A stretch of 64,000 bases of DNA from Bacteroidota bacterium (GTDB lineage Bacteria; Bacteroidota; Bacteroidia; Chitinophagales; Chitinophagaceae). The position numbers were made by a program, and so were the translations under genes. This document shows, piece after piece, positions 1 through 64,000 of the stretch (within the stretch, counting starts at the first letter, position 1; each line of letters opens with the position of its first letter). The notes under the pieces were generated by a model. It searched no databases and had not been told where the DNA came from. It was given only the letters and a program-made list of their open reading frames with translations. The stretch is from the NCBI GenBank assembly GCA_013288745.1, contig JABDBG010000003.1:1207-65206 (forward strand). The letters are read 5' to 3'.

Positions 1-1127
1 TTGAACATGCTTGTCCGGGTGCGGGAGCTTGTGGTGGAATGTATACAGCTAACACCATGGCTGCTTCGATTGAAGCATTGGGTATGAGTTTACCTTATTC
101 ATCAAGCAACCCGGCTTTAAGTAAAGAAAAACAAGATGAATGTGAAGCCGTTGGTAAAGCAATAAAAATATTATTAGAAAAAGATATCAAACCAAAAGAT
201 ATCATGACAAAAAAAGCATTTGAAAATGCAATGACCGTTGTGATGGTTTTGGGTGGAAGCACCAATGCAGTATTGCACTTTATCGCGATAGCAAAAAGTG
301 TTGGTGTTCCTTTAACACAAGATGATTTCCAAAAGATCAGTGACAGGGTTCCGATGTTAGCGGATTTTAAACCATCGGGTAAATACTTAATGGAAGATTT
401 GCATAAGGTTGGTGGTGTTCCTTCAGTAATGAAATATTTATTGAGCAAAGGTTTATTACATGGTGATTGTTTGACCGTAACCGGCAAAACAGTTGCAGAA
501 AATTTGAAAGACATACCCAACTTAAACTTCGACGAACAAAAAATAGTGATGCCTTTGGAAACGCCGTTAAAAGCAACAGGGCATTTACAAATATTATACG
601 GAAACTTAGCAGAAGGCGGAAGCGTTGCAAAAATTACCGGTAAAGAAGGCGAACGTTTTGAAGGAACTGCAAGAGTATTCAACGGCGAAAAAGACCTGAT
701 CGCAGGAATACAAAGCGGTAAAGTTCATCCGGGTGATGTTGTAGTGATCAGGTACATTGGTCCTCGTGGTGCGCCGGGCATGCCTGAAATGTTGAAACCA
801 ACCGGCGCTATCATCGGAGCAGGTTTAGGTAAAACTGTTGCCTTGATCACAGATGGAAGGTTTAGTGGTGGAACGCACGGCTTCGTCGTCGGTCATATCA
901 CACCTGAAGCTTTCAACGGTGGTTTGATTGCTTTTGTAGAAGATAACGATATCATTGAAATTGATGCTGTAAATAATAAACTGGTATTAAAAGTTAGTGA
1001 AGAAATTATCGCCGAAAGAAAAAAGAGCTGGAAACAACCTGCTTTAAAAGCAACTAACGGCGTTCTATATAAATATGCTAAGCTGGTAAAAACAGCCGCA
1101 GAAGGGTGTGTTACGGATGAAGATTAA
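1..1127 (+). CDS. ilvD: Dihydroxy-acid dehydratase (5'-truncated by window edge)
   Basis: Frame is open from position 3 ([19 protein letters not shown]); motifs [30 protein letters not shown]. Confidence 0.97.
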
Positions 1128-1156
1128 ATCTATCACTGAACATTAAAAAAGAAATT

Positions 1157-2956
1157 ATGAGTACTACAATTATTGAAAATAAAGATTTGAAGTCAGCTGT
1201 TAAAACAGATGCCGCAGGTAAAACATTACCATCAACTGATTTTCCTTTTAAAAAAGGACAGGTAGGTGAATTAACTGGTGCACAAGCTGTATTGGAAGCA
1301 TTCATCGCCGAAGGCGTTGACACAATATTTGGATATCCGGGTGGCGCTATCATGCCTATCTACGATGCTTTATACGATTACAACGATCATTTAAAACATA
1401 TTCTTGTTCGTCATGAACAAGGTGGTATACATGCTGGCCAGGGTTATGCACGTGCTTCGGGTAAAGTAGGCGTTGTGTTTGCAACAAGCGGACCGGGCGC
1501 AACAAATTTAGTTACGGGTTTAGCTGATGCGATGATCGATAGTACGCCATTGGTTTGTATCACAGGACAGGTATTTGCACATTTATTAGGTACGGATGCT
1601 TTCCAGGAAGTAGATGTAATTAATATCACTACACCGGTTACAAAATGGAACTACCAGGTTACTGATGCAACAGAAATTCCTGCTGTATTAGCGAAAGCGT
1701 TTTATATCGCAGAGACTGGTCGTCCGGGTCCTGTATTAATAGATATTACCAAGAATGCTCAGTTACAAAAATTCGATTACCAGGGATATAAAAAATGTGA
1801 ACATATCCGCAGCTATCGCCCAAAGCCGCTTGTTCGCAAAGAGTATGTTGAGCAGGCAGCGAAGCTGATTAATGAAGCAAAAAAACCATTTGTAATTTTT
1901 GGTCAGGGTGTAATATTGGGTAAAGCAGAAAAAGAATTTAAAGCCTTCATTGAAAAAGGTGGCTTGCCTGCCGCATGGACAATATTGGGTTTAAGTGCGT
2001 TAGAAACCGATCATCCGCAAAATGTTGGGATGCTGGGTATGCATGGTAATTACGGACCAAATGTTTTAACGAATGAATGTGATGTATTGATCGCAGTGGG
2101 TATGCGGTTCGATGATCGTGTTACGGGCCGTTTGGATAAATATGCTAAACAAGCACAGGTTATCCATTTAGATATCGATCCTGCGGAGATAGATAAAAAT
2201 GTAAAAGCAGCAGTACCTGTTTGGGGCGATTGTAAAGAAACATTGCCGATGCTGACTAAATTAATAGAATCAAAAAAACATACTGACTGGTTAAATAAAT
2301 TCCATGACTTCACTAAGAAAGAAGTGGAAGCTGTCATCCAGGATGAACTGAATCCTCCTGCAAGTGATAAGATGACGATGGGTGAAGTAATGAAATTTTT
2401 GAATGAGCTAACAAAAGGTGATGCCATCATTGTAACAGATGTTGGCCAGCACCAAATGGTAGCTTGCCGTTATGCAAAATTCAATGAAACAAAAAGCAAT
2501 ATCACATCTGGCGGAGCCGGTACAATGGGATTTGCATTACCGGCAGCGATCGGTGCCAAATATGGCGCTCCAAAAAGAACCGTAGTTGCGATCATCGGTG
2601 ATGGTGGTGTACAGATGACCATACAGGAATTAGGTACCATTATGCAATGTGAAGTGAATGTAAAAATATTGATACTGAATAATGAGTTCTTAGGAATGGT
2701 TCGCCAGTGGCAACAGTTATTTCATGATAAGCGTTATTCATTCGTTGATATCGCGAGCCCTGATTATGTAATGGTTGCAAAAGGATATAAAATACCAGGG
2801 CAAAAAGTAACCGAAAGAGCTAACCTGAGAGAAGCATTGAAAACAATGTTGGATCATGATGGTGCTTATTTGTTAGAAGTAATGGTTGGTAAAGAAAACA
2901 ATGTATTTCCGATGGTGCCACAAGGCTGTAGCGTTGCTGAAATAAGATTGAAATAA
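1157..2956 (+). CDS. ilvB: Acetolactate synthase large subunit
   Basis: IFGYPGGAIMP, RHEQ, TSGPGATN, ThDP motif GDGG...LNN; ilv operon context. Confidence 0.96.
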   Translation: MSTTIIENKDLKSAVKTDAAGKTLPSTDFPFKKGQVGELTGAQAVLEAFIAEGVDTIFGYPGGAIMPIYDALYDYNDHLKHILVRHEQGGIHAGQGYARASGKVGVVFATSGPGATNLVTGLADAMIDSTPLVCITGQVFAHLLGTDAFQEVDVINITTPVTKWNYQVTDATEIPAVLAKAFYIAETGRPGPVLIDITKNAQLQKFDYQGYKKCEHIRSYRPKPLVRKEYVEQAAKLINEAKKPFVIFGQGVILGKAEKEFKAFIEKGGLPAAWTILGLSALETDHPQNVGMLGMHGNYGPNVLTNECDVLIAVGMRFDDRVTGRLDKYAKQAQVIHLDIDPAEIDKNVKAAVPVWGDCKETLPMLTKLIESKKHTDWLNKFHDFTKKEVEAVIQDELNPPASDKMTMGEVMKFLNELTKGDAIIVTDVGQHQMVACRYAKFNETKSNITSGGAGTMGFALPAAIGAKYGAPKRTVVAIIGDGGVQMTIQELGTIMQCEVNVKILILNNEFLGMVRQWQQLFHDKRYSFVDIASPDYVMVAKGYKIPGQKVTERANLREALKTMLDHDGAYLLEVMVGKENNVFPMVPQGCSVAEIRLK

Positions 2957-2962
2957 TAATAG

Positions 2963-3421
2963 ATGGAAAAGAGTACAGAAATAATTAAAGAAACAAGGAT
3001 CCGGTTCCTGAACCTGATGCACGATCTGTCGATCGATGCATTGAATAAGGTGCCGTCTAATTTCAATAATAATATTATCTGGAATTTCGGCCATATTATC
3101 GCAACACAACAAGTGCTTTGTTACCAATTATCAAATGTGCACATGAAGTTGGGTACTGAATATATCCAACGATATGCAAAAGGAACCAAACCGCATGTAT
3201 CTGTATCACAGCAGGAAATAGATTTTTTGAAACAACACGCGTTGGATACAGTAGATGAATTAGAAACGGATTTCAGAAGTAATGTCTTTAATAATTTTCA
3301 ACCTTACACTACCGGTTTTGGTGTTAGGTTAAATGATATTACGGATGCAATAAAGTATGTGTCAACACATGAAACCCTTCATTTGGGTTATGCGATGGCG
3401 CTTAAAAAATTAGTACAATAA
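2963..3421 (+). CDS. DinB/YfiT-like four-helix-bundle protein
   Basis: 152 aa; NNIIWNFGH and HETLHLGY His motifs typical of DinB_2. Confidence 0.8.
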   Translation: MEKSTEIIKETRIRFLNLMHDLSIDALNKVPSNFNNNIIWNFGHIIATQQVLCYQLSNVHMKLGTEYIQRYAKGTKPHVSVSQQEIDFLKQHALDTVDELETDFRSNVFNNFQPYTTGFGVRLNDITDAIKYVSTHETLHLGYAMALKKLVQ

Positions 3422-3430
3422 ATAAAAATT

Positions 3431-4018
3431 ATGAAAAAGGAATTCACCATAACAGTGTATACGGAAAACCAGATCGGTTTACTGAACCGTATCGCTATTA
3501 TTTTTTCTCGCAGAAAAATTAATATCGATAGTTTAAATACATCTCCTTCAGAAATTGAAGGCATACACCGCTTTACTATTTTGGTAGTTGAAACCGAAGA
3601 AGTTGTAAGAAAGGTTTGTCGCCAGATTGAAAAACAAGTGGAAGTATTAAAAGCTTATTTCAATACCGAAGATGAAATTGTTTGGCAAGAAATGGCTTTG
3701 TACAAAGTATCAACAGATATGATCACCGAGAAAGTAAAAGTGGAAAGATTGTTACGTGAATGCGGCGCAAGAACCATCGCGATCAGAAAAGATTTTACCG
3801 TTTTTGAAACAACGGGGCATCGCGCAGAAACCGATAAGCTGTTGCAGGTTCTGGGCCAATATGGCTTAATTGAATTTGTACGCAGTGCAAGGATCGCGAT
3901 CATCAAAACAAGTTTGGGCTTCTACGAAAAATTAAAAGAGTTTGAAAAAGCAGCGCCTAGTGAAGACGTAAAAGAAAACGAATTTCTGAATAAGCAGGAT
4001 GAGGTTTTTACAATGTAA
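3431..4018 (+). CDS. ilvN: Acetolactate synthase small (regulatory) subunit
   Basis: ACT domain ENQIGLLNRIAIIFSRRKINIDSL; operon context. Confidence 0.93.
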   Translation: MKKEFTITVYTENQIGLLNRIAIIFSRRKINIDSLNTSPSEIEGIHRFTILVVETEEVVRKVCRQIEKQVEVLKAYFNTEDEIVWQEMALYKVSTDMITEKVKVERLLRECGARTIAIRKDFTVFETTGHRAETDKLLQVLGQYGLIEFVRSARIAIIKTSLGFYEKLKEFEKAAPSEDVKENEFLNKQDEVFTM

Positions 4019-4084
4019 AAAGTAAATAACAATTCAATAATAAATCAATTCAACAATTCTAATAATTCAAAACAACAACAAACA

Positions 4085-5569
4085 ATGGCCAATTATTTTA
4101 ACACCCTTCCCTTAAGAGAAAAACTTAACCAGTTAGGTGTATGTGAGTTTATGAACAGCAGCAACTTTTCAGACGGCGTAACTGCATTGAAAGGTAAAAA
4201 AATAGTAATCGTTGGTGCTGGTGCACAAGGATTAAATCAGGGATTAAATTTAAGAGATTCTGGTCTTGATGTATCTTATACATTACGTAAAGAAGCAATT
4301 GCTGAAAAACGTCAATCTTGGAAAAACGCAACTGAGAACGGTTTTAAAGTAGGTACGTATGAAGAATTAATTCCTACTGCAGACTTAGTGATCAACCTCA
4401 CTCCTGATAAACAACATACAAGTGTTATAACAGCCATTATGCCGTTGATAAAGAAAGGCGCCGTATTGTCTTATTCTCATGGTTTTAATATCGTTGAAGA
4501 AGGTATGCAGATCCGTAAAGATATTACTGTTATCATGGTGGCACCTAAATGTCCGGGGTCTGAAGTTCGTGCGGAATATGTACGTGGCTTTGGTGTTCCA
4601 ACATTGATCGCGGTACATCCTGAAAATGATCCTGAACAAAAAGGCTGGATGTGGGCAAAAGCCTATGCCGCTGGTACAGGCGGTCATAGAGCGGGTGTTT
4701 TAAAATCTTCTTTTGTTGCAGAAGTTAAATCTGATCTGATGGGCGAACAAACTATTCTTTGTGGTTTGTTACAAACAGGTTCTATTCTTTGCTTCAACAA
4801 AATGGTGGAAAAACAAATAGATAAAGGGTATGCGTCTAAATTGATTCAATACGGTTGGGAAGTAATTACCGAAGCGTTAAAGCAAGGTGGTATCACTGCT
4901 ATGTTAGATAGATTATCTAATCCTGCTAAAATAAAAGCATTTGAATTGGCCGATGAATTAAAAGTGATCATGCGTCCATTGTTCCAAAAACATCAGGATG
5001 ATATCATGAGCGGCGAATTCTCTAAAACAATGATGGCGGATTGGGCAAATGATGATAAGAACTTATTGAAATGGAGAGCGGAAACTGGTGAAACAGCTTT
5101 TGAAAAAACACCTGCTGGAGATGTAAAAATTTCTGAACAGGAATTTTTCGATAATGGTTTATTAATGGTGGCAATGGTTAGAGCCGGTGTAGAACTAGCT
5201 TTTGAAACAATGGTTGATGCTGGTATCAAAGCAGAATCTGCTTATTACGAATCATTACACGAAACACCATTGATCGCTAACACGATCGCCCGTAAAAAGT
5301 TATTCGAAATGAACCGCGTTATCTCTGATACAGCAGAATACGGTTGTTATTTATTTAACCACGCATGTGTTCCTTTATTAGCTGAATTTATGAAGACAGT
5401 TGAAACTGATATCATCGGTAAAAATTATAACGCAGGGAAAGACAACGGCGTAAATAACAGAGAGATCATCATCGTAAACGAAAAATTACGCGGTCATCAA
5501 ATTGAAAAAGTTGGTGCTGTATTAAGAAAGGCAATGACCGACATGAAATCTATCAGCACAGTAGCATAA
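4085..5569 (+). CDS. ilvC: Ketol-acid reductoisomerase (long, class II)
   Basis: [36 protein letters not shown]; 494 aa. Confidence 0.97.
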
Positions 5570-5576
5570 AATAAAA

Positions 5577-6833
5577 ATGGACACAACAACACATACAACA
5601 CAAATGTTGGATTTTAAAGCAGCAGCGGCAAGATTGAAGAACGTGGCTACAAGAACGCCACTGGAATTCAGTCATAGCTTGTCGAGAAAATACCAATGTA
5701 ATGTGTATTTAAAAAGAGAAGACCTTCAGGTGGTACGCTCGTATAAATTACGCGGCGCTTATAACCTGATGAGTAGTCTGCCGCAGGATCAATTGCAACG
5801 TGGTGTTGTATGTGCAAGTGCCGGTAACCATGCACAGGGTTTCGCTTATAGCTGTAAAAAATTAAATGTAAAAGGTGTAGTGTTTATGCCGGTGATAACG
5901 CCAAATCAAAAAATCACACAGACAAAAATGTTTGGTGAGCAATTCATCGAAATAAAATTGGTCGGTGATACATTTGATGATTGCGCGATCGCCGCAAAAC
6001 AATATACGGCTGAACATAGTATGACCTTTATCCATCCTTTTGATGATTATAAGATCATCGAAGGACAAGGAACGGTAGGTGTTGAAATATTAGAAGATCA
6101 GCCACAAATAGATTATTTGTTTTTGCCAATTGGCGGAGGAGGTTTAGCTGCAGGTGTCGGTTCTTATTTCAAAACATTTTCACCACAAACAAAAATAATT
6201 GGTGTTGAACCAGAAGGCGCTCCATCCATGTTAGCAGCATTTAAAGCAGGCCATCCTGTTACATTAGAAACTGTTGACCGTTTTGTTGATGGTGCCTCTG
6301 TAAAAAGAGTGGGTGAATTAACGTATGCTATTTGCAAAGATGTGCTAACTGAAGTTAAATTGGTTGCAGAAGGAAAGATCTGTACAACGATCTTGAAATT
6401 ATACAATGAAGATGCTATCGTTGCTGAGCCCGCAGGTGCTTTGTCGATCGCAGTGCTGAATGATTATGCAGACCAGATAAAAGATAAAACGGTAGTCTGC
6501 GTTTTAAGCGGCGGCAATAATGACATTGACAGAATGCAGGAAATAAAAGAAAGGTCTTTACAATATGAAGGCTTAAAACATTACTTCTTAATTCGCTTTG
6601 CACAACGTCCGGGTGCGTTGAAAGAGTTTGTAAATCATGTACTTGGACCAAACGATGATATCACCCGTTTTGAGTACATGCAAAAGCATAATAAAGAAAC
6701 AGGACCTGCATTGGTAGGAATTGAATTAAAATCTAAAGAAGATTATGAAGTTTTGCTTCAAAATCTAAATAAATACCAAATTAATTACACAGCGCTTAGT
6801 CAAAATGACAATGTTTTTGGGTATCTGGTTTAG
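5577..6833 (+). CDS. ilvA: Threonine dehydratase
   Basis: KREDLQVVRSYKLRGA (PLP Lys), ASAGNHAQG, C-terminal regulatory domain QRPGAL. Confidence 0.96.
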   Translation: MDTTTHTTQMLDFKAAAARLKNVATRTPLEFSHSLSRKYQCNVYLKREDLQVVRSYKLRGAYNLMSSLPQDQLQRGVVCASAGNHAQGFAYSCKKLNVKGVVFMPVITPNQKITQTKMFGEQFIEIKLVGDTFDDCAIAAKQYTAEHSMTFIHPFDDYKIIEGQGTVGVEILEDQPQIDYLFLPIGGGGLAAGVGSYFKTFSPQTKIIGVEPEGAPSMLAAFKAGHPVTLETVDRFVDGASVKRVGELTYAICKDVLTEVKLVAEGKICTTILKLYNEDAIVAEPAGALSIAVLNDYADQIKDKTVVCVLSGGNNDIDRMQEIKERSLQYEGLKHYFLIRFAQRPGALKEFVNHVLGPNDDITRFEYMQKHNKETGPALVGIELKSKEDYEVLLQNLNKYQINYTALSQNDNVFGYLV

Positions 6834-6878
6834 TGTGGAGTTTTTTCTACAGCTATTGGATTCTTGACAAATTTTAAA

Positions 6879-6886
6879 TAAATTTG
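6879..6886 (+). promoter_or_regulatory. Bacteroidota -7 promoter element upstream of gltB
   Basis: TAAATTTG matches TAnnTTTG, about 70 bp before the start codon. Confidence 0.5.
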
Positions 6887-6957
6887 CTTGATTGTCTTTT
6901 CACTACGGTTGCTGCTAAACGAATAATTTTTTCATCATTATTGATTAAATAATAATT

Positions 6958-9900
6958 ATGGTTAGTAATAGTAACACCGGTTTGTATTCCCCCGACTTTG
7001 AACATGATTCTTGTGGTATTGGCTTCGTTGCACATATCAAAGGGAATAAGTCGCACCAGAACATTTCTGATGCATTAACTATCCTGGAAAACATGGAGCA
7101 CCGCGGTGCATGTGGTTGTGAGAAGAACTCAGGTGATGGTGCCGGTATATTCATTCAAATTCCACACGAATTTTTCTTTGACGAAGGTGTTAGGCTTGGT
7201 TTTCATTTACCGGAATGCGGTAAATATGGTGTAGGCGTTGTATTCTTTCCAAAAGATCAACAATTAATAAACGAATGCAAAGAGATCTTTTACAGAACTG
7301 CTGAAAAATTAGGCATGGAAGTATTGGGTTATCGCCCTGTGCCTGTAAATAAAGATGGCATCGGCCATACAGCTTTATCCGTAGAGCCTGTTATGGAACA
7401 TGTGTTTGTCGCTTGTCCGGATAATATGTCTCCCGAAGTCTTCGAACGCAAATTATTTGTGTTACGCAATGCGGCTAGCCATATCATAACTAATACTACT
7501 AAAAAAGATGAGATAGGGTTTTATATCGCTTCTTTATCACATAAAACTTTGGTTTATAAGGGCCAGTTAATGAGTACGCAGGTGCGTGGTTATTTTTCTG
7601 ATCTAACTAACAAAAGAGTTGTCTCTGCCTTTGGTTTGGTGCATTCTCGTTTTGCTACCAATACTTTTCCTTCTTGGAAATTGGCGCAGCCGTTCCGTTA
7701 TATCGCACACAATGGAGAGATCAATACTTTACAAGGAAATTTAAACTGGTTAAAAGCTGGTGAAAAAGGTTTTACTTCTCCATTCTTTTCTAAAGAAGAA
7801 ATGGAAATGTTATTACCGATCGTTTCAGGCAAACAATCCGATTCTGCTTGTTTAGATAATACCGTTGAATTATTAACCATGACGGGCCGTTCATTACCAC
7901 ATGTAATGATGATGTTGATTCCTGAAGCATGGGATGGTGATGATAAAATGGACCCTGTTAAAAAAGCATTTTACGAATACCATGCTTCTATCATGGAACC
8001 TTGGGATGGACCGGCTTCTATCTCTTTTACAGATGGAAAAATTATCGGTGCTACGCTTGATAGAAATGGTTTGCGTCCGTCAAGATATTGTGTTACCAAA
8101 GATGACAGAGTGATCATGGCTTCTGAAAGTGGCGCATTACCAATCGATCCTGCACTAGTAAAAGAAAATGGCCGTTTACAACCGGGCAAAATGTTCGTGG
8201 TTGATATGGAACAAGGTAGAATTATCAGCGATGAAGAATTAAAGAAAACGATCTGTTCGCAACAACCTTACGGCGACTGGTTAAATAAATATAAAATACG
8301 TTTAGAAGAATTACCTGAGCCTCGTATTATGTTTACTCATTTGGAACATGATCAGATATTTAAATATCAAAAAGCTTTCGGTTATTCAACTGAAGATTTA
8401 GATACATTAATTGCACCAATGGCATTGGAAGGCAAAGAACCAATTGGTTCAATGGGCACCGATGTTCCTTTGGCAATATTGAGCGATCAGCCGCAGCATT
8501 TAAGTTCTTATTTCAAACAATTGTTTGCTCAGGTAACCAACCCTCCTATCGATCCTATTCGTGAAAGATTGGTGATGTCTCTGGCAACCTTCATGGGCAA
8601 TAACGCCAATATATTATTGGAAGATCCTTTAAGCTGTCATACTGTAGCATTAAAACATCCTGTGCTATCTAATTACGAATTAGAAAAGATCAGGAGTATT
8701 GACACCGGTGTATTCCAGGCCAAGACTTTACAGATGTACTACAGAGCAGATGGCAAACCTGATTCTTTGCAAAAAGGATTAGAAAGAATTTGTCGTTATG
8801 CAGTAGATGCTGTTGAAGACGGATTTAAAGTAATTGTATTAACAGATAGAGCGATCGATTCTGAACATGCTCCAATTCCATCTTTATTAGCAACAGCTGC
8901 AATTCATCATCACCTGATCCGTAAAGGTGTTCGCGGGCACGTTGGAATTTTAGTAGAAGCCGGCGACGTTTGGGAAGTACATCACTTCGCATGTTTGTTA
9001 GGCTTTGGCGCAACAGCTATCAATCCTTATTTAGCATTGTCTACTATCCGCGATATGAAATTGACAGGTAGATTAGAAACCGACCTGGATGTTGATTATC
9101 TAAAGAAAAATTATATCAAAGCCGTGAATGATGGCTTGTTGAAAGTATTCTCAAAAATGGGTATCTCAACATTGCAATCATACCAGGGTGCACAAATATT
9201 TGAGATCATCGGTTTAAATAAAACCGTGGTTGATAAATATTTCACCGGCGCTGTTTCCCGCATAGAAGGAATGGGCCTTGATGAAATAGCAAAAGAAAAT
9301 TTAGCGAAACATAGTTTTGCATTCAGCAAAAAAGATATACCGGTTGATCGTTTACCTGTTGGTGGATTGTATCAATGGAAACGTAAAGGTGAAGCGCATT
9401 TGTTTAACCCGCAAACGATCCATTTATTACAATATTCAACAAGACTGAATGATTATCCAACATTTAAAAAATACTCTAAGCTGGTAAATGATCAGGGCGA
9501 AAAAGCTATGACATTAAGAAGCTTGTTCCAGTTCAAACACAACCGCACACCAATTCCGATCGAAGAGGTTGAACCGGCAGAAAATATTTACAAACGTTTT
9601 GCTACAGGTGCCATGAGCTTTGGCTCTATCTCGCATGAGGCACACAGTACATTGGCAGTTGCCATGAACCGTCTTGGCGGCAAGAGCAATACTGGTGAAG
9701 GTGGTGAAGATGAGATACGTTTTGAGAAAATGGCGAACGGTGATTCAATGCGCAGTGCCATCAAACAAGTTGCTTCTGCAAGGTTTGGTGTGACAAGTTA
9801 TTACCTGACTGAAGCAGATGAAATACAGATCAAAATGGCGCAGGGCGCTAAACCGGGTGAAGGCGGTCAGCTTCCCGGACATAAAGTGGATGACTGGATA

Positions 9901-11478
9901 GGAAAAACAAGACATGCAACACCTGGTGTAGGTTTGATCTCTCCTCCTCCGCATCATGATATTTATTCTATTGAAGATCTGGCTCAATTGATATTCGATT
10001 TAAAAAATGCCAATCGCGCAGCAAGAATAAATGTTAAGCTTGTTTCTAAAGCAGGTGTTGGAACCATTGCAGCTGGTGTTGCAAAAGCAAAAGCAGATGT
10101 TGTATTAGTAGCTGGTTTTGATGGCGGTACAGGTGCATCTCCTATCAGCTCTATCAAACACGCAGGCTTACCATGGGAACTTGGTCTGGCTGAAGCTCAA
10201 CAGACCTTAGTAAAAAATGGTTTACGCAGCCGTGTTGTTTTACAAACAGACGGACAATTAAAAACAGGACGTGATATCGCGATAGCAACTTTATTAGGCG
10301 CTGAAGAATGGGGCGTTGCAACAGCAGCATTGGTTGTTGAAGGTTGTATCATGATGCGTAAATGTCACCTGAATACTTGTCCGGTTGGTGTAGCAACACA
10401 AGACCCTGAATTGCGTGCACGCTTCTCCGGCAACCCTGATCATGTAGTGAATCTATTTAAATTCTTGACAGAAGAATTAAGAGAGATCATGGCTGAATTA
10501 GGTTTCAGAACAATCAATGAAATGGTTGGACAAGCAGATATATTAGAAATGAGAGAGAATATCACTCATTGGAAATATAAAAAATTAGATCTTTCTCCGG
10601 TATTATACAGAGATCCTGCAGAACCAAGCTGTTCTATTTATAACACAGAGCTGCAAGATCATGAAATGGAAAAAGTATTGGATTGGAAATTATTGACTGC
10701 AGCAAAACCGGCATTGGATAGCGGACTAAAAGTAAAAGCATCTTTTGATGTAATTAATTTAGATAGAACTATCGGTACGATCTTATCGAATGAAATATCT
10801 AAAAAATACAAAGGCGCAGGTTTACCAGATGATACGATCCATTTAAAATTAAAAGGTACAGCCGGACAAAGCTTTGGCGCTTTCAACACAAAAGGTGTAA
10901 CACTTGAATTAGAAGGTGATGCCAACGATTATTTTGGTAAAGGCTTAAGCGGCGCTAAATTAATTGTGTATCCATCTCACAACGCAACATTTGTTCCTGA
11001 AGATAATATCATCATCGGTAACGTAGCATTCTATGGCGCTACCTCCGGTGAATCCTATATCAGAGGTAAAGCAGGTGAACGTTTTGCAGTGCGTAACTCA
11101 GGCGCTACAGCGGTAGTAGAAGGCGTTGGTGATCACGGTTGCGAATACATGACTGGTGGTAAAGTAGTAATACTCGGCACAACGGGCAGAAACTTCGCTG
11201 CGGGTATGAGCGGTGGTATCGCTTACATCTACGATACAAAAGGAAACTTTGAAACCTTGTGCAATAAAGAAATGGTTGACCTTGATCCGATCGGTGATGA
11301 TGATAAAAATGAGTTGTATGAGTTGATCAACAATCATTATAACTTCACCAAGAGTACGGTGGCGAAATTCGTATTAGATGATTTCGAAAATCAGCTAAAG
11401 AATTTTATCAAAGTATTCCCTAAGGATTACAAAAAAGTTTTACAAACAAAAAAGACTGCCGCAACTAGCGCAAAATAA
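6958..11478 (+). CDS. gltB: Glutamate synthase large subunit
   Basis: HDSCGIG (catalytic Cys), [45 protein letters not shown]. Confidence 0.98.
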
Positions 11479-11482
11479 AATA

Positions 11483-11551
11483 GAACACAGATTGTCATGA
11501 TCGTCATGAAAAGATCATGATGGATCATAAATATCTTGATAATCTGCGTTC
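11483..11551. repeat. Intergenic hairpin with internal TCATGA tandem units
   Basis: GAACACAGATTGTCATGAT (11483-11501) is an inverted repeat of ATCTTGATAATCTGCGTTC (11533-11551), 16/19 matches. Confidence 0.75.
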
Positions 11552-11584
11552 CATCAAAAACCAAAGAACTAAAAAAGAATAAAG

Positions 11585-13060
11585 ATGGGTAAACCAACAG
11601 GCTTTTTAGAATTCACAAGAGAGTTACCAACCAAGCGTTCGGTAGAAGAAAGACGCAATGATTACGGCGAATTCGTAAATCGTTTTACAGACGAAAAATT
11701 AAATCAGCAATCTGCAAGATGCATGGATTGTGGTGTTCCTTTTTGTCATAGTGGTTGTCCGTTAGGAAATGTGATACCTGAATTCAACGATGCAGTCTAC
11801 CGCAAAAGCTGGAAAGAAGCATACGAGATATTAGATTCAACTAATAATTTTCCTGAATTCACCGGAAGAATTTGTCCTGCACCTTGCGAAACAGCATGCG
11901 TACTAGGTATCAACCAACCGGCAATCACCATCGAAGAAATTGAAAGGCATATTATTGAAATAGCTTTTGATAAAGGTTTTGTTCAGCCAAAAAAACCGGC
12001 CATCCGTACAGGTAAAAGAGTAGCAGTGATAGGATCAGGCCCTGCAGGTTTAGCAGCAGCAACACAATTAAATTACGCGGGCCACTTGGTAACCGTATTT
12101 GAAAGAGATGATGCACCGGGAGGTTTATTACGCTACGGCATCCCTGATTTCAAATTAGAAAAATGGGTGATCGACAGAAGAGTAAAATTAATGGAAGAAG
12201 AAGGTATCACTTTCAAATGCAATTCAAACGTTGGCGTTAACGTTAGTATCAGCGATATATCACGTGAATTTCACGCGATCGTGCTAGCGGGTGGCTCTAC
12301 TATTCCAAGAAATTTAGGTATTCCGGGTAGAGACCTAAAAGGTGTTTACTATGCAATGGAATTCTTAAAACAACAAAATAAAAGAGTAGCTAACAGACCT
12401 ATTGAAGAAGAAGATATCTGGGCAACCGGTAAAAATGTAGTAGTAATTGGTGGTGGTGATACAGGTAGTGATTGCGTTGGTACTTCTAACCGTCATAAAG
12501 CAAATACTGTAACGCAATTTGAATTATTACCGAAGCCTCCCGCAGAACGTATCATGCAAATGCCTTGGCCTACTTATCCTATGTTATTAAAAACAACTTC
12601 ATCTCACGAGGAAGGTGTTGAACGTAGCTGGGCTGTAGCAACAAAAGAATTTATCGGTGATGAGAACGGTAATTTAAAAGCGATCAAATTAGTTGATCTG
12701 GAATGGACAATGGTTGATGGCAGGGCCGCTAAATTTGAAGAAGTAAAAGGAAGCGAAAGAGATATCCCATGCGAATTAGCTTTATTAGCAATGGGCTTTT
12801 TACACCCGCAACACCAGGGATTGATCGAACAATTAGAAATAGAATTAGACGAACGTGGAAACGTAAGGGCTCCTGAAAAGAGCTATCAGACAAGTATCCC
12901 TAAAGTATTTGCTGCGGGTGATATGCGCCGCGGACAATCATTGGTTGTATGGGCAATTAAAGAAGGCCGTGATTGTGCCCAAAAGGTAGATGAGTTCCTT
13001 GTAGGCAAATCATTGCTAGAAACAGCTGATGGAAACGCAATTGCCCGTTACCTAGTATAA
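11585..13060 (+). CDS. gltD: Glutamate synthase small subunit
   Basis: [35 protein letters not shown]. Confidence 0.98.
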
Positions 13061-13083
13061 TTCAATAAATACTTTTTAATACG

Positions 13084-13110
13084 ATCCCACCAAAATAGGT
13101 GGGATTTTTT
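13084..13110 (+). terminator. Rho-independent terminator after gltD
   Basis: ATCCCACC-aaaata-GGTGGGAT followed by a T run. Confidence 0.85.
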
Positions 13111-13195
13111 ATTTTCATGCGTTTGTTGAAATATTGAGGCATTTCTTATCTTTAGTAAATCATCAAATACCTTAACGACGCTTAAAATAAAAAAT

Positions 13196-14428
13196 ATGAA
13201 AAAACTATTATCTACACTATTGATCATCGTGGCTTTGTTAACGATAAGCCATACTACTTCTTTTGCGCAATCCATGACCAAGGAACAAAAAAGAGAGAAA
13301 GAAAAAGAAGATAAAAAATTAGCAGAAGAAAAAGCGAAGGCCGACAAAGAAGCTGCAAAAAAAGCCGCGGAAGAAAAAGCGAAAGCTGATAAGGAAGCGG
13401 CGAAAAAAGCGGCCGAAGAAAAAGAGCGGGCAGACAAAGAAGCGGCAAGAAAAGCAAAAGAAGATAAAGAAAGATCTGATAGAGAAGCAGCTGAAGCGGC
13501 TAAAGAAAAAGCAAAAAGACAGGAAAAATTAGATAAAGAACAAGCCGAAGAAAAAGCGAAGAACGATAAAAAAGCTGCGGAAGAAGCCGCTAAAGCTAAA
13601 GAAAAAGCTGATAAGGAAGCGGCGGTACAAGCTGCCAAAGACAAAGAAAAAGCTGATAAAATAGCGGCTGACAATGCAAAAGAACAAGCAAAAAAACAAG
13701 CTGAATTAGATAAACAAAACGCAGCCGCAAAAGATAAAGCTGATAAAATAGCGGCAATACAGGCTGCTAAAGACAAAGAAAAAGCTGATAAAATAGCGGC
13801 TGATAACGCTAAAGAACAAGCAAAAAAACAGGCCGAAATAGATAAAGAAAATGCTGCAATAAAAGCTAAGCAACAAAAAGAAGCAGATGAACAAGCTGCA
13901 GAAAGACAAAAAAAAATAGACGAAGATAATGCCAGAGAAAAAGCAAGAATAGACAAAAAAGAATCGAGAGAAGCAACTGAGGCACAAGAAAAAGAAGCAA
14001 AAGAATTAGCCAGAAAACGGGAAGAGTTAAATAAAGAAGAAACCGAAAAAGCTGAAAAAGCACAGGTAGAGGCAGATAAAAAAGCGGCAGAAGCAAAAGA
14101 CAATGCAGCCAAAGAAGCAGCAAAAAAACAAGCTAAACAAGACGCCGCAACTGCAAAAGCCGCAGCCGACAAAAAAGCTAAGGAAGATGCCGCAGCAGCT
14201 GATGCCAAAACAAGGCAGGATGCTAATGAAGCTATAAGACAAAATAACCAGGGTAATCCACAACCGGCAACTGCTCCTTCGGCAACCACACCTGCATCGC
14301 CTTCAACCGTGCCAGTGGCAAATGATGTAACTCCTGCACCGGCTGCAACACCGCCGCCTGCAACGACTACACCACCTGCAACCACGCCAACTGTTACGCC
14401 AGCTACAACGCAGCCACAGCCGCAATAA
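13196..14428 (+). CDS. Exported Lys/Glu/Ala-rich coiled-coil repeat protein with Pro/Thr tail (TolA-like composition)
   Basis: Signal peptide MKKLLSTLLII...SFAQ; 13-aa and 44-aa repeats; C-terminal PAT-rich tail. Confidence 0.85.
   Translation: MKKLLSTLLIIVALLTISHTTSFAQSMTKEQKREKEKEDKKLAEEKAKADKEAAKKAAEEKAKADKEAAKKAAEEKERADKEAARKAKEDKERSDREAAEAAKEKAKRQEKLDKEQAEEKAKNDKKAAEEAAKAKEKADKEAAVQAAKDKEKADKIAADNAKEQAKKQAELDKQNAAAKDKADKIAAIQAAKDKEKADKIAADNAKEQAKKQAEIDKENAAIKAKQQKEADEQAAERQKKIDEDNAREKARIDKKESREATEAQEKEAKELARKREELNKEETEKAEKAQVEADKKAAEAKDNAAKEAAKKQAKQDAATAKAAADKKAKEDAAAADAKTRQDANEAIRQNNQGNPQPATAPSATTPASPSTVPVANDVTPAPAATPPPATTTPPATTPTVTPATTQPQPQ
13604..13866 (+). repeat. 132-bp (44-aa) in-frame tandem duplication
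   Basis: Units start at about 13604 and 13736 (KADK.AA.QAAKDKEKADKIAADNAKEQAKKQAE.DK.NAA). Confidence 0.85.
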
Positions 14429-14451
14429 GGACGTTTCTAACATTTTCCGAT

Positions 14452-14502
14452 AAAAAGAGCGAAAGACCCCTGTTAATTAACAAGGCATTTTCGCTCTTTT
14501 TT
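14452..14502. terminator. Bidirectional-type terminator hairpin
   Basis: AAAAAGAGCGAAA ... TTTCGCTCTTTTT; the loop contains the palindrome TGTTAATTAACA. Confidence 0.75.
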
Positions 14503-14750
14503 ATTATATGATTGATTATCAATTAATTATGAGATGTATTTTTTTAAAAAATTTATCTTTTTTTGGGGTTGTTAACAATTTATAGGTATATATTTGCAAC
14601 CCGCTCAAATTTCGATTGTTTGATAGGGATTTATTGTTCACACAATAAATGATTGGCTTGTTAAAAAATACCTTTTTTTAAATATTAAAACCTCCTTTTC
14701 AACGTTATATAGTTGAGTTAGAGATTGTTTGTTTATCTATATAGTAGTAT

Positions 14751-15518
14751 ATGAAAAAATTTACTCTTAAGAAAAGTTATATATCCTTTTCATCATTTTT
14801 TCTGGTTTCTTTGAGTATGCCTTTTGTTTTTGCTAAGTCAAAACCAATGAGCAATACTGTAATTACTGCTTCAGTAAAAAGCAACACCATTTCACCAGCT
14901 GAATTGAGAAGGAATAATATCTACGATAGCCTTAAATTAGGCTCTTTAGGATTGGCTAAAGAAGCATTTGATTATGCTATGAAAGGCCTTGATATCATGA
15001 AAGCCGTAGGAAAAGTTGAAAATTATAATGTTATTTCTATTGTAGATTTCAGTAAAGCTTCTTCCCAGAAAAGATTGTACGTTCTTGACCTTAAAAATCA
15101 GAAAGTATTGTTCAATACATATGTTGCACATGGCATGAATTCGGGAAAAGAATATGCGCAGAATTTCTCTAACGATCCTTCAAGTGATAAAAGCAGTTTA
15201 GGTTTTTATGAAACTTTGGGCACTTATAACGGGGAGCATGGTTATTCATTAAAACTGGAAGGTCTTGAAAAAGGCATCAACGATAACGCCAACAGGCGTA
15301 ATATTGTAATACATGGTGCAGAATATGTAGGTGCCAGCATGGTTCGCTCTCATGGTTATATTGGCCGCAGCTGGGGTTGTCCTGCTATCCCTCCCGCCTT
15401 ACAGGTTCCTATTATCCAAAAGATAAAAAATGGCACTTGCTTGTTTATCTATAGTCCTGATAAGGATTATTTAAACCACTCAGAAATACTGAAACAGGCA
15501 ACCGCGTCAGTGATGTAG
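14751..15518 (+). CDS. Murein L,D-transpeptidase family protein (YkuD_2-type)
   Basis: IVIHGAEYV...GRSWGCPA catalytic His/Cys motif; SSLGFY. Confidence 0.88.
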   Translation: MKKFTLKKSYISFSSFFLVSLSMPFVFAKSKPMSNTVITASVKSNTISPAELRRNNIYDSLKLGSLGLAKEAFDYAMKGLDIMKAVGKVENYNVISIVDFSKASSQKRLYVLDLKNQKVLFNTYVAHGMNSGKEYAQNFSNDPSSDKSSLGFYETLGTYNGEHGYSLKLEGLEKGINDNANRRNIVIHGAEYVGASMVRSHGYIGRSWGCPAIPPALQVPIIQKIKNGTCLFIYSPDKDYLNHSEILKQATASVM

Positions 15519-15556
15519 AGGAACTAACAATAATACTTTCAATAAAAGATAGTCAG

Positions 15557-15581
15557 ATCCTCCATAACCGGAGGATTTTTT
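15557..15581 (+). terminator. Rho-independent terminator
   Basis: ATCCTCC-ataacc-GGAGGAT followed by a T run. Confidence 0.8.
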
Positions 15582-15632
15582 GTTTTATCATTTGATTTCA
15601 TAACAATAACTTCGCACAAATTTCTATTAATA

Positions 15633-16517
15633 ATGAGTTTAAGAAAAAAATTACAAGGTACAGGTGTGGCCATAGTAACGCCATTTAAAGCGAATGAGGA
15701 TATTGATTTTACGGCCTTGGGTAAGTTAATAGATTTTAACATCACCAATGGTGTAGAATACATCGTTTCCCTGGGTACAACCGGCGAAACCCCTACTCTG
15801 TCAAAAGAAGAAAAACTCGATATCATCAATTTTACTTTTGAAAAGGTAAATAGCCGTGTGCCTGTAGTTGTAGGCGTCGGTGGCAATAACACAAAAGAAG
15901 TAATTAAAGATCTTGAGACATACCCGCTTGATAAAGCCGTTGCTGTTTTAAGTGCGAGTCCTTATTACAACAAACCTTCTCAGGAAGGTATTTTTCAACA
16001 CTACAAAGCATTAGCTACGGCATCCCCTAAACCTATTATTCTATACAATGTACCAGGCAGGACAGGCCGTAATATGGAAGCTGCTACAACGATCAGGCTG
16101 GCAAATGAAGTAGCTAATATTGGAGGCATAAAGGAAGCAAGCAACAGCATTCCGCAATGCATGCAAATTTTGCGCGACAGACCAAATGATTTTTTAGTTG
16201 TTAGTGGTGATGATGATCTTGTTATGCCTGAATTGGCTTGTGGTATTGATGGCGTAATAAGTGTTGCTGCCAACTGTTTCCCTAAAGAATTTGGAGATAT
16301 GGTTAGATTAGGATTAAAACAAGATTTTGTTGCCGCAAAAAAAATAAATGATACGTTGGTAGAAGTATATAATTTACTCTTTACTGAAAACAACCCTGCG
16401 GGTGTAAAAGCTTTTTTACATGAATTAGGTTTGATAGAAAATGTATTGCGTTTACCGATGGTTCCATTAAGTAATGGAGTTCATCAGCAAATACAAAATT
16501 ATCTTTCCAACCGATAA
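15633..16517 (+). CDS. dapA: 4-hydroxy-tetrahydrodipicolinate synthase
   Basis: GTTGE, PYYNKP, LYNVPGRTG, GIKEAS, NPAGVK. Confidence 0.96.
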   Translation: MSLRKKLQGTGVAIVTPFKANEDIDFTALGKLIDFNITNGVEYIVSLGTTGETPTLSKEEKLDIINFTFEKVNSRVPVVVGVGGNNTKEVIKDLETYPLDKAVAVLSASPYYNKPSQEGIFQHYKALATASPKPIILYNVPGRTGRNMEAATTIRLANEVANIGGIKEASNSIPQCMQILRDRPNDFLVVSGDDDLVMPELACGIDGVISVAANCFPKEFGDMVRLGLKQDFVAAKKINDTLVEVYNLLFTENNPAGVKAFLHELGLIENVLRLPMVPLSNGVHQQIQNYLSNR

Positions 16518-16572
16518 TTACTATTGCTGTAAATTTCTTTCCCGAAAATTTCCAAACTGATCTTTACCTGTG

Positions 16573-17511
16573 ATGAAAGAAATATATTATCAGCTTAAAC
16601 ATTATTGGATATACAATGTTAAGGTCGGTTACTTTATCAGCCTATGGGCATTTTTAGCCATTGCTATATATTTTAATTATCAATTTGATTTTGAGAACTC
16701 GGTCTTACGAGTTCGGGACCGCACAGAAAGTTATACGTTTTTAGTTATCGCTTATTATAGCATCCCTTATTTATATGCTTTTGTGATGTATGCCCTGTTT
16801 TATAATGCCTGGCATATTTTTAAACAACGAAAATTCTGGATCCCGGTTGTAACAGCCATTACGGCCCTTACCCTGGATGAAAGTTTTTATTGGCACCTGG
16901 CATGGATAGAAAAAAACATAGCCCGGCCGGAAAACATGAATTTCATATTTGTATGTGTGCAGAATTTTGTAAGCGCTTTTTTATATTTTTCTCCCCTTTT
17001 CATTTATTGGTTTTTCGTTGACAGAAAAAAAATGCCTCTTTACGGCTTTGCTCCTAAGCTGTTTAATGCCAGGCCCTACCTGATCATGTTGGGATGTATG
17101 GTTCCTTTATTGGTTGCGGCTTCTTTTACAGAAAGCTTTAAAGAGAGTTATCCTATCTATAATGATTTCGGCTATAACAAGCTTAATAATATTCCTCAAT
17201 GGATAAGTGTATCGGCTTTTGAATTTTTTTACGGACTAGACTTTGTAATGGTCGAATTTCTTTTTAGAGGATTTATGGTAATTGCATTGATTGATGTATT
17301 GGGAATAGATGGTGTATTGCCAATGGCTACAGTATATTGCGTGTATCATTTTGGCAAACCAATGGAAGAAGCTATCAGCGCCTTTTTTGGTGCAACAATT
17401 TTAGGTGTGCTTGCCTATAATTCCAGGTCAATTTATGGAGGAATTTTGATTCATGTAGGCATTGCTTTTATGATGGAACTACTGGCCTTTTTGCAAAAAT
17501 GTAATTTTTAA
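16573..17511 (+). CDS. CPBP (CAAX/Abi) family intramembrane protease
   Basis: Multiple TM segments; EFLFRG, YHFGKP, IHVG motifs; ATG at 16573 chosen over GTG at 16570. Confidence 0.85.
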   Translation: MKEIYYQLKHYWIYNVKVGYFISLWAFLAIAIYFNYQFDFENSVLRVRDRTESYTFLVIAYYSIPYLYAFVMYALFYNAWHIFKQRKFWIPVVTAITALTLDESFYWHLAWIEKNIARPENMNFIFVCVQNFVSAFLYFSPLFIYWFFVDRKKMPLYGFAPKLFNARPYLIMLGCMVPLLVAASFTESFKESYPIYNDFGYNKLNNIPQWISVSAFEFFYGLDFVMVEFLFRGFMVIALIDVLGIDGVLPMATVYCVYHFGKPMEEAISAFFGATILGVLAYNSRSIYGGILIHVGIAFMMELLAFLQKCNF

Positions 17512-17518
17512 AGCCAAC

Positions 17519-18421
17519 TCATATCCTATAGCAAACACCTTGTATGGCAAGTTCTGTATTTTCAAAAATTTCAGAAGCTTCTGCATGAAACTCTTCTAAT
17601 GTTTCATATTTAGAAGAAAAATGGCCGATCAATAATCTTTTTGCCCCTGATTTTTTAGCGATCGCTGCGGCCTGTGTAGTAGTGCTATGAAACCTTTCAC
17701 CTGCTATTTTTTCTAAATTTTTCAGGTAGGTAGTTTCGTGGTATAAAAGATCTACGCCTTTTATTTTTTCAATGATCGTTTCGTCATATTTTGTATCCGC
17801 GCAGTAGGCATAGCTTTTAGCGGGTATCGCAGCTACAGTTACTTCGCCATTTGGTATGATTGTTCCTTTTTTATTAGTATAATCCTCACCTTCCTGAAGT
17901 TTTTCATAAAAGCTCGCAGGTATTTCATATGCTCTTGCTTTTTCGGCATCAACTTTTCGCGGGTGTTTTTTCTCTCTGAATAAAAAACCCCAACATTCAA
18001 TTTTATGTTGCACATAAAAGCAATGAACAGTTACTCTTTTATCATCAACGATCAATCCTTCTTTAGTAAGGTCATGAAAATAAATTTTGAAAGATAGTTC
18101 CCCGTGTACTACCTGCAACTGCATATTAATGATATTTTGTAAAGGTGCGGGTGCGTGAATATGCAAATCCTGCGTTCGTCCTAAAAGGCTCAAACTATTC
18201 AACAAACCTATCAAACCAAAATAATGATCGCCATGTAAATGAGAAATAAAAACATGTGTGATCTTACTTCTGCGAATTTTATATTTGGCCATTTGCATTT
18301 GCGTTCCTTCGCCACAATCGATCAAATAACTTGTATCAAATGTTTGTAAGATCTGGGCAGTAGGGTTTCTGTCAAAAGCTGGTATTGCAGAGTTATTTCC
18401 AAGTATGGTAAGTGCCAGCAT
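17519..18421 (-). CDS. rnz: Ribonuclease Z
   Basis: DCGEGTQ, SHLHGDH, HETTY, HST, GHFSSKY. Confidence 0.95.
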   Translation of the reverse strand: MLALTILGNNSAIPAFDRNPTAQILQTFDTSYLIDCGEGTQMQMAKYKIRRSKITHVFISHLHGDHYFGLIGLLNSLSLLGRTQDLHIHAPAPLQNIINMQLQVVHGELSFKIYFHDLTKEGLIVDDKRVTVHCFYVQHKIECWGFLFREKKHPRKVDAEKARAYEIPASFYEKLQEGEDYTNKKGTIIPNGEVTVAAIPAKSYAYCADTKYDETIIEKIKGVDLLYHETTYLKNLEKIAGERFHSTTTQAAAIAKKSGAKRLLIGHFSSKYETLEEFHAEASEIFENTELAIQGVCYRI

Positions 18422-18424
18422 CTT

Positions 18425-18505
18425 AATTGATAATTGTGTAATTGATAATCGATAATGTCAAGGTATTGATAAAATTATCAATTAACCAATAATCCATTAT
18501 TCATT
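18425..18505. repeat. Heptamer-repeat hairpin (ATTGATA units and their complement)
   Basis: aattgata attgtgta attgata atcgata ... ttatcaa ttaacca ataatcc attattc; overlaps the stop codon of the STAS gene. Confidence 0.6.
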
Positions 18506-18868
18506 GAATAGTTCTCTTTCGATCTCTTCCATTTGCAGAATATCCCAGGCTTCGCTTTCTGTTGGCGTTATATTCATAATATCAAAAAGCTCCTCTTTTT
18601 CAAGCAATTCTTCTACAGAATCGCTCAGTTCACAAATCACAAAAGACTTGTCATTCTCATAAAATTGCTGCTGAAGAGTAGCCAGTTTATCCGCACTTTC
18701 TTTATCAATGCTTTGAACATCAGTCATTTTTAAAATGATATGAGGTATGTCTTTTTGCAGGTAAGGAAGCAATAAACTGCTCAATTCATCTGTCATATTA
18801 GCAGAAAGCTGCGCCTCCTGTGGCTTAATAACAGTAAATTTCTCTTTGGTATCTATTTTGACATTCAT
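18497..18868 (-). CDS. STAS domain protein (anti-anti-sigma-like)
   Basis: 123 aa; KIDTKEKF...ITPTESEAWD...MEEIEREL; lies next to rnz as in other Bacteroidota. Confidence 0.8.
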   Translation of the reverse strand: MNVKIDTKEKFTVIKPQEAQLSANMTDELSSLLLPYLQKDIPHIILKMTDVQSIDKESADKLATLQQQFYENDKSFVICELSDSVEELLEKEELFDIMNITPTESEAWDILQMEEIERELFNE

Positions 18869-19017
18869 ATAATAAGGTTTGAAGTTCCAATCGATGTACT
18901 TGTAAAAGTAAAGGAAAATTTGAATTTTGTTGTGTAGAGATGTGGAAGTTTTTCAGCAGTTAAATTAGTTAAAATTGTAGTAATTTTAGGAAAGAAGCTG
19001 CGTAAACAATCTCTTTT

Positions 19018-19056
19018 AAATCTTTATAATAACACTTTAAAATCTTTGTAATAACA
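19018..19056 (+). promoter_or_regulatory. 17-bp direct repeat upstream of clpC (candidate operator)
   Basis: AAATCTTTATAATAACA (19018-19034) and AAATCTTTGTAATAACA (19040-19056); period 22 bp. Confidence 0.5.
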
Positions 19057-19164
19057 AATATTTTACCACAAATTTTAACTTTTGAACATATCAACATTCA
19101 GGTAGAGCCACAAACTTTATCATGGAAATAATCGTTATTATTGTACAAGCTAAACTCAAATAAC

Positions 19165-21714
19165 ATGGACAACAATTTTTCAGCACAAGTAAAAGAAATA
19201 ATTTCTTATAGTAGGGAAGAAGCTTTGAGATTGGGCAATGATTTTATTGGCACGGAACATTTAGTGCTGGGATTGATCCGCGATGAAGAAAACACCGCCA
19301 TCAAAATATTAAAATCTTTAAACATTGATCTGCAGGAACTACGCAAAGAAATTGAAGTGGCAGTAAAAGATAAGACAGGAAAAAATATTGCTAACATCAA
19401 TTCATTGCCGCTTACAAAGCAGGCAGAGAAGGTGATACGCATCACTGTGCTTGAAGCTAAAGCGAGCAAAAGCGCCGTAGTAGAGAGTGAGCATTTAATG
19501 TTATCTATCTTAAAAAACAAAGAAAATATCGCAACACAAATTTTAAATCAGTTTGATGTTGATTACGATGTATTCAAAAATGAACTGGGCTTTGTAACAA
19601 GCACGCCTCCTGCAGCAGAATTTTCTGAAGAAAATGAAGATGATTTTGATGAAGAAAGGAAACAATATGGTTCACAACAAAAAGCGCAACGCGGTGGTGC
19701 TAATGCACCAAAAACAAAAACTCCGGTGCTTGATAATTTTGGTAGAGATATCACTCGTTTAGCTGAAAGCGGTTCTTTAGATCCTATTGTAGGTAGAGAA
19801 GTTGAAATTGAAAGGGTATCTCAAATATTGAGTCGCCGTAAAAAGAATAACCCGATCTTAATTGGTGAACCTGGTGTGGGTAAAACAGCCATTGTTGAAG
19901 GTTTGGCATTAAGGATCGTGCAGCGCAAAGTAAGTAGAGTACTATTTGATAAAAGAGTTGTATCACTTGATCTGGCAGCGTTGGTTGCCGGTACTAAATA
20001 CCGCGGACAGTTTGAAGAAAGAATGAAAGCGATCATGAATGAATTGGAAAAGAACAGAGATGTTATTTTATTCATTGATGAGATCCATACTATTGTTGGC
20101 GCAGGTGGTGCCAGCGGTTCTTTGGATGCTTCTAACATTTTCAAACCTGCTTTGGCAAGAGGTGAATTACAATGTATCGGTGCCTCTACTTTAGATGAAT
20201 ACAGAATGCATATTGAAAAAGATGGTGCACTAGATCGTCGTTTCCAAAAAGTAATTGTTGATCAGCCTTCAGTAGAAGAAACAATACAGATCCTTACAAA
20301 TATTAAAAGCAAATACGAAGATTATCACAATGTAACGTACAGCGAACAGGCTATTGATGCTTGTGTTAAATTAAGCGAACGTTATATGACCGATAAGTTG
20401 TTGCCCGACAAAGCCATTGACGTAATGGATGAAGTTGGTGCAAGAAAACATATAAAAAACATCAATGTTCCTAACGAAGTAATTGAGTTAGAAAAGAAGA
20501 TTGATGAGATCAAGCTTGAAAAGAATAAGGTGGTAAAAAGCCAGCGCTTTGAAGAAGCTGCTTCATTAAGAGATTCTGAAAAACGTTTACAGGAAGAATT
20601 GGAAAAAGCTAAGCATGATTGGGAAGAAGAAAGCAAGAACAAACGCTTCCCTATTGAAGAAGAAGATATTGCTGAAGTAATTAGCATGATGACGGGTATC
20701 CCTGTTAAACGTATGGTTCAGGAAGAAACAGAAAAATTACGCCGCATGGCGGATGATCTGAAAGATGCTGTAGTTGGTCAGAATGAAGCGATACAAAAAG
20801 TAGTGAAAGCTATTCAACGTAATCGTGTTGGATTAAAAGATCCTAAAAAACCAATTGGTACATTTATATTCTTAGGTCCTACAGGTGTTGGTAAAACAGA
20901 ATTAGCAAGATCATTGGCTAGATATATGTTCGACAATGAAGATTCTTTAATCAGGATCGACATGAGTGAATACATGGAAAAATTCACTGTGAGTCGTTTG
21001 ATCGGTGCGCCTCCGGGATATGTTGGCTATGAAGAAGGTGGACAGCTGACTGAAAGGGTTAGACGTAAACCATACAGTGTTATCTTGTTGGATGAAATTG
21101 AAAAAGCGCATCCGGATATCTATAATATTTTATTACAGGTATTAGATGACGGACAATTAACAGATGGATTAGGCAGAAAGATCGATTTCAAGAATACCCT
21201 TATTATCATGACATCGAATATTGGTGCCCGTCAGTTAAAAGACTTTGGTGATGGCGTTGGTTTCGCTACCGCAGCAAGAGCTTTGAATGCTGATGAAAAT
21301 AATAAGGCTGTAATTGAAAAAGCTTTGAAACGTACATTCAGTCCTGAGTTCCTAAACAGGATCGACGATGTTATTATCTTTAACTCATTAGACAGAACAA
21401 ATATCTTTGAGATCATCGATATCTTAATGAGAGGCGTAATGAAACGTTTGGTTAACCTTGGTTTTGGAATGGAACTATCAGAAGAAGCGAAGAATTTTAT
21501 CGCGGATAAAGGATATGATTCTCAATTCGGGGCAAGACCATTACACAGGGCTATTCAAAAATACCTGGAAGATCCTTTAGCGGAAGAGATACTAAATATG
21601 AATGTAAAAGCTGGCGATACCTTGATCGCTGATCTTGACAAAGAGAATGAAAAAATAAAATTCACTTTGAAAGACACAGAGAAAAAGAAAGGTGCTAAAT
21701 CTGCCGAAGCATAA
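19165..21714 (+). CDS. clpC: ATP-dependent Clp protease ATP-binding subunit ClpC
   Basis: Clp_N repeats, two AAA+ modules ([16 protein letters not shown]), UVR motif, GAPPGYVGY; ATG at 19165 preferred over TTG at 19141. Confidence 0.95.
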
Positions 21715-21729
21715 AATAATAAATAAGGT

Positions 21730-21762
21730 AAAAAGCCCTCCGAAAAAATCGGAGGGCTTTTT
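21730..21762. terminator. Rho-independent terminator after clpC
   Basis: AAAAAGCCCTCCGA-aaaaa-TCGGAGGGCTTTTT. Confidence 0.9.
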
Positions 21763-21801
21763 CTTTTTGAAGGATGAAATAATTAATGGATTTTTGCAGT
21801 A

Positions 21802-22485
21802 ATGAAAAATAGCATCATCACAATTGATGGATACTCCTCTTGTGGAAAAAGCACTTTGGCCAAACAGCTGGCTAAGAAGTTAGGCTATGCTTACATTGAT
21901 AGTGGTGCTATGTACCGGGCCATTACCCTATTTTTTCTTCGCCACCATATTGATTATACGGATCACAGGCAAGTAGTTGATGCCTTAACTGATATCACTA
22001 TTGAATTCCACCCTAACGAGGTATCACATCAATCTGAGATTTATTTAAATGGAGAAAATGTTGAGTACCTGATCAGAGATATGATCATTGCTGATAAAGT
22101 AAGTGAAGTGGCTGCCATTAAAGAAGTAAGAGATTTTGCAGTAGCGCAACAGCGATTGATGGGCAAAAAAAAGGGAATCGTTATGGATGGGCGTGATATT
22201 GGCACAACTGTATTCCCCAACGCGCAGCTTAAAATATTTATGACCGCAGACAGTGCTGTAAGGGTGGAGAGAAGATTTAAAGAACTCTATGAAAAGAATC
22301 CTAATATAACTATTGAAGAAGTAAAGAATAACCTCGAAATGCGTGATTATATAGACTCTAACAGAGAGATCAGCCCTTTACGCAAAGCTGATGATGCAGT
22401 AGTGTTAGATAATACTAACCTTAGCATGGAACAGCAATTAAAATTTGCCGAAAATCTTTTAAAAGAAAAAATAGGGGCCGTTTAA
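21802..22485 (+). CDS. cmk: Cytidylate kinase
   Basis: IDGYSSCGKST, DSGAMYR, MDGRDIGT, RDYIDSNR. Confidence 0.96.
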   Translation: MKNSIITIDGYSSCGKSTLAKQLAKKLGYAYIDSGAMYRAITLFFLRHHIDYTDHRQVVDALTDITIEFHPNEVSHQSEIYLNGENVEYLIRDMIIADKVSEVAAIKEVRDFAVAQQRLMGKKKGIVMDGRDIGTTVFPNAQLKIFMTADSAVRVERRFKELYEKNPNITIEEVKNNLEMRDYIDSNREISPLRKADDAVVLDNTNLSMEQQLKFAENLLKEKIGAV

Positions 22486-22532
22486 AATTCTGTCCAATTC
22501 GATTATAAATTACTTTCCGGATCATATATCCC

Positions 22533-22555
22533 ATTAAAAAAGCCCCTCAATATTG
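22533..22555. terminator. Left half of the disrupted cmk/gldJ terminator, including the left target-site copy CAATATTG (22548-22555)
   Basis: ATTAAAAAAGCCCCT+CAATATTG; rejoined with 32984-32998 it gives a near-perfect palindrome with A6/T6 tails. Confidence 0.85.
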
Positions 22556-22614
22556 GGAGAATACTGACTTGGTGGGACAAATATTAAAATAAGGCCGTTT
22601 GGCCTTATTTTTTT
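22556..22614 (+). repeat. Left terminal inverted repeat (59 bp)
   Basis: GGAGAATACTGACTTGGTGGGACAAATATTAAAATAAGGCCGTTTGGCCTTATTTTTTT is the exact reverse complement of 32917-32975. Confidence 0.96.
22586..22614. terminator. Terminator-like hairpin inside left TIR
   Basis: AAAATAAGGCC-GTTT-GGCCTTATTTT; T7 run on the + strand (cmk direction), T4 on the - strand (OLD direction). Confidence 0.75.
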
Positions 22615-22642
22615 AGTATAAATCTGAAATTCTATATAAAAC

Positions 22643-24400
22643 CTATAATAACTTAAGTTGGGTGAGTATGGTAGAGATTAAATGAAAACATATTTCTTCT
22701 TCAATCGGATCTTGTATACCATGTTCTTTTAATAATTTTTCAAACTCATTAGCTATCCCTACCTTAGAAATCGGTGTTTTTTTATCTAAAAGTGAATCTG
22801 GTGCATAGTAAAATTTTGTAAATATTTCTTCGGCTATTGCGTTATATTTTTTGGGTTTTTCGACTTGACTAAAATCGGAAACGATTTCTGCTGCGTCTTT
22901 TTGAGTTATTATCTTTTCGCTAACAAGATAATCTAAATACTTTTTTGCAGCTTGGACATATAGATTATGAGGAAGTAGGTCTTCTATAGAAACAGCACCT
23001 TCCTGAATACTACTAATCTTAAAAACAGAAAATTTCTCTTTATTTCCGATAGCACCTTCTTTTTTCTTAACGGTATTATGAATATGAGTATCGTCATCGT
23101 CCATTAATACTATTAAAGGTCTTTCTTCGCTAATAAGTATCTGAACCATTGCGGGTATATTGGCTATAGATCCTGCATCAATTATCGATAATAAATCTGA
23201 AGAAAGAGAAATCGTTCCCTTACTAATAAAATAATTTAATAAGGCTCCAATATATATCCTATCTTCTGGCCCTTCAACCAATAAGGACTTATCTGCATAA
23301 AAGAAACTGTCAGATATATCAATCCCCAATGAAGTCCTTAATGGACGCCAATTATGCAAATATGGCTTGGGATTCAATATTGTACCTTTAGTAACACTTT
23401 TTTCGATAACCCATACATTGTTTGGATGCATTCTATTAATAGAAAATGGAGAATGAGTCGTATAAAAAACAACATGTTCTTTACTAATTTCCTCTAACAG
23501 TTTTACGAAATCTTTTTGTCCAGTAGGATGTAAAGAAAGAGCTGGTTCATCAAATAAAAAGATCGTATTCTTTAACCGTAGCTCAGTAAGGAATATTTTA
23601 TTAATTAAGAAGGAGAAAAAATATTGAAATCCTGTACTTCTTTGTTCAAAAAAACCGATTTTGTGGTAAGCATCATTGAAATATGCGGTAAATATACCGT
23701 CATGAGAATCAATTTTTAATTCTAAGCTATGTTCTTGATTGTAATGTTTATTTAATAATGCACTAATATTTACAGAAGCTCTTTCTCTTATTTCGATCAT
23801 TTGATTGAAAGAACGCATACTAAATTTTTCAATCTCGGCTTCTGTTATACCACCCAAAGCTAGAAGTCTAAAAAATGAATGAAATTTAGGATTCTCTCTA
23901 TCCTCCAAAAATTCTTTATAGTCAAATGGAGAAATAATAAAATCCTCTCTTTCATATAATTCTATATATGGTAAGAGTTCAAATAGTTCTTTTTCTAACT
24001 TATTCCAGTCCGCTGGAAATCTTGATTGTTCTTTACCAAATGTAAGTCCACCAACTAGTTGTAATTGTAGTATATTATTCTCCTTTATATTTTTATTAAC
24101 CGTTACCTGTAATTTTATAATGGCACTTAAATCATAACTTCCGTTTTGAACTAGAATTTTTACAGCACTCTGTTTTAACCTAGTAATATCAGGTACATCA
24201 AGTTCATATTCGCCAATTATTGCTGTATTATCTGATAATTCGATATCACTAGCAGATCCACCTAACAAGGAAATTGCTTGTAAAATATTGGATTTCCCAG
24301 ATTCATTTTTGCCAATTAAACAATGCAAATTGGAAGAAGGAACCAATTCAAGGTTCTTAATAGATTTAAAATTCCTAATGTTTATTTTTTTTAGCCTCAT
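22643..24400 (-). CDS. OLD-family ABC-ATPase/TOPRIM nuclease (stand-alone)
   Basis: Walker A IGKNESGKS, signature-like RSTG, Walker B/D-loop FLFDEPALSLHP, H-loop TTHSPF, TOPRIM LVEGPED and LMDDD, SIEDLL. Confidence 0.88.
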   Translation of the reverse strand: MRLKKINIRNFKSIKNLELVPSSNLHCLIGKNESGKSNILQAISLLGGSASDIELSDNTAIIGEYELDVPDITRLKQSAVKILVQNGSYDLSAIIKLQVTVNKNIKENNILQLQLVGGLTFGKEQSRFPADWNKLEKELFELLPYIELYEREDFIISPFDYKEFLEDRENPKFHSFFRLLALGGITEAEIEKFSMRSFNQMIEIRERASVNISALLNKHYNQEHSLELKIDSHDGIFTAYFNDAYHKIGFFEQRSTGFQYFFSFLINKIFLTELRLKNTIFLFDEPALSLHPTGQKDFVKLLEEISKEHVVFYTTHSPFSINRMHPNNVWVIEKSVTKGTILNPKPYLHNWRPLRTSLGIDISDSFFYADKSLLVEGPEDRIYIGALLNYFISKGTISLSSDLLSIIDAGSIANIPAMVQILISEERPLIVLMDDDDTHIHNTVKKKEGAIGNKEKFSVFKISSIQEGAVSIEDLLPHNLYVQAAKKYLDYLVSEKIITQKDAAEIVSDFSQVEKPKKYNAIAEEIFTKFYYAPDSLLDKKTPISKVGIANEFEKLLKEHGIQDPIEEEICFHLISTILTQLKLL

Positions 24401-24479
24401 AGGTGAGTTTAGTTTGGTATTATACCAGTAAAAATAAGCTGATTATACTAAATCAAGATATTTATAGCTTAAAAAATAG

Positions 24480-24644
24480 ATGAAGCATCTGGTTACTAGC
24501 ATTAGGATCAAACAATTACAAATTAATGATGAACAAGATCCAATAAGAAAGCAAAAATTAGAAATGGAGTTAGAAATATTACAAAAACAACAGAATATAG
24601 AAGCTTTAAGGAAACGGCTTGAACAATTAATAAAAAAACCTTAG
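24480..24644 (+). CDS. Small coiled-coil protein (54 aa; absent from the ORF track)
   Basis: MKHLVTSIRIKQLQINDEQDPIRKQKLEMELEILQKQQNIEALRKRLEQLIKKP*; divergent from OLD. Confidence 0.5.
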   Translation: MKHLVTSIRIKQLQINDEQDPIRKQKLEMELEILQKQQNIEALRKRLEQLIKKP

Positions 24645-24696
24645 AATACTGTTTACTATTTCATGGTTATTGTTTATTCTGGAATAAACAATAACC

Positions 24697-24915
24697 ATGA
24701 ATTGTCAAAAATGCGAGCAAACAGAAAAATATAAAGTCTTATACTATAATTTTTTTCAAAAGATATTTAAAGAAATACATGATTTTGATAAGACCAATAT
24801 TAATAAACTCAATGCCATATCTAATCACATAAAAGATACTCTTATTATGCATGGTGAAATTAATGCCGAATTCGCTAATTCACTATTTCATATACATAGA
24901 GATACTGACCAGTAA
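24697..24915 (+). CDS. Hypothetical protein (N-terminal CxxC)
   Basis: 72-aa ORF MNCQKCE; A-rich leader; 3' end overlaps the convergent ORF by 41 bp. Confidence 0.45.
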   Translation: MNCQKCEQTEKYKVLYYNFFQKIFKEIHDFDKTNINKLNAISNHIKDTLIMHGEINAEFANSLFHIHRDTDQ

Positions 24916-25135
24916 TCGTATTATCAAAAGTTAATTGATAATCGGTATGCAATCTTTGTAAGACTGCTATGGCTTCATTAGCACTGTTAAAAAACCACAC
25001 AGACATTTTAGGTTTTAATTTAGGTAATTGTGCAACACCTGTTACTAATCCAAACTGAATAAAATCTGTACCTGCTCTATTTCTAATTTCGTTTAGTATT
25101 AATTTACTATCGTCATATATTTCTTGTGCCGTCAT
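24875..25135 (-). CDS. Hypothetical protein
   Basis: Likely start MTAQEIYDD at ATG 25135; 86 aa. Confidence 0.6.
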   Translation of the reverse strand: MTAQEIYDDSKLILNEIRNRAGTDFIQFGLVTGVAQLPKLKPKMSVWFFNSANEAIAVLQRLHTDYQLTFDNTITGQYLYVYEIVN

Positions 25136-25210
25136 TATTGTCTTATTTAAGAATGAAAATAATACTTTTTTTAAAAATTTAAAGCTCGTTTGACAAAAAT
25201 ATAACATATG

Positions 25211-25786
25211 CTATTCGCTTACTTCTAAAAAACATATTTCACCTTTGTATCCTAAACAATTTCCATATGTATCATGTACTTCCCTAGTAGAAATACCAAT
25301 TATAGTTGATCCAGAATAATACTTTTTATTCTCATCTTTGGCTCTACTCAAATTGATATTGTCTTTATAAGCGTATTGCCGATTAATTGAATTGTCTACT
25401 TTACTATTCTCTGTTATGTAAGGTACCACGCCTACAACACCATTATTATAGGTATAATATTCATTTGCATAGAGCAAAACCCATTTTTTTCCAGCAGGTA
25501 CAGTATAGTTTGATGAGCTGTAATGTCCAGATCCACCATATTCGTCTTGTGAAAGATGAACAACACTACTTTGCATACCCCAATTTAATTTTACAATTCT
25601 TTCACCATCTTTCAGCTCCTGACCTTGAAATAATTCTCTATTAACTTTTACAGGTTCTTCCACTTTTGGAGCTGGTGTTAAGTTAGAAATTGTGGTATCA
25701 CTTGGTGAATTGTTAGGTGGATTTACTGATTGATTACATGAACTAATGATTAGAATTAGTACAAATAATTTTGCAAAGGATTTCAT
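25211..25786 (-). CDS. Hypothetical lipoprotein
   Basis: MKSFAKLFVLILIISS-C lipobox from ATG 25786; Pro/Asn linker, then a beta-rich domain. Confidence 0.75.
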   Translation of the reverse strand: MKSFAKLFVLILIISSCNQSVNPPNNSPSDTTISNLTPAPKVEEPVKVNRELFQGQELKDGERIVKLNWGMQSSVVHLSQDEYGGSGHYSSSNYTVPAGKKWVLLYANEYYTYNNGVVGVVPYITENSKVDNSINRQYAYKDNINLSRAKDENKKYYSGSTIIGISTREVHDTYGNCLGYKGEICFLEVSE

Positions 25787-25820
25787 ATTAGATAATTGAT
25801 TTATTGAATAAAGGATGTTT

Positions 25821-26432
25821 TTATCTTTCATTAAGCTGTCCACTAAGATTTAAATCGGCTATAGCAGAAGGAGTATCACGCTCTAATGGTGATAGTGGAT
25901 GTGGGTTACCAACCCATGTTACATTACTAGGAAGTAGCGGTATACGTAGTTTGTTATTTAAAACAATTACTTGTAGATAGTATCCAGAATCACATGATTG
26001 GAAATATGGTGCTGGTTGAGCTGGATTGATATATTGCAATGTTATGTAGCAGCTGTTGGTATCAGTTAACGGGCCGTCCCAATGTGTATTTATAAGTAAA
26101 TAGTTTTTAGTACTGGTTGGTCTTTGGAGAAAAGTCACACTTATTTTTGAAATATTACCAGCTGAATCACCCTCACAAATAAGGGAATTAGTTGCACTAT
26201 CCCACTTAGCCGTATTAGCTGATAGATTAATGGAATCTTCATGATAAGAGTTAATTGGAACATTGAATATGGTATATGTTGTCCAATGTGATAGCGGGAT
26301 CGTGTCACCAGCTGGAATATTATTGTGTGCAGTGTCTGTGTTATTAGGTGGTGATGCAGGGTGGTTAAGCTTTTTACAGCTCAATATGGCAACGGTTGAA
26401 ATAATAATGATAATAGCTAATAGTTTTCTCAT
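25821..26432 (-). CDS. Hypothetical lipoprotein
   Basis: MRKLLAIIIIISTVAILS-CKK lipobox; Pro/Asn/Thr linker. Confidence 0.78.
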   Translation of the reverse strand: MRKLLAIIIIISTVAILSCKKLNHPASPPNNTDTAHNNIPAGDTIPLSHWTTYTIFNVPINSYHEDSINLSANTAKWDSATNSLICEGDSAGNISKISVTFLQRPTSTKNYLLINTHWDGPLTDTNSCYITLQYINPAQPAPYFQSCDSGYYLQVIVLNNKLRIPLLPSNVTWVGNPHPLSPLERDTPSAIADLNLSGQLNER

Positions 26433-26459
26433 AGTTAAAAATTTTCGCTAAGATAGTAA

Positions 26460-26481
26460 ATTATAGCACATGTGCTATAAT
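26460..26481. promoter_or_regulatory. Perfect 22-bp palindrome, candidate XRE operator
   Basis: ATTATAGCACATGTGCTATAAT in the 80-bp divergent gap between the lipoprotein and XRE genes. Confidence 0.7.
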
Positions 26482-26512
26482 AATTACGTGCCAAATAAAT
26501 TCATTTTGGTAA

Positions 26513-26779
26513 GTGAAAAAAGCAACTAAATCTAAACGGGTTTTAATCTTTGATGAGGAAGGACTTAAGCTATTGGCTAAACACTTAAAAAAAGTGAGAA
26601 TGGCCAAAGGTTATTCCCAGGAAGAATTGGCTTATGAATCAGGAATGACCTTATCTCAAATTGCAAGGATCGAAACGGTCAAGATTAATCCAACCGTTAG
26701 TACAATATTTAAGTTGGCCCGTACTTTACAAGTACCAGTATCGGATCTATTCGATTTCAAACTACCCAAAGAAAATTAA
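26513..26779 (+). CDS. XRE-family (HTH_3) transcriptional regulator
   Basis: LKKVRMAKGYSQEELAYESGMTLSQIARIETVKINPTVSTIFKLARTL. Confidence 0.92.
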   Translation: MKKATKSKRVLIFDEEGLKLLAKHLKKVRMAKGYSQEELAYESGMTLSQIARIETVKINPTVSTIFKLARTLQVPVSDLFDFKLPKEN

Positions 26780-26824
26780 TATAAGTTGTTGTAGTTTCTT
26801 TGTATGTTTGAAAAAATTCCTACT

Positions 26825-27097
26825 ATGAAACGCATAATCACCCTAGTACTATTATCATTTCTATCTTATTGTTCCTACGCTCAAAAAGCAGATAGTACTC
26901 ATGCTGTTCACCATGTAACTCATGCAACAACGATACATCATTATAAAAATCATGAAGGCCATACAGTACAATCTCCAACCTATTACGACAAAGCACCAGA
27001 AGGAGCCACAGCAGTATGTGGAGATGGTACGTATAGCTATAGCGAATCTCATAGAGGTACTTGCTCGCACCATGGTGGTGTCAGAAAATGGCTATAG
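26825..27097 (+). CDS. Exported DUF3761-domain protein
   Basis: Signal peptide from ATG 26825; GATAVCGDGTYSYSESHRGTCSHHGGVRKW. Confidence 0.82.
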   Translation: MKRIITLVLLSFLSYCSYAQKADSTHAVHHVTHATTIHHYKNHEGHTVQSPTYYDKAPEGATAVCGDGTYSYSESHRGTCSHHGGVRKWL

Positions 27098-27147
27098 TTG
27101 ATTCTATTATAATTTCGTCATTTTTTAACCCTAAACATATAATCCTT

Positions 27148-27381
27148 ATGTCCGCATCTTACGTAGAACACAGACCCCATGCCTCAAGTGAGCATGTCCC
27201 TACTTCCCATTATGTTGTAATTGTTGATGGAAAAGAAGTTGGAGGTTCATTCTCAACCCAAGCTAAAGCAAAAGATTATGCTTGTGACGCAAATCACCAT
27301 CCTGTACATGTGGCTAGACAACGCCACCTGCAAGACAGGAGTCAACCTGCTCATTGGAAAGTAGATCAATGTAAAAAGTAA
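27148..27381 (+). CDS. Small His-rich hypothetical protein (weakly DUF2188-like)
   Basis: Start MSASYVEHRP at ATG 27148; FSTQAKAKDYA; followed by a terminator. Confidence 0.65.
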   Translation: MSASYVEHRPHASSEHVPTSHYVVIVDGKEVGGSFSTQAKAKDYACDANHHPVHVARQRHLQDRSQPAHWKVDQCKK

Positions 27382-27386
27382 TGTTA

Positions 27387-27418
27387 TAAGGGGGCTTATA
27401 ATAGCCCCCTTAATTTTT
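27387..27418 (+). terminator. Rho-independent terminator within the cargo
   Basis: TAAGGGGGCT-tataat-AGCCCCCTTA followed by ATTTTT. Confidence 0.8.
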
Positions 27419-27439
27419 CATTTATCAAAACTTAAACTT

Positions 27440-27736
27440 ATGTCACATTTCTTAACAAGAGTTGTTCTCCACAAAACAAATAATTTGGTACATCCTGATT
27501 ATACAGCTCTCCACACTGCCATGGAAGATGGTGGATTTTCAAGGCAAATCTTAGGTAGTAATGGTACAACATACCATCTACCAGCTGGAGAATATTTGAT
27601 AAAAAGTGATTTAACTCTGTTAGAAATTCATCATCTAACTAAAAAGATTATCGCTTCTATTGATGAAGATTATGGAGTTGTTTCTGTTAGTATAGTAATA
27701 GAAGATTTAATGCTTACTGGGCTTATAGCGGTTTAG
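27440..27736 (+). CDS. GhoS/DUF2622-like protein (ferredoxin/Cas2-like fold, putative endoribonuclease)
   Basis: FLTRVVLH...DYTALHTAMEDGGFSRQILGSNGTTYHLPAGEY matches the recalled DUF2622 pattern. Confidence 0.7.
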   Translation: MSHFLTRVVLHKTNNLVHPDYTALHTAMEDGGFSRQILGSNGTTYHLPAGEYLIKSDLTLLEIHHLTKKIIASIDEDYGVVSVSIVIEDLMLTGLIAV

Positions 27737-27948
27737 CGATTTGGGATCTTTTGGTATCAATATTCATTTTACTCGTATCAACTTCACAATACCAATTTTT
27801 ACCACATAGTGCCAAACATACTCCTTTGATATACTTTATTATTTTTTTCATATTAATAAATATATCATACTGTGTGAATAAGTAAACTCTAAAAGAATCT
27901 CTACACTTAAATACTTTTCTTAAATTCATATTACTAAAATCAATTCTT

Positions 27949-28242
27949 ATGGCATACTTAAGAAAGAAAAAAGTAGGAGCTTCAAAAGTTATTAAAAAGA
28001 GTAACGGATATTTAGTGTTCTCTGATAGTGGTACATCTGTTCATCGTTGGATGGCAGAAAAGAAATTAAAAAGGAAGTTAAAACCTGGTGAAGTTGTTCA
28101 CCATAAAGACAGAAACAAACTTAATAATTCACCTACTAACTTACATGTTTTTGGTAGCCAAAAAGAACATTCGAATGCTCATAAAAAAGATGCAGCAAAA
28201 TATGGTTGGGATTATAGTCTGAAGGGGAAAAGGAGAAAATAA
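27949..28242 (+). CDS. Stand-alone HNH endonuclease (HNH_3 type)
   Basis: VHRWMAE...EVVHHKDRNKLNNSPTNL...EHSNAH; very basic termini. Confidence 0.85.
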   Translation: MAYLRKKKVGASKVIKKSNGYLVFSDSGTSVHRWMAEKKLKRKLKPGEVVHHKDRNKLNNSPTNLHVFGSQKEHSNAHKKDAAKYGWDYSLKGKRRK

Positions 28243-28262
28243 TTACAATACTAACCGTACTC

Positions 28263-28958
28263 ATGATTCTAAAAAAATATAAAAATCAATTATTCCAATT
28301 CTTAAAAGATCATCCTATTGGATTCAATAATTTTGAATTAATTGAAAGCGAAAATGCATTAAAACTTGAATATAAAAACACTCCATTTTTCTTTGTTATA
28401 AATGGTGATGTTGATTTTGATTTATTCTATTGCAGTTGTATTAGCTTTCAAAATGGGTATCCACATATTGATTTATCACGTGGAAATTCAGAGCCATTTA
28501 GTGATATTATTGGACAACTAAAATATTGGATCAATAATGACCTTGCGGCTTACAATGAGGAACGTGAAGCCATAGACTTATGGGAAGAGTATAATAAGGG
28601 TGAAACCTTACTTGACATTGAGCAAATCGATTTCGGTGATAAAACAAATTTTAGCATTGATGAACAGAAACAAATTGCTCTATCAATTAATGAATTAAAA
28701 TCCTTAATCCAAGCAAATTTTGCTATTAATTCGGCTCAACTCGCTCTAGTAAATGCAAGACTAGATTACTTAATAGAATCTTCTCAACGATTAAATAGAT
28801 TTGATTGGAAAAGTATAGCAGTTAATACAATTATTTCGATTTCCGTAGCTATGTCATTTGATACCCAGCAAGGAACTCAATTATTTGAATTATTTAAGCA
28901 AGTGTTTAGAATTGTACCAGCTTTATTTCACGTAAATTCAGGTATTGTTATCCCTTAA
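28263..28958 (+). CDS. Hypothetical protein
   Basis: 231-aa ORF 20 bp downstream of HNH; helical C-terminal half with a hydrophobic segment. Confidence 0.75.
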   Translation: MILKKYKNQLFQFLKDHPIGFNNFELIESENALKLEYKNTPFFFVINGDVDFDLFYCSCISFQNGYPHIDLSRGNSEPFSDIIGQLKYWINNDLAAYNEEREAIDLWEEYNKGETLLDIEQIDFGDKTNFSIDEQKQIALSINELKSLIQANFAINSAQLALVNARLDYLIESSQRLNRFDWKSIAVNTIISISVAMSFDTQQGTQLFELFKQVFRIVPALFHVNSGIVIP

Positions 28959-28993
28959 TTAATTCAACTATAATTAACCCCTTAATTAAACTT

Positions 28994-29293
28994 ATGGAAA
29001 CAGTAGAATCTTTGCTTAAGGAATTGGAAGTTATATCCAATAATATTGTGGAAAAATACGTCCAACAATATATAGAAAGTCTTACTGATAAGCCAGACTA
29101 TTCTAAAGATGATTTTTTTAAAGCCATATATCCTGACCTTAATAAAGAACTAACCCAAGCAGGAGTAGATACTTTTCATAAATCTATAATCAACCATGTG
29201 GTTTATGATCCGATGAAATTGACAATTGGTGTTCAAAGAATAAAATTAGAATCACTAGAAAATTTGATGAGTAGATTAATCAATAAGGAGTGA
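28994..29293 (+). CDS. Hypothetical protein
   Basis: 99-aa ORF with a typical AT-rich leader. Confidence 0.65.
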   Translation: METVESLLKELEVISNNIVEKYVQQYIESLTDKPDYSKDDFFKAIYPDLNKELTQAGVDTFHKSIINHVVYDPMKLTIGVQRIKLESLENLMSRLINKE

Positions 29294-29602
29294 TTAATCT
29301 GGCAATAATGACATTGATGGTATGTTTTGTAAAGCTACTAAGGAGTACTCCGCTTCTTGTTTTAGTTCTTGGGTTAATTCATTATAGCCTAACGTTAATT
29401 TGTTCAAGTATTTATCAATATCTAAACAAAGGGTTTGTACTGTAGGTTCAATTACTGTTAGAAATACATTCGGATCATATGGACAGGTCATTATTTCATC
29501 AGTAATCTCAATTCTTAATAAAAATGCATCCCCGTATTTAGTCGCATTTAAGAAATTAACAGATAAATTATTGATGATAGAGATTTTCTCTGATTTGGTC
29601 AT
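29294..29602 (-). CDS. Hypothetical protein
   Basis: 102-aa ORF abutting the convergent ORF stop-to-stop. Confidence 0.6.
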   Translation of the reverse strand: MTKSEKISIINNLSVNFLNATKYGDAFLLRIEITDEIMTCPYDPNVFLTVIEPTVQTLCLDIDKYLNKLTLGYNELTQELKQEAEYSLVALQNIPSMSLLPD

Positions 29603-29694
29603 AATTTGCTTTTTTTACAATATAAGACCAACAAATATAATAATCACATTATTTGGTATAAAGTTCCCGATAGTCACTTAATATAACTCTAGTT

Positions 29695-30381
29695 ATGCCC
29701 CAATTTAATACTGAAAATCTATTAAAAGTGTCCTTGCCAGCATTTATACTAATTGGTGTAACACAATTAGCATCCTATTATTATCAATTCAAAATTCCAA
29801 TTTTTGATTATTTAGATTTCACGGAAATAATTGTGTTTTTTCTTGGAAATATTTCAATGTACATTTCCATAATGTACTTTATGAGTTTTATTCTTTTAAA
29901 AAATACTCCTAAGTATGTAATTGTTCCTTCTATAAGTTATGTATTACTTGAAATTATTGTTGTAATAAATGGTAATATAGAATATAGGATCATTAGTACT
30001 GATACATTAATAATCGCAGTTTTTGGTATACTTATCTTTTTTCTATTAGCTATAAATAAGAATAAAATTAAAATTCCAGTTTTTACTGGAAATGAAAATT
30101 GGATTATGGTGTATGCCACTCTGGTTATATGCTTACTTATAATTAGTCTATCTGGGTATTTTAATGCTATTCAAACTAAAAGTAGACATCCGTATAAAGG
30201 AACTTCAATCTTTATTGATGGTAAAGAAATAAAATCAAATGACACTTGTTATTTTGTTGGAAAGACGCATAACTATGTTTTCTTTTTTAATGAAAAAGAC
30301 TCTACTTCTTTAATATATCCCATAAGTAAAATTGATAAAATTATTTTTAAAGCAAAGGATTCTCATTTTTCCTTTTGGTAG
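29695..30381 (+). CDS. Hypothetical multi-pass membrane protein with a soluble C-terminal domain
   Basis: About 5 hydrophobic segments, then YFVGKTHNYVFFFN. Confidence 0.75.
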   Translation: MPQFNTENLLKVSLPAFILIGVTQLASYYYQFKIPIFDYLDFTEIIVFFLGNISMYISIMYFMSFILLKNTPKYVIVPSISYVLLEIIVVINGNIEYRIISTDTLIIAVFGILIFFLLAINKNKIKIPVFTGNENWIMVYATLVICLLIISLSGYFNAIQTKSRHPYKGTSIFIDGKEIKSNDTCYFVGKTHNYVFFFNEKDSTSLIYPISKIDKIIFKAKDSHFSFW

Positions 30382-30492
30382 GAATATTCATAAAAGTAAA
30401 TTATTAACCTTTTATAAAATCATTCCAAGCATCTGTATATACATTTATTTTATACAAAAATGGAGCATTTATGAAAAAAATATTACAATAAA

Positions 30493-30524
30493 TTTGGAAT
30501 ACAATGTGTTCCGTTATATATTTG
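30493..30524 (+). promoter_or_regulatory. Promoter of the RHH-transposase unit with an overlapping palindrome
   Basis: -33 TTTG (30493-30496), 20-bp spacer, -7 TATATTTG (30517-30524); GGAATACA-A-TGTGTTCC (30496-30512) spans the spacer. Confidence 0.7.
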
Positions 30525-30541
30525 TGATATAAAATTCTATT

Positions 30542-30727
30542 ATGGAAAATGATGAAGCTTTAAGATTACGAATAAGTGCAGACATGAAAGCTGAATTACA
30601 GAAGTTAGCCGATAAAGAAAAAAGAAAGCTAAGCGATTATATCCGTTTGGGATTAGAACAAATGATAGCCCAATCTAAAACTTCTGAAATAACTAAACAT
30701 AAAGAAAAGGGGAAAAACAACAATTAA
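30542..30727 (+). CDS. Ribbon-helix-helix (CopG/Arc-like) DNA-binding protein
   Basis: LRLRISADMKAELQKLADKEKRKLSDYIRLGL: alternating beta strand plus two helices. Confidence 0.85.
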   Translation: MENDEALRLRISADMKAELQKLADKEKRKLSDYIRLGLEQMIAQSKTSEITKHKEKGKNNN

Positions 30728-30792
30728 TTTTTTTTAATCAAAATGGAATACAAAGGAATTCAAAGAGATACATACAAAGGTTAACACCACTA

Positions 30793-39513: not shown

Positions 39514-40629
39514 TTAATATTTGATCAGTCGATTATATAGTGCTTCGTATTTTGGGACTATATTTTCTATATCGAATTTTTTAGCCTGGGCTAAAGCATT
39601 GGCTTTAAATTTGGCCTCATCTTTAAAAATAGTCAGTGCATTTTTACACATATCTTCTATATCCCCTACATTACTCATAAAGCCTGAATAACCATTGATA
39701 TTTATTTCAGGCAAACCACCTGCGTTGGTAGATATTACAGGCACTTCTGCAGCCATAGCTTCCAATGCGGCCAATCCAAAGCTTTCGTATTCACTCGGTA
39801 ATATAAACAGATCTGCTATGGGCAATATATCTTCCATCTGCTCCTGCTTACCTAAAAATTTAATACTTTCTACCGCAACACAATCCCTGCAAATAGATTC
39901 TGCATAAGGCCTTTCCGGTCCATCACCCAACAACAATAATCTTGATGGGACTTTTTCATTGATCAATAAAAAAGTATTGATCACGTCGTCTACCCTTTTT
40001 ACTTTTCTGAAGTTGGAGGCATGCACAATTATTTTTTCGCCTTTGGGAGCGATCAGTTTTTTAAAGGCGTCTACGGGCCTTTTGTTGAATCTTTTTACAT
40101 CCACAAAATTATGGATCACTTCTATATCCTTTTCGATCACGAAATTTTTGTAGGTCTCGTCTTTTAAATTTTGAGATACAGCCGTTAGAATATCACTCTC
40201 ATTCATAGAAAATGTAACAACAGGACTATAAGTTTTATCTCGTCCAACTAAAGTGATGTCTGTGCCATGCAAGGTTGTAATAACAGGAATATACCTGCCT
40301 TGCTTCGCCAATATCTGTTTGGCCATATATGCCGCAGATGCATGAGGAATAGCATAATGCACATGTAACAATTGGATGTTATGATTTATCACAACATCTA
40401 CCATTGCACTTGCTAAGGCTGTTTCGTATGGAGGAAAATCAAATAGCGGATATTCGGGCACCCTAACTTCATGATAAAATATATTGGCATGAAACCCGCC
40501 TAACCTTACCGGTTGCTGATATGTGATGAAGTGAATATTATGGCCCTTATCTGCCAATGCTTTCCCTAATTCTGTTGCCAGCACACCACTACCACCAAAA
40601 GTAGGATAACACACAATGGCTATATTCAT
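39514..40629 (-). CDS. bshA: N-acetyl-alpha-D-glucosaminyl L-malate synthase (bacillithiol biosynthesis)
   Basis: CYPTFGGSGVLATELG, HVHYAIPHA, TTLHGTDIT, SNFRKVKR, ESFGLAALEAM. Confidence 0.93.
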   Translation of the reverse strand: MNIAIVCYPTFGGSGVLATELGKALADKGHNIHFITYQQPVRLGGFHANIFYHEVRVPEYPLFDFPPYETALASAMVDVVINHNIQLLHVHYAIPHASAAYMAKQILAKQGRYIPVITTLHGTDITLVGRDKTYSPVVTFSMNESDILTAVSQNLKDETYKNFVIEKDIEVIHNFVDVKRFNKRPVDAFKKLIAPKGEKIIVHASNFRKVKRVDDVINTFLLINEKVPSRLLLLGDGPERPYAESICRDCVAVESIKFLGKQEQMEDILPIADLFILPSEYESFGLAALEAMAAEVPVISTNAGGLPEININGYSGFMSNVGDIEDMCKNALTIFKDEAKFKANALAQAKKFDIENIVPKYEALYNRLIKY

Positions 40630-40744
40630 ATGATTCGTTAAGAGTTAAATTGATGAATTTCGATGCAATTTACCTATTTCTTTTTTGATTTCAGAATACC
40701 AAACTGTTAATATAAAAATGGTAAGTTTGTAAAAACAACCACCC

Positions 40745-41122
40745 ATGCGCAAGACCGGATCCATTATACTTTTGATCGTACTATTTTTAGCCGTTGGATT
40801 TTTATACTATAGATATTATTTTGTTTTTGGCGAAGGGGTTAAATCCGGACAATTGAACTACCTCGTTAAAAAAGGTTATGTATTTAAAACATATGAAGGG
40901 AAATTAATACAACAAGGGTTTCGCTCCCAATCTCTTGGGTCGGTTGAATCATATACATTCGAATTTTCTGTTGTTGATCCTGCGGTAGCAGAAAAATTAA
41001 TGGAAAACAGCGGAAAGGAATTTGACCTGCACTATAAAGAATATGTGGGCACTTTACCATGGCGAGGTGTTACACCGTTTATTGTAGACAGCATTGTATC
41101 TATGAAAGATGCAAAAGACTGA
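40745..41122 (+). CDS. Conserved Bacteroidota membrane-anchored hypothetical protein
   Basis: N-terminal TM; EGVKSG...KKGYVFKTYEG; LHYKE...WRG. Confidence 0.8.
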   Translation: MRKTGSIILLIVLFLAVGFLYYRYYFVFGEGVKSGQLNYLVKKGYVFKTYEGKLIQQGFRSQSLGSVESYTFEFSVVDPAVAEKLMENSGKEFDLHYKEYVGTLPWRGVTPFIVDSIVSMKDAKD

Positions 41123-41132
41123 TAAATACCTT

Positions 41133-41831
41133 TTAAACTGCTAACAATAAAAATATGACCGGCTTTTTATGAAAGTTGGTTTTTTCTTTTTTCCAATCTG
41201 CCACGGTTTTTGTTTTTATGTATTCTGTTGGAGATGTTAACTCTGCAGCGATACAGATCTTTGTAGTTGGCTTGCAGGTTTTCAACAACACTTCTATCAT
41301 TTGATTATTACGATAAGGTGTTTCAATAAAGATTTGTGTACAATTTTTCTTTTGAGATTCTGTTTCTAATTCTTTGATTGTTTTTGAACGTTCGGCATTA
41401 TCAATAGGCAAATAGCCTACAAATTGAAATTGCTGGCCATTCATTCCACTGGCCATCAGGGCTAATAATATTGAACTCGGCCCAACCAATGGCTTTACAG
41501 TAGCATCCATTTGCTGGGCTACATCGATTAATATTTGTCCGGGATCTGCAACACCGGGACAACCAGCTTCGCTGATGATCGCTATATTTTTGCCTTCTGT
41601 TATTCTTTGTCTGAAAATATTTTTTTGCTCTTCTTCTGCTTTGTGAATGGTATGCCATTCATAATCATCGATTACCATGTCTTTATAAATACTTTTAAAA
41701 AAACGCCTGGCAGTCCTTTCGTTCTCGGCAAAAATTACGTGGCAATCTTTTATCGCATCAATGATGTATAAAGGTATCGTCTGCGCAGCTGCTTCATCCA
41801 AAACACAGGGAACTAAATAAACAATACTCAT
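41133..41831 (-). CDS. Tetrapyrrole-methylase/RsmI-like SAM methyltransferase
   Basis: ENERTARRF, SEAGCPGVADPG, GPSSILLALMASG, FIETPYRN. Confidence 0.88.
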   Translation of the reverse strand: MSIVYLVPCVLDEAAAQTIPLYIIDAIKDCHVIFAENERTARRFFKSIYKDMVIDDYEWHTIHKAEEEQKNIFRQRITEGKNIAIISEAGCPGVADPGQILIDVAQQMDATVKPLVGPSSILLALMASGMNGQQFQFVGYLPIDNAERSKTIKELETESQKKNCTQIFIETPYRNNQMIEVLLKTCKPTTKICIAAELTSPTEYIKTKTVADWKKEKTNFHKKPVIFLLLAV

Positions 41832-41840
41832 ATAAATTAT

Positions 41841-42617
41841 TTACAAAGGTGTTCTGATAAAATTTCCTTTTTTATCATGCAGACTTAATGTTGATGCTAC
41901 TACTGCATAACTTGGCGCCAATATCCAACCTACTACTAAAAAAAGATGCATCATATAAAAAACAATTCCATTGCCAATTGCCAATCCCTGGTGCCTTGTA
42001 ATAAAAGCATAACTTCTTGACGGAGACATTTTTCTTCTTTCACAACTATAATCAAGCATAGAAAAACCAAGATAATAACACTCTACAAAAAAAGCCAGCA
42101 CAACAGTTGCCAAACCTATTATAGGAATGAATGATAATATTAAAATACTTAAAGAATAAACAGTTTGCCAGGCCATGTTGCGAAAGGCAATACTAATACC
42201 GCGCCATACATCTTTACAGAACTGTTTAAAATTAAAAGGATATTCCTTGCCTTCAATGATCGCTTCCGTTTTGGCATTTAAATAAACAAATACCGGCGAC
42301 CCAACAATGAGAAACAAATATTTAAAAAAAGAAAAATAAAAAAAGAAGAGGATCAATTGTACTCCTACCCTGACTATTACGAATATTAATCCCCACAAAC
42401 TTTCTTTGTGATCCATTAACCAGGGTCCAATACCTGTTTCAGTTAAACCATATTCAATAACACCCTTTGAAGTGATCCAGAAAAAATGGAGACTGGCATA
42501 AAATAAGAGCGCGTATAAAATACCAGGGATAACGATCCATTTCCACAACCTATTCTCTGCAATGAATTGGTGTGCTTTTACATAAGCGCGTATAGCAATA
42601 ATTATCTCTTTCAGCAT
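41841..42617 (-). CDS. EI24/CysZ-family membrane protein
   Basis: TM pattern; LIVGSPVF.YL..KTE, GFSMLDYSCERR. Confidence 0.8.
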   Translation of the reverse strand: MLKEIIIAIRAYVKAHQFIAENRLWKWIVIPGILYALLFYASLHFFWITSKGVIEYGLTETGIGPWLMDHKESLWGLIFVIVRVGVQLILFFFYFSFFKYLFLIVGSPVFVYLNAKTEAIIEGKEYPFNFKQFCKDVWRGISIAFRNMAWQTVYSLSILILSFIPIIGLATVVLAFFVECYYLGFSMLDYSCERRKMSPSRSYAFITRHQGLAIGNGIVFYMMHLFLVVGWILAPSYAVVASTLSLHDKKGNFIRTPL

Positions 42618-42665
42618 ATCGTTTTACCGTAACTTTTAATACATTACAGCTAAAATACAAATAAG

Positions 42666-43274
42666 TTGAGCAAGTTAACCATTGATTTTTATAACAGAAA
42701 AGATGTACTGCAAATTGCACGGGAATTGTTGGGAAAAATTGTGGTCACTAAATTTGATGGCGTACTAACAAGCGCCCGCATCGTTGAAACAGAAGCTTAT
42801 ATCGCACTAACTGACCGGGCATCGCATACATTTGGCGGCAAGCGTACAGCACGCAATGAACATATGTATGGAGCCGCAGGAACATCGTACGTATATATTT
42901 GTTATGGTATGCACCATTTATTCAATGTTGTTACCAACGAAAAAGAAACCCCGGATGCAGTTTTAATAAGAGCAGTGGAACCTGTTAAAGGGATCGACAC
43001 AATGTTAGATAGAAGCGGCAAATTAAAATTAGACAACACGCTTTCTAAAGGACCCGGCAACGCTGCCAAAGTTTTAGGCATAAATAAACAGCATTCAGGA
43101 TTGAATTTATTGGGCAATAAAATATTTATTGAAGATGATGGTTTTGTAGTGGATGCAAAACAAATAGGTGTTAGCAGGCGTATCGGTGTTGAAGGTGCTG
43201 GCAGTGCTGCTTTATTACCTTATCGTTTTTATATCAGGGGGAATAAATATGTAAGCGGTAGTCCGAATAAATAA
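42666..43274 (+). CDS. mpg: DNA-3-methyladenine glycosylase (MPG/AAG family)
   Basis: RIVETEAY, YVYICYGMH, AVLIRAVEP, GPG, RIG. Confidence 0.92.
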   Translation: MSKLTIDFYNRKDVLQIARELLGKIVVTKFDGVLTSARIVETEAYIALTDRASHTFGGKRTARNEHMYGAAGTSYVYICYGMHHLFNVVTNEKETPDAVLIRAVEPVKGIDTMLDRSGKLKLDNTLSKGPGNAAKVLGINKQHSGLNLLGNKIFIEDDGFVVDAKQIGVSRRIGVEGAGSAALLPYRFYIRGNKYVSGSPNK

Positions 43275-43601
43275 CTATTTAAATTTCCCAACCAGTTTAT
43301 AAGAATCGTCTACGAATTGCAATAATAGTTTTTTAGATAAATTCCCATCCACAATGATCGTGTTCCAATGTTTTTTATTCATGTGGTAACCCGGCAGAAC
43401 ATTTTCAGGATATTCTTCTCGTAATTCAACGGCATGATCCGGGTCGCATTTTACATTGAATTGTAATGGCGAAGATTCCAGTGATACCAATAAAAATATT
43501 TTATTCTTTACTTTAAACACCAGTGTTTCTTCGCCAAAAGGAAATCCTTCTGTTACCAACGATTTTTGTAAAACATAGTCGCGTAATACTTCGACATTCA
43601 T
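43275..43601 (-). CDS. MmcQ/YjbR-family DNA-binding protein
   Basis: FPFGEETLVFKV, KCDP, PGYHMNKKHWNT. Confidence 0.92.
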   Translation of the reverse strand: MNVEVLRDYVLQKSLVTEGFPFGEETLVFKVKNKIFLLVSLESSPLQFNVKCDPDHAVELREEYPENVLPGYHMNKKHWNTIIVDGNLSKKLLLQFVDDSYKLVGKFK

Positions 43602-43606
43602 AATTC

Positions 43607-44218
43607 TTATATTTTATGAACTTCAATATTTTGTAATTCTTTTAATTGATACAGCGTTTCTGTGAGCCTGTTTTTTGGAATACCTGTTTTGATAACGCAA
43701 AACAATTGCATTTCCTGGCTGATAACAGTACAGCTGTATTGTTTCAATACCATCATTATCTCATTCATTCTTGTATAATCGAATTGAATGCTATATTTAA
43801 CTTCTACCTGCTTTTGAATAATTGGTGTAACCTGTAATGCCAGCGCTGTAACTGTTTTATATGAATTGATCAATCCCGGAACGCCTAATAGAGCGCCACC
43901 AAAATAACGCACAACGATCACTGTCACATTGGTTACTTCTTTACTGTCTAATTGCCCGAGAATTGGCTTGCCCGCAGAACCTGAAGGTTCGCCATCATCA
44001 TTCACACGAAAAGTGTTTCCATCGGTGCCTATACGATAAGCAAAACAATGATGCTCAGCTTTTGGATGTTCTTTTTTTAATTGCTGTAAATATTTTTTAA
44101 AATCGTCAACCGATTCTATAGGATAGGCATAAGCAATAAATTTGCTGCCGCGATCTTTGTACTCTGCTGTACCTGGTTTATCTATCGTTAAGTAAAAATC
44201 TTTCTCTGCCATGATCAT
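43607..44218 (-). CDS. YigZ/IMPACT-family protein
   Basis: SKFIA, HHCFAYR, DDGEPSGSAG, VRYFGG. Confidence 0.92.
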   Translation of the reverse strand: MIMAEKDFYLTIDKPGTAEYKDRGSKFIAYAYPIESVDDFKKYLQQLKKEHPKAEHHCFAYRIGTDGNTFRVNDDGEPSGSAGKPILGQLDSKEVTNVTVIVVRYFGGALLGVPGLINSYKTVTALALQVTPIIQKQVEVKYSIQFDYTRMNEIMMVLKQYSCTVISQEMQLFCVIKTGIPKNRLTETLYQLKELQNIEVHKI

Positions 44219-45270
44219 TTCGACATTTTACTTTTTGGATTGATATAATATTTAATAGTATCGTTTTGTATTTTTTCTTCGAAAGATAACTGTTCACCTT
44301 TTAGATCCGGCGCATTGATGCCATTATCAATTTCCAATTTCGAATTAGTGATCACTCTTGCTTCATCCCATAAATTATTATCTATAAAGCTCTGCAATGT
44401 TTTTGCGCCGCCTTCTATTATTACACTTTGAATTTTTGATTCATACAAGGCTTTTAATATTTGCGGAACAATATTATCGCTGTTTAATTTACAGAAAGTA
44501 ATATTTTCATTTTGTTCCTGTTTGATCTCATTAAATACAATCGTTTTTGCTTCCTGATCAAATACAACTAATGAGGGAGGAAGTTTTAGATCCATATCGA
44601 TTACTAATCGTACCGGATTATTTCCGGGCCAAAGTCTAGTTGTTAAAGAAGGATTATCATGCAAAGCAGTATTTGTTCCAATCAAGATTGCAGCTTCTTC
44701 ACTTCTCCATCTGTGCGACAGCCTGTTCGTTTCTTCATTACTGATCAGTACCCTTGAATGATCGGCATTCGCTATTTTATGATTGTTACTCTGCGCCCAT
44801 TTCAAAATAATATAAGGGCGTTGCTGTTCATGAAAAGTAAAAAAGCGTTTGTTTAATTCCAGGCATTCTTTTTCTAATATGCCGACCGTTACGTTCACTC
44901 CTGCAGCTTTTAAGTTTTCTATGCCTTTGCCGGCAACTTCTTCGTAATTATCCCTGCAGCCTACTATTACCTTTGGTATTTTTTTTACGATGATCAACTC
45001 TGAGCAGGGAGGTGTTTTGCCATAATGAGCACAGGGCTCTAATGACACGTATAAAGTACTTTTTTCTATTAAATGGATATCGGCCTGGTTTACATTATTG
45101 ATGCAATTGACTTCTGCATGCGCTTCCCCGTATTTTTTATGATAGCCTTCCCCGATGATACGTTCTTCGTACACCAGCACCGCTCCAACCATTGGGTTAG
45201 GCGCCACATTCCCTGCTCCTAATTTGGCCAGTTCAAGGCAGCGTTGCATGTATGTTTGGTCTGTTATCAT
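44215..45270 (-). CDS. ribD: Riboflavin biosynthesis deaminase/reductase
   Basis: PNPMVG, HAE, LEPCAHYGKTPPC, IEGG. Confidence 0.96.
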   Translation of the reverse strand: MITDQTYMQRCLELAKLGAGNVAPNPMVGAVLVYEERIIGEGYHKKYGEAHAEVNCINNVNQADIHLIEKSTLYVSLEPCAHYGKTPPCSELIIVKKIPKVIVGCRDNYEEVAGKGIENLKAAGVNVTVGILEKECLELNKRFFTFHEQQRPYIILKWAQSNNHKIANADHSRVLISNEETNRLSHRWRSEEAAILIGTNTALHDNPSLTTRLWPGNNPVRLVIDMDLKLPPSLVVFDQEAKTIVFNEIKQEQNENITFCKLNSDNIVPQILKALYESKIQSVIIEGGAKTLQSFIDNNLWDEARVITNSKLEIDNGINAPDLKGEQLSFEEKIQNDTIKYYINPKSKMSK

Positions 45271-45278
45271 TTTATTTT

Positions 45279-45360
45279 AACCACTGAGACACTGAGGTCA
45301 CTAAGTTTCACTGAGTTAAAACCTCAGTGTATCTGCTGTGTTCTCAGTGCCTCAATGGTT
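45279..45360. repeat. Intergenic hairpin built of CACTGAG units (8-10 bp period)
   Basis: AACCACTGAGACACTGAG (45279-45296) is an inverted repeat of CTCAGTGCCTCAATGGTT (45343-45360), 16/18 matches. Confidence 0.8.
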
Positions 45361-45411
45361 CATTCGCTCAAAAATAAACCCTAAAAAGTAAAAAACAGTA
45401 AGTTTGTATAA

Positions 45412-46260
45412 ATGACGCTAAAAGAAGTTTACAGGAAAATATTGGAACAGGCACAAAGCATCTACTCGTTAAGCGAGGCTACGACCATGACGGATTGGAT
45501 ATTTGAAAATGTTGCAGATATCCAAAAAGCTGATGTAATTAAAACACCTGACCTTGAATTATCCCAATTCATATTGGAAGAGTTGGATAACCGCCTTCAC
45601 CAATTATTACTGCATAAACCTATTCAATACATTTTGGGTGAAGCCTGGTTCTATGATATGAAATTGAAAGTGGATGAAAATGTATTGATCCCAAGGCCCG
45701 AAACGGAAGAATTAGTTAGCATGATCATCACCAATCATGAAGAAAGTATTCACCTGAAAATATTAGATATCGGCACCGGAAGTGGTTGTATACCAATCGC
45801 GATAAAAAAACATTTACCTGCGGCCATTATTACTTCGATCGATATGAGCGAAGGTGCGATATTAGTTGCCAAAGAAAATGCTGCCATACAGGAAACACCT
45901 ATCGAATTTATTCATTCCGATTTTTTAGATGAAAATAGCTGGCACAATTTCCCAACATTTGATGTGATCGTTAGCAACCCTCCTTATATTCCTTTGCACG
46001 AAAAAGAAAAGATGGATACAAATGTTACTGCTTTTGAACCGCACCTTGCTTTATTTGTACCCGATAATGATCCATTATTATTTTATAGAAAGATAGCACT
46101 GTTCGGGAAAACACATTTGAATATCGAAGGAAAGATCTATTTGGAAACACATGAAGCCCATGCAAAAGAAACAGCGGCTCTTTTTACTGCATTAGATTAT
46201 GAGCATGTAATTATTAAAGAAGATATGTTTGGAAAAGAAAGAATGGTGATCGCTTATTAA
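45412..46260 (+). CDS. prmC: Release factor glutamine methyltransferase
   Basis: PIQYILG, LIPRPETEEL, DIGTGSGCI, SNPPY. Confidence 0.95.
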   Translation: MTLKEVYRKILEQAQSIYSLSEATTMTDWIFENVADIQKADVIKTPDLELSQFILEELDNRLHQLLLHKPIQYILGEAWFYDMKLKVDENVLIPRPETEELVSMIITNHEESIHLKILDIGTGSGCIPIAIKKHLPAAIITSIDMSEGAILVAKENAAIQETPIEFIHSDFLDENSWHNFPTFDVIVSNPPYIPLHEKEKMDTNVTAFEPHLALFVPDNDPLLFYRKIALFGKTHLNIEGKIYLETHEAHAKETAALFTALDYEHVIIKEDMFGKERMVIAY

Positions 46261-46670
46261 TTATCACTACCACTAACCGTAGCAGAAGTTGTAGCACCTA
46301 ACTTCCTGGCAACTTTCATCACCTGTACTACTTCGCCCCATTGTGTTGCCGAATCTGCGTTAATTACCACGGCCGGTTTTACACTATCACCCTGGTTGAT
46401 ATATTTTCTTAAGGCTGATTCTAAGGAATCCATTTGAACTTTAGTGGCACCTACGTACACATTTTTATTTTTATCTACACTTACTACAACACTTTGTTTT
46501 GTTTTTGTATCGCTCTTTGAACGCGGCACACTCATCTTGATCACATTAGGATTAGCTAATGTTGAGATCATTAAAAAGAACATTAAAAGGATGAACAATA
46601 TATCATTCAGCGGACCAGCGTCTACTTCCGAATGATTTGTATCTCTTAAAGGATTTTTTCTTAGTCCCAT
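46257..46670 (-). CDS. exbD: ExbD/TolR biopolymer transporter
   Basis: LNDILFILLMFFLM TM segment with Asp; VINAD...VVQVM. Confidence 0.88.
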   Translation of the reverse strand: MGLRKNPLRDTNHSEVDAGPLNDILFILLMFFLMISTLANPNVIKMSVPRSKSDTKTKQSVVVSVDKNKNVYVGATKVQMDSLESALRKYINQGDSVKPAVVINADSATQWGEVVQVMKVARKLGATTSATVSGSDN

Positions 46671-46693
46671 GTTGCTGCAAAAGTTGAAGTGAA

Positions 46694-46710
46694 CCCCGAA
46701 ACTTTCGGGG
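46694..46710. repeat. REP-like palindrome
   Basis: CCCCGAAA-C-TTTCGGGG between exbB and exbD; similar to the palindromes at 51775 and 62951. Confidence 0.55.
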
Positions 46711-46750
46711 ACGATGTTTAATTGAAAAACAACTGCCGGTTACAAAAAAA

Positions 46751-47419
46751 TTATTTTGTTGGTTCCTGTAAAATATCAATGAATTCTGCACTGGCAGCTT
46801 CCATTCTATTCGCCGTTTTATTTATTTGTGTATCCAGGTAACTATATCCTAAATAAGCCAGCATACCAATGATTAATCCACTTGCAGATGTGATCAGTTT
46901 GATGTACATCGCATCTGCGATCTGACTTACAGATGGATTGCTGATGGTGGCAAATTCTTTTAATAATAATACCAACCCAACGATGGTTCCTACAAAACCA
47001 AATAATGGCGCAATGCGTGATATCACTGATAAGATAGAAAGATTTTTTTCCATTTTGTACATTTCTAATTTGCCTACATTGTCCATGCTTGCTTCAATAG
47101 TATCGATCGGCTTACCGATCCTCTGAATACCTTTTTCGATCATTCGTGCAACGGGGCTATCAGTGTTTTTTGCAAGACTTTTTGCTGAAGTTAAATTGCC
47201 GCTAACAATATTATCCCGGATCTGGTTCATAAAGCTATCCTCGATCTTGCTTGCTTTACGGATAGCCAGCAAACGCTCAATAAAAAAGAATACGGCTAAG
47301 GCAAACAAAATACCCAATGGTATCATTAACGGTCCGCCTTTAGCCAATAGTCCCCATAATGATTCGGTTGTTTTTGCTGCTGTTGCTGTAGAATCTATTT
47401 GTAATAAAGTAGTAAGCAT
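46751..47419 (-). CDS. exbB: MotA/TolQ/ExbB proton channel protein
   Basis: GGPLMIPL, IAPLFGFVGTIVG, KLITSASGL. Confidence 0.9.
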   Translation of the reverse strand: MLTTLLQIDSTATAAKTTESLWGLLAKGGPLMIPLGILFALAVFFFIERLLAIRKASKIEDSFMNQIRDNIVSGNLTSAKSLAKNTDSPVARMIEKGIQRIGKPIDTIEASMDNVGKLEMYKMEKNLSILSVISRIAPLFGFVGTIVGLVLLLKEFATISNPSVSQIADAMYIKLITSASGLIIGMLAYLGYSYLDTQINKTANRMEAASAEFIDILQEPTK

Positions 47420-47537
47420 ATCGATTGATTTAAGACAAATGTAATGGTTTAAAGATATAAGTTATAACATAAAATCTATATGCAAAATACATTTTATCCC
47501 TGCATAGAAAATGTTAATTATCGGTTCACAATTCGCC

Positions 47538-47571
47538 AATAAAAATGCCGCAATATTGCGGCATTTTTATT
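47538..47571. terminator. Perfectly palindromic terminator downstream of the SPFH gene, centred on CAATATTG
   Basis: AATAAAAATGCCG-CAATATTG-CGGCATTTTTATT, a 34-bp perfect palindrome. Confidence 0.85.
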
Positions 47572-47586
47572 ATAGTATATTATGTC

Positions 47587-48510
47587 CTAACGCTTTTCCA
47601 TTTGCTGCATAGCCATTATCTGGCGCATCGTTTTTTCCATTCCTTCGCTGCTGCCATCCAAAAATATAACATTGCCTTTCCCGTATTCAGCGAAGTTCTT
47701 TATTGCTTCTGTCCACATGCTGAATAAGATCACGTTCGTATCCAGGTTAGCTTGTTTCATTTGTTCAGCAGCCTGACTCATACCTTTCGCTACTTCTTCT
47801 CTGAATAGCGCAACACCTTGTCCGCGTAATTGTGCCGCTTGTCTTTCTGCTTCAGCAGCAATTTTTATGGAATTACCTTCTGCTTCGGCAGCTTTTGTTT
47901 TTGTAATTAATAAAGCTTGTCCTTCGTTTTCTGCAGCAGCTTTTAAATTATTAGAAGCAACAACTTTGCTCATGCTTTGGATAATAGCTTCATCAAAAGT
48001 AATATCATTGATCTGAAGATCCTGTAAATGATAGCCCCATCCTTCTAAAGTTAGATCAACCTGTTCTTTTACATTTTCAACAATATCCCTGCGCACATTT
48101 AAAACTTCTGCCTGTTTTTTTGTTGATACGAAAGCGCGGATACTCCCTTCTACCGTGCGTATCAGAGCCTGCATCAGATCTTTCTCACTAATGAATTTAA
48201 ACGCCACATTTTTTATCGTTTCCTCATCAATATTCAAAACTGAATACAATAACATCGATTTAAAATACACATTCGCCTGATCGATCGTTACTGCCTGAAA
48301 TTCCAATTCAACAGAGCGGTTTTGAATACTTACTCTTTTATATATCTGATCTAAAAAAGGAATTTTGAAGTTCAGTCCCGGCATTTTTATGCTGTGGTAT
48401 TTTCCCAATCTGGTGATCACCGCGATCGTTCCCTGGTTAACAGTAAATAATCCTAAAAGAATGACTACCAAAATTGGTATCACCCACCAAAATTTTATTA
48501 ACAGATCCAT
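47587..48510 (-). CDS. SPFH/band-7 domain protein
   Basis: N-terminal TM, PGLNFKIPF, AEAE-rich coiled coil. Confidence 0.92.
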   Translation of the reverse strand: MDLLIKFWWVIPILVVILLGLFTVNQGTIAVITRLGKYHSIKMPGLNFKIPFLDQIYKRVSIQNRSVELEFQAVTIDQANVYFKSMLLYSVLNIDEETIKNVAFKFISEKDLMQALIRTVEGSIRAFVSTKKQAEVLNVRRDIVENVKEQVDLTLEGWGYHLQDLQINDITFDEAIIQSMSKVVASNNLKAAAENEGQALLITKTKAAEAEGNSIKIAAEAERQAAQLRGQGVALFREEVAKGMSQAAEQMKQANLDTNVILFSMWTEAIKNFAEYGKGNVIFLDGSSEGMEKTMRQIMAMQQMEKR

Positions 48511-48556
48511 AGTTGTAAATTTTACGGAAGTTACTGATTTTTATAGCGTCGATCAT

Positions 48557-49135
48557 TTACAAATTATTAATTAATAATTTTTTCTCGTTTTTGCAATTAT
48601 TGCCACATTGCGCATTCAATGTATTGCCGCATTGCTTATTTAAACCCTTGGCTTCGTTTATAAGTGTAGTTAACATAAAACTCCACTGACGTTTTAACGG
48701 CAATAATTTTGTTTGGATATCATCCAGAAAAACATCGACCACAGCACTCAGGAGATTGCGATCTCCCTGTACTGTTGCATGACAATTGTTCAATCCTTGT
48801 AATTGATAAGAATATTTTTCGATCTTCTCTTCCTTGAAATTTGTTAGCTGTGCTACCTGGTTAAAATCAATTTTCACACTGGCAGAATCATCTTCATTAG
48901 TAAGCAATGATAATACCTGAGGAAAGATCATTCTTACTTCATAAGAACGTAAAGAGCATAACTCAGTTTTCAGATCAATAGTTAACTGGATCTTTTCCAA
49001 CTGAACGGGGGATTGATGTTCGGGCGCATCTTGAAATCCGATCAATATTTCATCCACTTTCTTAATTAAAGAAGGATAGATATTTGTTTCAAGATCGATC
49101 ATGATCCTTTTGTACTTGGCGATGGGTAAACACAT
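48557..49135 (-). CDS. Hypothetical protein, possibly a degenerate hemerythrin/Ric-like helical bundle with a Cys-rich tail
   Basis: LKTELCSLRSYEVRMIFP resembles EL..H..KEE.ILFP without the His; tail QCGN...QCGNNC. Confidence 0.6.
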   Translation of the reverse strand: MCLPIAKYKRIMIDLETNIYPSLIKKVDEILIGFQDAPEHQSPVQLEKIQLTIDLKTELCSLRSYEVRMIFPQVLSLLTNEDDSASVKIDFNQVAQLTNFKEEKIEKYSYQLQGLNNCHATVQGDRNLLSAVVDVFLDDIQTKLLPLKRQWSFMLTTLINEAKGLNKQCGNTLNAQCGNNCKNEKKLLINNL

Positions 49136-49154
49136 GTAGATAGCTTTTAGAATA

Positions 49155-49220
49155 CAAAGCTATCCGCAACAGGGAGGGCTAACTATGATGGACTGCAACT
49201 AAGAACATGACTTTTATCAT
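49155..49220 (-). promoter_or_regulatory. -7 element plus candidate Crp/Fnr-type binding site(s)
   Basis: TAGCTTTG (reverse complement of 49155-49162); ATGACTTTTATCAT (49207-49220, TGA-N6-TCA); weaker copy ATGATGGACTGCAA 22 bp away (49185-49198). Confidence 0.55.
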
Positions 49221-49221
49221 T

Positions 49222-49935
49222 TTAATCTTCGATATTGGCAGTTTTCAGAAGTTTTGGTAGATCAAGGATCTTTATTTTTTTACCATCAAGCTGGATTATT
49301 TTATCCGTATTAAATTCAGATAAGATGCGGATAACCGATTCAGTTGCGGTACCTACAAAATCTGCAATCTCTTCCCTTGTTAAAGAAACAGCAATGGTAT
49401 TATCTTGTAATAATCCGTAAGTAGCTTTTAAAAACAGCAGCGCTTCGGCTGTTCTTTCCCGAACATTTTTTTGTGATAAGGATACGATCTGTTGTTCTGC
49501 CTGCTTAAGGTCATTGGATAATAATTTCATCATCTCAAAACCAAGCAGCTTATTATTTTCTAATAAAGAATACAATATTTCTTTTGGCAGAAAGCAGACA
49601 GAGCTATCTTCTAATGCAATGGCAGCAGAGTTATAATGCTCGCCCGATAATAAAGCCCTGTATCCTAAAATATCACCTGCTTTAGATAAACGCAGTATTT
49701 GTTCTTTACCATCGATACCGGCAGTCGTTAATTTTATTTTCCCCTGGTTAACGCAGAATAATCCGAATGGCACTCCGTTCTCATTAAAGATAGACTGACC
49801 TTTTTTAAAATGAACACATGACTTATGTTCATTCATTTCTTCCAGCTGCGTTCCTTTTAATTCTTTGAATACAGATGATAAACGTGCATCGCAAAAATTA
49901 CAATTTAATGTTGCTCCTAGATTTTTCATTGCCAA
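49222..49935 (-). CDS. Crp/Fnr-family transcriptional regulator
   Basis: N-terminal CNFC, cNMP-binding domain, HTH LTREEIADFVGTATESVIRILSEF. Confidence 0.93.
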   Translation of the reverse strand: MAMKNLGATLNCNFCDARLSSVFKELKGTQLEEMNEHKSCVHFKKGQSIFNENGVPFGLFCVNQGKIKLTTAGIDGKEQILRLSKAGDILGYRALLSGEHYNSAAIALEDSSVCFLPKEILYSLLENNKLLGFEMMKLLSNDLKQAEQQIVSLSQKNVRERTAEALLFLKATYGLLQDNTIAVSLTREEIADFVGTATESVIRILSEFNTDKIIQLDGKKIKILDLPKLLKTANIED

Positions 49936-49960
49936 TCAATTAAAAGAATAAAGCACAAAT

Positions 49961-51208
49961 TTACGCTTTCTCTTCCCATATCATACTTAAGTGTACAATT
50001 GTTTCAGCAGCCTTTGCCATATCCCCGGTACCGACCCATTCTAATTTACTATGTATATTCTGCATGCCCGTAAAAATATTCGGACAAGGCAATCCCATGT
50101 AACTTAGCCTGCTACCATCTGTACCGCCGCGAATGCTTTCTTTTATAATGCTAAGACCTGCCCTTCTAATCGCTTCTTCCGCGTATGCAACAACCTGCGG
50201 ATGCTGGTCTAATATTTCCTTCATGTTACGATATTGCTCGCGAATCATATATTCCATTGTTGCGCCGGGGAATTTATTGATCACTTCTGTTGCAATCGCT
50301 TTTAATCTTGCATGGTGTTTTTCCAAACCGCTTACAGTAAAATCTCTGACAAGAAATTGCAAAGTTGCTTTTTCTGCGATACCGTTCATTCCTACAGGAT
50401 GTACAAAACCTTCGCGCAATGCCGTTGTTTCAGGGCTCCATTCATTTTTTGGTAAAGCATCTAAAATAGCACCGGCAACTTTTAAAGCGTTTACTAATTT
50501 ATTTTTTGCATAGCCCGGATGAACGATCACGCCTTCTATAATAATGTTGGCTCCATCTGCGCTAAATGTTTCATCTTCTAAACTTCCGGCTTCGCCGCCA
50601 TCCATTGTATAACCGAACTGCGCTCCTATTTTTTGCATATCTATCTTAGCGGTACCCTGACCAACTTCTTCATCAGGTGTAAAAACAATTTTTATATCGC
50701 CATGTTTTATTTCAGGATGTTGAACTAAATAAACTGCTGCCTGCATAATACAGGCAACACCTGCTTTATCATCTGCACCTAGTAGTGTTGCTCCGCTTGC
50801 GGTAATGATGTCACCATTAATATGTTGTAATAGATAAGGAGATTTACTTGCTTTTAAAATTTGTGTAGTATCATCCGGCAACACTATATCTTTTCCATCA
50901 TAATTTTTATGAAGAATGGGCTTTACGTTAGTTCCGCTGCAATCAGGCGCCGTATCAACATGCGAACAAAAACAAATGGCAGAAATATTTTTTTTACTAC
51001 TGTTAGATGGAATACTTGCATACACATATCCATATTCATCTGTTTCAGCTTTTAAGCCAAGCGCAAGTAATTCTTTATATAATAATTTGCTAAGGTCTTT
51101 TTGCTTTTCAGTTGTTGGATGTTGCTGGCTTTCAGGATCACTCTGCGTATCTATTTTTACATAACGCATGAAACGTTCTGCGACTTCATCAGGATTTATC
51201 TTGATCAT
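49961..51208 (-). CDS. pepT: Peptidase T
   Basis: RFMRYVKIDTQS, SHVDT, LGADDKAG, TPDEEVG, IRGGTDG. Confidence 0.95.
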   Translation of the reverse strand: MIKINPDEVAERFMRYVKIDTQSDPESQQHPTTEKQKDLSKLLYKELLALGLKAETDEYGYVYASIPSNSSKKNISAICFCSHVDTAPDCSGTNVKPILHKNYDGKDIVLPDDTTQILKASKSPYLLQHINGDIITASGATLLGADDKAGVACIMQAAVYLVQHPEIKHGDIKIVFTPDEEVGQGTAKIDMQKIGAQFGYTMDGGEAGSLEDETFSADGANIIIEGVIVHPGYAKNKLVNALKVAGAILDALPKNEWSPETTALREGFVHPVGMNGIAEKATLQFLVRDFTVSGLEKHHARLKAIATEVINKFPGATMEYMIREQYRNMKEILDQHPQVVAYAEEAIRRAGLSIIKESIRGGTDGSRLSYMGLPCPNIFTGMQNIHSKLEWVGTGDMAKAAETIVHLSMIWEEKA

Positions 51209-51218
51209 AATTAAAAGA

Positions 51219-51285
51219 GACGACCGACGACTGGCAACCGACCATCGAAATTTTATCGGTCGTCAGTGGTCAGTCGTCGGTCGTC
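51219..51285. repeat. Heptamer-repeat hairpin (GACGACC/T units)
   Basis: GACGACCGACGACTG (51219-51233) is a perfect inverted repeat of CAGTCGTCGGTCGTC (51271-51285). Confidence 0.85.
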
Positions 51286-51295
51286 AGTATTTTGT

Positions 51296-51724
51296 TTAAG
51301 CTATTTCTACCAATTCGATATCGAACACTAATTCTTTCCCGGCTAAAAAATGATTGGCATCCAAAATAACCACATCATCTTTAACATCTACCACAACAAC
51401 AGGAACAGGTTGGCCTTGTTGATTGCTCAATGTTAATTGCATACCCGGTTCTAATTTCATATCTGCAGGTACATTCTCTTTGGGGAATTCGATGATCGCA
51501 TCGTCATTCTTTTCTCCATAAGCATCCGCAGCAGGAATGTTAACGGTTTTCTTTTGACCGATCGTCATACCCGGCATTGCATCATCAAAGCCTTTGATCA
51601 TTTGTCCGGCACCAACTGTAAATTCTAACGGTTCTCTCCCAACAGAAGAATCGAATTGTTCGCCGTTTGTTAATTTACCTGTGTAATGTACTTTTACCAG
51701 GTCTCCTGCTTTTACTTGAGCCAT
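51296..51724 (-). CDS. FKBP-type peptidyl-prolyl isomerase (SlyD/SlpA-like)
   Basis: VKVHYTGKL..GEQFDSS, GQMIKGF, AYG, LDANHFLAGKELVFDIEL. Confidence 0.93.
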   Translation of the reverse strand: MAQVKAGDLVKVHYTGKLTNGEQFDSSVGREPLEFTVGAGQMIKGFDDAMPGMTIGQKKTVNIPAADAYGEKNDDAIIEFPKENVPADMKLEPGMQLTLSNQQGQPVPVVVVDVKDDVVILDANHFLAGKELVFDIELVEIA

Positions 51725-51751
51725 TGTTTATAAATTTTAATTTTTTTATAA

Positions 51752-51888
51752 TTAACCGGTATGTCTTTTACCAGTCCCGACAGCTATCGGGAATCGCGCC
51801 GTTTCCACGCAATTTTTAGCAATTTATATATTTAATGCCATTTGTCCGAATTAAAAAACCACGGCGCACATTAGATTTGACCGATTAA
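51752..51888 (-). other. Candidate structured leader or ncRNA upstream of the FKBP gene
   Basis: Nested complementary segments 51752-51760/51880-51888 and 51796-51802/51861-51867, plus a hairpin at 51775-51792. Confidence 0.4.
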
Positions 51889-51940
51889 CAGGATTGTTGG
51901 AATTTAGCGGCTGACTATCAATTAATTCAAATCTTCGAAA

Positions 51941-53161
51941 TTGAAAAAAACAGTCTTATTTACACTACTTATTACACTAAGCGTTACAGGCTTTTGCCAG
52001 CATATGACCCAGATTATTCCGGGTGCAGAAAGACTGGAATTGTACCTGCCTTTACTTAAGGGTAAATCTGTAGCGGTGTTTGCCAACCAGACATCCATGG
52101 TAAAGAATAGCAGTTTGGTAGATACTTTATTAAGCAGGGGAATAAACATTGTAAAAATATTTGGACCTGAACATGGCTTCCGCGGCGATGCCGATGCAGG
52201 TGAAGAATTTGGTAATATGGTAGATAAAAAAACAGGTATCCCAATTGTGAGTTTATATGGTGTACACAAAAAACCAACGCCGGAAGATCTGAAAGATGTT
52301 GATGTGATTGTCTTTGATGTACAGGATGTCGGTATACGTTTTTACACTTTCATTTCCTCGCTGGAATATTGCTTAGATGCAGCGTTCGAAAATCACAAAC
52401 AATTTATATTACTTGACAGACCAAACCCAAATGGATTTTATGTTGACGGACCTGTATTGGATCCGAAATTCAAAAGTTTTGTAGGTATGCAACCTGTGCC
52501 AATTGTATATGGTATGACGATGGGAGAATATGCAACAATGTTAATCGGAGAAAAATGGTTATCGGCTGAAGCAAATAAAAATATTCCGAAAAAAGATACG
52601 CCGCGCTGTTTTATTGTTATCAAATGTAAAAATTACGATCATAACAGCAGATACATTTTGCCCGTAATGCCTTCTCCCAATCTAAAAGAGATGCAGGCTA
52701 TTTATACCTATCCTTCTACTTGTTTTTTTGAAGGAACAGCTATGAGTGAAGGTCGTGGTACAGATAAACCATTTGAAATATTTGGCCATCCAACTTTGCC
52801 CGATACATTATATTCATTTACACCAAAGCCCAATGCCGGTGCAAAAAGCAGCAAATGTTTTTACCAGCAATGTTATGGATGGAATATTTCAGGATCAACA
52901 GAAGAAGTATTAAAAAAATTAGATGGTAAAATACAATTGAAATACCTATTGACTGCTTATCAATTATTTCCCGGAAAAGACAGTTTCTTTTTAAAAACAA
53001 ATTTCTTTAATAGCCTGGCGGGAAATGATATTTTAATCAAACAGGTAAAAGACGGCAAGACGGAAACTGAAATAAAAAAAAGCTGGGAACCTGCACTGGA
53101 CAATTTTAAAAAGATCAGAAAAAAATATTTATTGTACAAAGATTTCACTTCACCTAATTAG
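51941..53161 (+). CDS. Exo-beta-N-acetylmuramidase NamZ family (DUF1343)
   Basis: NQTS, FGPEHGFRG, DVQDVGIRFYT, LDRPNP, PSPNL, SEGRGT. Confidence 0.92.
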   Translation: MKKTVLFTLLITLSVTGFCQHMTQIIPGAERLELYLPLLKGKSVAVFANQTSMVKNSSLVDTLLSRGINIVKIFGPEHGFRGDADAGEEFGNMVDKKTGIPIVSLYGVHKKPTPEDLKDVDVIVFDVQDVGIRFYTFISSLEYCLDAAFENHKQFILLDRPNPNGFYVDGPVLDPKFKSFVGMQPVPIVYGMTMGEYATMLIGEKWLSAEANKNIPKKDTPRCFIVIKCKNYDHNSRYILPVMPSPNLKEMQAIYTYPSTCFFEGTAMSEGRGTDKPFEIFGHPTLPDTLYSFTPKPNAGAKSSKCFYQQCYGWNISGSTEEVLKKLDGKIQLKYLLTAYQLFPGKDSFFLKTNFFNSLAGNDILIKQVKDGKTETEIKKSWEPALDNFKKIRKKYLLYKDFTSPN

Positions 53162-53163
53162 AA

Positions 53164-54153
53164 ATGATCGAAGCAAAGATACCAACACCAAATATGGAGA
53201 ATACTGTTCACTTTCCACTCGGACAAAAGAAAGGATTGAGAATAATTTTTATGGGCACGCCTGAGTTTGCAGTTGCTTCATTAAATAAATTAGTGGAAGC
53301 AGGTTGTAATATTATAGGCGTGATAACCGCTCCTGATAAAGCGGCGGGTCGTGGTATGGAGCTACAACAGAGTGCCGTAAAAAAATACGCACTTGAAAAA
53401 GGACTCCATATTTTACAACCCGAGAAATTAAAGAACACCCGGTTTTTAGAAGAATTAAGATCATTACAGGCAGATCTTCAAATTGTAGTTGCCTTTAGAA
53501 TGCTACCTGAAATTGTATGGAGTATGCCGCCATTAGGCACTATCAATCTACACGGATCCCTATTGCCACAATACCGTGGCGCTGCGCCGATCAACTGGGC
53601 CATCATCAATGGAGAAAAAGAAACAGGCGTAACAACATTTAAACTACAGCAGGAAATTGATACCGGTGATATTTTATTAGCAGAAAAAATAACCATCCGC
53701 GATGATGAAAATGCGGGCGAGCTGCATGATGAAATGAAAGAAATTGGCGCCGCACTTTTATTAAAAACAGTAAAAGGATTTGTTGAGGGCAGTCTAAAAG
53801 AAACGCCGCAAGTTCAGTCGGCCGATCCGAAACATGCACCAAAAATATTTACCGAGACCTGCAAAATCGATTGGAACAAATCCGTTGATGAAGTATATAA
53901 TCTGATTAGGGGTTTAGCGCCTTATCCGGCAGCTTTTACTTTTTTAGATGAGAAAAAATTAAAGATCTACAAAGCAAGCAAAGAATTATCTATTACAAGT
54001 AAAGTGGGCGAATATAAAACTGACAAGAAAACAAATCTACAATTTGCTTGCACAGATGGTTGTATTAATATACTCGAATTACAATTAGAAGGAAAAAAGA
54101 AAATGAACGTTGAAGATTTTTTGAGGGGTTATCATTTTTCAGAAAACAAATAA
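53164..54153 (+). CDS. fmt: Methionyl-tRNA formyltransferase
   Basis: IIFMGTPEFA, NLHGSLLPQYRGAAPINWA, DTGD; exact start uncertain. Confidence 0.96.
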   Translation: MIEAKIPTPNMENTVHFPLGQKKGLRIIFMGTPEFAVASLNKLVEAGCNIIGVITAPDKAAGRGMELQQSAVKKYALEKGLHILQPEKLKNTRFLEELRSLQADLQIVVAFRMLPEIVWSMPPLGTINLHGSLLPQYRGAAPINWAIINGEKETGVTTFKLQQEIDTGDILLAEKITIRDDENAGELHDEMKEIGAALLLKTVKGFVEGSLKETPQVQSADPKHAPKIFTETCKIDWNKSVDEVYNLIRGLAPYPAAFTFLDEKKLKIYKASKELSITSKVGEYKTDKKTNLQFACTDGCINILELQLEGKKKMNVEDFLRGYHFSENK

Positions 54154-54738
54154 TTATTTACTCCACTTGATCTTATCAGCTAATGGTATAACGCGCCTGC
54201 CTTTATGGTCTGTATCGGTATAACCTAAATAGATCATTCCCATTACAACATCTTCATTTCGCAAATGCAATAACTCTTTCATTGAGTAATGATGTACCAT
54301 CCCGCCGGTTGACCAGAAAGAAGCGATTCCTAATGCTGTTGCACCCAATAAAATATTTTGTATAGCGCTTGAAACCGCTGCTTCCTCTTCCATCACTGGA
54401 ACTTTAGGCAAAGCGCCACGCTGCATAACGGTCATAATAACATGCGAAGCTGTATCTCCGTTATGCAAAAATTTATCGTAATTGGCTTGTAAATATTTTT
54501 CCGGGTCAGTATTTTTTTTGTACAATTCTGCATGTTGTGCGCAGAATGTTTTTATAGCGTTACCACTATACACAAAAAAACGCCAGGGTTCGGTATTGCC
54601 ATGTGTAGGTGCCCAATCGGCCAGTTCTAATAACTTTTGTACCTGGGCATCAGGAATTAATTTACCATTCATCTGAGCCGGCTTCGTACTCCTGCGATGT
54701 TTAATTACACCTGCTATTATTGAAAAAGAATTATCCAT
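54154..54738 (-). CDS. Nitroreductase family protein (YdjA-like)
   Basis: RRS, WAPTHGNTEPWRF, QNILLGA, IYLGY; likely start ATG 54738. Confidence 0.9.
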   Translation of the reverse strand: MDNSFSIIAGVIKHRRSTKPAQMNGKLIPDAQVQKLLELADWAPTHGNTEPWRFFVYSGNAIKTFCAQHAELYKKNTDPEKYLQANYDKFLHNGDTASHVIMTVMQRGALPKVPVMEEEAAVSSAIQNILLGATALGIASFWSTGGMVHHYSMKELLHLRNEDVVMGMIYLGYTDTDHKGRRVIPLADKIKWSK

Positions 54739-54739
54739 A

Positions 54740-55840
54740 CTATTTATAATAAGTAACGGTACAATCAAATTTTACATCTGTAACGCCTAACTCCTGTGCC
54801 GCTGAATTACTGATGCGAAGCATAATACCCGTGTTCTGTTTCATATCAGGCATCGCGTCTAATACTTTTGCGTAGATGATTTTGCCGGTTGTATTATCAG
54901 CGATCTTAACGATAGATCCCGCTTGTGCGCCATCATACAAACAATAATATTTTCCATCCTGCCATCCGCTATTGCTCTTAAAAATTGCCGCATCACCTTT
55001 TTCATCTTCCGTTCCGTTTTTGCCCGGATGCTTATCATAATCTGTTTTGAATGCCCCTCCATAAAAACCGGTAAAATTTGCGTGGGCTTCATCATTTTTA
55101 AACGTAGGTGTTGCGCCTGTTGAAGGTTGAGGCGTTGCGGGCATTTCTGCATCTTCGGGTTTAGTTGTTGGCGCAACTGTTTTTGTTACAGGTGGTGGCG
55201 CACTTTTAGTAACAGTAGTCGTCATTAGAGGCTCAGCTTTTGCAACTGGTACAGGAGCTTCTTCTTCTGTTGTTTTATCTTCTTTTGTAATAACTGTTGC
55301 TGTTGTAGTCGTTTTTACTGCTGGCTGTGCTATTGCTGCTTTTACCTGGTCAAGCGTTAGTCCGGGTGTAGTTGCAAAAAGAGATAAGTCTTTTTTCACT
55401 TTTAAATACCCAATGATCAAAGGCGTTCCGGCAGGTACGCCATCTGTAGTTACATTGTTCCATTTTTTTACCGTTACGATCGGCACTTTGTTATTATTAA
55501 CGCTGATACGATAAAAACCTTCTTTTTCATGCACTACATAATACACAGGTATTAGTACTTCATCTGCACCAGGATTACCCGACTGTAAAAAATTATTATC
55601 CGTTAAAGGGATCATGATCGTTTGTCCGAGTGATAAACCAGATTCCAGTTTTAAATTATTGAAAGGGGCTATTTCTTTCGGACTGATATTATATAAACGG
55701 CCAATACTGTAATAATTTTCTTTCGCAATTACTGTATGGTTCAGGTATAATTTAGGAGCTGAGCCCTGCACCAGCAAAGGCTGATTTTGTGCTATAACGA
55801 TTAGTGGCAAGCAAAATAAAAAAAATAGTAAATGCTTCAT
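54740..55840 (-). CDS. Exported LysM-domain protein
   Basis: Signal peptide, two LysM repeats, Thr/Pro linker, C-terminal DPBB-like domain. Confidence 0.85.
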   Translation of the reverse strand: MKHLLFFLFCLPLIVIAQNQPLLVQGSAPKLYLNHTVIAKENYYSIGRLYNISPKEIAPFNNLKLESGLSLGQTIMIPLTDNNFLQSGNPGADEVLIPVYYVVHEKEGFYRISVNNNKVPIVTVKKWNNVTTDGVPAGTPLIIGYLKVKKDLSLFATTPGLTLDQVKAAIAQPAVKTTTTATVITKEDKTTEEEAPVPVAKAEPLMTTTVTKSAPPPVTKTVAPTTKPEDAEMPATPQPSTGATPTFKNDEAHANFTGFYGGAFKTDYDKHPGKNGTEDEKGDAAIFKSNSGWQDGKYYCLYDGAQAGSIVKIADNTTGKIIYAKVLDAMPDMKQNTGIMLRISNSAAQELGVTDVKFDCTVTYYK

Positions 55841-55896
55841 TGGTAATAAATTTCGTCTTTACAAAGATGGGGAATTTTGTTGGTTAGCCATTATTA

Positions 55897-57273
55897 TTAC
55901 TTATGCAAAATACGCCACTCTTTGGGGTAATAATTATTGACCCTGTTGGGCAGAATTTTAACCCAGCCTATAGGTAATTGCTGGTAAGTTAATAGCACCC
56001 AGCCTTTTTCGGTTGATTCTAATTTGATCTCTTCTCTTCTCAGATATTGAAGGGCTGTTTCCTTATCAACTGCCAGTGTGGGTATGTCAGCAGCGATAAT
56101 GGTACTTAAAGCCAATTCATGATCCGGTATTAACTGATCGCGAATGATGGACCCCAATTTTACGCCGGCTTTTTTTATATATAAAGCAGACTGTAATATG
56201 GCCAGCTCATCAGCAAATTGAGCAGGTATTGCCAATACTTCTTCTTTTAATTTAATGAAAGAGAAATCTTGCGGATTTTTTAATAAAGGCTTAAGTATTT
56301 CTACTTCTTTTTCAGATATTTTTTCTGTTTTATTGCGCGGTTTGTTAATACGCCTTTCTGTTTCACCCATATCGCTTTTTTTGAAAGCGGCAATAAAAAA
56401 ACCTTCGCCTTTTAATTTATCAGGATAAAAACGATAACCATAGGCTTTATGTAATTCAGATATTGTTTCAATAATATTCCAGTCGGGATGCAAAAAATAT
56501 TTGACCGAAGCAAGGTGACAATCATTCACTAACCAATCGCAAATTTCTTCGTCCTCCTCTTTTGAATAAGAACAGGTTGAATAAATTAATACGCCGCCTT
56601 CTTTTAAAGCCGGTAATATATCAGCCAATATCCTTTGCTGGCGCTGATGGCAGAGCTGTACATTTTGCTCACTCCATTCTGTGATCGCTTCAGGGTCTTT
56701 TCGAAATAATCCACTTCCGCTGCAAGGTGCATCTACAACGATCACATCAAAGTAACTTTCTAAGCGTTGAAAATCTTTTGGGTCGTTGTTGGTTACCACA
56801 ACATTAGTGGTGCCCCATTTTGTAATATTTTCTGATAAAATGCTTGCTCTTGTTTTGATCACTTCATTACTTACCAATAAGCTGGAATCGGAAATAATCG
56901 ATTGTATCAAAGTTGATTTACCACCCGGTGCAGCGCAGAGATCTAATATTTTTATGGGTTGAGATAGATCGACCGTTTGCTTTAGCGCTTCTTCCAAAAA
57001 CATACTGCTGGCTTCCTGAACATAGTAGGCGCCAGCATGTATTAATGGATCTGTGATAAATGACGGACGGACGGGAAGATAGTAACCGTAGTTGTTCCAG
57101 GGAACTTTTTCCAATGGAGCATCGAAAATTGAAGATTGAACATTGAACATTTTTTTCGGGTTCAATCTTACCGAAGTTATTTGCTCGCCCGATGCATGTA
57201 CTTTTTCGAAGGCTTCTTTATCGAAGCCGGGAATTTTATCTAATGATCGTACAAGTGATTGGGGTAGCGACAA
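55897..57273 (-). CDS. RsmF/RsmB-family rRNA m5C methyltransferase
   Basis: YYVQEASSM, DLCAAPGGKS, DAPCSGSG, YSTCS. Confidence 0.92.
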   Translation of the reverse strand: MSLPQSLVRSLDKIPGFDKEAFEKVHASGEQITSVRLNPKKMFNVQSSIFDAPLEKVPWNNYGYYLPVRPSFITDPLIHAGAYYVQEASSMFLEEALKQTVDLSQPIKILDLCAAPGGKSTLIQSIISDSSLLVSNEVIKTRASILSENITKWGTTNVVVTNNDPKDFQRLESYFDVIVVDAPCSGSGLFRKDPEAITEWSEQNVQLCHQRQQRILADILPALKEGGVLIYSTCSYSKEEDEEICDWLVNDCHLASVKYFLHPDWNIIETISELHKAYGYRFYPDKLKGEGFFIAAFKKSDMGETERRINKPRNKTEKISEKEVEILKPLLKNPQDFSFIKLKEEVLAIPAQFADELAILQSALYIKKAGVKLGSIIRDQLIPDHELALSTIIAADIPTLAVDKETALQYLRREEIKLESTEKGWVLLTYQQLPIGWVKILPNRVNNYYPKEWRILHK

Positions 57274-57284
57274 ATATTTTTATT

Positions 57285-57584
57285 TTATGCTGCGTCATAA
57301 ATAACAACCTTCTCGAAGTATTGTTTAAAGCTTTCTAAAAATGCTTTGTGTACCGGATGTGTTTGGTAAACATCATGACCCGCAAGGTCATCGAAAATTA
57401 TCACTAATGAGAAGGTATATGTTGTATCAACAACCGGACGATTGATCGAAGTAACCGGCGTGCCTACATACACAGCCTGTGCTGTTGGTACGCCCGTTAA
57501 AGATTCTAGGCCTTTTTCGAAAGCTGCTTTTTGTTCTGCTGTTGTTTCAGGTTTAACCCAAAATAATACGTGGTGAAGTAACAT
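57285..57584 (-). CDS. Dabb (stress-responsive A/B barrel) protein
   Basis: HHVLFW, F..L..HDVYQTHPVH, VIYD. Confidence 0.88.
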   Translation of the reverse strand: MLLHHVLFWVKPETTAEQKAAFEKGLESLTGVPTAQAVYVGTPVTSINRPVVDTTYTFSLVIIFDDLAGHDVYQTHPVHKAFLESFKQYFEKVVIYDAA

Positions 57585-57695
57585 GTAATTGACTATCTAT
57601 TTAAATGTTTGAAATTTTTATTTGCTGCGCGAAGGTATGCAGTACAAGTGAGTGACACAACGATGTTGCACAAAGAACAAATGCCGATATAAAAA

Positions 57696-59150
57696 TTAAA
57701 TCGCTTTTACTTCTGCGCAAAGATCCTGTAATACTTTTTTTGCATCGCCAAACAACATAGAAGTTTTCGGTTGAAAGAAAAGATCATTTTCGATACCGGC
57801 ATAACCAGGCTTCATGCTACGTTTATTGACGATCACATTTTTAGCTTGTTCTACTTCCAATATCGGCATACCGTAAATTGGTGAAGCGGGATCATTTTTT
57901 GCGGCAGGATTCACAACATCATTCGCTCCCAATATCAATACAACATCTGTTGTTTTAAATTCATCGTTGGCCTGTTCCATTTCTAACAACACATCATAGC
58001 TCACATCTGCTTCTGCTAATAATACGTTCATGTGGCCGGGCATACGTCCTGCTACCGGATGGATCGCATATTTTACTTCAACGCCCTTTTCAGTCAATAT
58101 TTTTTCTAACTCATGACAAGTATGCTGCGCCTGTGCTACGGCCAATCCATATCCCGGAACGATCATTACTTTATTTGCATAGCTCATTACCATTGCAGCA
58201 TCGCTTAAACTAATTTCTTTGTAAGCGCCCTGGTCTTTTGATCCACCGGCTGCCGTCGCTTTATTTCCGCCAAAGGAACCAACCAATACATTCACCAATG
58301 AACGGTTCATCGCTTTACACATCAATATTGTTAATAATGTACCTGCCGCACCTACAAGGATACCGCCTGTTAACATTACTTTGTTGTTGTATAAAAACCC
58401 GCCACATGCCGCTGCAACACCTGTGAAAGAGTTCAGCAATGAAATTACAACGGGCATATCTGCGCCCCCGATTGGTAACACAAATAAAACGCCATATACC
58501 AATGCCAAACCAAGTATGCAATACAATAAATAAGACTGCGTAGGATCGATCACTAAATAGGCCCCTGCGCCTATCGCGATCGCCAACAAAACCAGGTTAA
58601 GAATGTTTTGTCCTGGGAAACTAAAATCTTTCACTTTGCCATTTAACTTACCCCATGCGATCATACTTCCTGCGAAAGAAACGGAACCGATAATTAATCC
58701 GATAACGATAATTAAAACGGTTGGTTTAATAACACTAAGATCAACAAGTGAAAGCATGCTGATATGCATGAACGAAGTTTCTACCGGCGCAAGTATCCTT
58801 GATATATGATTGAATTCAACCAAAGAAATTAAAGCAGCACAAGCACCTCCCATTCCGTTAAACAAACTCACCATTTCCGGCATGGAGGTCATCTTAACTT
58901 TTTTTGCTGATAATGTTCCGACAATTCCTCCGATTAATAAACCGCCGAATATCCATATAAAATTATGAAGATGCTGATGTGTTTCTTCGTTACGATATAA
59001 AAAGATCGTTCCTAAAATTGCTACCGTCATACCAAAAGCTGCGACAAGGTTTCCTTTTCTTGCTGTCGCAGGATTGGATAACATTTTTAGTCCAAGTATA
59101 AATGTGATCGAACCGATCAGGTAGCAAATGGTAAGTAAGTTAAGGCCCAT
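57696..59150 (-). CDS. pntB: NAD(P) transhydrogenase beta subunit
   Basis: MPEMVSLFNG, IGGADMPVVISLLNS, PGYGLAVAQAQ, HPVAGRMPGHMN, GANDVVNP; start set at ATG 59150. Confidence 0.96.
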   Translation of the reverse strand: MGLNLLTICYLIGSITFILGLKMLSNPATARKGNLVAAFGMTVAILGTIFLYRNEETHQHLHNFIWIFGGLLIGGIVGTLSAKKVKMTSMPEMVSLFNGMGGACAALISLVEFNHISRILAPVETSFMHISMLSLVDLSVIKPTVLIIVIGLIIGSVSFAGSMIAWGKLNGKVKDFSFPGQNILNLVLLAIAIGAGAYLVIDPTQSYLLYCILGLALVYGVLFVLPIGGADMPVVISLLNSFTGVAAACGGFLYNNKVMLTGGILVGAAGTLLTILMCKAMNRSLVNVLVGSFGGNKATAAGGSKDQGAYKEISLSDAAMVMSYANKVMIVPGYGLAVAQAQHTCHELEKILTEKGVEVKYAIHPVAGRMPGHMNVLLAEADVSYDVLLEMEQANDEFKTTDVVLILGANDVVNPAAKNDPASPIYGMPILEVEQAKNVIVNKRSMKPGYAGIENDLFFQPKTSMLFGDAKKVLQDLCAEVKAI

Positions 59151-59167
59151 TGTAATTATATTTTGTT

Positions 59168-59201
59168 TCGCGCAAAGTCGCAAAGAAGCAAAGTTGCAAA
59201 A
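59168..59201. repeat. Short tandem octamer repeat (GCAAAG core)
   Basis: cgcgcaaag tcgcaaag aagcaaag ttgcaaaa between pntAB and pntB. Confidence 0.6.
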
Positions 59202-59253
59202 GATTAATTCGTGTAATTAGTGAATAAAAATTTGTGTTATAAGCCTACGCTAA

Positions 59254-59562
59254 TTATTTTTTCTTCTTGAACATTTCAAGCATTCTGTCTGTTACTACAA
59301 AACCACCGACAACATTGATCGTTCCTAAAATAACTGCCAGAAAACCTAATATGATCGCCAATAAATTATCTGACTCCGCTTTACCCATTACGATAATAGC
59401 GCCGATGATCACCACGCCATGAATAGCGTTGGCGCCACTCATTAAAGGCGTATGCAAAACACTCGGTACACGGCCGATCACTTCAATACCTACAAAGATC
59501 ATCAGTATAACGATGTAGATGATTTGCTGGTTATTGGAGATCCATTGAAGAATATCTTTCAT
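59254..59562 (-). CDS. pntAB: NAD(P) transhydrogenase alpha subunit part 2 (membrane)
   Basis: VPSVLHTPLMSGANAIHG, NVVGGFVVTDRMLEMF. Confidence 0.93.
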   Translation of the reverse strand: MKDILQWISNNQQIIYIVILMIFVGIEVIGRVPSVLHTPLMSGANAIHGVVIIGAIIVMGKAESDNLLAIILGFLAVILGTINVVGGFVVTDRMLEMFKKKK

Positions 59563-59579
59563 AAAAAACTATTTATCAA

Positions 59580-60704
59580 TTAAGCAATTAAACTTTTTAC
59601 ACGATCATTTACAATTTCACCATTGTGTGCAATACACGAACCTTTGATCAGGTCATCTTCAAAATTCAAATTGATGTTACCATCTTTATCGATCATCAAT
59701 TGTAAAAAATTCAGGATATTTTTTCCGTATAATTTGCTGGCATCGCTTGGCATATCGGATGCTAATCTTGAATTACCAACAATGCTTACGCCATTATGAA
59801 TAACGGTAGTATCATTTTTTGTAAGATCGGTATTACCACCTGTCGATGCAGCAAGGTCAATGATCACAGAACCATTTTTCATCGCTTCGATCATTGCTGT
59901 TGTAATTAATATCGGCGCTTTTTTCCCGGGAATTTGCGCGGTTGTAATTACGATATCTGCTTTAGCAACGCTTTCAGCGATCTTAGCTTTCTGTCTTTGT
60001 ATAAATTCTTCGCTTTGTTCTACTGCATAGCCGCCTGCTTTACTTGCATCTGCTGCACCTTCCACTTCTACGAATTTGGCGCCTAAGCTCATCACTTCTT
60101 CTTTCACTGCGGGCCTTGTATCAAATACTTCAATAACAGACCCCAATCTTTTTGCCGTTGCGATGGCTTGTAAACCTGCAACACCTGCACCAAGAATTAA
60201 AACTTTTGCAGGAGCAATACTGCCTGCAGCGGTCATGAACATCGGAAAATATTTCGGGTAAACATTTGCTGCTAATAATACCGCTTTATAACCCGCGATA
60301 TTCGCCTGACTACTTAATATATCCATGCTTTGTGCACGTGTTGTACGTGGCAGCATATCCATACTAAATACGCTTAAGCCTTTGCCTGCCCATTCTTTCA
60401 TCAGGCTGGCCGTAAACAGCGGTTGAAAAACACCAACAGCTATCGCGCCTTTTTTCATGCTTGAAATATCAGCATCAGAAAAAGTGTTGAACGATAAAAT
60501 GATATCGGAATTTTTTAATACTTCGGCACGACTGGTTACGGTTGCACCGGCTTCTTTGTACTTTTCATCATTCGCAAAAGCTGTTACGCCTGCGGTAGAC
60601 TCAATGTAAGTTTCTACTTTCCATTTTTTCAGAAGTGTTAGATGTTCTGGTAGTAGCGAAACTCTGGTTTCGGGAGTTGGTTCTTTTAATACACCAATTA
60701 TCAT
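59580..60704 (-). CDS. pntAA: NAD(P) transhydrogenase alpha subunit part 1
   Basis: ETRV, PRTTRAQSMDILSSQANIAGY, GAGVAGL, TTAQIPG. Confidence 0.95.
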   Translation of the reverse strand: MIIGVLKEPTPETRVSLLPEHLTLLKKWKVETYIESTAGVTAFANDEKYKEAGATVTSRAEVLKNSDIILSFNTFSDADISSMKKGAIAVGVFQPLFTASLMKEWAGKGLSVFSMDMLPRTTRAQSMDILSSQANIAGYKAVLLAANVYPKYFPMFMTAAGSIAPAKVLILGAGVAGLQAIATAKRLGSVIEVFDTRPAVKEEVMSLGAKFVEVEGAADASKAGGYAVEQSEEFIQRQKAKIAESVAKADIVITTAQIPGKKAPILITTAMIEAMKNGSVIIDLAASTGGNTDLTKNDTTVIHNGVSIVGNSRLASDMPSDASKLYGKNILNFLQLMIDKDGNINLNFEDDLIKGSCIAHNGEIVNDRVKSLIA

Positions 60705-60737
60705 AAATAGTAGATATTGCCGTGAAGATAGGAAAAA

Positions 60738-61535
60738 TTAATATGCAACGGAGAAGTGCTGCGTTACTTTAAAATCATTATTTATCAGCACGATCCCGAT
60801 GAAAAAAAGGTCGATCGTTAGTGTAACAGCCGGGTTTGACTGAATTGTTGTCCAGGCTGCTTCCATTTCAGCACTCCAGTGAATATCATCAAATATGAGA
60901 ATAGTTGTATTTGTTGAATGATTGAGCAACTGAGAAAAATAGTCGAGTGTAGGTTCTTTTCGATGATTGCCATCGATAAAAGCCAGGTTTATTTTATTTA
61001 ATGCAGAGAGAAGTGGTTGTATTGTTTGATCAAAATCTCCTTTAATTAAGTCGATATTTTTAAGTCCCAATTCACTAAAATTATTTTCTGCGATGGCTGC
61101 AATATTTTTTGATCCCTCGCAGGTGTAAACTTTTGAATGAGAATTTCCGGAAGCTAAATACGCTGTTGTAATTCCTAGAGACGTTCCTAATTCAATAATT
61201 GTTTCAGGCTTGTAGTACTGTGCTATCCGAAATAATAGCTGTGCGTATTTTTTTGGTTTTAAAGAAGTGGCCGCAATATCTTTTACTACTCTTTGATTTG
61301 ATTTAAAAACAGCAGAGCCCGCACCAAAATTTTCTACTTCGATCATTGCTGTATTGGCTAATAATTTCTTTCGCTGCGCTTCTATTTTATTATAACTATC
61401 ATATATTTTTTTATCTGTCAGCACATTTGCTATAAAATCAAACACAAACGGAGAGTGTACACCATGACCACTTCCATTGGATGCTGTAAAATAATAACGC
61501 AGGTATTTTTTTGCTAATTGGAAACGAGTATACAC
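60738..61535 (-). CDS. Class I SAM-dependent methyltransferase (Methyltransf_24-like)
   Basis: GHGVHSPFVF, IELGTSLG, FIDGNH, FDDIHWS; start codon uncertain. Confidence 0.88.
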   Translation of the reverse strand: MYTRFQLAKKYLRYYFTASNGSGHGVHSPFVFDFIANVLTDKKIYDSYNKIEAQRKKLLANTAMIEVENFGAGSAVFKSNQRVVKDIAATSLKPKKYAQLLFRIAQYYKPETIIELGTSLGITTAYLASGNSHSKVYTCEGSKNIAAIAENNFSELGLKNIDLIKGDFDQTIQPLLSALNKINLAFIDGNHRKEPTLDYFSQLLNHSTNTTILIFDDIHWSAEMEAAWTTIQSNPAVTLTIDLFFIGIVLINNDFKVTQHFSVAY

Positions 61536-61549
61536 AGGAAGTGTTTGAT

Positions 61550-62041
61550 TTATTTTTTATCCCAAACCTGGAAAGAATAAGCATATGCATGCTTTTCATC
61601 TATCGGATGATCTTCATTAGAGATCAGTTTCCATTTGCTTTCATCAATGGCAGGAAAGAAAGTATCTGCTTCGAAACTCGCATGCACTCTGGTTATGTAA
61701 ATTTTATTGGCAACATCTATTGATTGTTTGTAGATCTCTCCGCCACCGATCACAAATATTTCTTTGCAGTTTGTTTTTTTTGCTTCTTCCAATGCTTTAT
61801 CTAAAGTATCAACAACGATGGCTCCTTCTGCTTTCCAATCTTTATTGCGAGTAATAACAATATTTGTTCTTCCGGGCAATTGTTTACCGAAAGATTCAAA
61901 AGTTTTTCGGCCCATAATGATCGTCATTCCCCAGGTAGTATTTTTGAAGAACTTCATATCATTGGGTAAGCTCCACAATAACTGATTATCTTTTCCAATG
62001 GCGTTGTTTTCTGCTGCGGCAACAAGTAAACTAATTATCAT
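61550..62041 (-). CDS. folA: Dihydrofolate reductase
   Basis: NAIGKDNQLLW.LP.D, IMGRKTF, LPGR, VIGGGEIY, DTFFP. Confidence 0.96.
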   Translation of the reverse strand: MIISLLVAAAENNAIGKDNQLLWSLPNDMKFFKNTTWGMTIIMGRKTFESFGKQLPGRTNIVITRNKDWKAEGAIVVDTLDKALEEAKKTNCKEIFVIGGGEIYKQSIDVANKIYITRVHASFEADTFFPAIDESKWKLISNEDHPIDEKHAYAYSFQVWDKK

Positions 62042-62050
62042 AATGAGAGA

Positions 62051-62845
62051 TTAAACAGCAACAGGAGCTTTTATAGCGGGCCATGATTCATAATTTACCA
62101 ATTCAAAATCTTCGAATTTAAAATTGAAGATATCTTTTACATCCGGATTAATTTTCATTGTTGGCAAAGGAAAAGGCGCTCTTGTCAATTGCAAATGCGC
62201 CTGCTCAAAATGATTATTATACAAATGCACATCACCAAATGAATGCACAAATTCTCCTGGCTCTAACCCACAAACCTGCGCGATCATTAAAGTAAACAAT
62301 GCATAAGAAGCAATGTTAAAAGGTACACCTAAAAATACATCTGCACTCCGTTGATAGAGCTGGCAGCTTAGTTTTCCATTCGCTACATAAAACTGGAACA
62401 AACAATGACAAGGCATTAATTTCATCTTTGGCAGGTCTGCCACGTTCCACGCGCTGATAATTAATCTTCGACTATCAGGATTTGTTTTTATCTGATGGAT
62501 CAGGTCCTTTACCTGGTCAACTTCTACTCCACCCGCACCTTCCCAGCTGCGCCATTGTTTTCCGTAAACGGGCCCCAAATCTCCATTTTCATCTGCCCAT
62601 TCATCCCAGATCTTTACATTGTTCTCTTTTAAGTAAGCAATATTGGTATCGCCTTTTAAGAACCACAACAATTCATAAATGATACTTTTCATGTGACATT
62701 TTTTTGTTGTCACAAGAGGAAAACCCTCACTCAGGTCAAAACGCATTTGGTATCCAAATACACTTCTGGTACCTGTTCCTGTACGGTCACTTTTATCATT
62801 TCCCGTATCAATAATATGCTGTAGTAATTGTAAGTATTGTTGCAT
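62051..62845 (-). CDS. thyA: Thymidylate synthase
   Basis: [31 protein letters not shown]; start set at ATG 62845. Confidence 0.97.
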
Positions 62846-62950
62846 GGTGTGCAAGTTAATTAATTTGGGAGAGGTCTGAACCATTGATTAAATTGATTTT
62901 TATGATTCGATTGATTTGTGGAATTTGCGTTAATAAATCCTATTAATACA

Positions 62951-62968
62951 ATCCGATAGCTATCGGAT
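62951..62968. repeat. REP-like perfect palindrome
   Basis: ATCCGATAGCTATCGGAT; related to TCCCGACAGCTATCGGGA at 51775-51792. Confidence 0.7.
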
Positions 62969-62997
62969 CAAGCAAAATACCAGACAAAAAATAAAAT

Positions 62998-63450
62998 ATG
63001 CATATCAATATCAGAAAAGCAATAAAAGAAGATTGTACAAGAATGATGGAGCTGGTAAATGAATTGGCCGTTTATGAAAAAGCGCCGGAACAGGTTACGG
63101 TAGACTTTAACCATTTTATAGAAAGCGGCTTTGGGCCCAATCCTGTCTGGTGGGCATATGTAGCAGAAGCTGATGGCGCAGTGCAAGGTTTTGCACTCTG
63201 TTATACACGCTACTCCACCTGGAAAGGACAAAGGATATTTTTGGAAGATCTTTTAGTAACGGAAAAATACCGGGGAAACGGTTTAGGAAAACTATTGGTA
63301 GATAAAGTAATTGAAGATGGAAAAGGCAAGCAATTTACAGGTATAACCTGGCAGGTTTTGGATTGGAACGAACCGGCTATCAATTTTTATAAAAAATACG
63401 AAGGCGTAGTTTTTGATGAAGAATGGGTTAATTGTAATATAAATTTTTAG
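62998..63450 (+). CDS. GNAT N-acetyltransferase (spermidine/diamine acetyltransferase-like)
   Basis: ELAVYEK, YSTWKG, LEDLLV..KYRGNGLG, VLDWNEPAINFY. Confidence 0.9.
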   Translation: MHINIRKAIKEDCTRMMELVNELAVYEKAPEQVTVDFNHFIESGFGPNPVWWAYVAEADGAVQGFALCYTRYSTWKGQRIFLEDLLVTEKYRGNGLGKLLVDKVIEDGKGKQFTGITWQVLDWNEPAINFYKKYEGVVFDEEWVNCNINF

Positions 63451-63539
63451 AAATCGTGTGTTTTCTGGTAATTATTACTCTTTAATTGCATTATCTTTAT
63501 AGCAATCCCATCAAATAACACAAATTACAAAAAATCTTT

Positions 63540-64000
63540 ATGGCAGAAAAAATTACAATGGCGAACGGAAAACTACAAGTTCCTAATAACCCGATCATTC
63601 CATTTATTGAAGGCGACGGAATTGGTCCGGATATCTGGAAAGCTTCCGTGAGGGTTTTTGATGCTGCCATACAAAAAGCTTACAGGGGAGAAAAAAAGAT
63701 ACAATGGATGGAAGTACTTGCAGGCGAAAGAGCTTTCAATGAAACAGGCAGCTGGATGCCGGAAGCCACCATGAATGCTTTTAAAGAATATTTATTATCG
63801 ATCAAAGGCCCGTTAACCACACCTGTTGGTGGTGGTATCCGTTCACTGAATGTTGCATTAAGACAAGAACTTGACCTATACGTTTGCTTACGCCCTGTTA
63901 GGTATTTCGAAGGCGTTCCTTCACCTATGTGGCAACCGGAAAAAGTAGAGATGACCATCTTCAGAGAAAATACAGAAGATATTTATGCGGGTATCGAATA
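63540..64000 (+). CDS. icd: NADP-dependent isocitrate dehydrogenase (3'-truncated; absent from the ORF track)
   Basis: [33 protein letters not shown]...[22 protein letters not shown]...[13 protein letters not shown]. Confidence 0.96.

Follow-up and report, generated by a model that had tools for sequence, protein, structure and literature searches.

An IS1595-family cargo transposon is located between convergent cmk and gldJ-like genes

The window, by which we mean the whole 64,000-nt stretch of DNA that was analysed, comes from a MAG of an uncultured soil organism, at 72% completeness. It contains two host genes, cmk encoding cytidylate kinase and a gldJ-like gene encoding an FGE-sulfatase domain, which are read toward each other and between which an IS1595-family cargo transposon is located (Table 1). 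The element is bounded by perfect terminal inverted repeats (TIRs) of 59 nt that start with GGAGAATACTGAC, and the 8-bp target-site duplication CAATATTG is exact at both of its termini. The first 25 nt of the left TIR (GGAGAATACTGACTTGGTGGGACAA) correspond to the core kept among related elements. The assignment to the IS1595 family was based on the DDE_Tnp_IS1595 domain and zinc ribbon of the transposase, the TIRs with an 8-bp duplication and the passenger genes within the repeats. Mechanical repeat finding returned longer inverted arms, of 82 nt with one mismatch. The outer 23 nt of these arms consist of a host terminator half-stem and the 8-bp duplication, and the sole mismatch is likewise part of the host hairpin; the candidate in which the 82-nt repeat belonged to the element throughout was therefore rejected.

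Table 1. Features described in the text, with window coordinates unless a locus of a related element is named
Feature	Position or locus	Strand	Basis or remark
cmk, host cytidylate kinase	21802..22485	+	Pfam Cytidylate_kin E 6.1e-66; reads toward the left end of the element
Host terminator, left half	22536..22547	+	AAAAAAGCCCCT; pairs with 32984-32995 when rebuilt
Target duplication, left copy	22548..22555	.	CAATATTG; exact 8-mer; single in the unoccupied-site contig of run X2
IS1595-family cargo transposon	22556..32975		10,420 bp; boundaries from the rebuilt site
Left TIR	22556..22614	+	59 nt, perfect; repeat search, rebuilt site and comparison with relatives
Left hairpin and T7 run	22586..22614	+	Terminator-like for transcription from cmk; on the - strand, located after the OLD-type gene
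OLD-type ATPase-TOPRIM nuclease, outermost left cargo	22643..24400	-	Pfam AAA_15, OLD-like_TOPRIM; reads outward
IS1595-family transposase, 387 aa	30793..31956	+	DDE_Tnp_IS1595 (PF12762) 1.6e-38; Zn_ribbon_IS1595 (PF12760) 1.8e-08
ORF72, outermost right cargo, 72 aa, no family	32687..32905	+	ORF list; reads outward
Right TIR	32917..32975	-	59 nt, perfect; repeat search, rebuilt site and comparison with relatives
Right hairpin and T8 run	32917..32945	-	Terminator-like for transcription from the gldJ-like gene
Target duplication, right copy	32976..32983	.	CAATATTG; exact 8-mer; single in the unoccupied-site contig
Host terminator, right half	32984..32995	+	AAGGGCTTTTTT; same letters after the single CAATATTG in the unoccupied-site contig
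gldJ-like, host FGE-sulfatase-domain gene	33011..34570	-	Pfam FGE-sulfatase 1.5e-37; reads toward the right end of the element
Left-end hairpins of gut Bacteroidales elements	L040:8338-8375; L084:8354-8391; left ends of L041, L083, L048
Short-transposase relatives	L035, L037, L039, L040, L041, L048, L049, L052, L083, L084, L092

The transposase has an N-terminal zinc ribbon, which is followed by the DDE domain and a C-terminal extension; its NUMOD-like match (0.00099) is weaker than the curated cut-off. The cargo between 22615 and 32916 comprises genes of the OLD-type nuclease, HTH, DUF3761 and HNH kinds together with unknowns. Inside the element, between divergent small ORFs, there is also a palindrome (24660-24701) whose 20-nt arms match perfectly and are separated by 2 nt. 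A strong terminator-like hairpin (TAAGGGGGC...GCCCCCTTA, -18 kcal/mol) is located at 27387-27412 after the DUF3761 gene group, and marks a module boundary within the cargo.

The genome of origin has one copy of the element, and the TIR sequence occurs in it only twice. The search for further TIR copies in 400 genomes of the host's family returned only short chance matches, and no MITE derivatives of the element were seen in its own genome or in those 400. A plasmid collection contained relatives only at 42% identity or less. A second IS1595-family element was found in the same genome (L004:145-2773; G000:C1, transposase at 58859-59770). Its transposase is 43% identical, its inverted repeats are 33 nt long and of different sequence, and a scripted check found no exact 8-bp duplication around it.

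The element split a terminator shared by the two host genes

The initial annotation had claimed that the insertion destroyed a host terminator. Removal of the element and of one copy of the 8-mer gave the rebuilt site AAAAAAGCCCCT-CAATATTG-AAGGGCTTTTTT, which forms an A-run/GC-stem/T-run hairpin of -15.0 kcal/mol between the convergent cmk and gldJ-like genes. The single mismatch of the 82-nt repeat corresponds in this hairpin to a C.A mismatch of the host stem, within 22536-22547. Natural unoccupied sites were drawn from public soil and peat metagenome contigs of related strains. A contig from run X2 (soil metagenome, related strain) reaches position 22555 and continues with AAGGGCTTTTTTAATA, and thus contains one 8-mer followed by the right half-stem. 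The longer contigs of runs X4 and X6 joined cmk and the gldJ-like gene without the element, with gaps of 142 and 55 nt, respectively, where about 139 and 60 nt were expected. The search for an unoccupied site in species representatives gave none at the 11 cmk loci that were looked at, which had no gldJ-like gene within 1.5 kb downstream (cmk was present in 35 genomes of the genus). Since the rebuilt site and the natural unoccupied site in a related soil strain bear out the claim, it was a real host terminator that was split. The element divided the terminator common to the convergent cmk and gldJ-like genes and doubled its 8-nt loop.

Both ends of the element contain a terminator-like hairpin

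The inner half of the 59-nt TIR consists of the sequence AAAATAAGGCC-GTTT-GGCCTTATTTT followed by TTT, which was found at 22586-22614 (+) and as an exact copy at 32945-32917 (-); 0 matches to this sequence were expected in shuffles of the window. This sequence folds into a hairpin of 11 bp, 4 of them G-C, around a loop of 4 nt. Its energy of -13.6 kcal/mol is similar to that of the destroyed host hairpin (-15.0 kcal/mol) and falls within the span of the other terminator-like sites of the window (-10 to -22 kcal/mol); the nearby lon/cmk terminator is stronger (-22.4 kcal/mol). An Rfam search over 21500-34000 gave no match at the gathering score, and none on the hairpins.

At both ends the uninterrupted T run (7 nt on the left, within 22605-22614, and 8 nt on the right, within 32917-32926) lies on the inner side, which is downstream of the stem for transcription arriving from cmk or from the gldJ-like gene. 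The hairpin starts 100 nt past the cmk stop and 65 nt past the gldJ-like stop. When it is read outward, the T tract is interrupted (TTATTTTAATATTT) and the hairpin is located 31 nt past the stop of the OLD-type gene and 14 nt past that of ORF72, these genes ending 28 and 11 nt from the TIRs, respectively. Bacteroidota use intrinsic terminators, and the end hairpins have the corresponding sequence features, a G+C-containing stem-loop with an immediately following U tract, downstream of a gene. The initial annotation was therefore correct in placing the hairpin in the inner half of both TIRs, in stating that the long T run faces incoming host transcription, and in stating that the outermost cargo genes read outward and stop just before the TIRs, with which the ORF list agrees.

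Related elements insert into the loops of terminator hairpins

A clade with transposases of roughly 380 aa counts 3,305 proteins at E below 1e-60. We compared the element with 15 further elements whose transposases are 60-74% identical, most of them from MAGs of Chitinophagaceae and other Bacteroidota. No left end was found on the contig of L120 and no right end on that of L076, and the contig of the closest relative, L073 (81%), is too short to reach an end. All relatives have in common a 25-nt terminal core, GG(G)TATTACTKACANTNNGGGACAA, with termini that read GG(G)TATTAC.... Twelve elements (that of the window and 11 relatives) had both ends on the contig, and an exact 8-bp duplication was present in every one of them. 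Ten of the 12 rebuilt sites folded as a terminator-like hairpin of the A-run/GC-stem/T-run type in which the duplication forms part of the loop or adjoins it, the exceptions without such a hairpin being L121 and L132. Exact symmetry of at least 9 of 12 flank pairs was observed at 6 of the 12 sites, compared with 0.1% of random positions in the same loci. The stems of the targets vary from site to site, and therefore it is the shape that is common to them and not the sequence.

More distant relatives, of 35-42% identity (n = 11), have frames of 313-429 aa, most of them 313-328 aa, and also produce 8-bp duplications. None of these 11 short-transposase relatives was located in a hairpin loop. The transposases of approximately 385 aa have the C-terminal extension and the relatives of roughly 320 aa are without it; terminator targeting therefore goes with the ~385-aa clade.

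Three co-oriented genes form a conserved core of these elements, namely an ORF of ~50 aa (RHH-like once), the transposase and directly after it another ORF of ~50 aa. This arrangement was seen in L121, L127, L128, L130, L132, L133, L135, L137 and L138, and the cargo beyond it is different in every element.

Hairpins at the ends of related elements are frequent and differ in sequence

A TransTerm-like scan detected an inward hairpin with a T-rich tail, at most about 130 nt from the terminus, at 19 of the 28 ends of the 16 elements (that of the window and the 15 relatives), and in 9.8% of background windows from the same loci. A strict scan that required perfect stems was positive at 14 of 23 ends and in 1.9% of background windows. 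Since the 16 elements are kin to one another, these end counts overstate independence. Every one of the 16 elements had a hairpin on at least one end, the right end more often (12/16) than the left (7/12), and nine of the 28 ends had no inward hairpin. The stems at these ends are unrelated in sequence (ATAAGGCC, ATAGAGCC, GGCTCGAA, GGGCTGCA, GAGCAGCTA, GCCTTAGAG, ACTTCTGAT, GCGAC and others), they start 0-24 nt past the motif GGGACAA, and the loop length also varies. At two ends, L128 right and L132 left, the GGGACAA core itself forms the stem and is followed by a T run.

In the relatives the hairpins are subterminal and usually different at the two ends of one element, and the repeat extends over ~25 nt. 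Only in the window is the hairpin inside the TIR, with both ends identical through the hairpin (59 nt). As the relatives have a repeat of ~25 nt, with a separate hairpin at each end or no hairpin, the TIR-borne hairpin is a local state, and the identical ends in the window probably arose from recent copying of one end onto the other. Such copying could also have doubled a chance palindrome of no function. We consider this explanation very improbable, since equivalent hairpins occur in relatives far above background in both scans and some of their pairs show compensatory changes.

The compensatory changes were seen in small alignments of few, related sequences. Between the window and L031 and L074, G-C and A-U are swapped at two adjacent pairs, and in a second such alignment (L133, L121 and L138) two more pairs are changed on both sides. 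Some of the 'broken' pairs in these small hairpin alignments are artefacts, as L122 was misplaced by MAFFT, and so was the 3' arm of L121. The alignment of homologous TIRs that had been suggested showed changes on both sides at two pairs per alignment, in a few sequences of close kinship. That stems vary from element to element, with some compensatory changes, argues against a conserved protein-binding sequence, and thus against a transposase site preserved only in its primary sequence, which the initial annotation had named as a possible refutation.

Some end hairpins resemble the host terminators that were targeted

At the right end of L139 (3050-3160) the interior of the element exactly complements the host half-stem over 13 nt (0 of 300 shuffles), and at the right end of L032 (12290-12400) it does so over 9 nt (3 of 300 shuffles); in both cases a T run follows. 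These two ends are without a complete hairpin of their own, and the complementarity to the host half-stem means that a hairpin spanning the junction can form, its loop containing the repeat core. The left-end hairpins of two other elements, L122 (5138-5169) and L134 (8142-8178), resemble the host terminator that the element occupies, with GGCCTTTTT and AGGGCTTT as the shared sequences. The likeness between hairpins and targets could mean that target terminators were captured, or that targets similar to the element's own ends are preferred.

Resemblance or complementarity at these four ends could also be expected if the hairpin acted at the level of DNA in transposition, as a subterminal structure which the transposase or its C-terminal extension would recognise, or imitated the target, and were not a signal in transcription. 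That hairpin loops are the targets of this clade, and that the GGGACAA core is part of some of the end hairpins, would fit such a role as well. However, the hairpins are not constant in stem sequence, in the length of the loop or in the distance to the core (0-24 nt), no hairpin is present at a third of the ends, and the two ends of one element usually have different ones, and a protein-binding role leaves the consistently adjacent T run unexplained. We therefore regard a purely DNA-level function as improbable.

The end hairpins are predicted to work in both directions, with an inward bias

Among 17 hairpins, the T run was longer in the inward than in the outward direction in 9, equal in 7 and shorter in 1. 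Hairpins scoring in the outward direction too were found at 14 of the 28 ends. The end hairpins are essentially bidirectional predicted terminators with an inward bias. A neighbouring host gene was present on the contig at 27 ends, and at 21 of these it reads toward the element.

The outward activity predicted for half of the ends raises the alternative that the hairpins simply end, as ordinary terminators, the transcripts of the element's outermost genes, which are the OLD-type gene on the left and ORF72 or the transposase operon on the right; their closeness to the repeats would reflect the compactness of the element, and any effect on host transcription would be incidental. The hairpins of the window are situated 11-28 nt past outward-reading cargo genes, the runs of A and T are equal in the 7 hairpins mentioned above, and a hairpin is present at 12 of the 16 right ends, where it follows the transposase and its small ORF, all of which this alternative would account for. 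It is at odds with the T tract in the window, interrupted outward and of T7-T8 inward, and with the two hairpins whose stem is formed by the repeat core. Four left ends (L032, L122, L132 and L134) are followed by a first internal gene that reads inward, and the hairpin preceding this gene therefore cannot be its terminator; the hairpins at the left ends of L032 and L132 and at the right end of L128 have no outward T tract at all. Taking both sides of this evidence, we consider it unlikely that the hairpins serve the element's own genes only.

Discussion

We propose with moderate confidence, from features of the sequence, that the end hairpins act as bidirectional intrinsic (Rho-independent) terminators which insulate the element and stand in for the host terminator that was split. 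Elements of this clade insert into the loops of host terminator hairpins, and RNA polymerase leaving cmk or the gldJ-like gene would then read on through the half-stem left over from the host terminator and through the 25-nt transposase-binding core. Host transcripts would end at the hairpin of the element, ~50-60 nt beyond the original site. With termination at this point the host messages would retain a 3' hairpin, and host transcription would be kept from running antisense into the cargo or from driving the transposase. In the outward direction the same hairpin, with its weaker, interrupted T tract, would end the transcripts of the OLD-type gene and ORF72 before they go antisense into the host genes. 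If the hairpin ends both host and cargo transcripts in this way, each junction would thus again be a convergent gene pair with one terminator.

The initial annotation had combined terminator targeting and end hairpins into a 'terminator-swap' strategy. What stands of it is that a host terminator was split, that a hairpin of similar strength is present at each end and that the better T run is directed toward the host gene. On the other side, 9 of the 28 ends are without a hairpin, relatives that do not target terminators have hairpins, and the hairpin is TIR-borne only in the window. As many of the hairpins are, in addition, symmetric, we infer rather than observe the coupling of targeting and replacement into one 'swap'. 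The relatives in question include IS1595 cargo elements of gut Bacteroidales, which are not targeted to terminators and in which an inward hairpin with a T6 run is located ~50-60 nt inside the left end (Table 1); the hairpin at the right ends of the gut Bacteroidales elements is without a T run. Because short-transposase relatives have end hairpins without terminator targeting, the feature is not specifically tied to terminator replacement, and end terminators, as predicted here, are more widespread than terminator targeting. By analogy with IS200, the first role of the end terminators may have been shielding from outside transcription.

IS200 has at its left end a bidirectional Rho-independent terminator that is described as a protection against impinging outside transcription (PMC4513863). 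What the two have in common is a terminator hairpin located among the first tens of nucleotides of the element. IS200/IS605 elements differ in having an HUH (Y1) transposase and neither TIRs nor a duplication, whereas the element described here has a DDE transposase of the IS1595 kind, TIRs and a duplication; moreover, the IS200 terminator is present at one end only and IS200 is not known to insert into terminators.

As for target choice, IS1272/TnSha1 (IS1182 family) of staphylococci inserts into hairpins, many of which are terminators confirmed by RNA-seq (PMC4923244, PMC5678879). It is likewise a DDE-type, hairpin-inserting element that can carry cargo (sh-fabI). Its transposase belongs to a family other than IS1595, and IS1272 is inserted in the stem, with partial deletion of the target hairpin and without a duplication (PMC4923244), whereas the insertion here is in the loop, with an 8-bp duplication and no loss of host sequence. 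The passages covered of PMC4923244 and PMC5678879 do not describe a replacement end terminator for IS1272/TnSha1. Group IIC introns use terminator stem-loops as landmarks (PMC7923331). These are retroelements, which insert just after the hairpin through RNA-DNA pairing, and are not loop-inserting DDE transposons. In the IS3 family, the DDE elements IS1397 and ISKpn1 are specific for repeated extragenic palindromes, into the loops of which they insert. Their targets form one repeated sequence family, in contrast to the unrelated terminators found here, which are alike only in shape.

Transporter insertion sequences of the IS1595 family have the DDE_Tnp_IS1595 domain and zinc ribbon, TIRs, the 8-bp duplication and passenger genes in common with the present element, the difference being its transposase of ~385 aa with a C-terminal extension that the ~320-aa relatives do not have. 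End-borne terminators and hairpin-targeting insertion sequences are known elsewhere, and neither was found described for the IS1595 family. The claim that a terminator swap is new to this family agrees with the literature searched on IS1595 and terminators, in which no description of terminator-loop targeting or of end terminators was found.

A broader and more tentative idea, which we think possible though doubtful in its entirety, is that the ~385-aa clade with its NUMOD-like C-terminal tail uses terminators as safe harbours, recognising them by shape and not by sequence, inserting into their loops and bringing portable bidirectional terminators that silence even 10 kb of defence cargo toward the neighbours. 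If the hairpins do terminate transcription, they would be a simple way for a transposon to cut its cost. The element would land without breaking genes, repair the one signal that it destroyed and shield its transposase and cargo from host read-through, and the spread of large defence-gene cargos among Bacteroidota without polar effects would be easier to understand. Annotators could then search for such elements by a split terminator that contains an 8-bp duplication, insulated insertion cassettes of low impact could be modelled on the natural ends, and the clade would provide a testable case of a DDE transposase that chooses its targets by DNA shape.

A further terminator of the window, at 47538-47571, is unoccupied and reads AAAAATGCCG-CAATATTG-CGGCATTTTT (-19.1 kcal/mol), with the same 8-mer at its centre as the occupied site.
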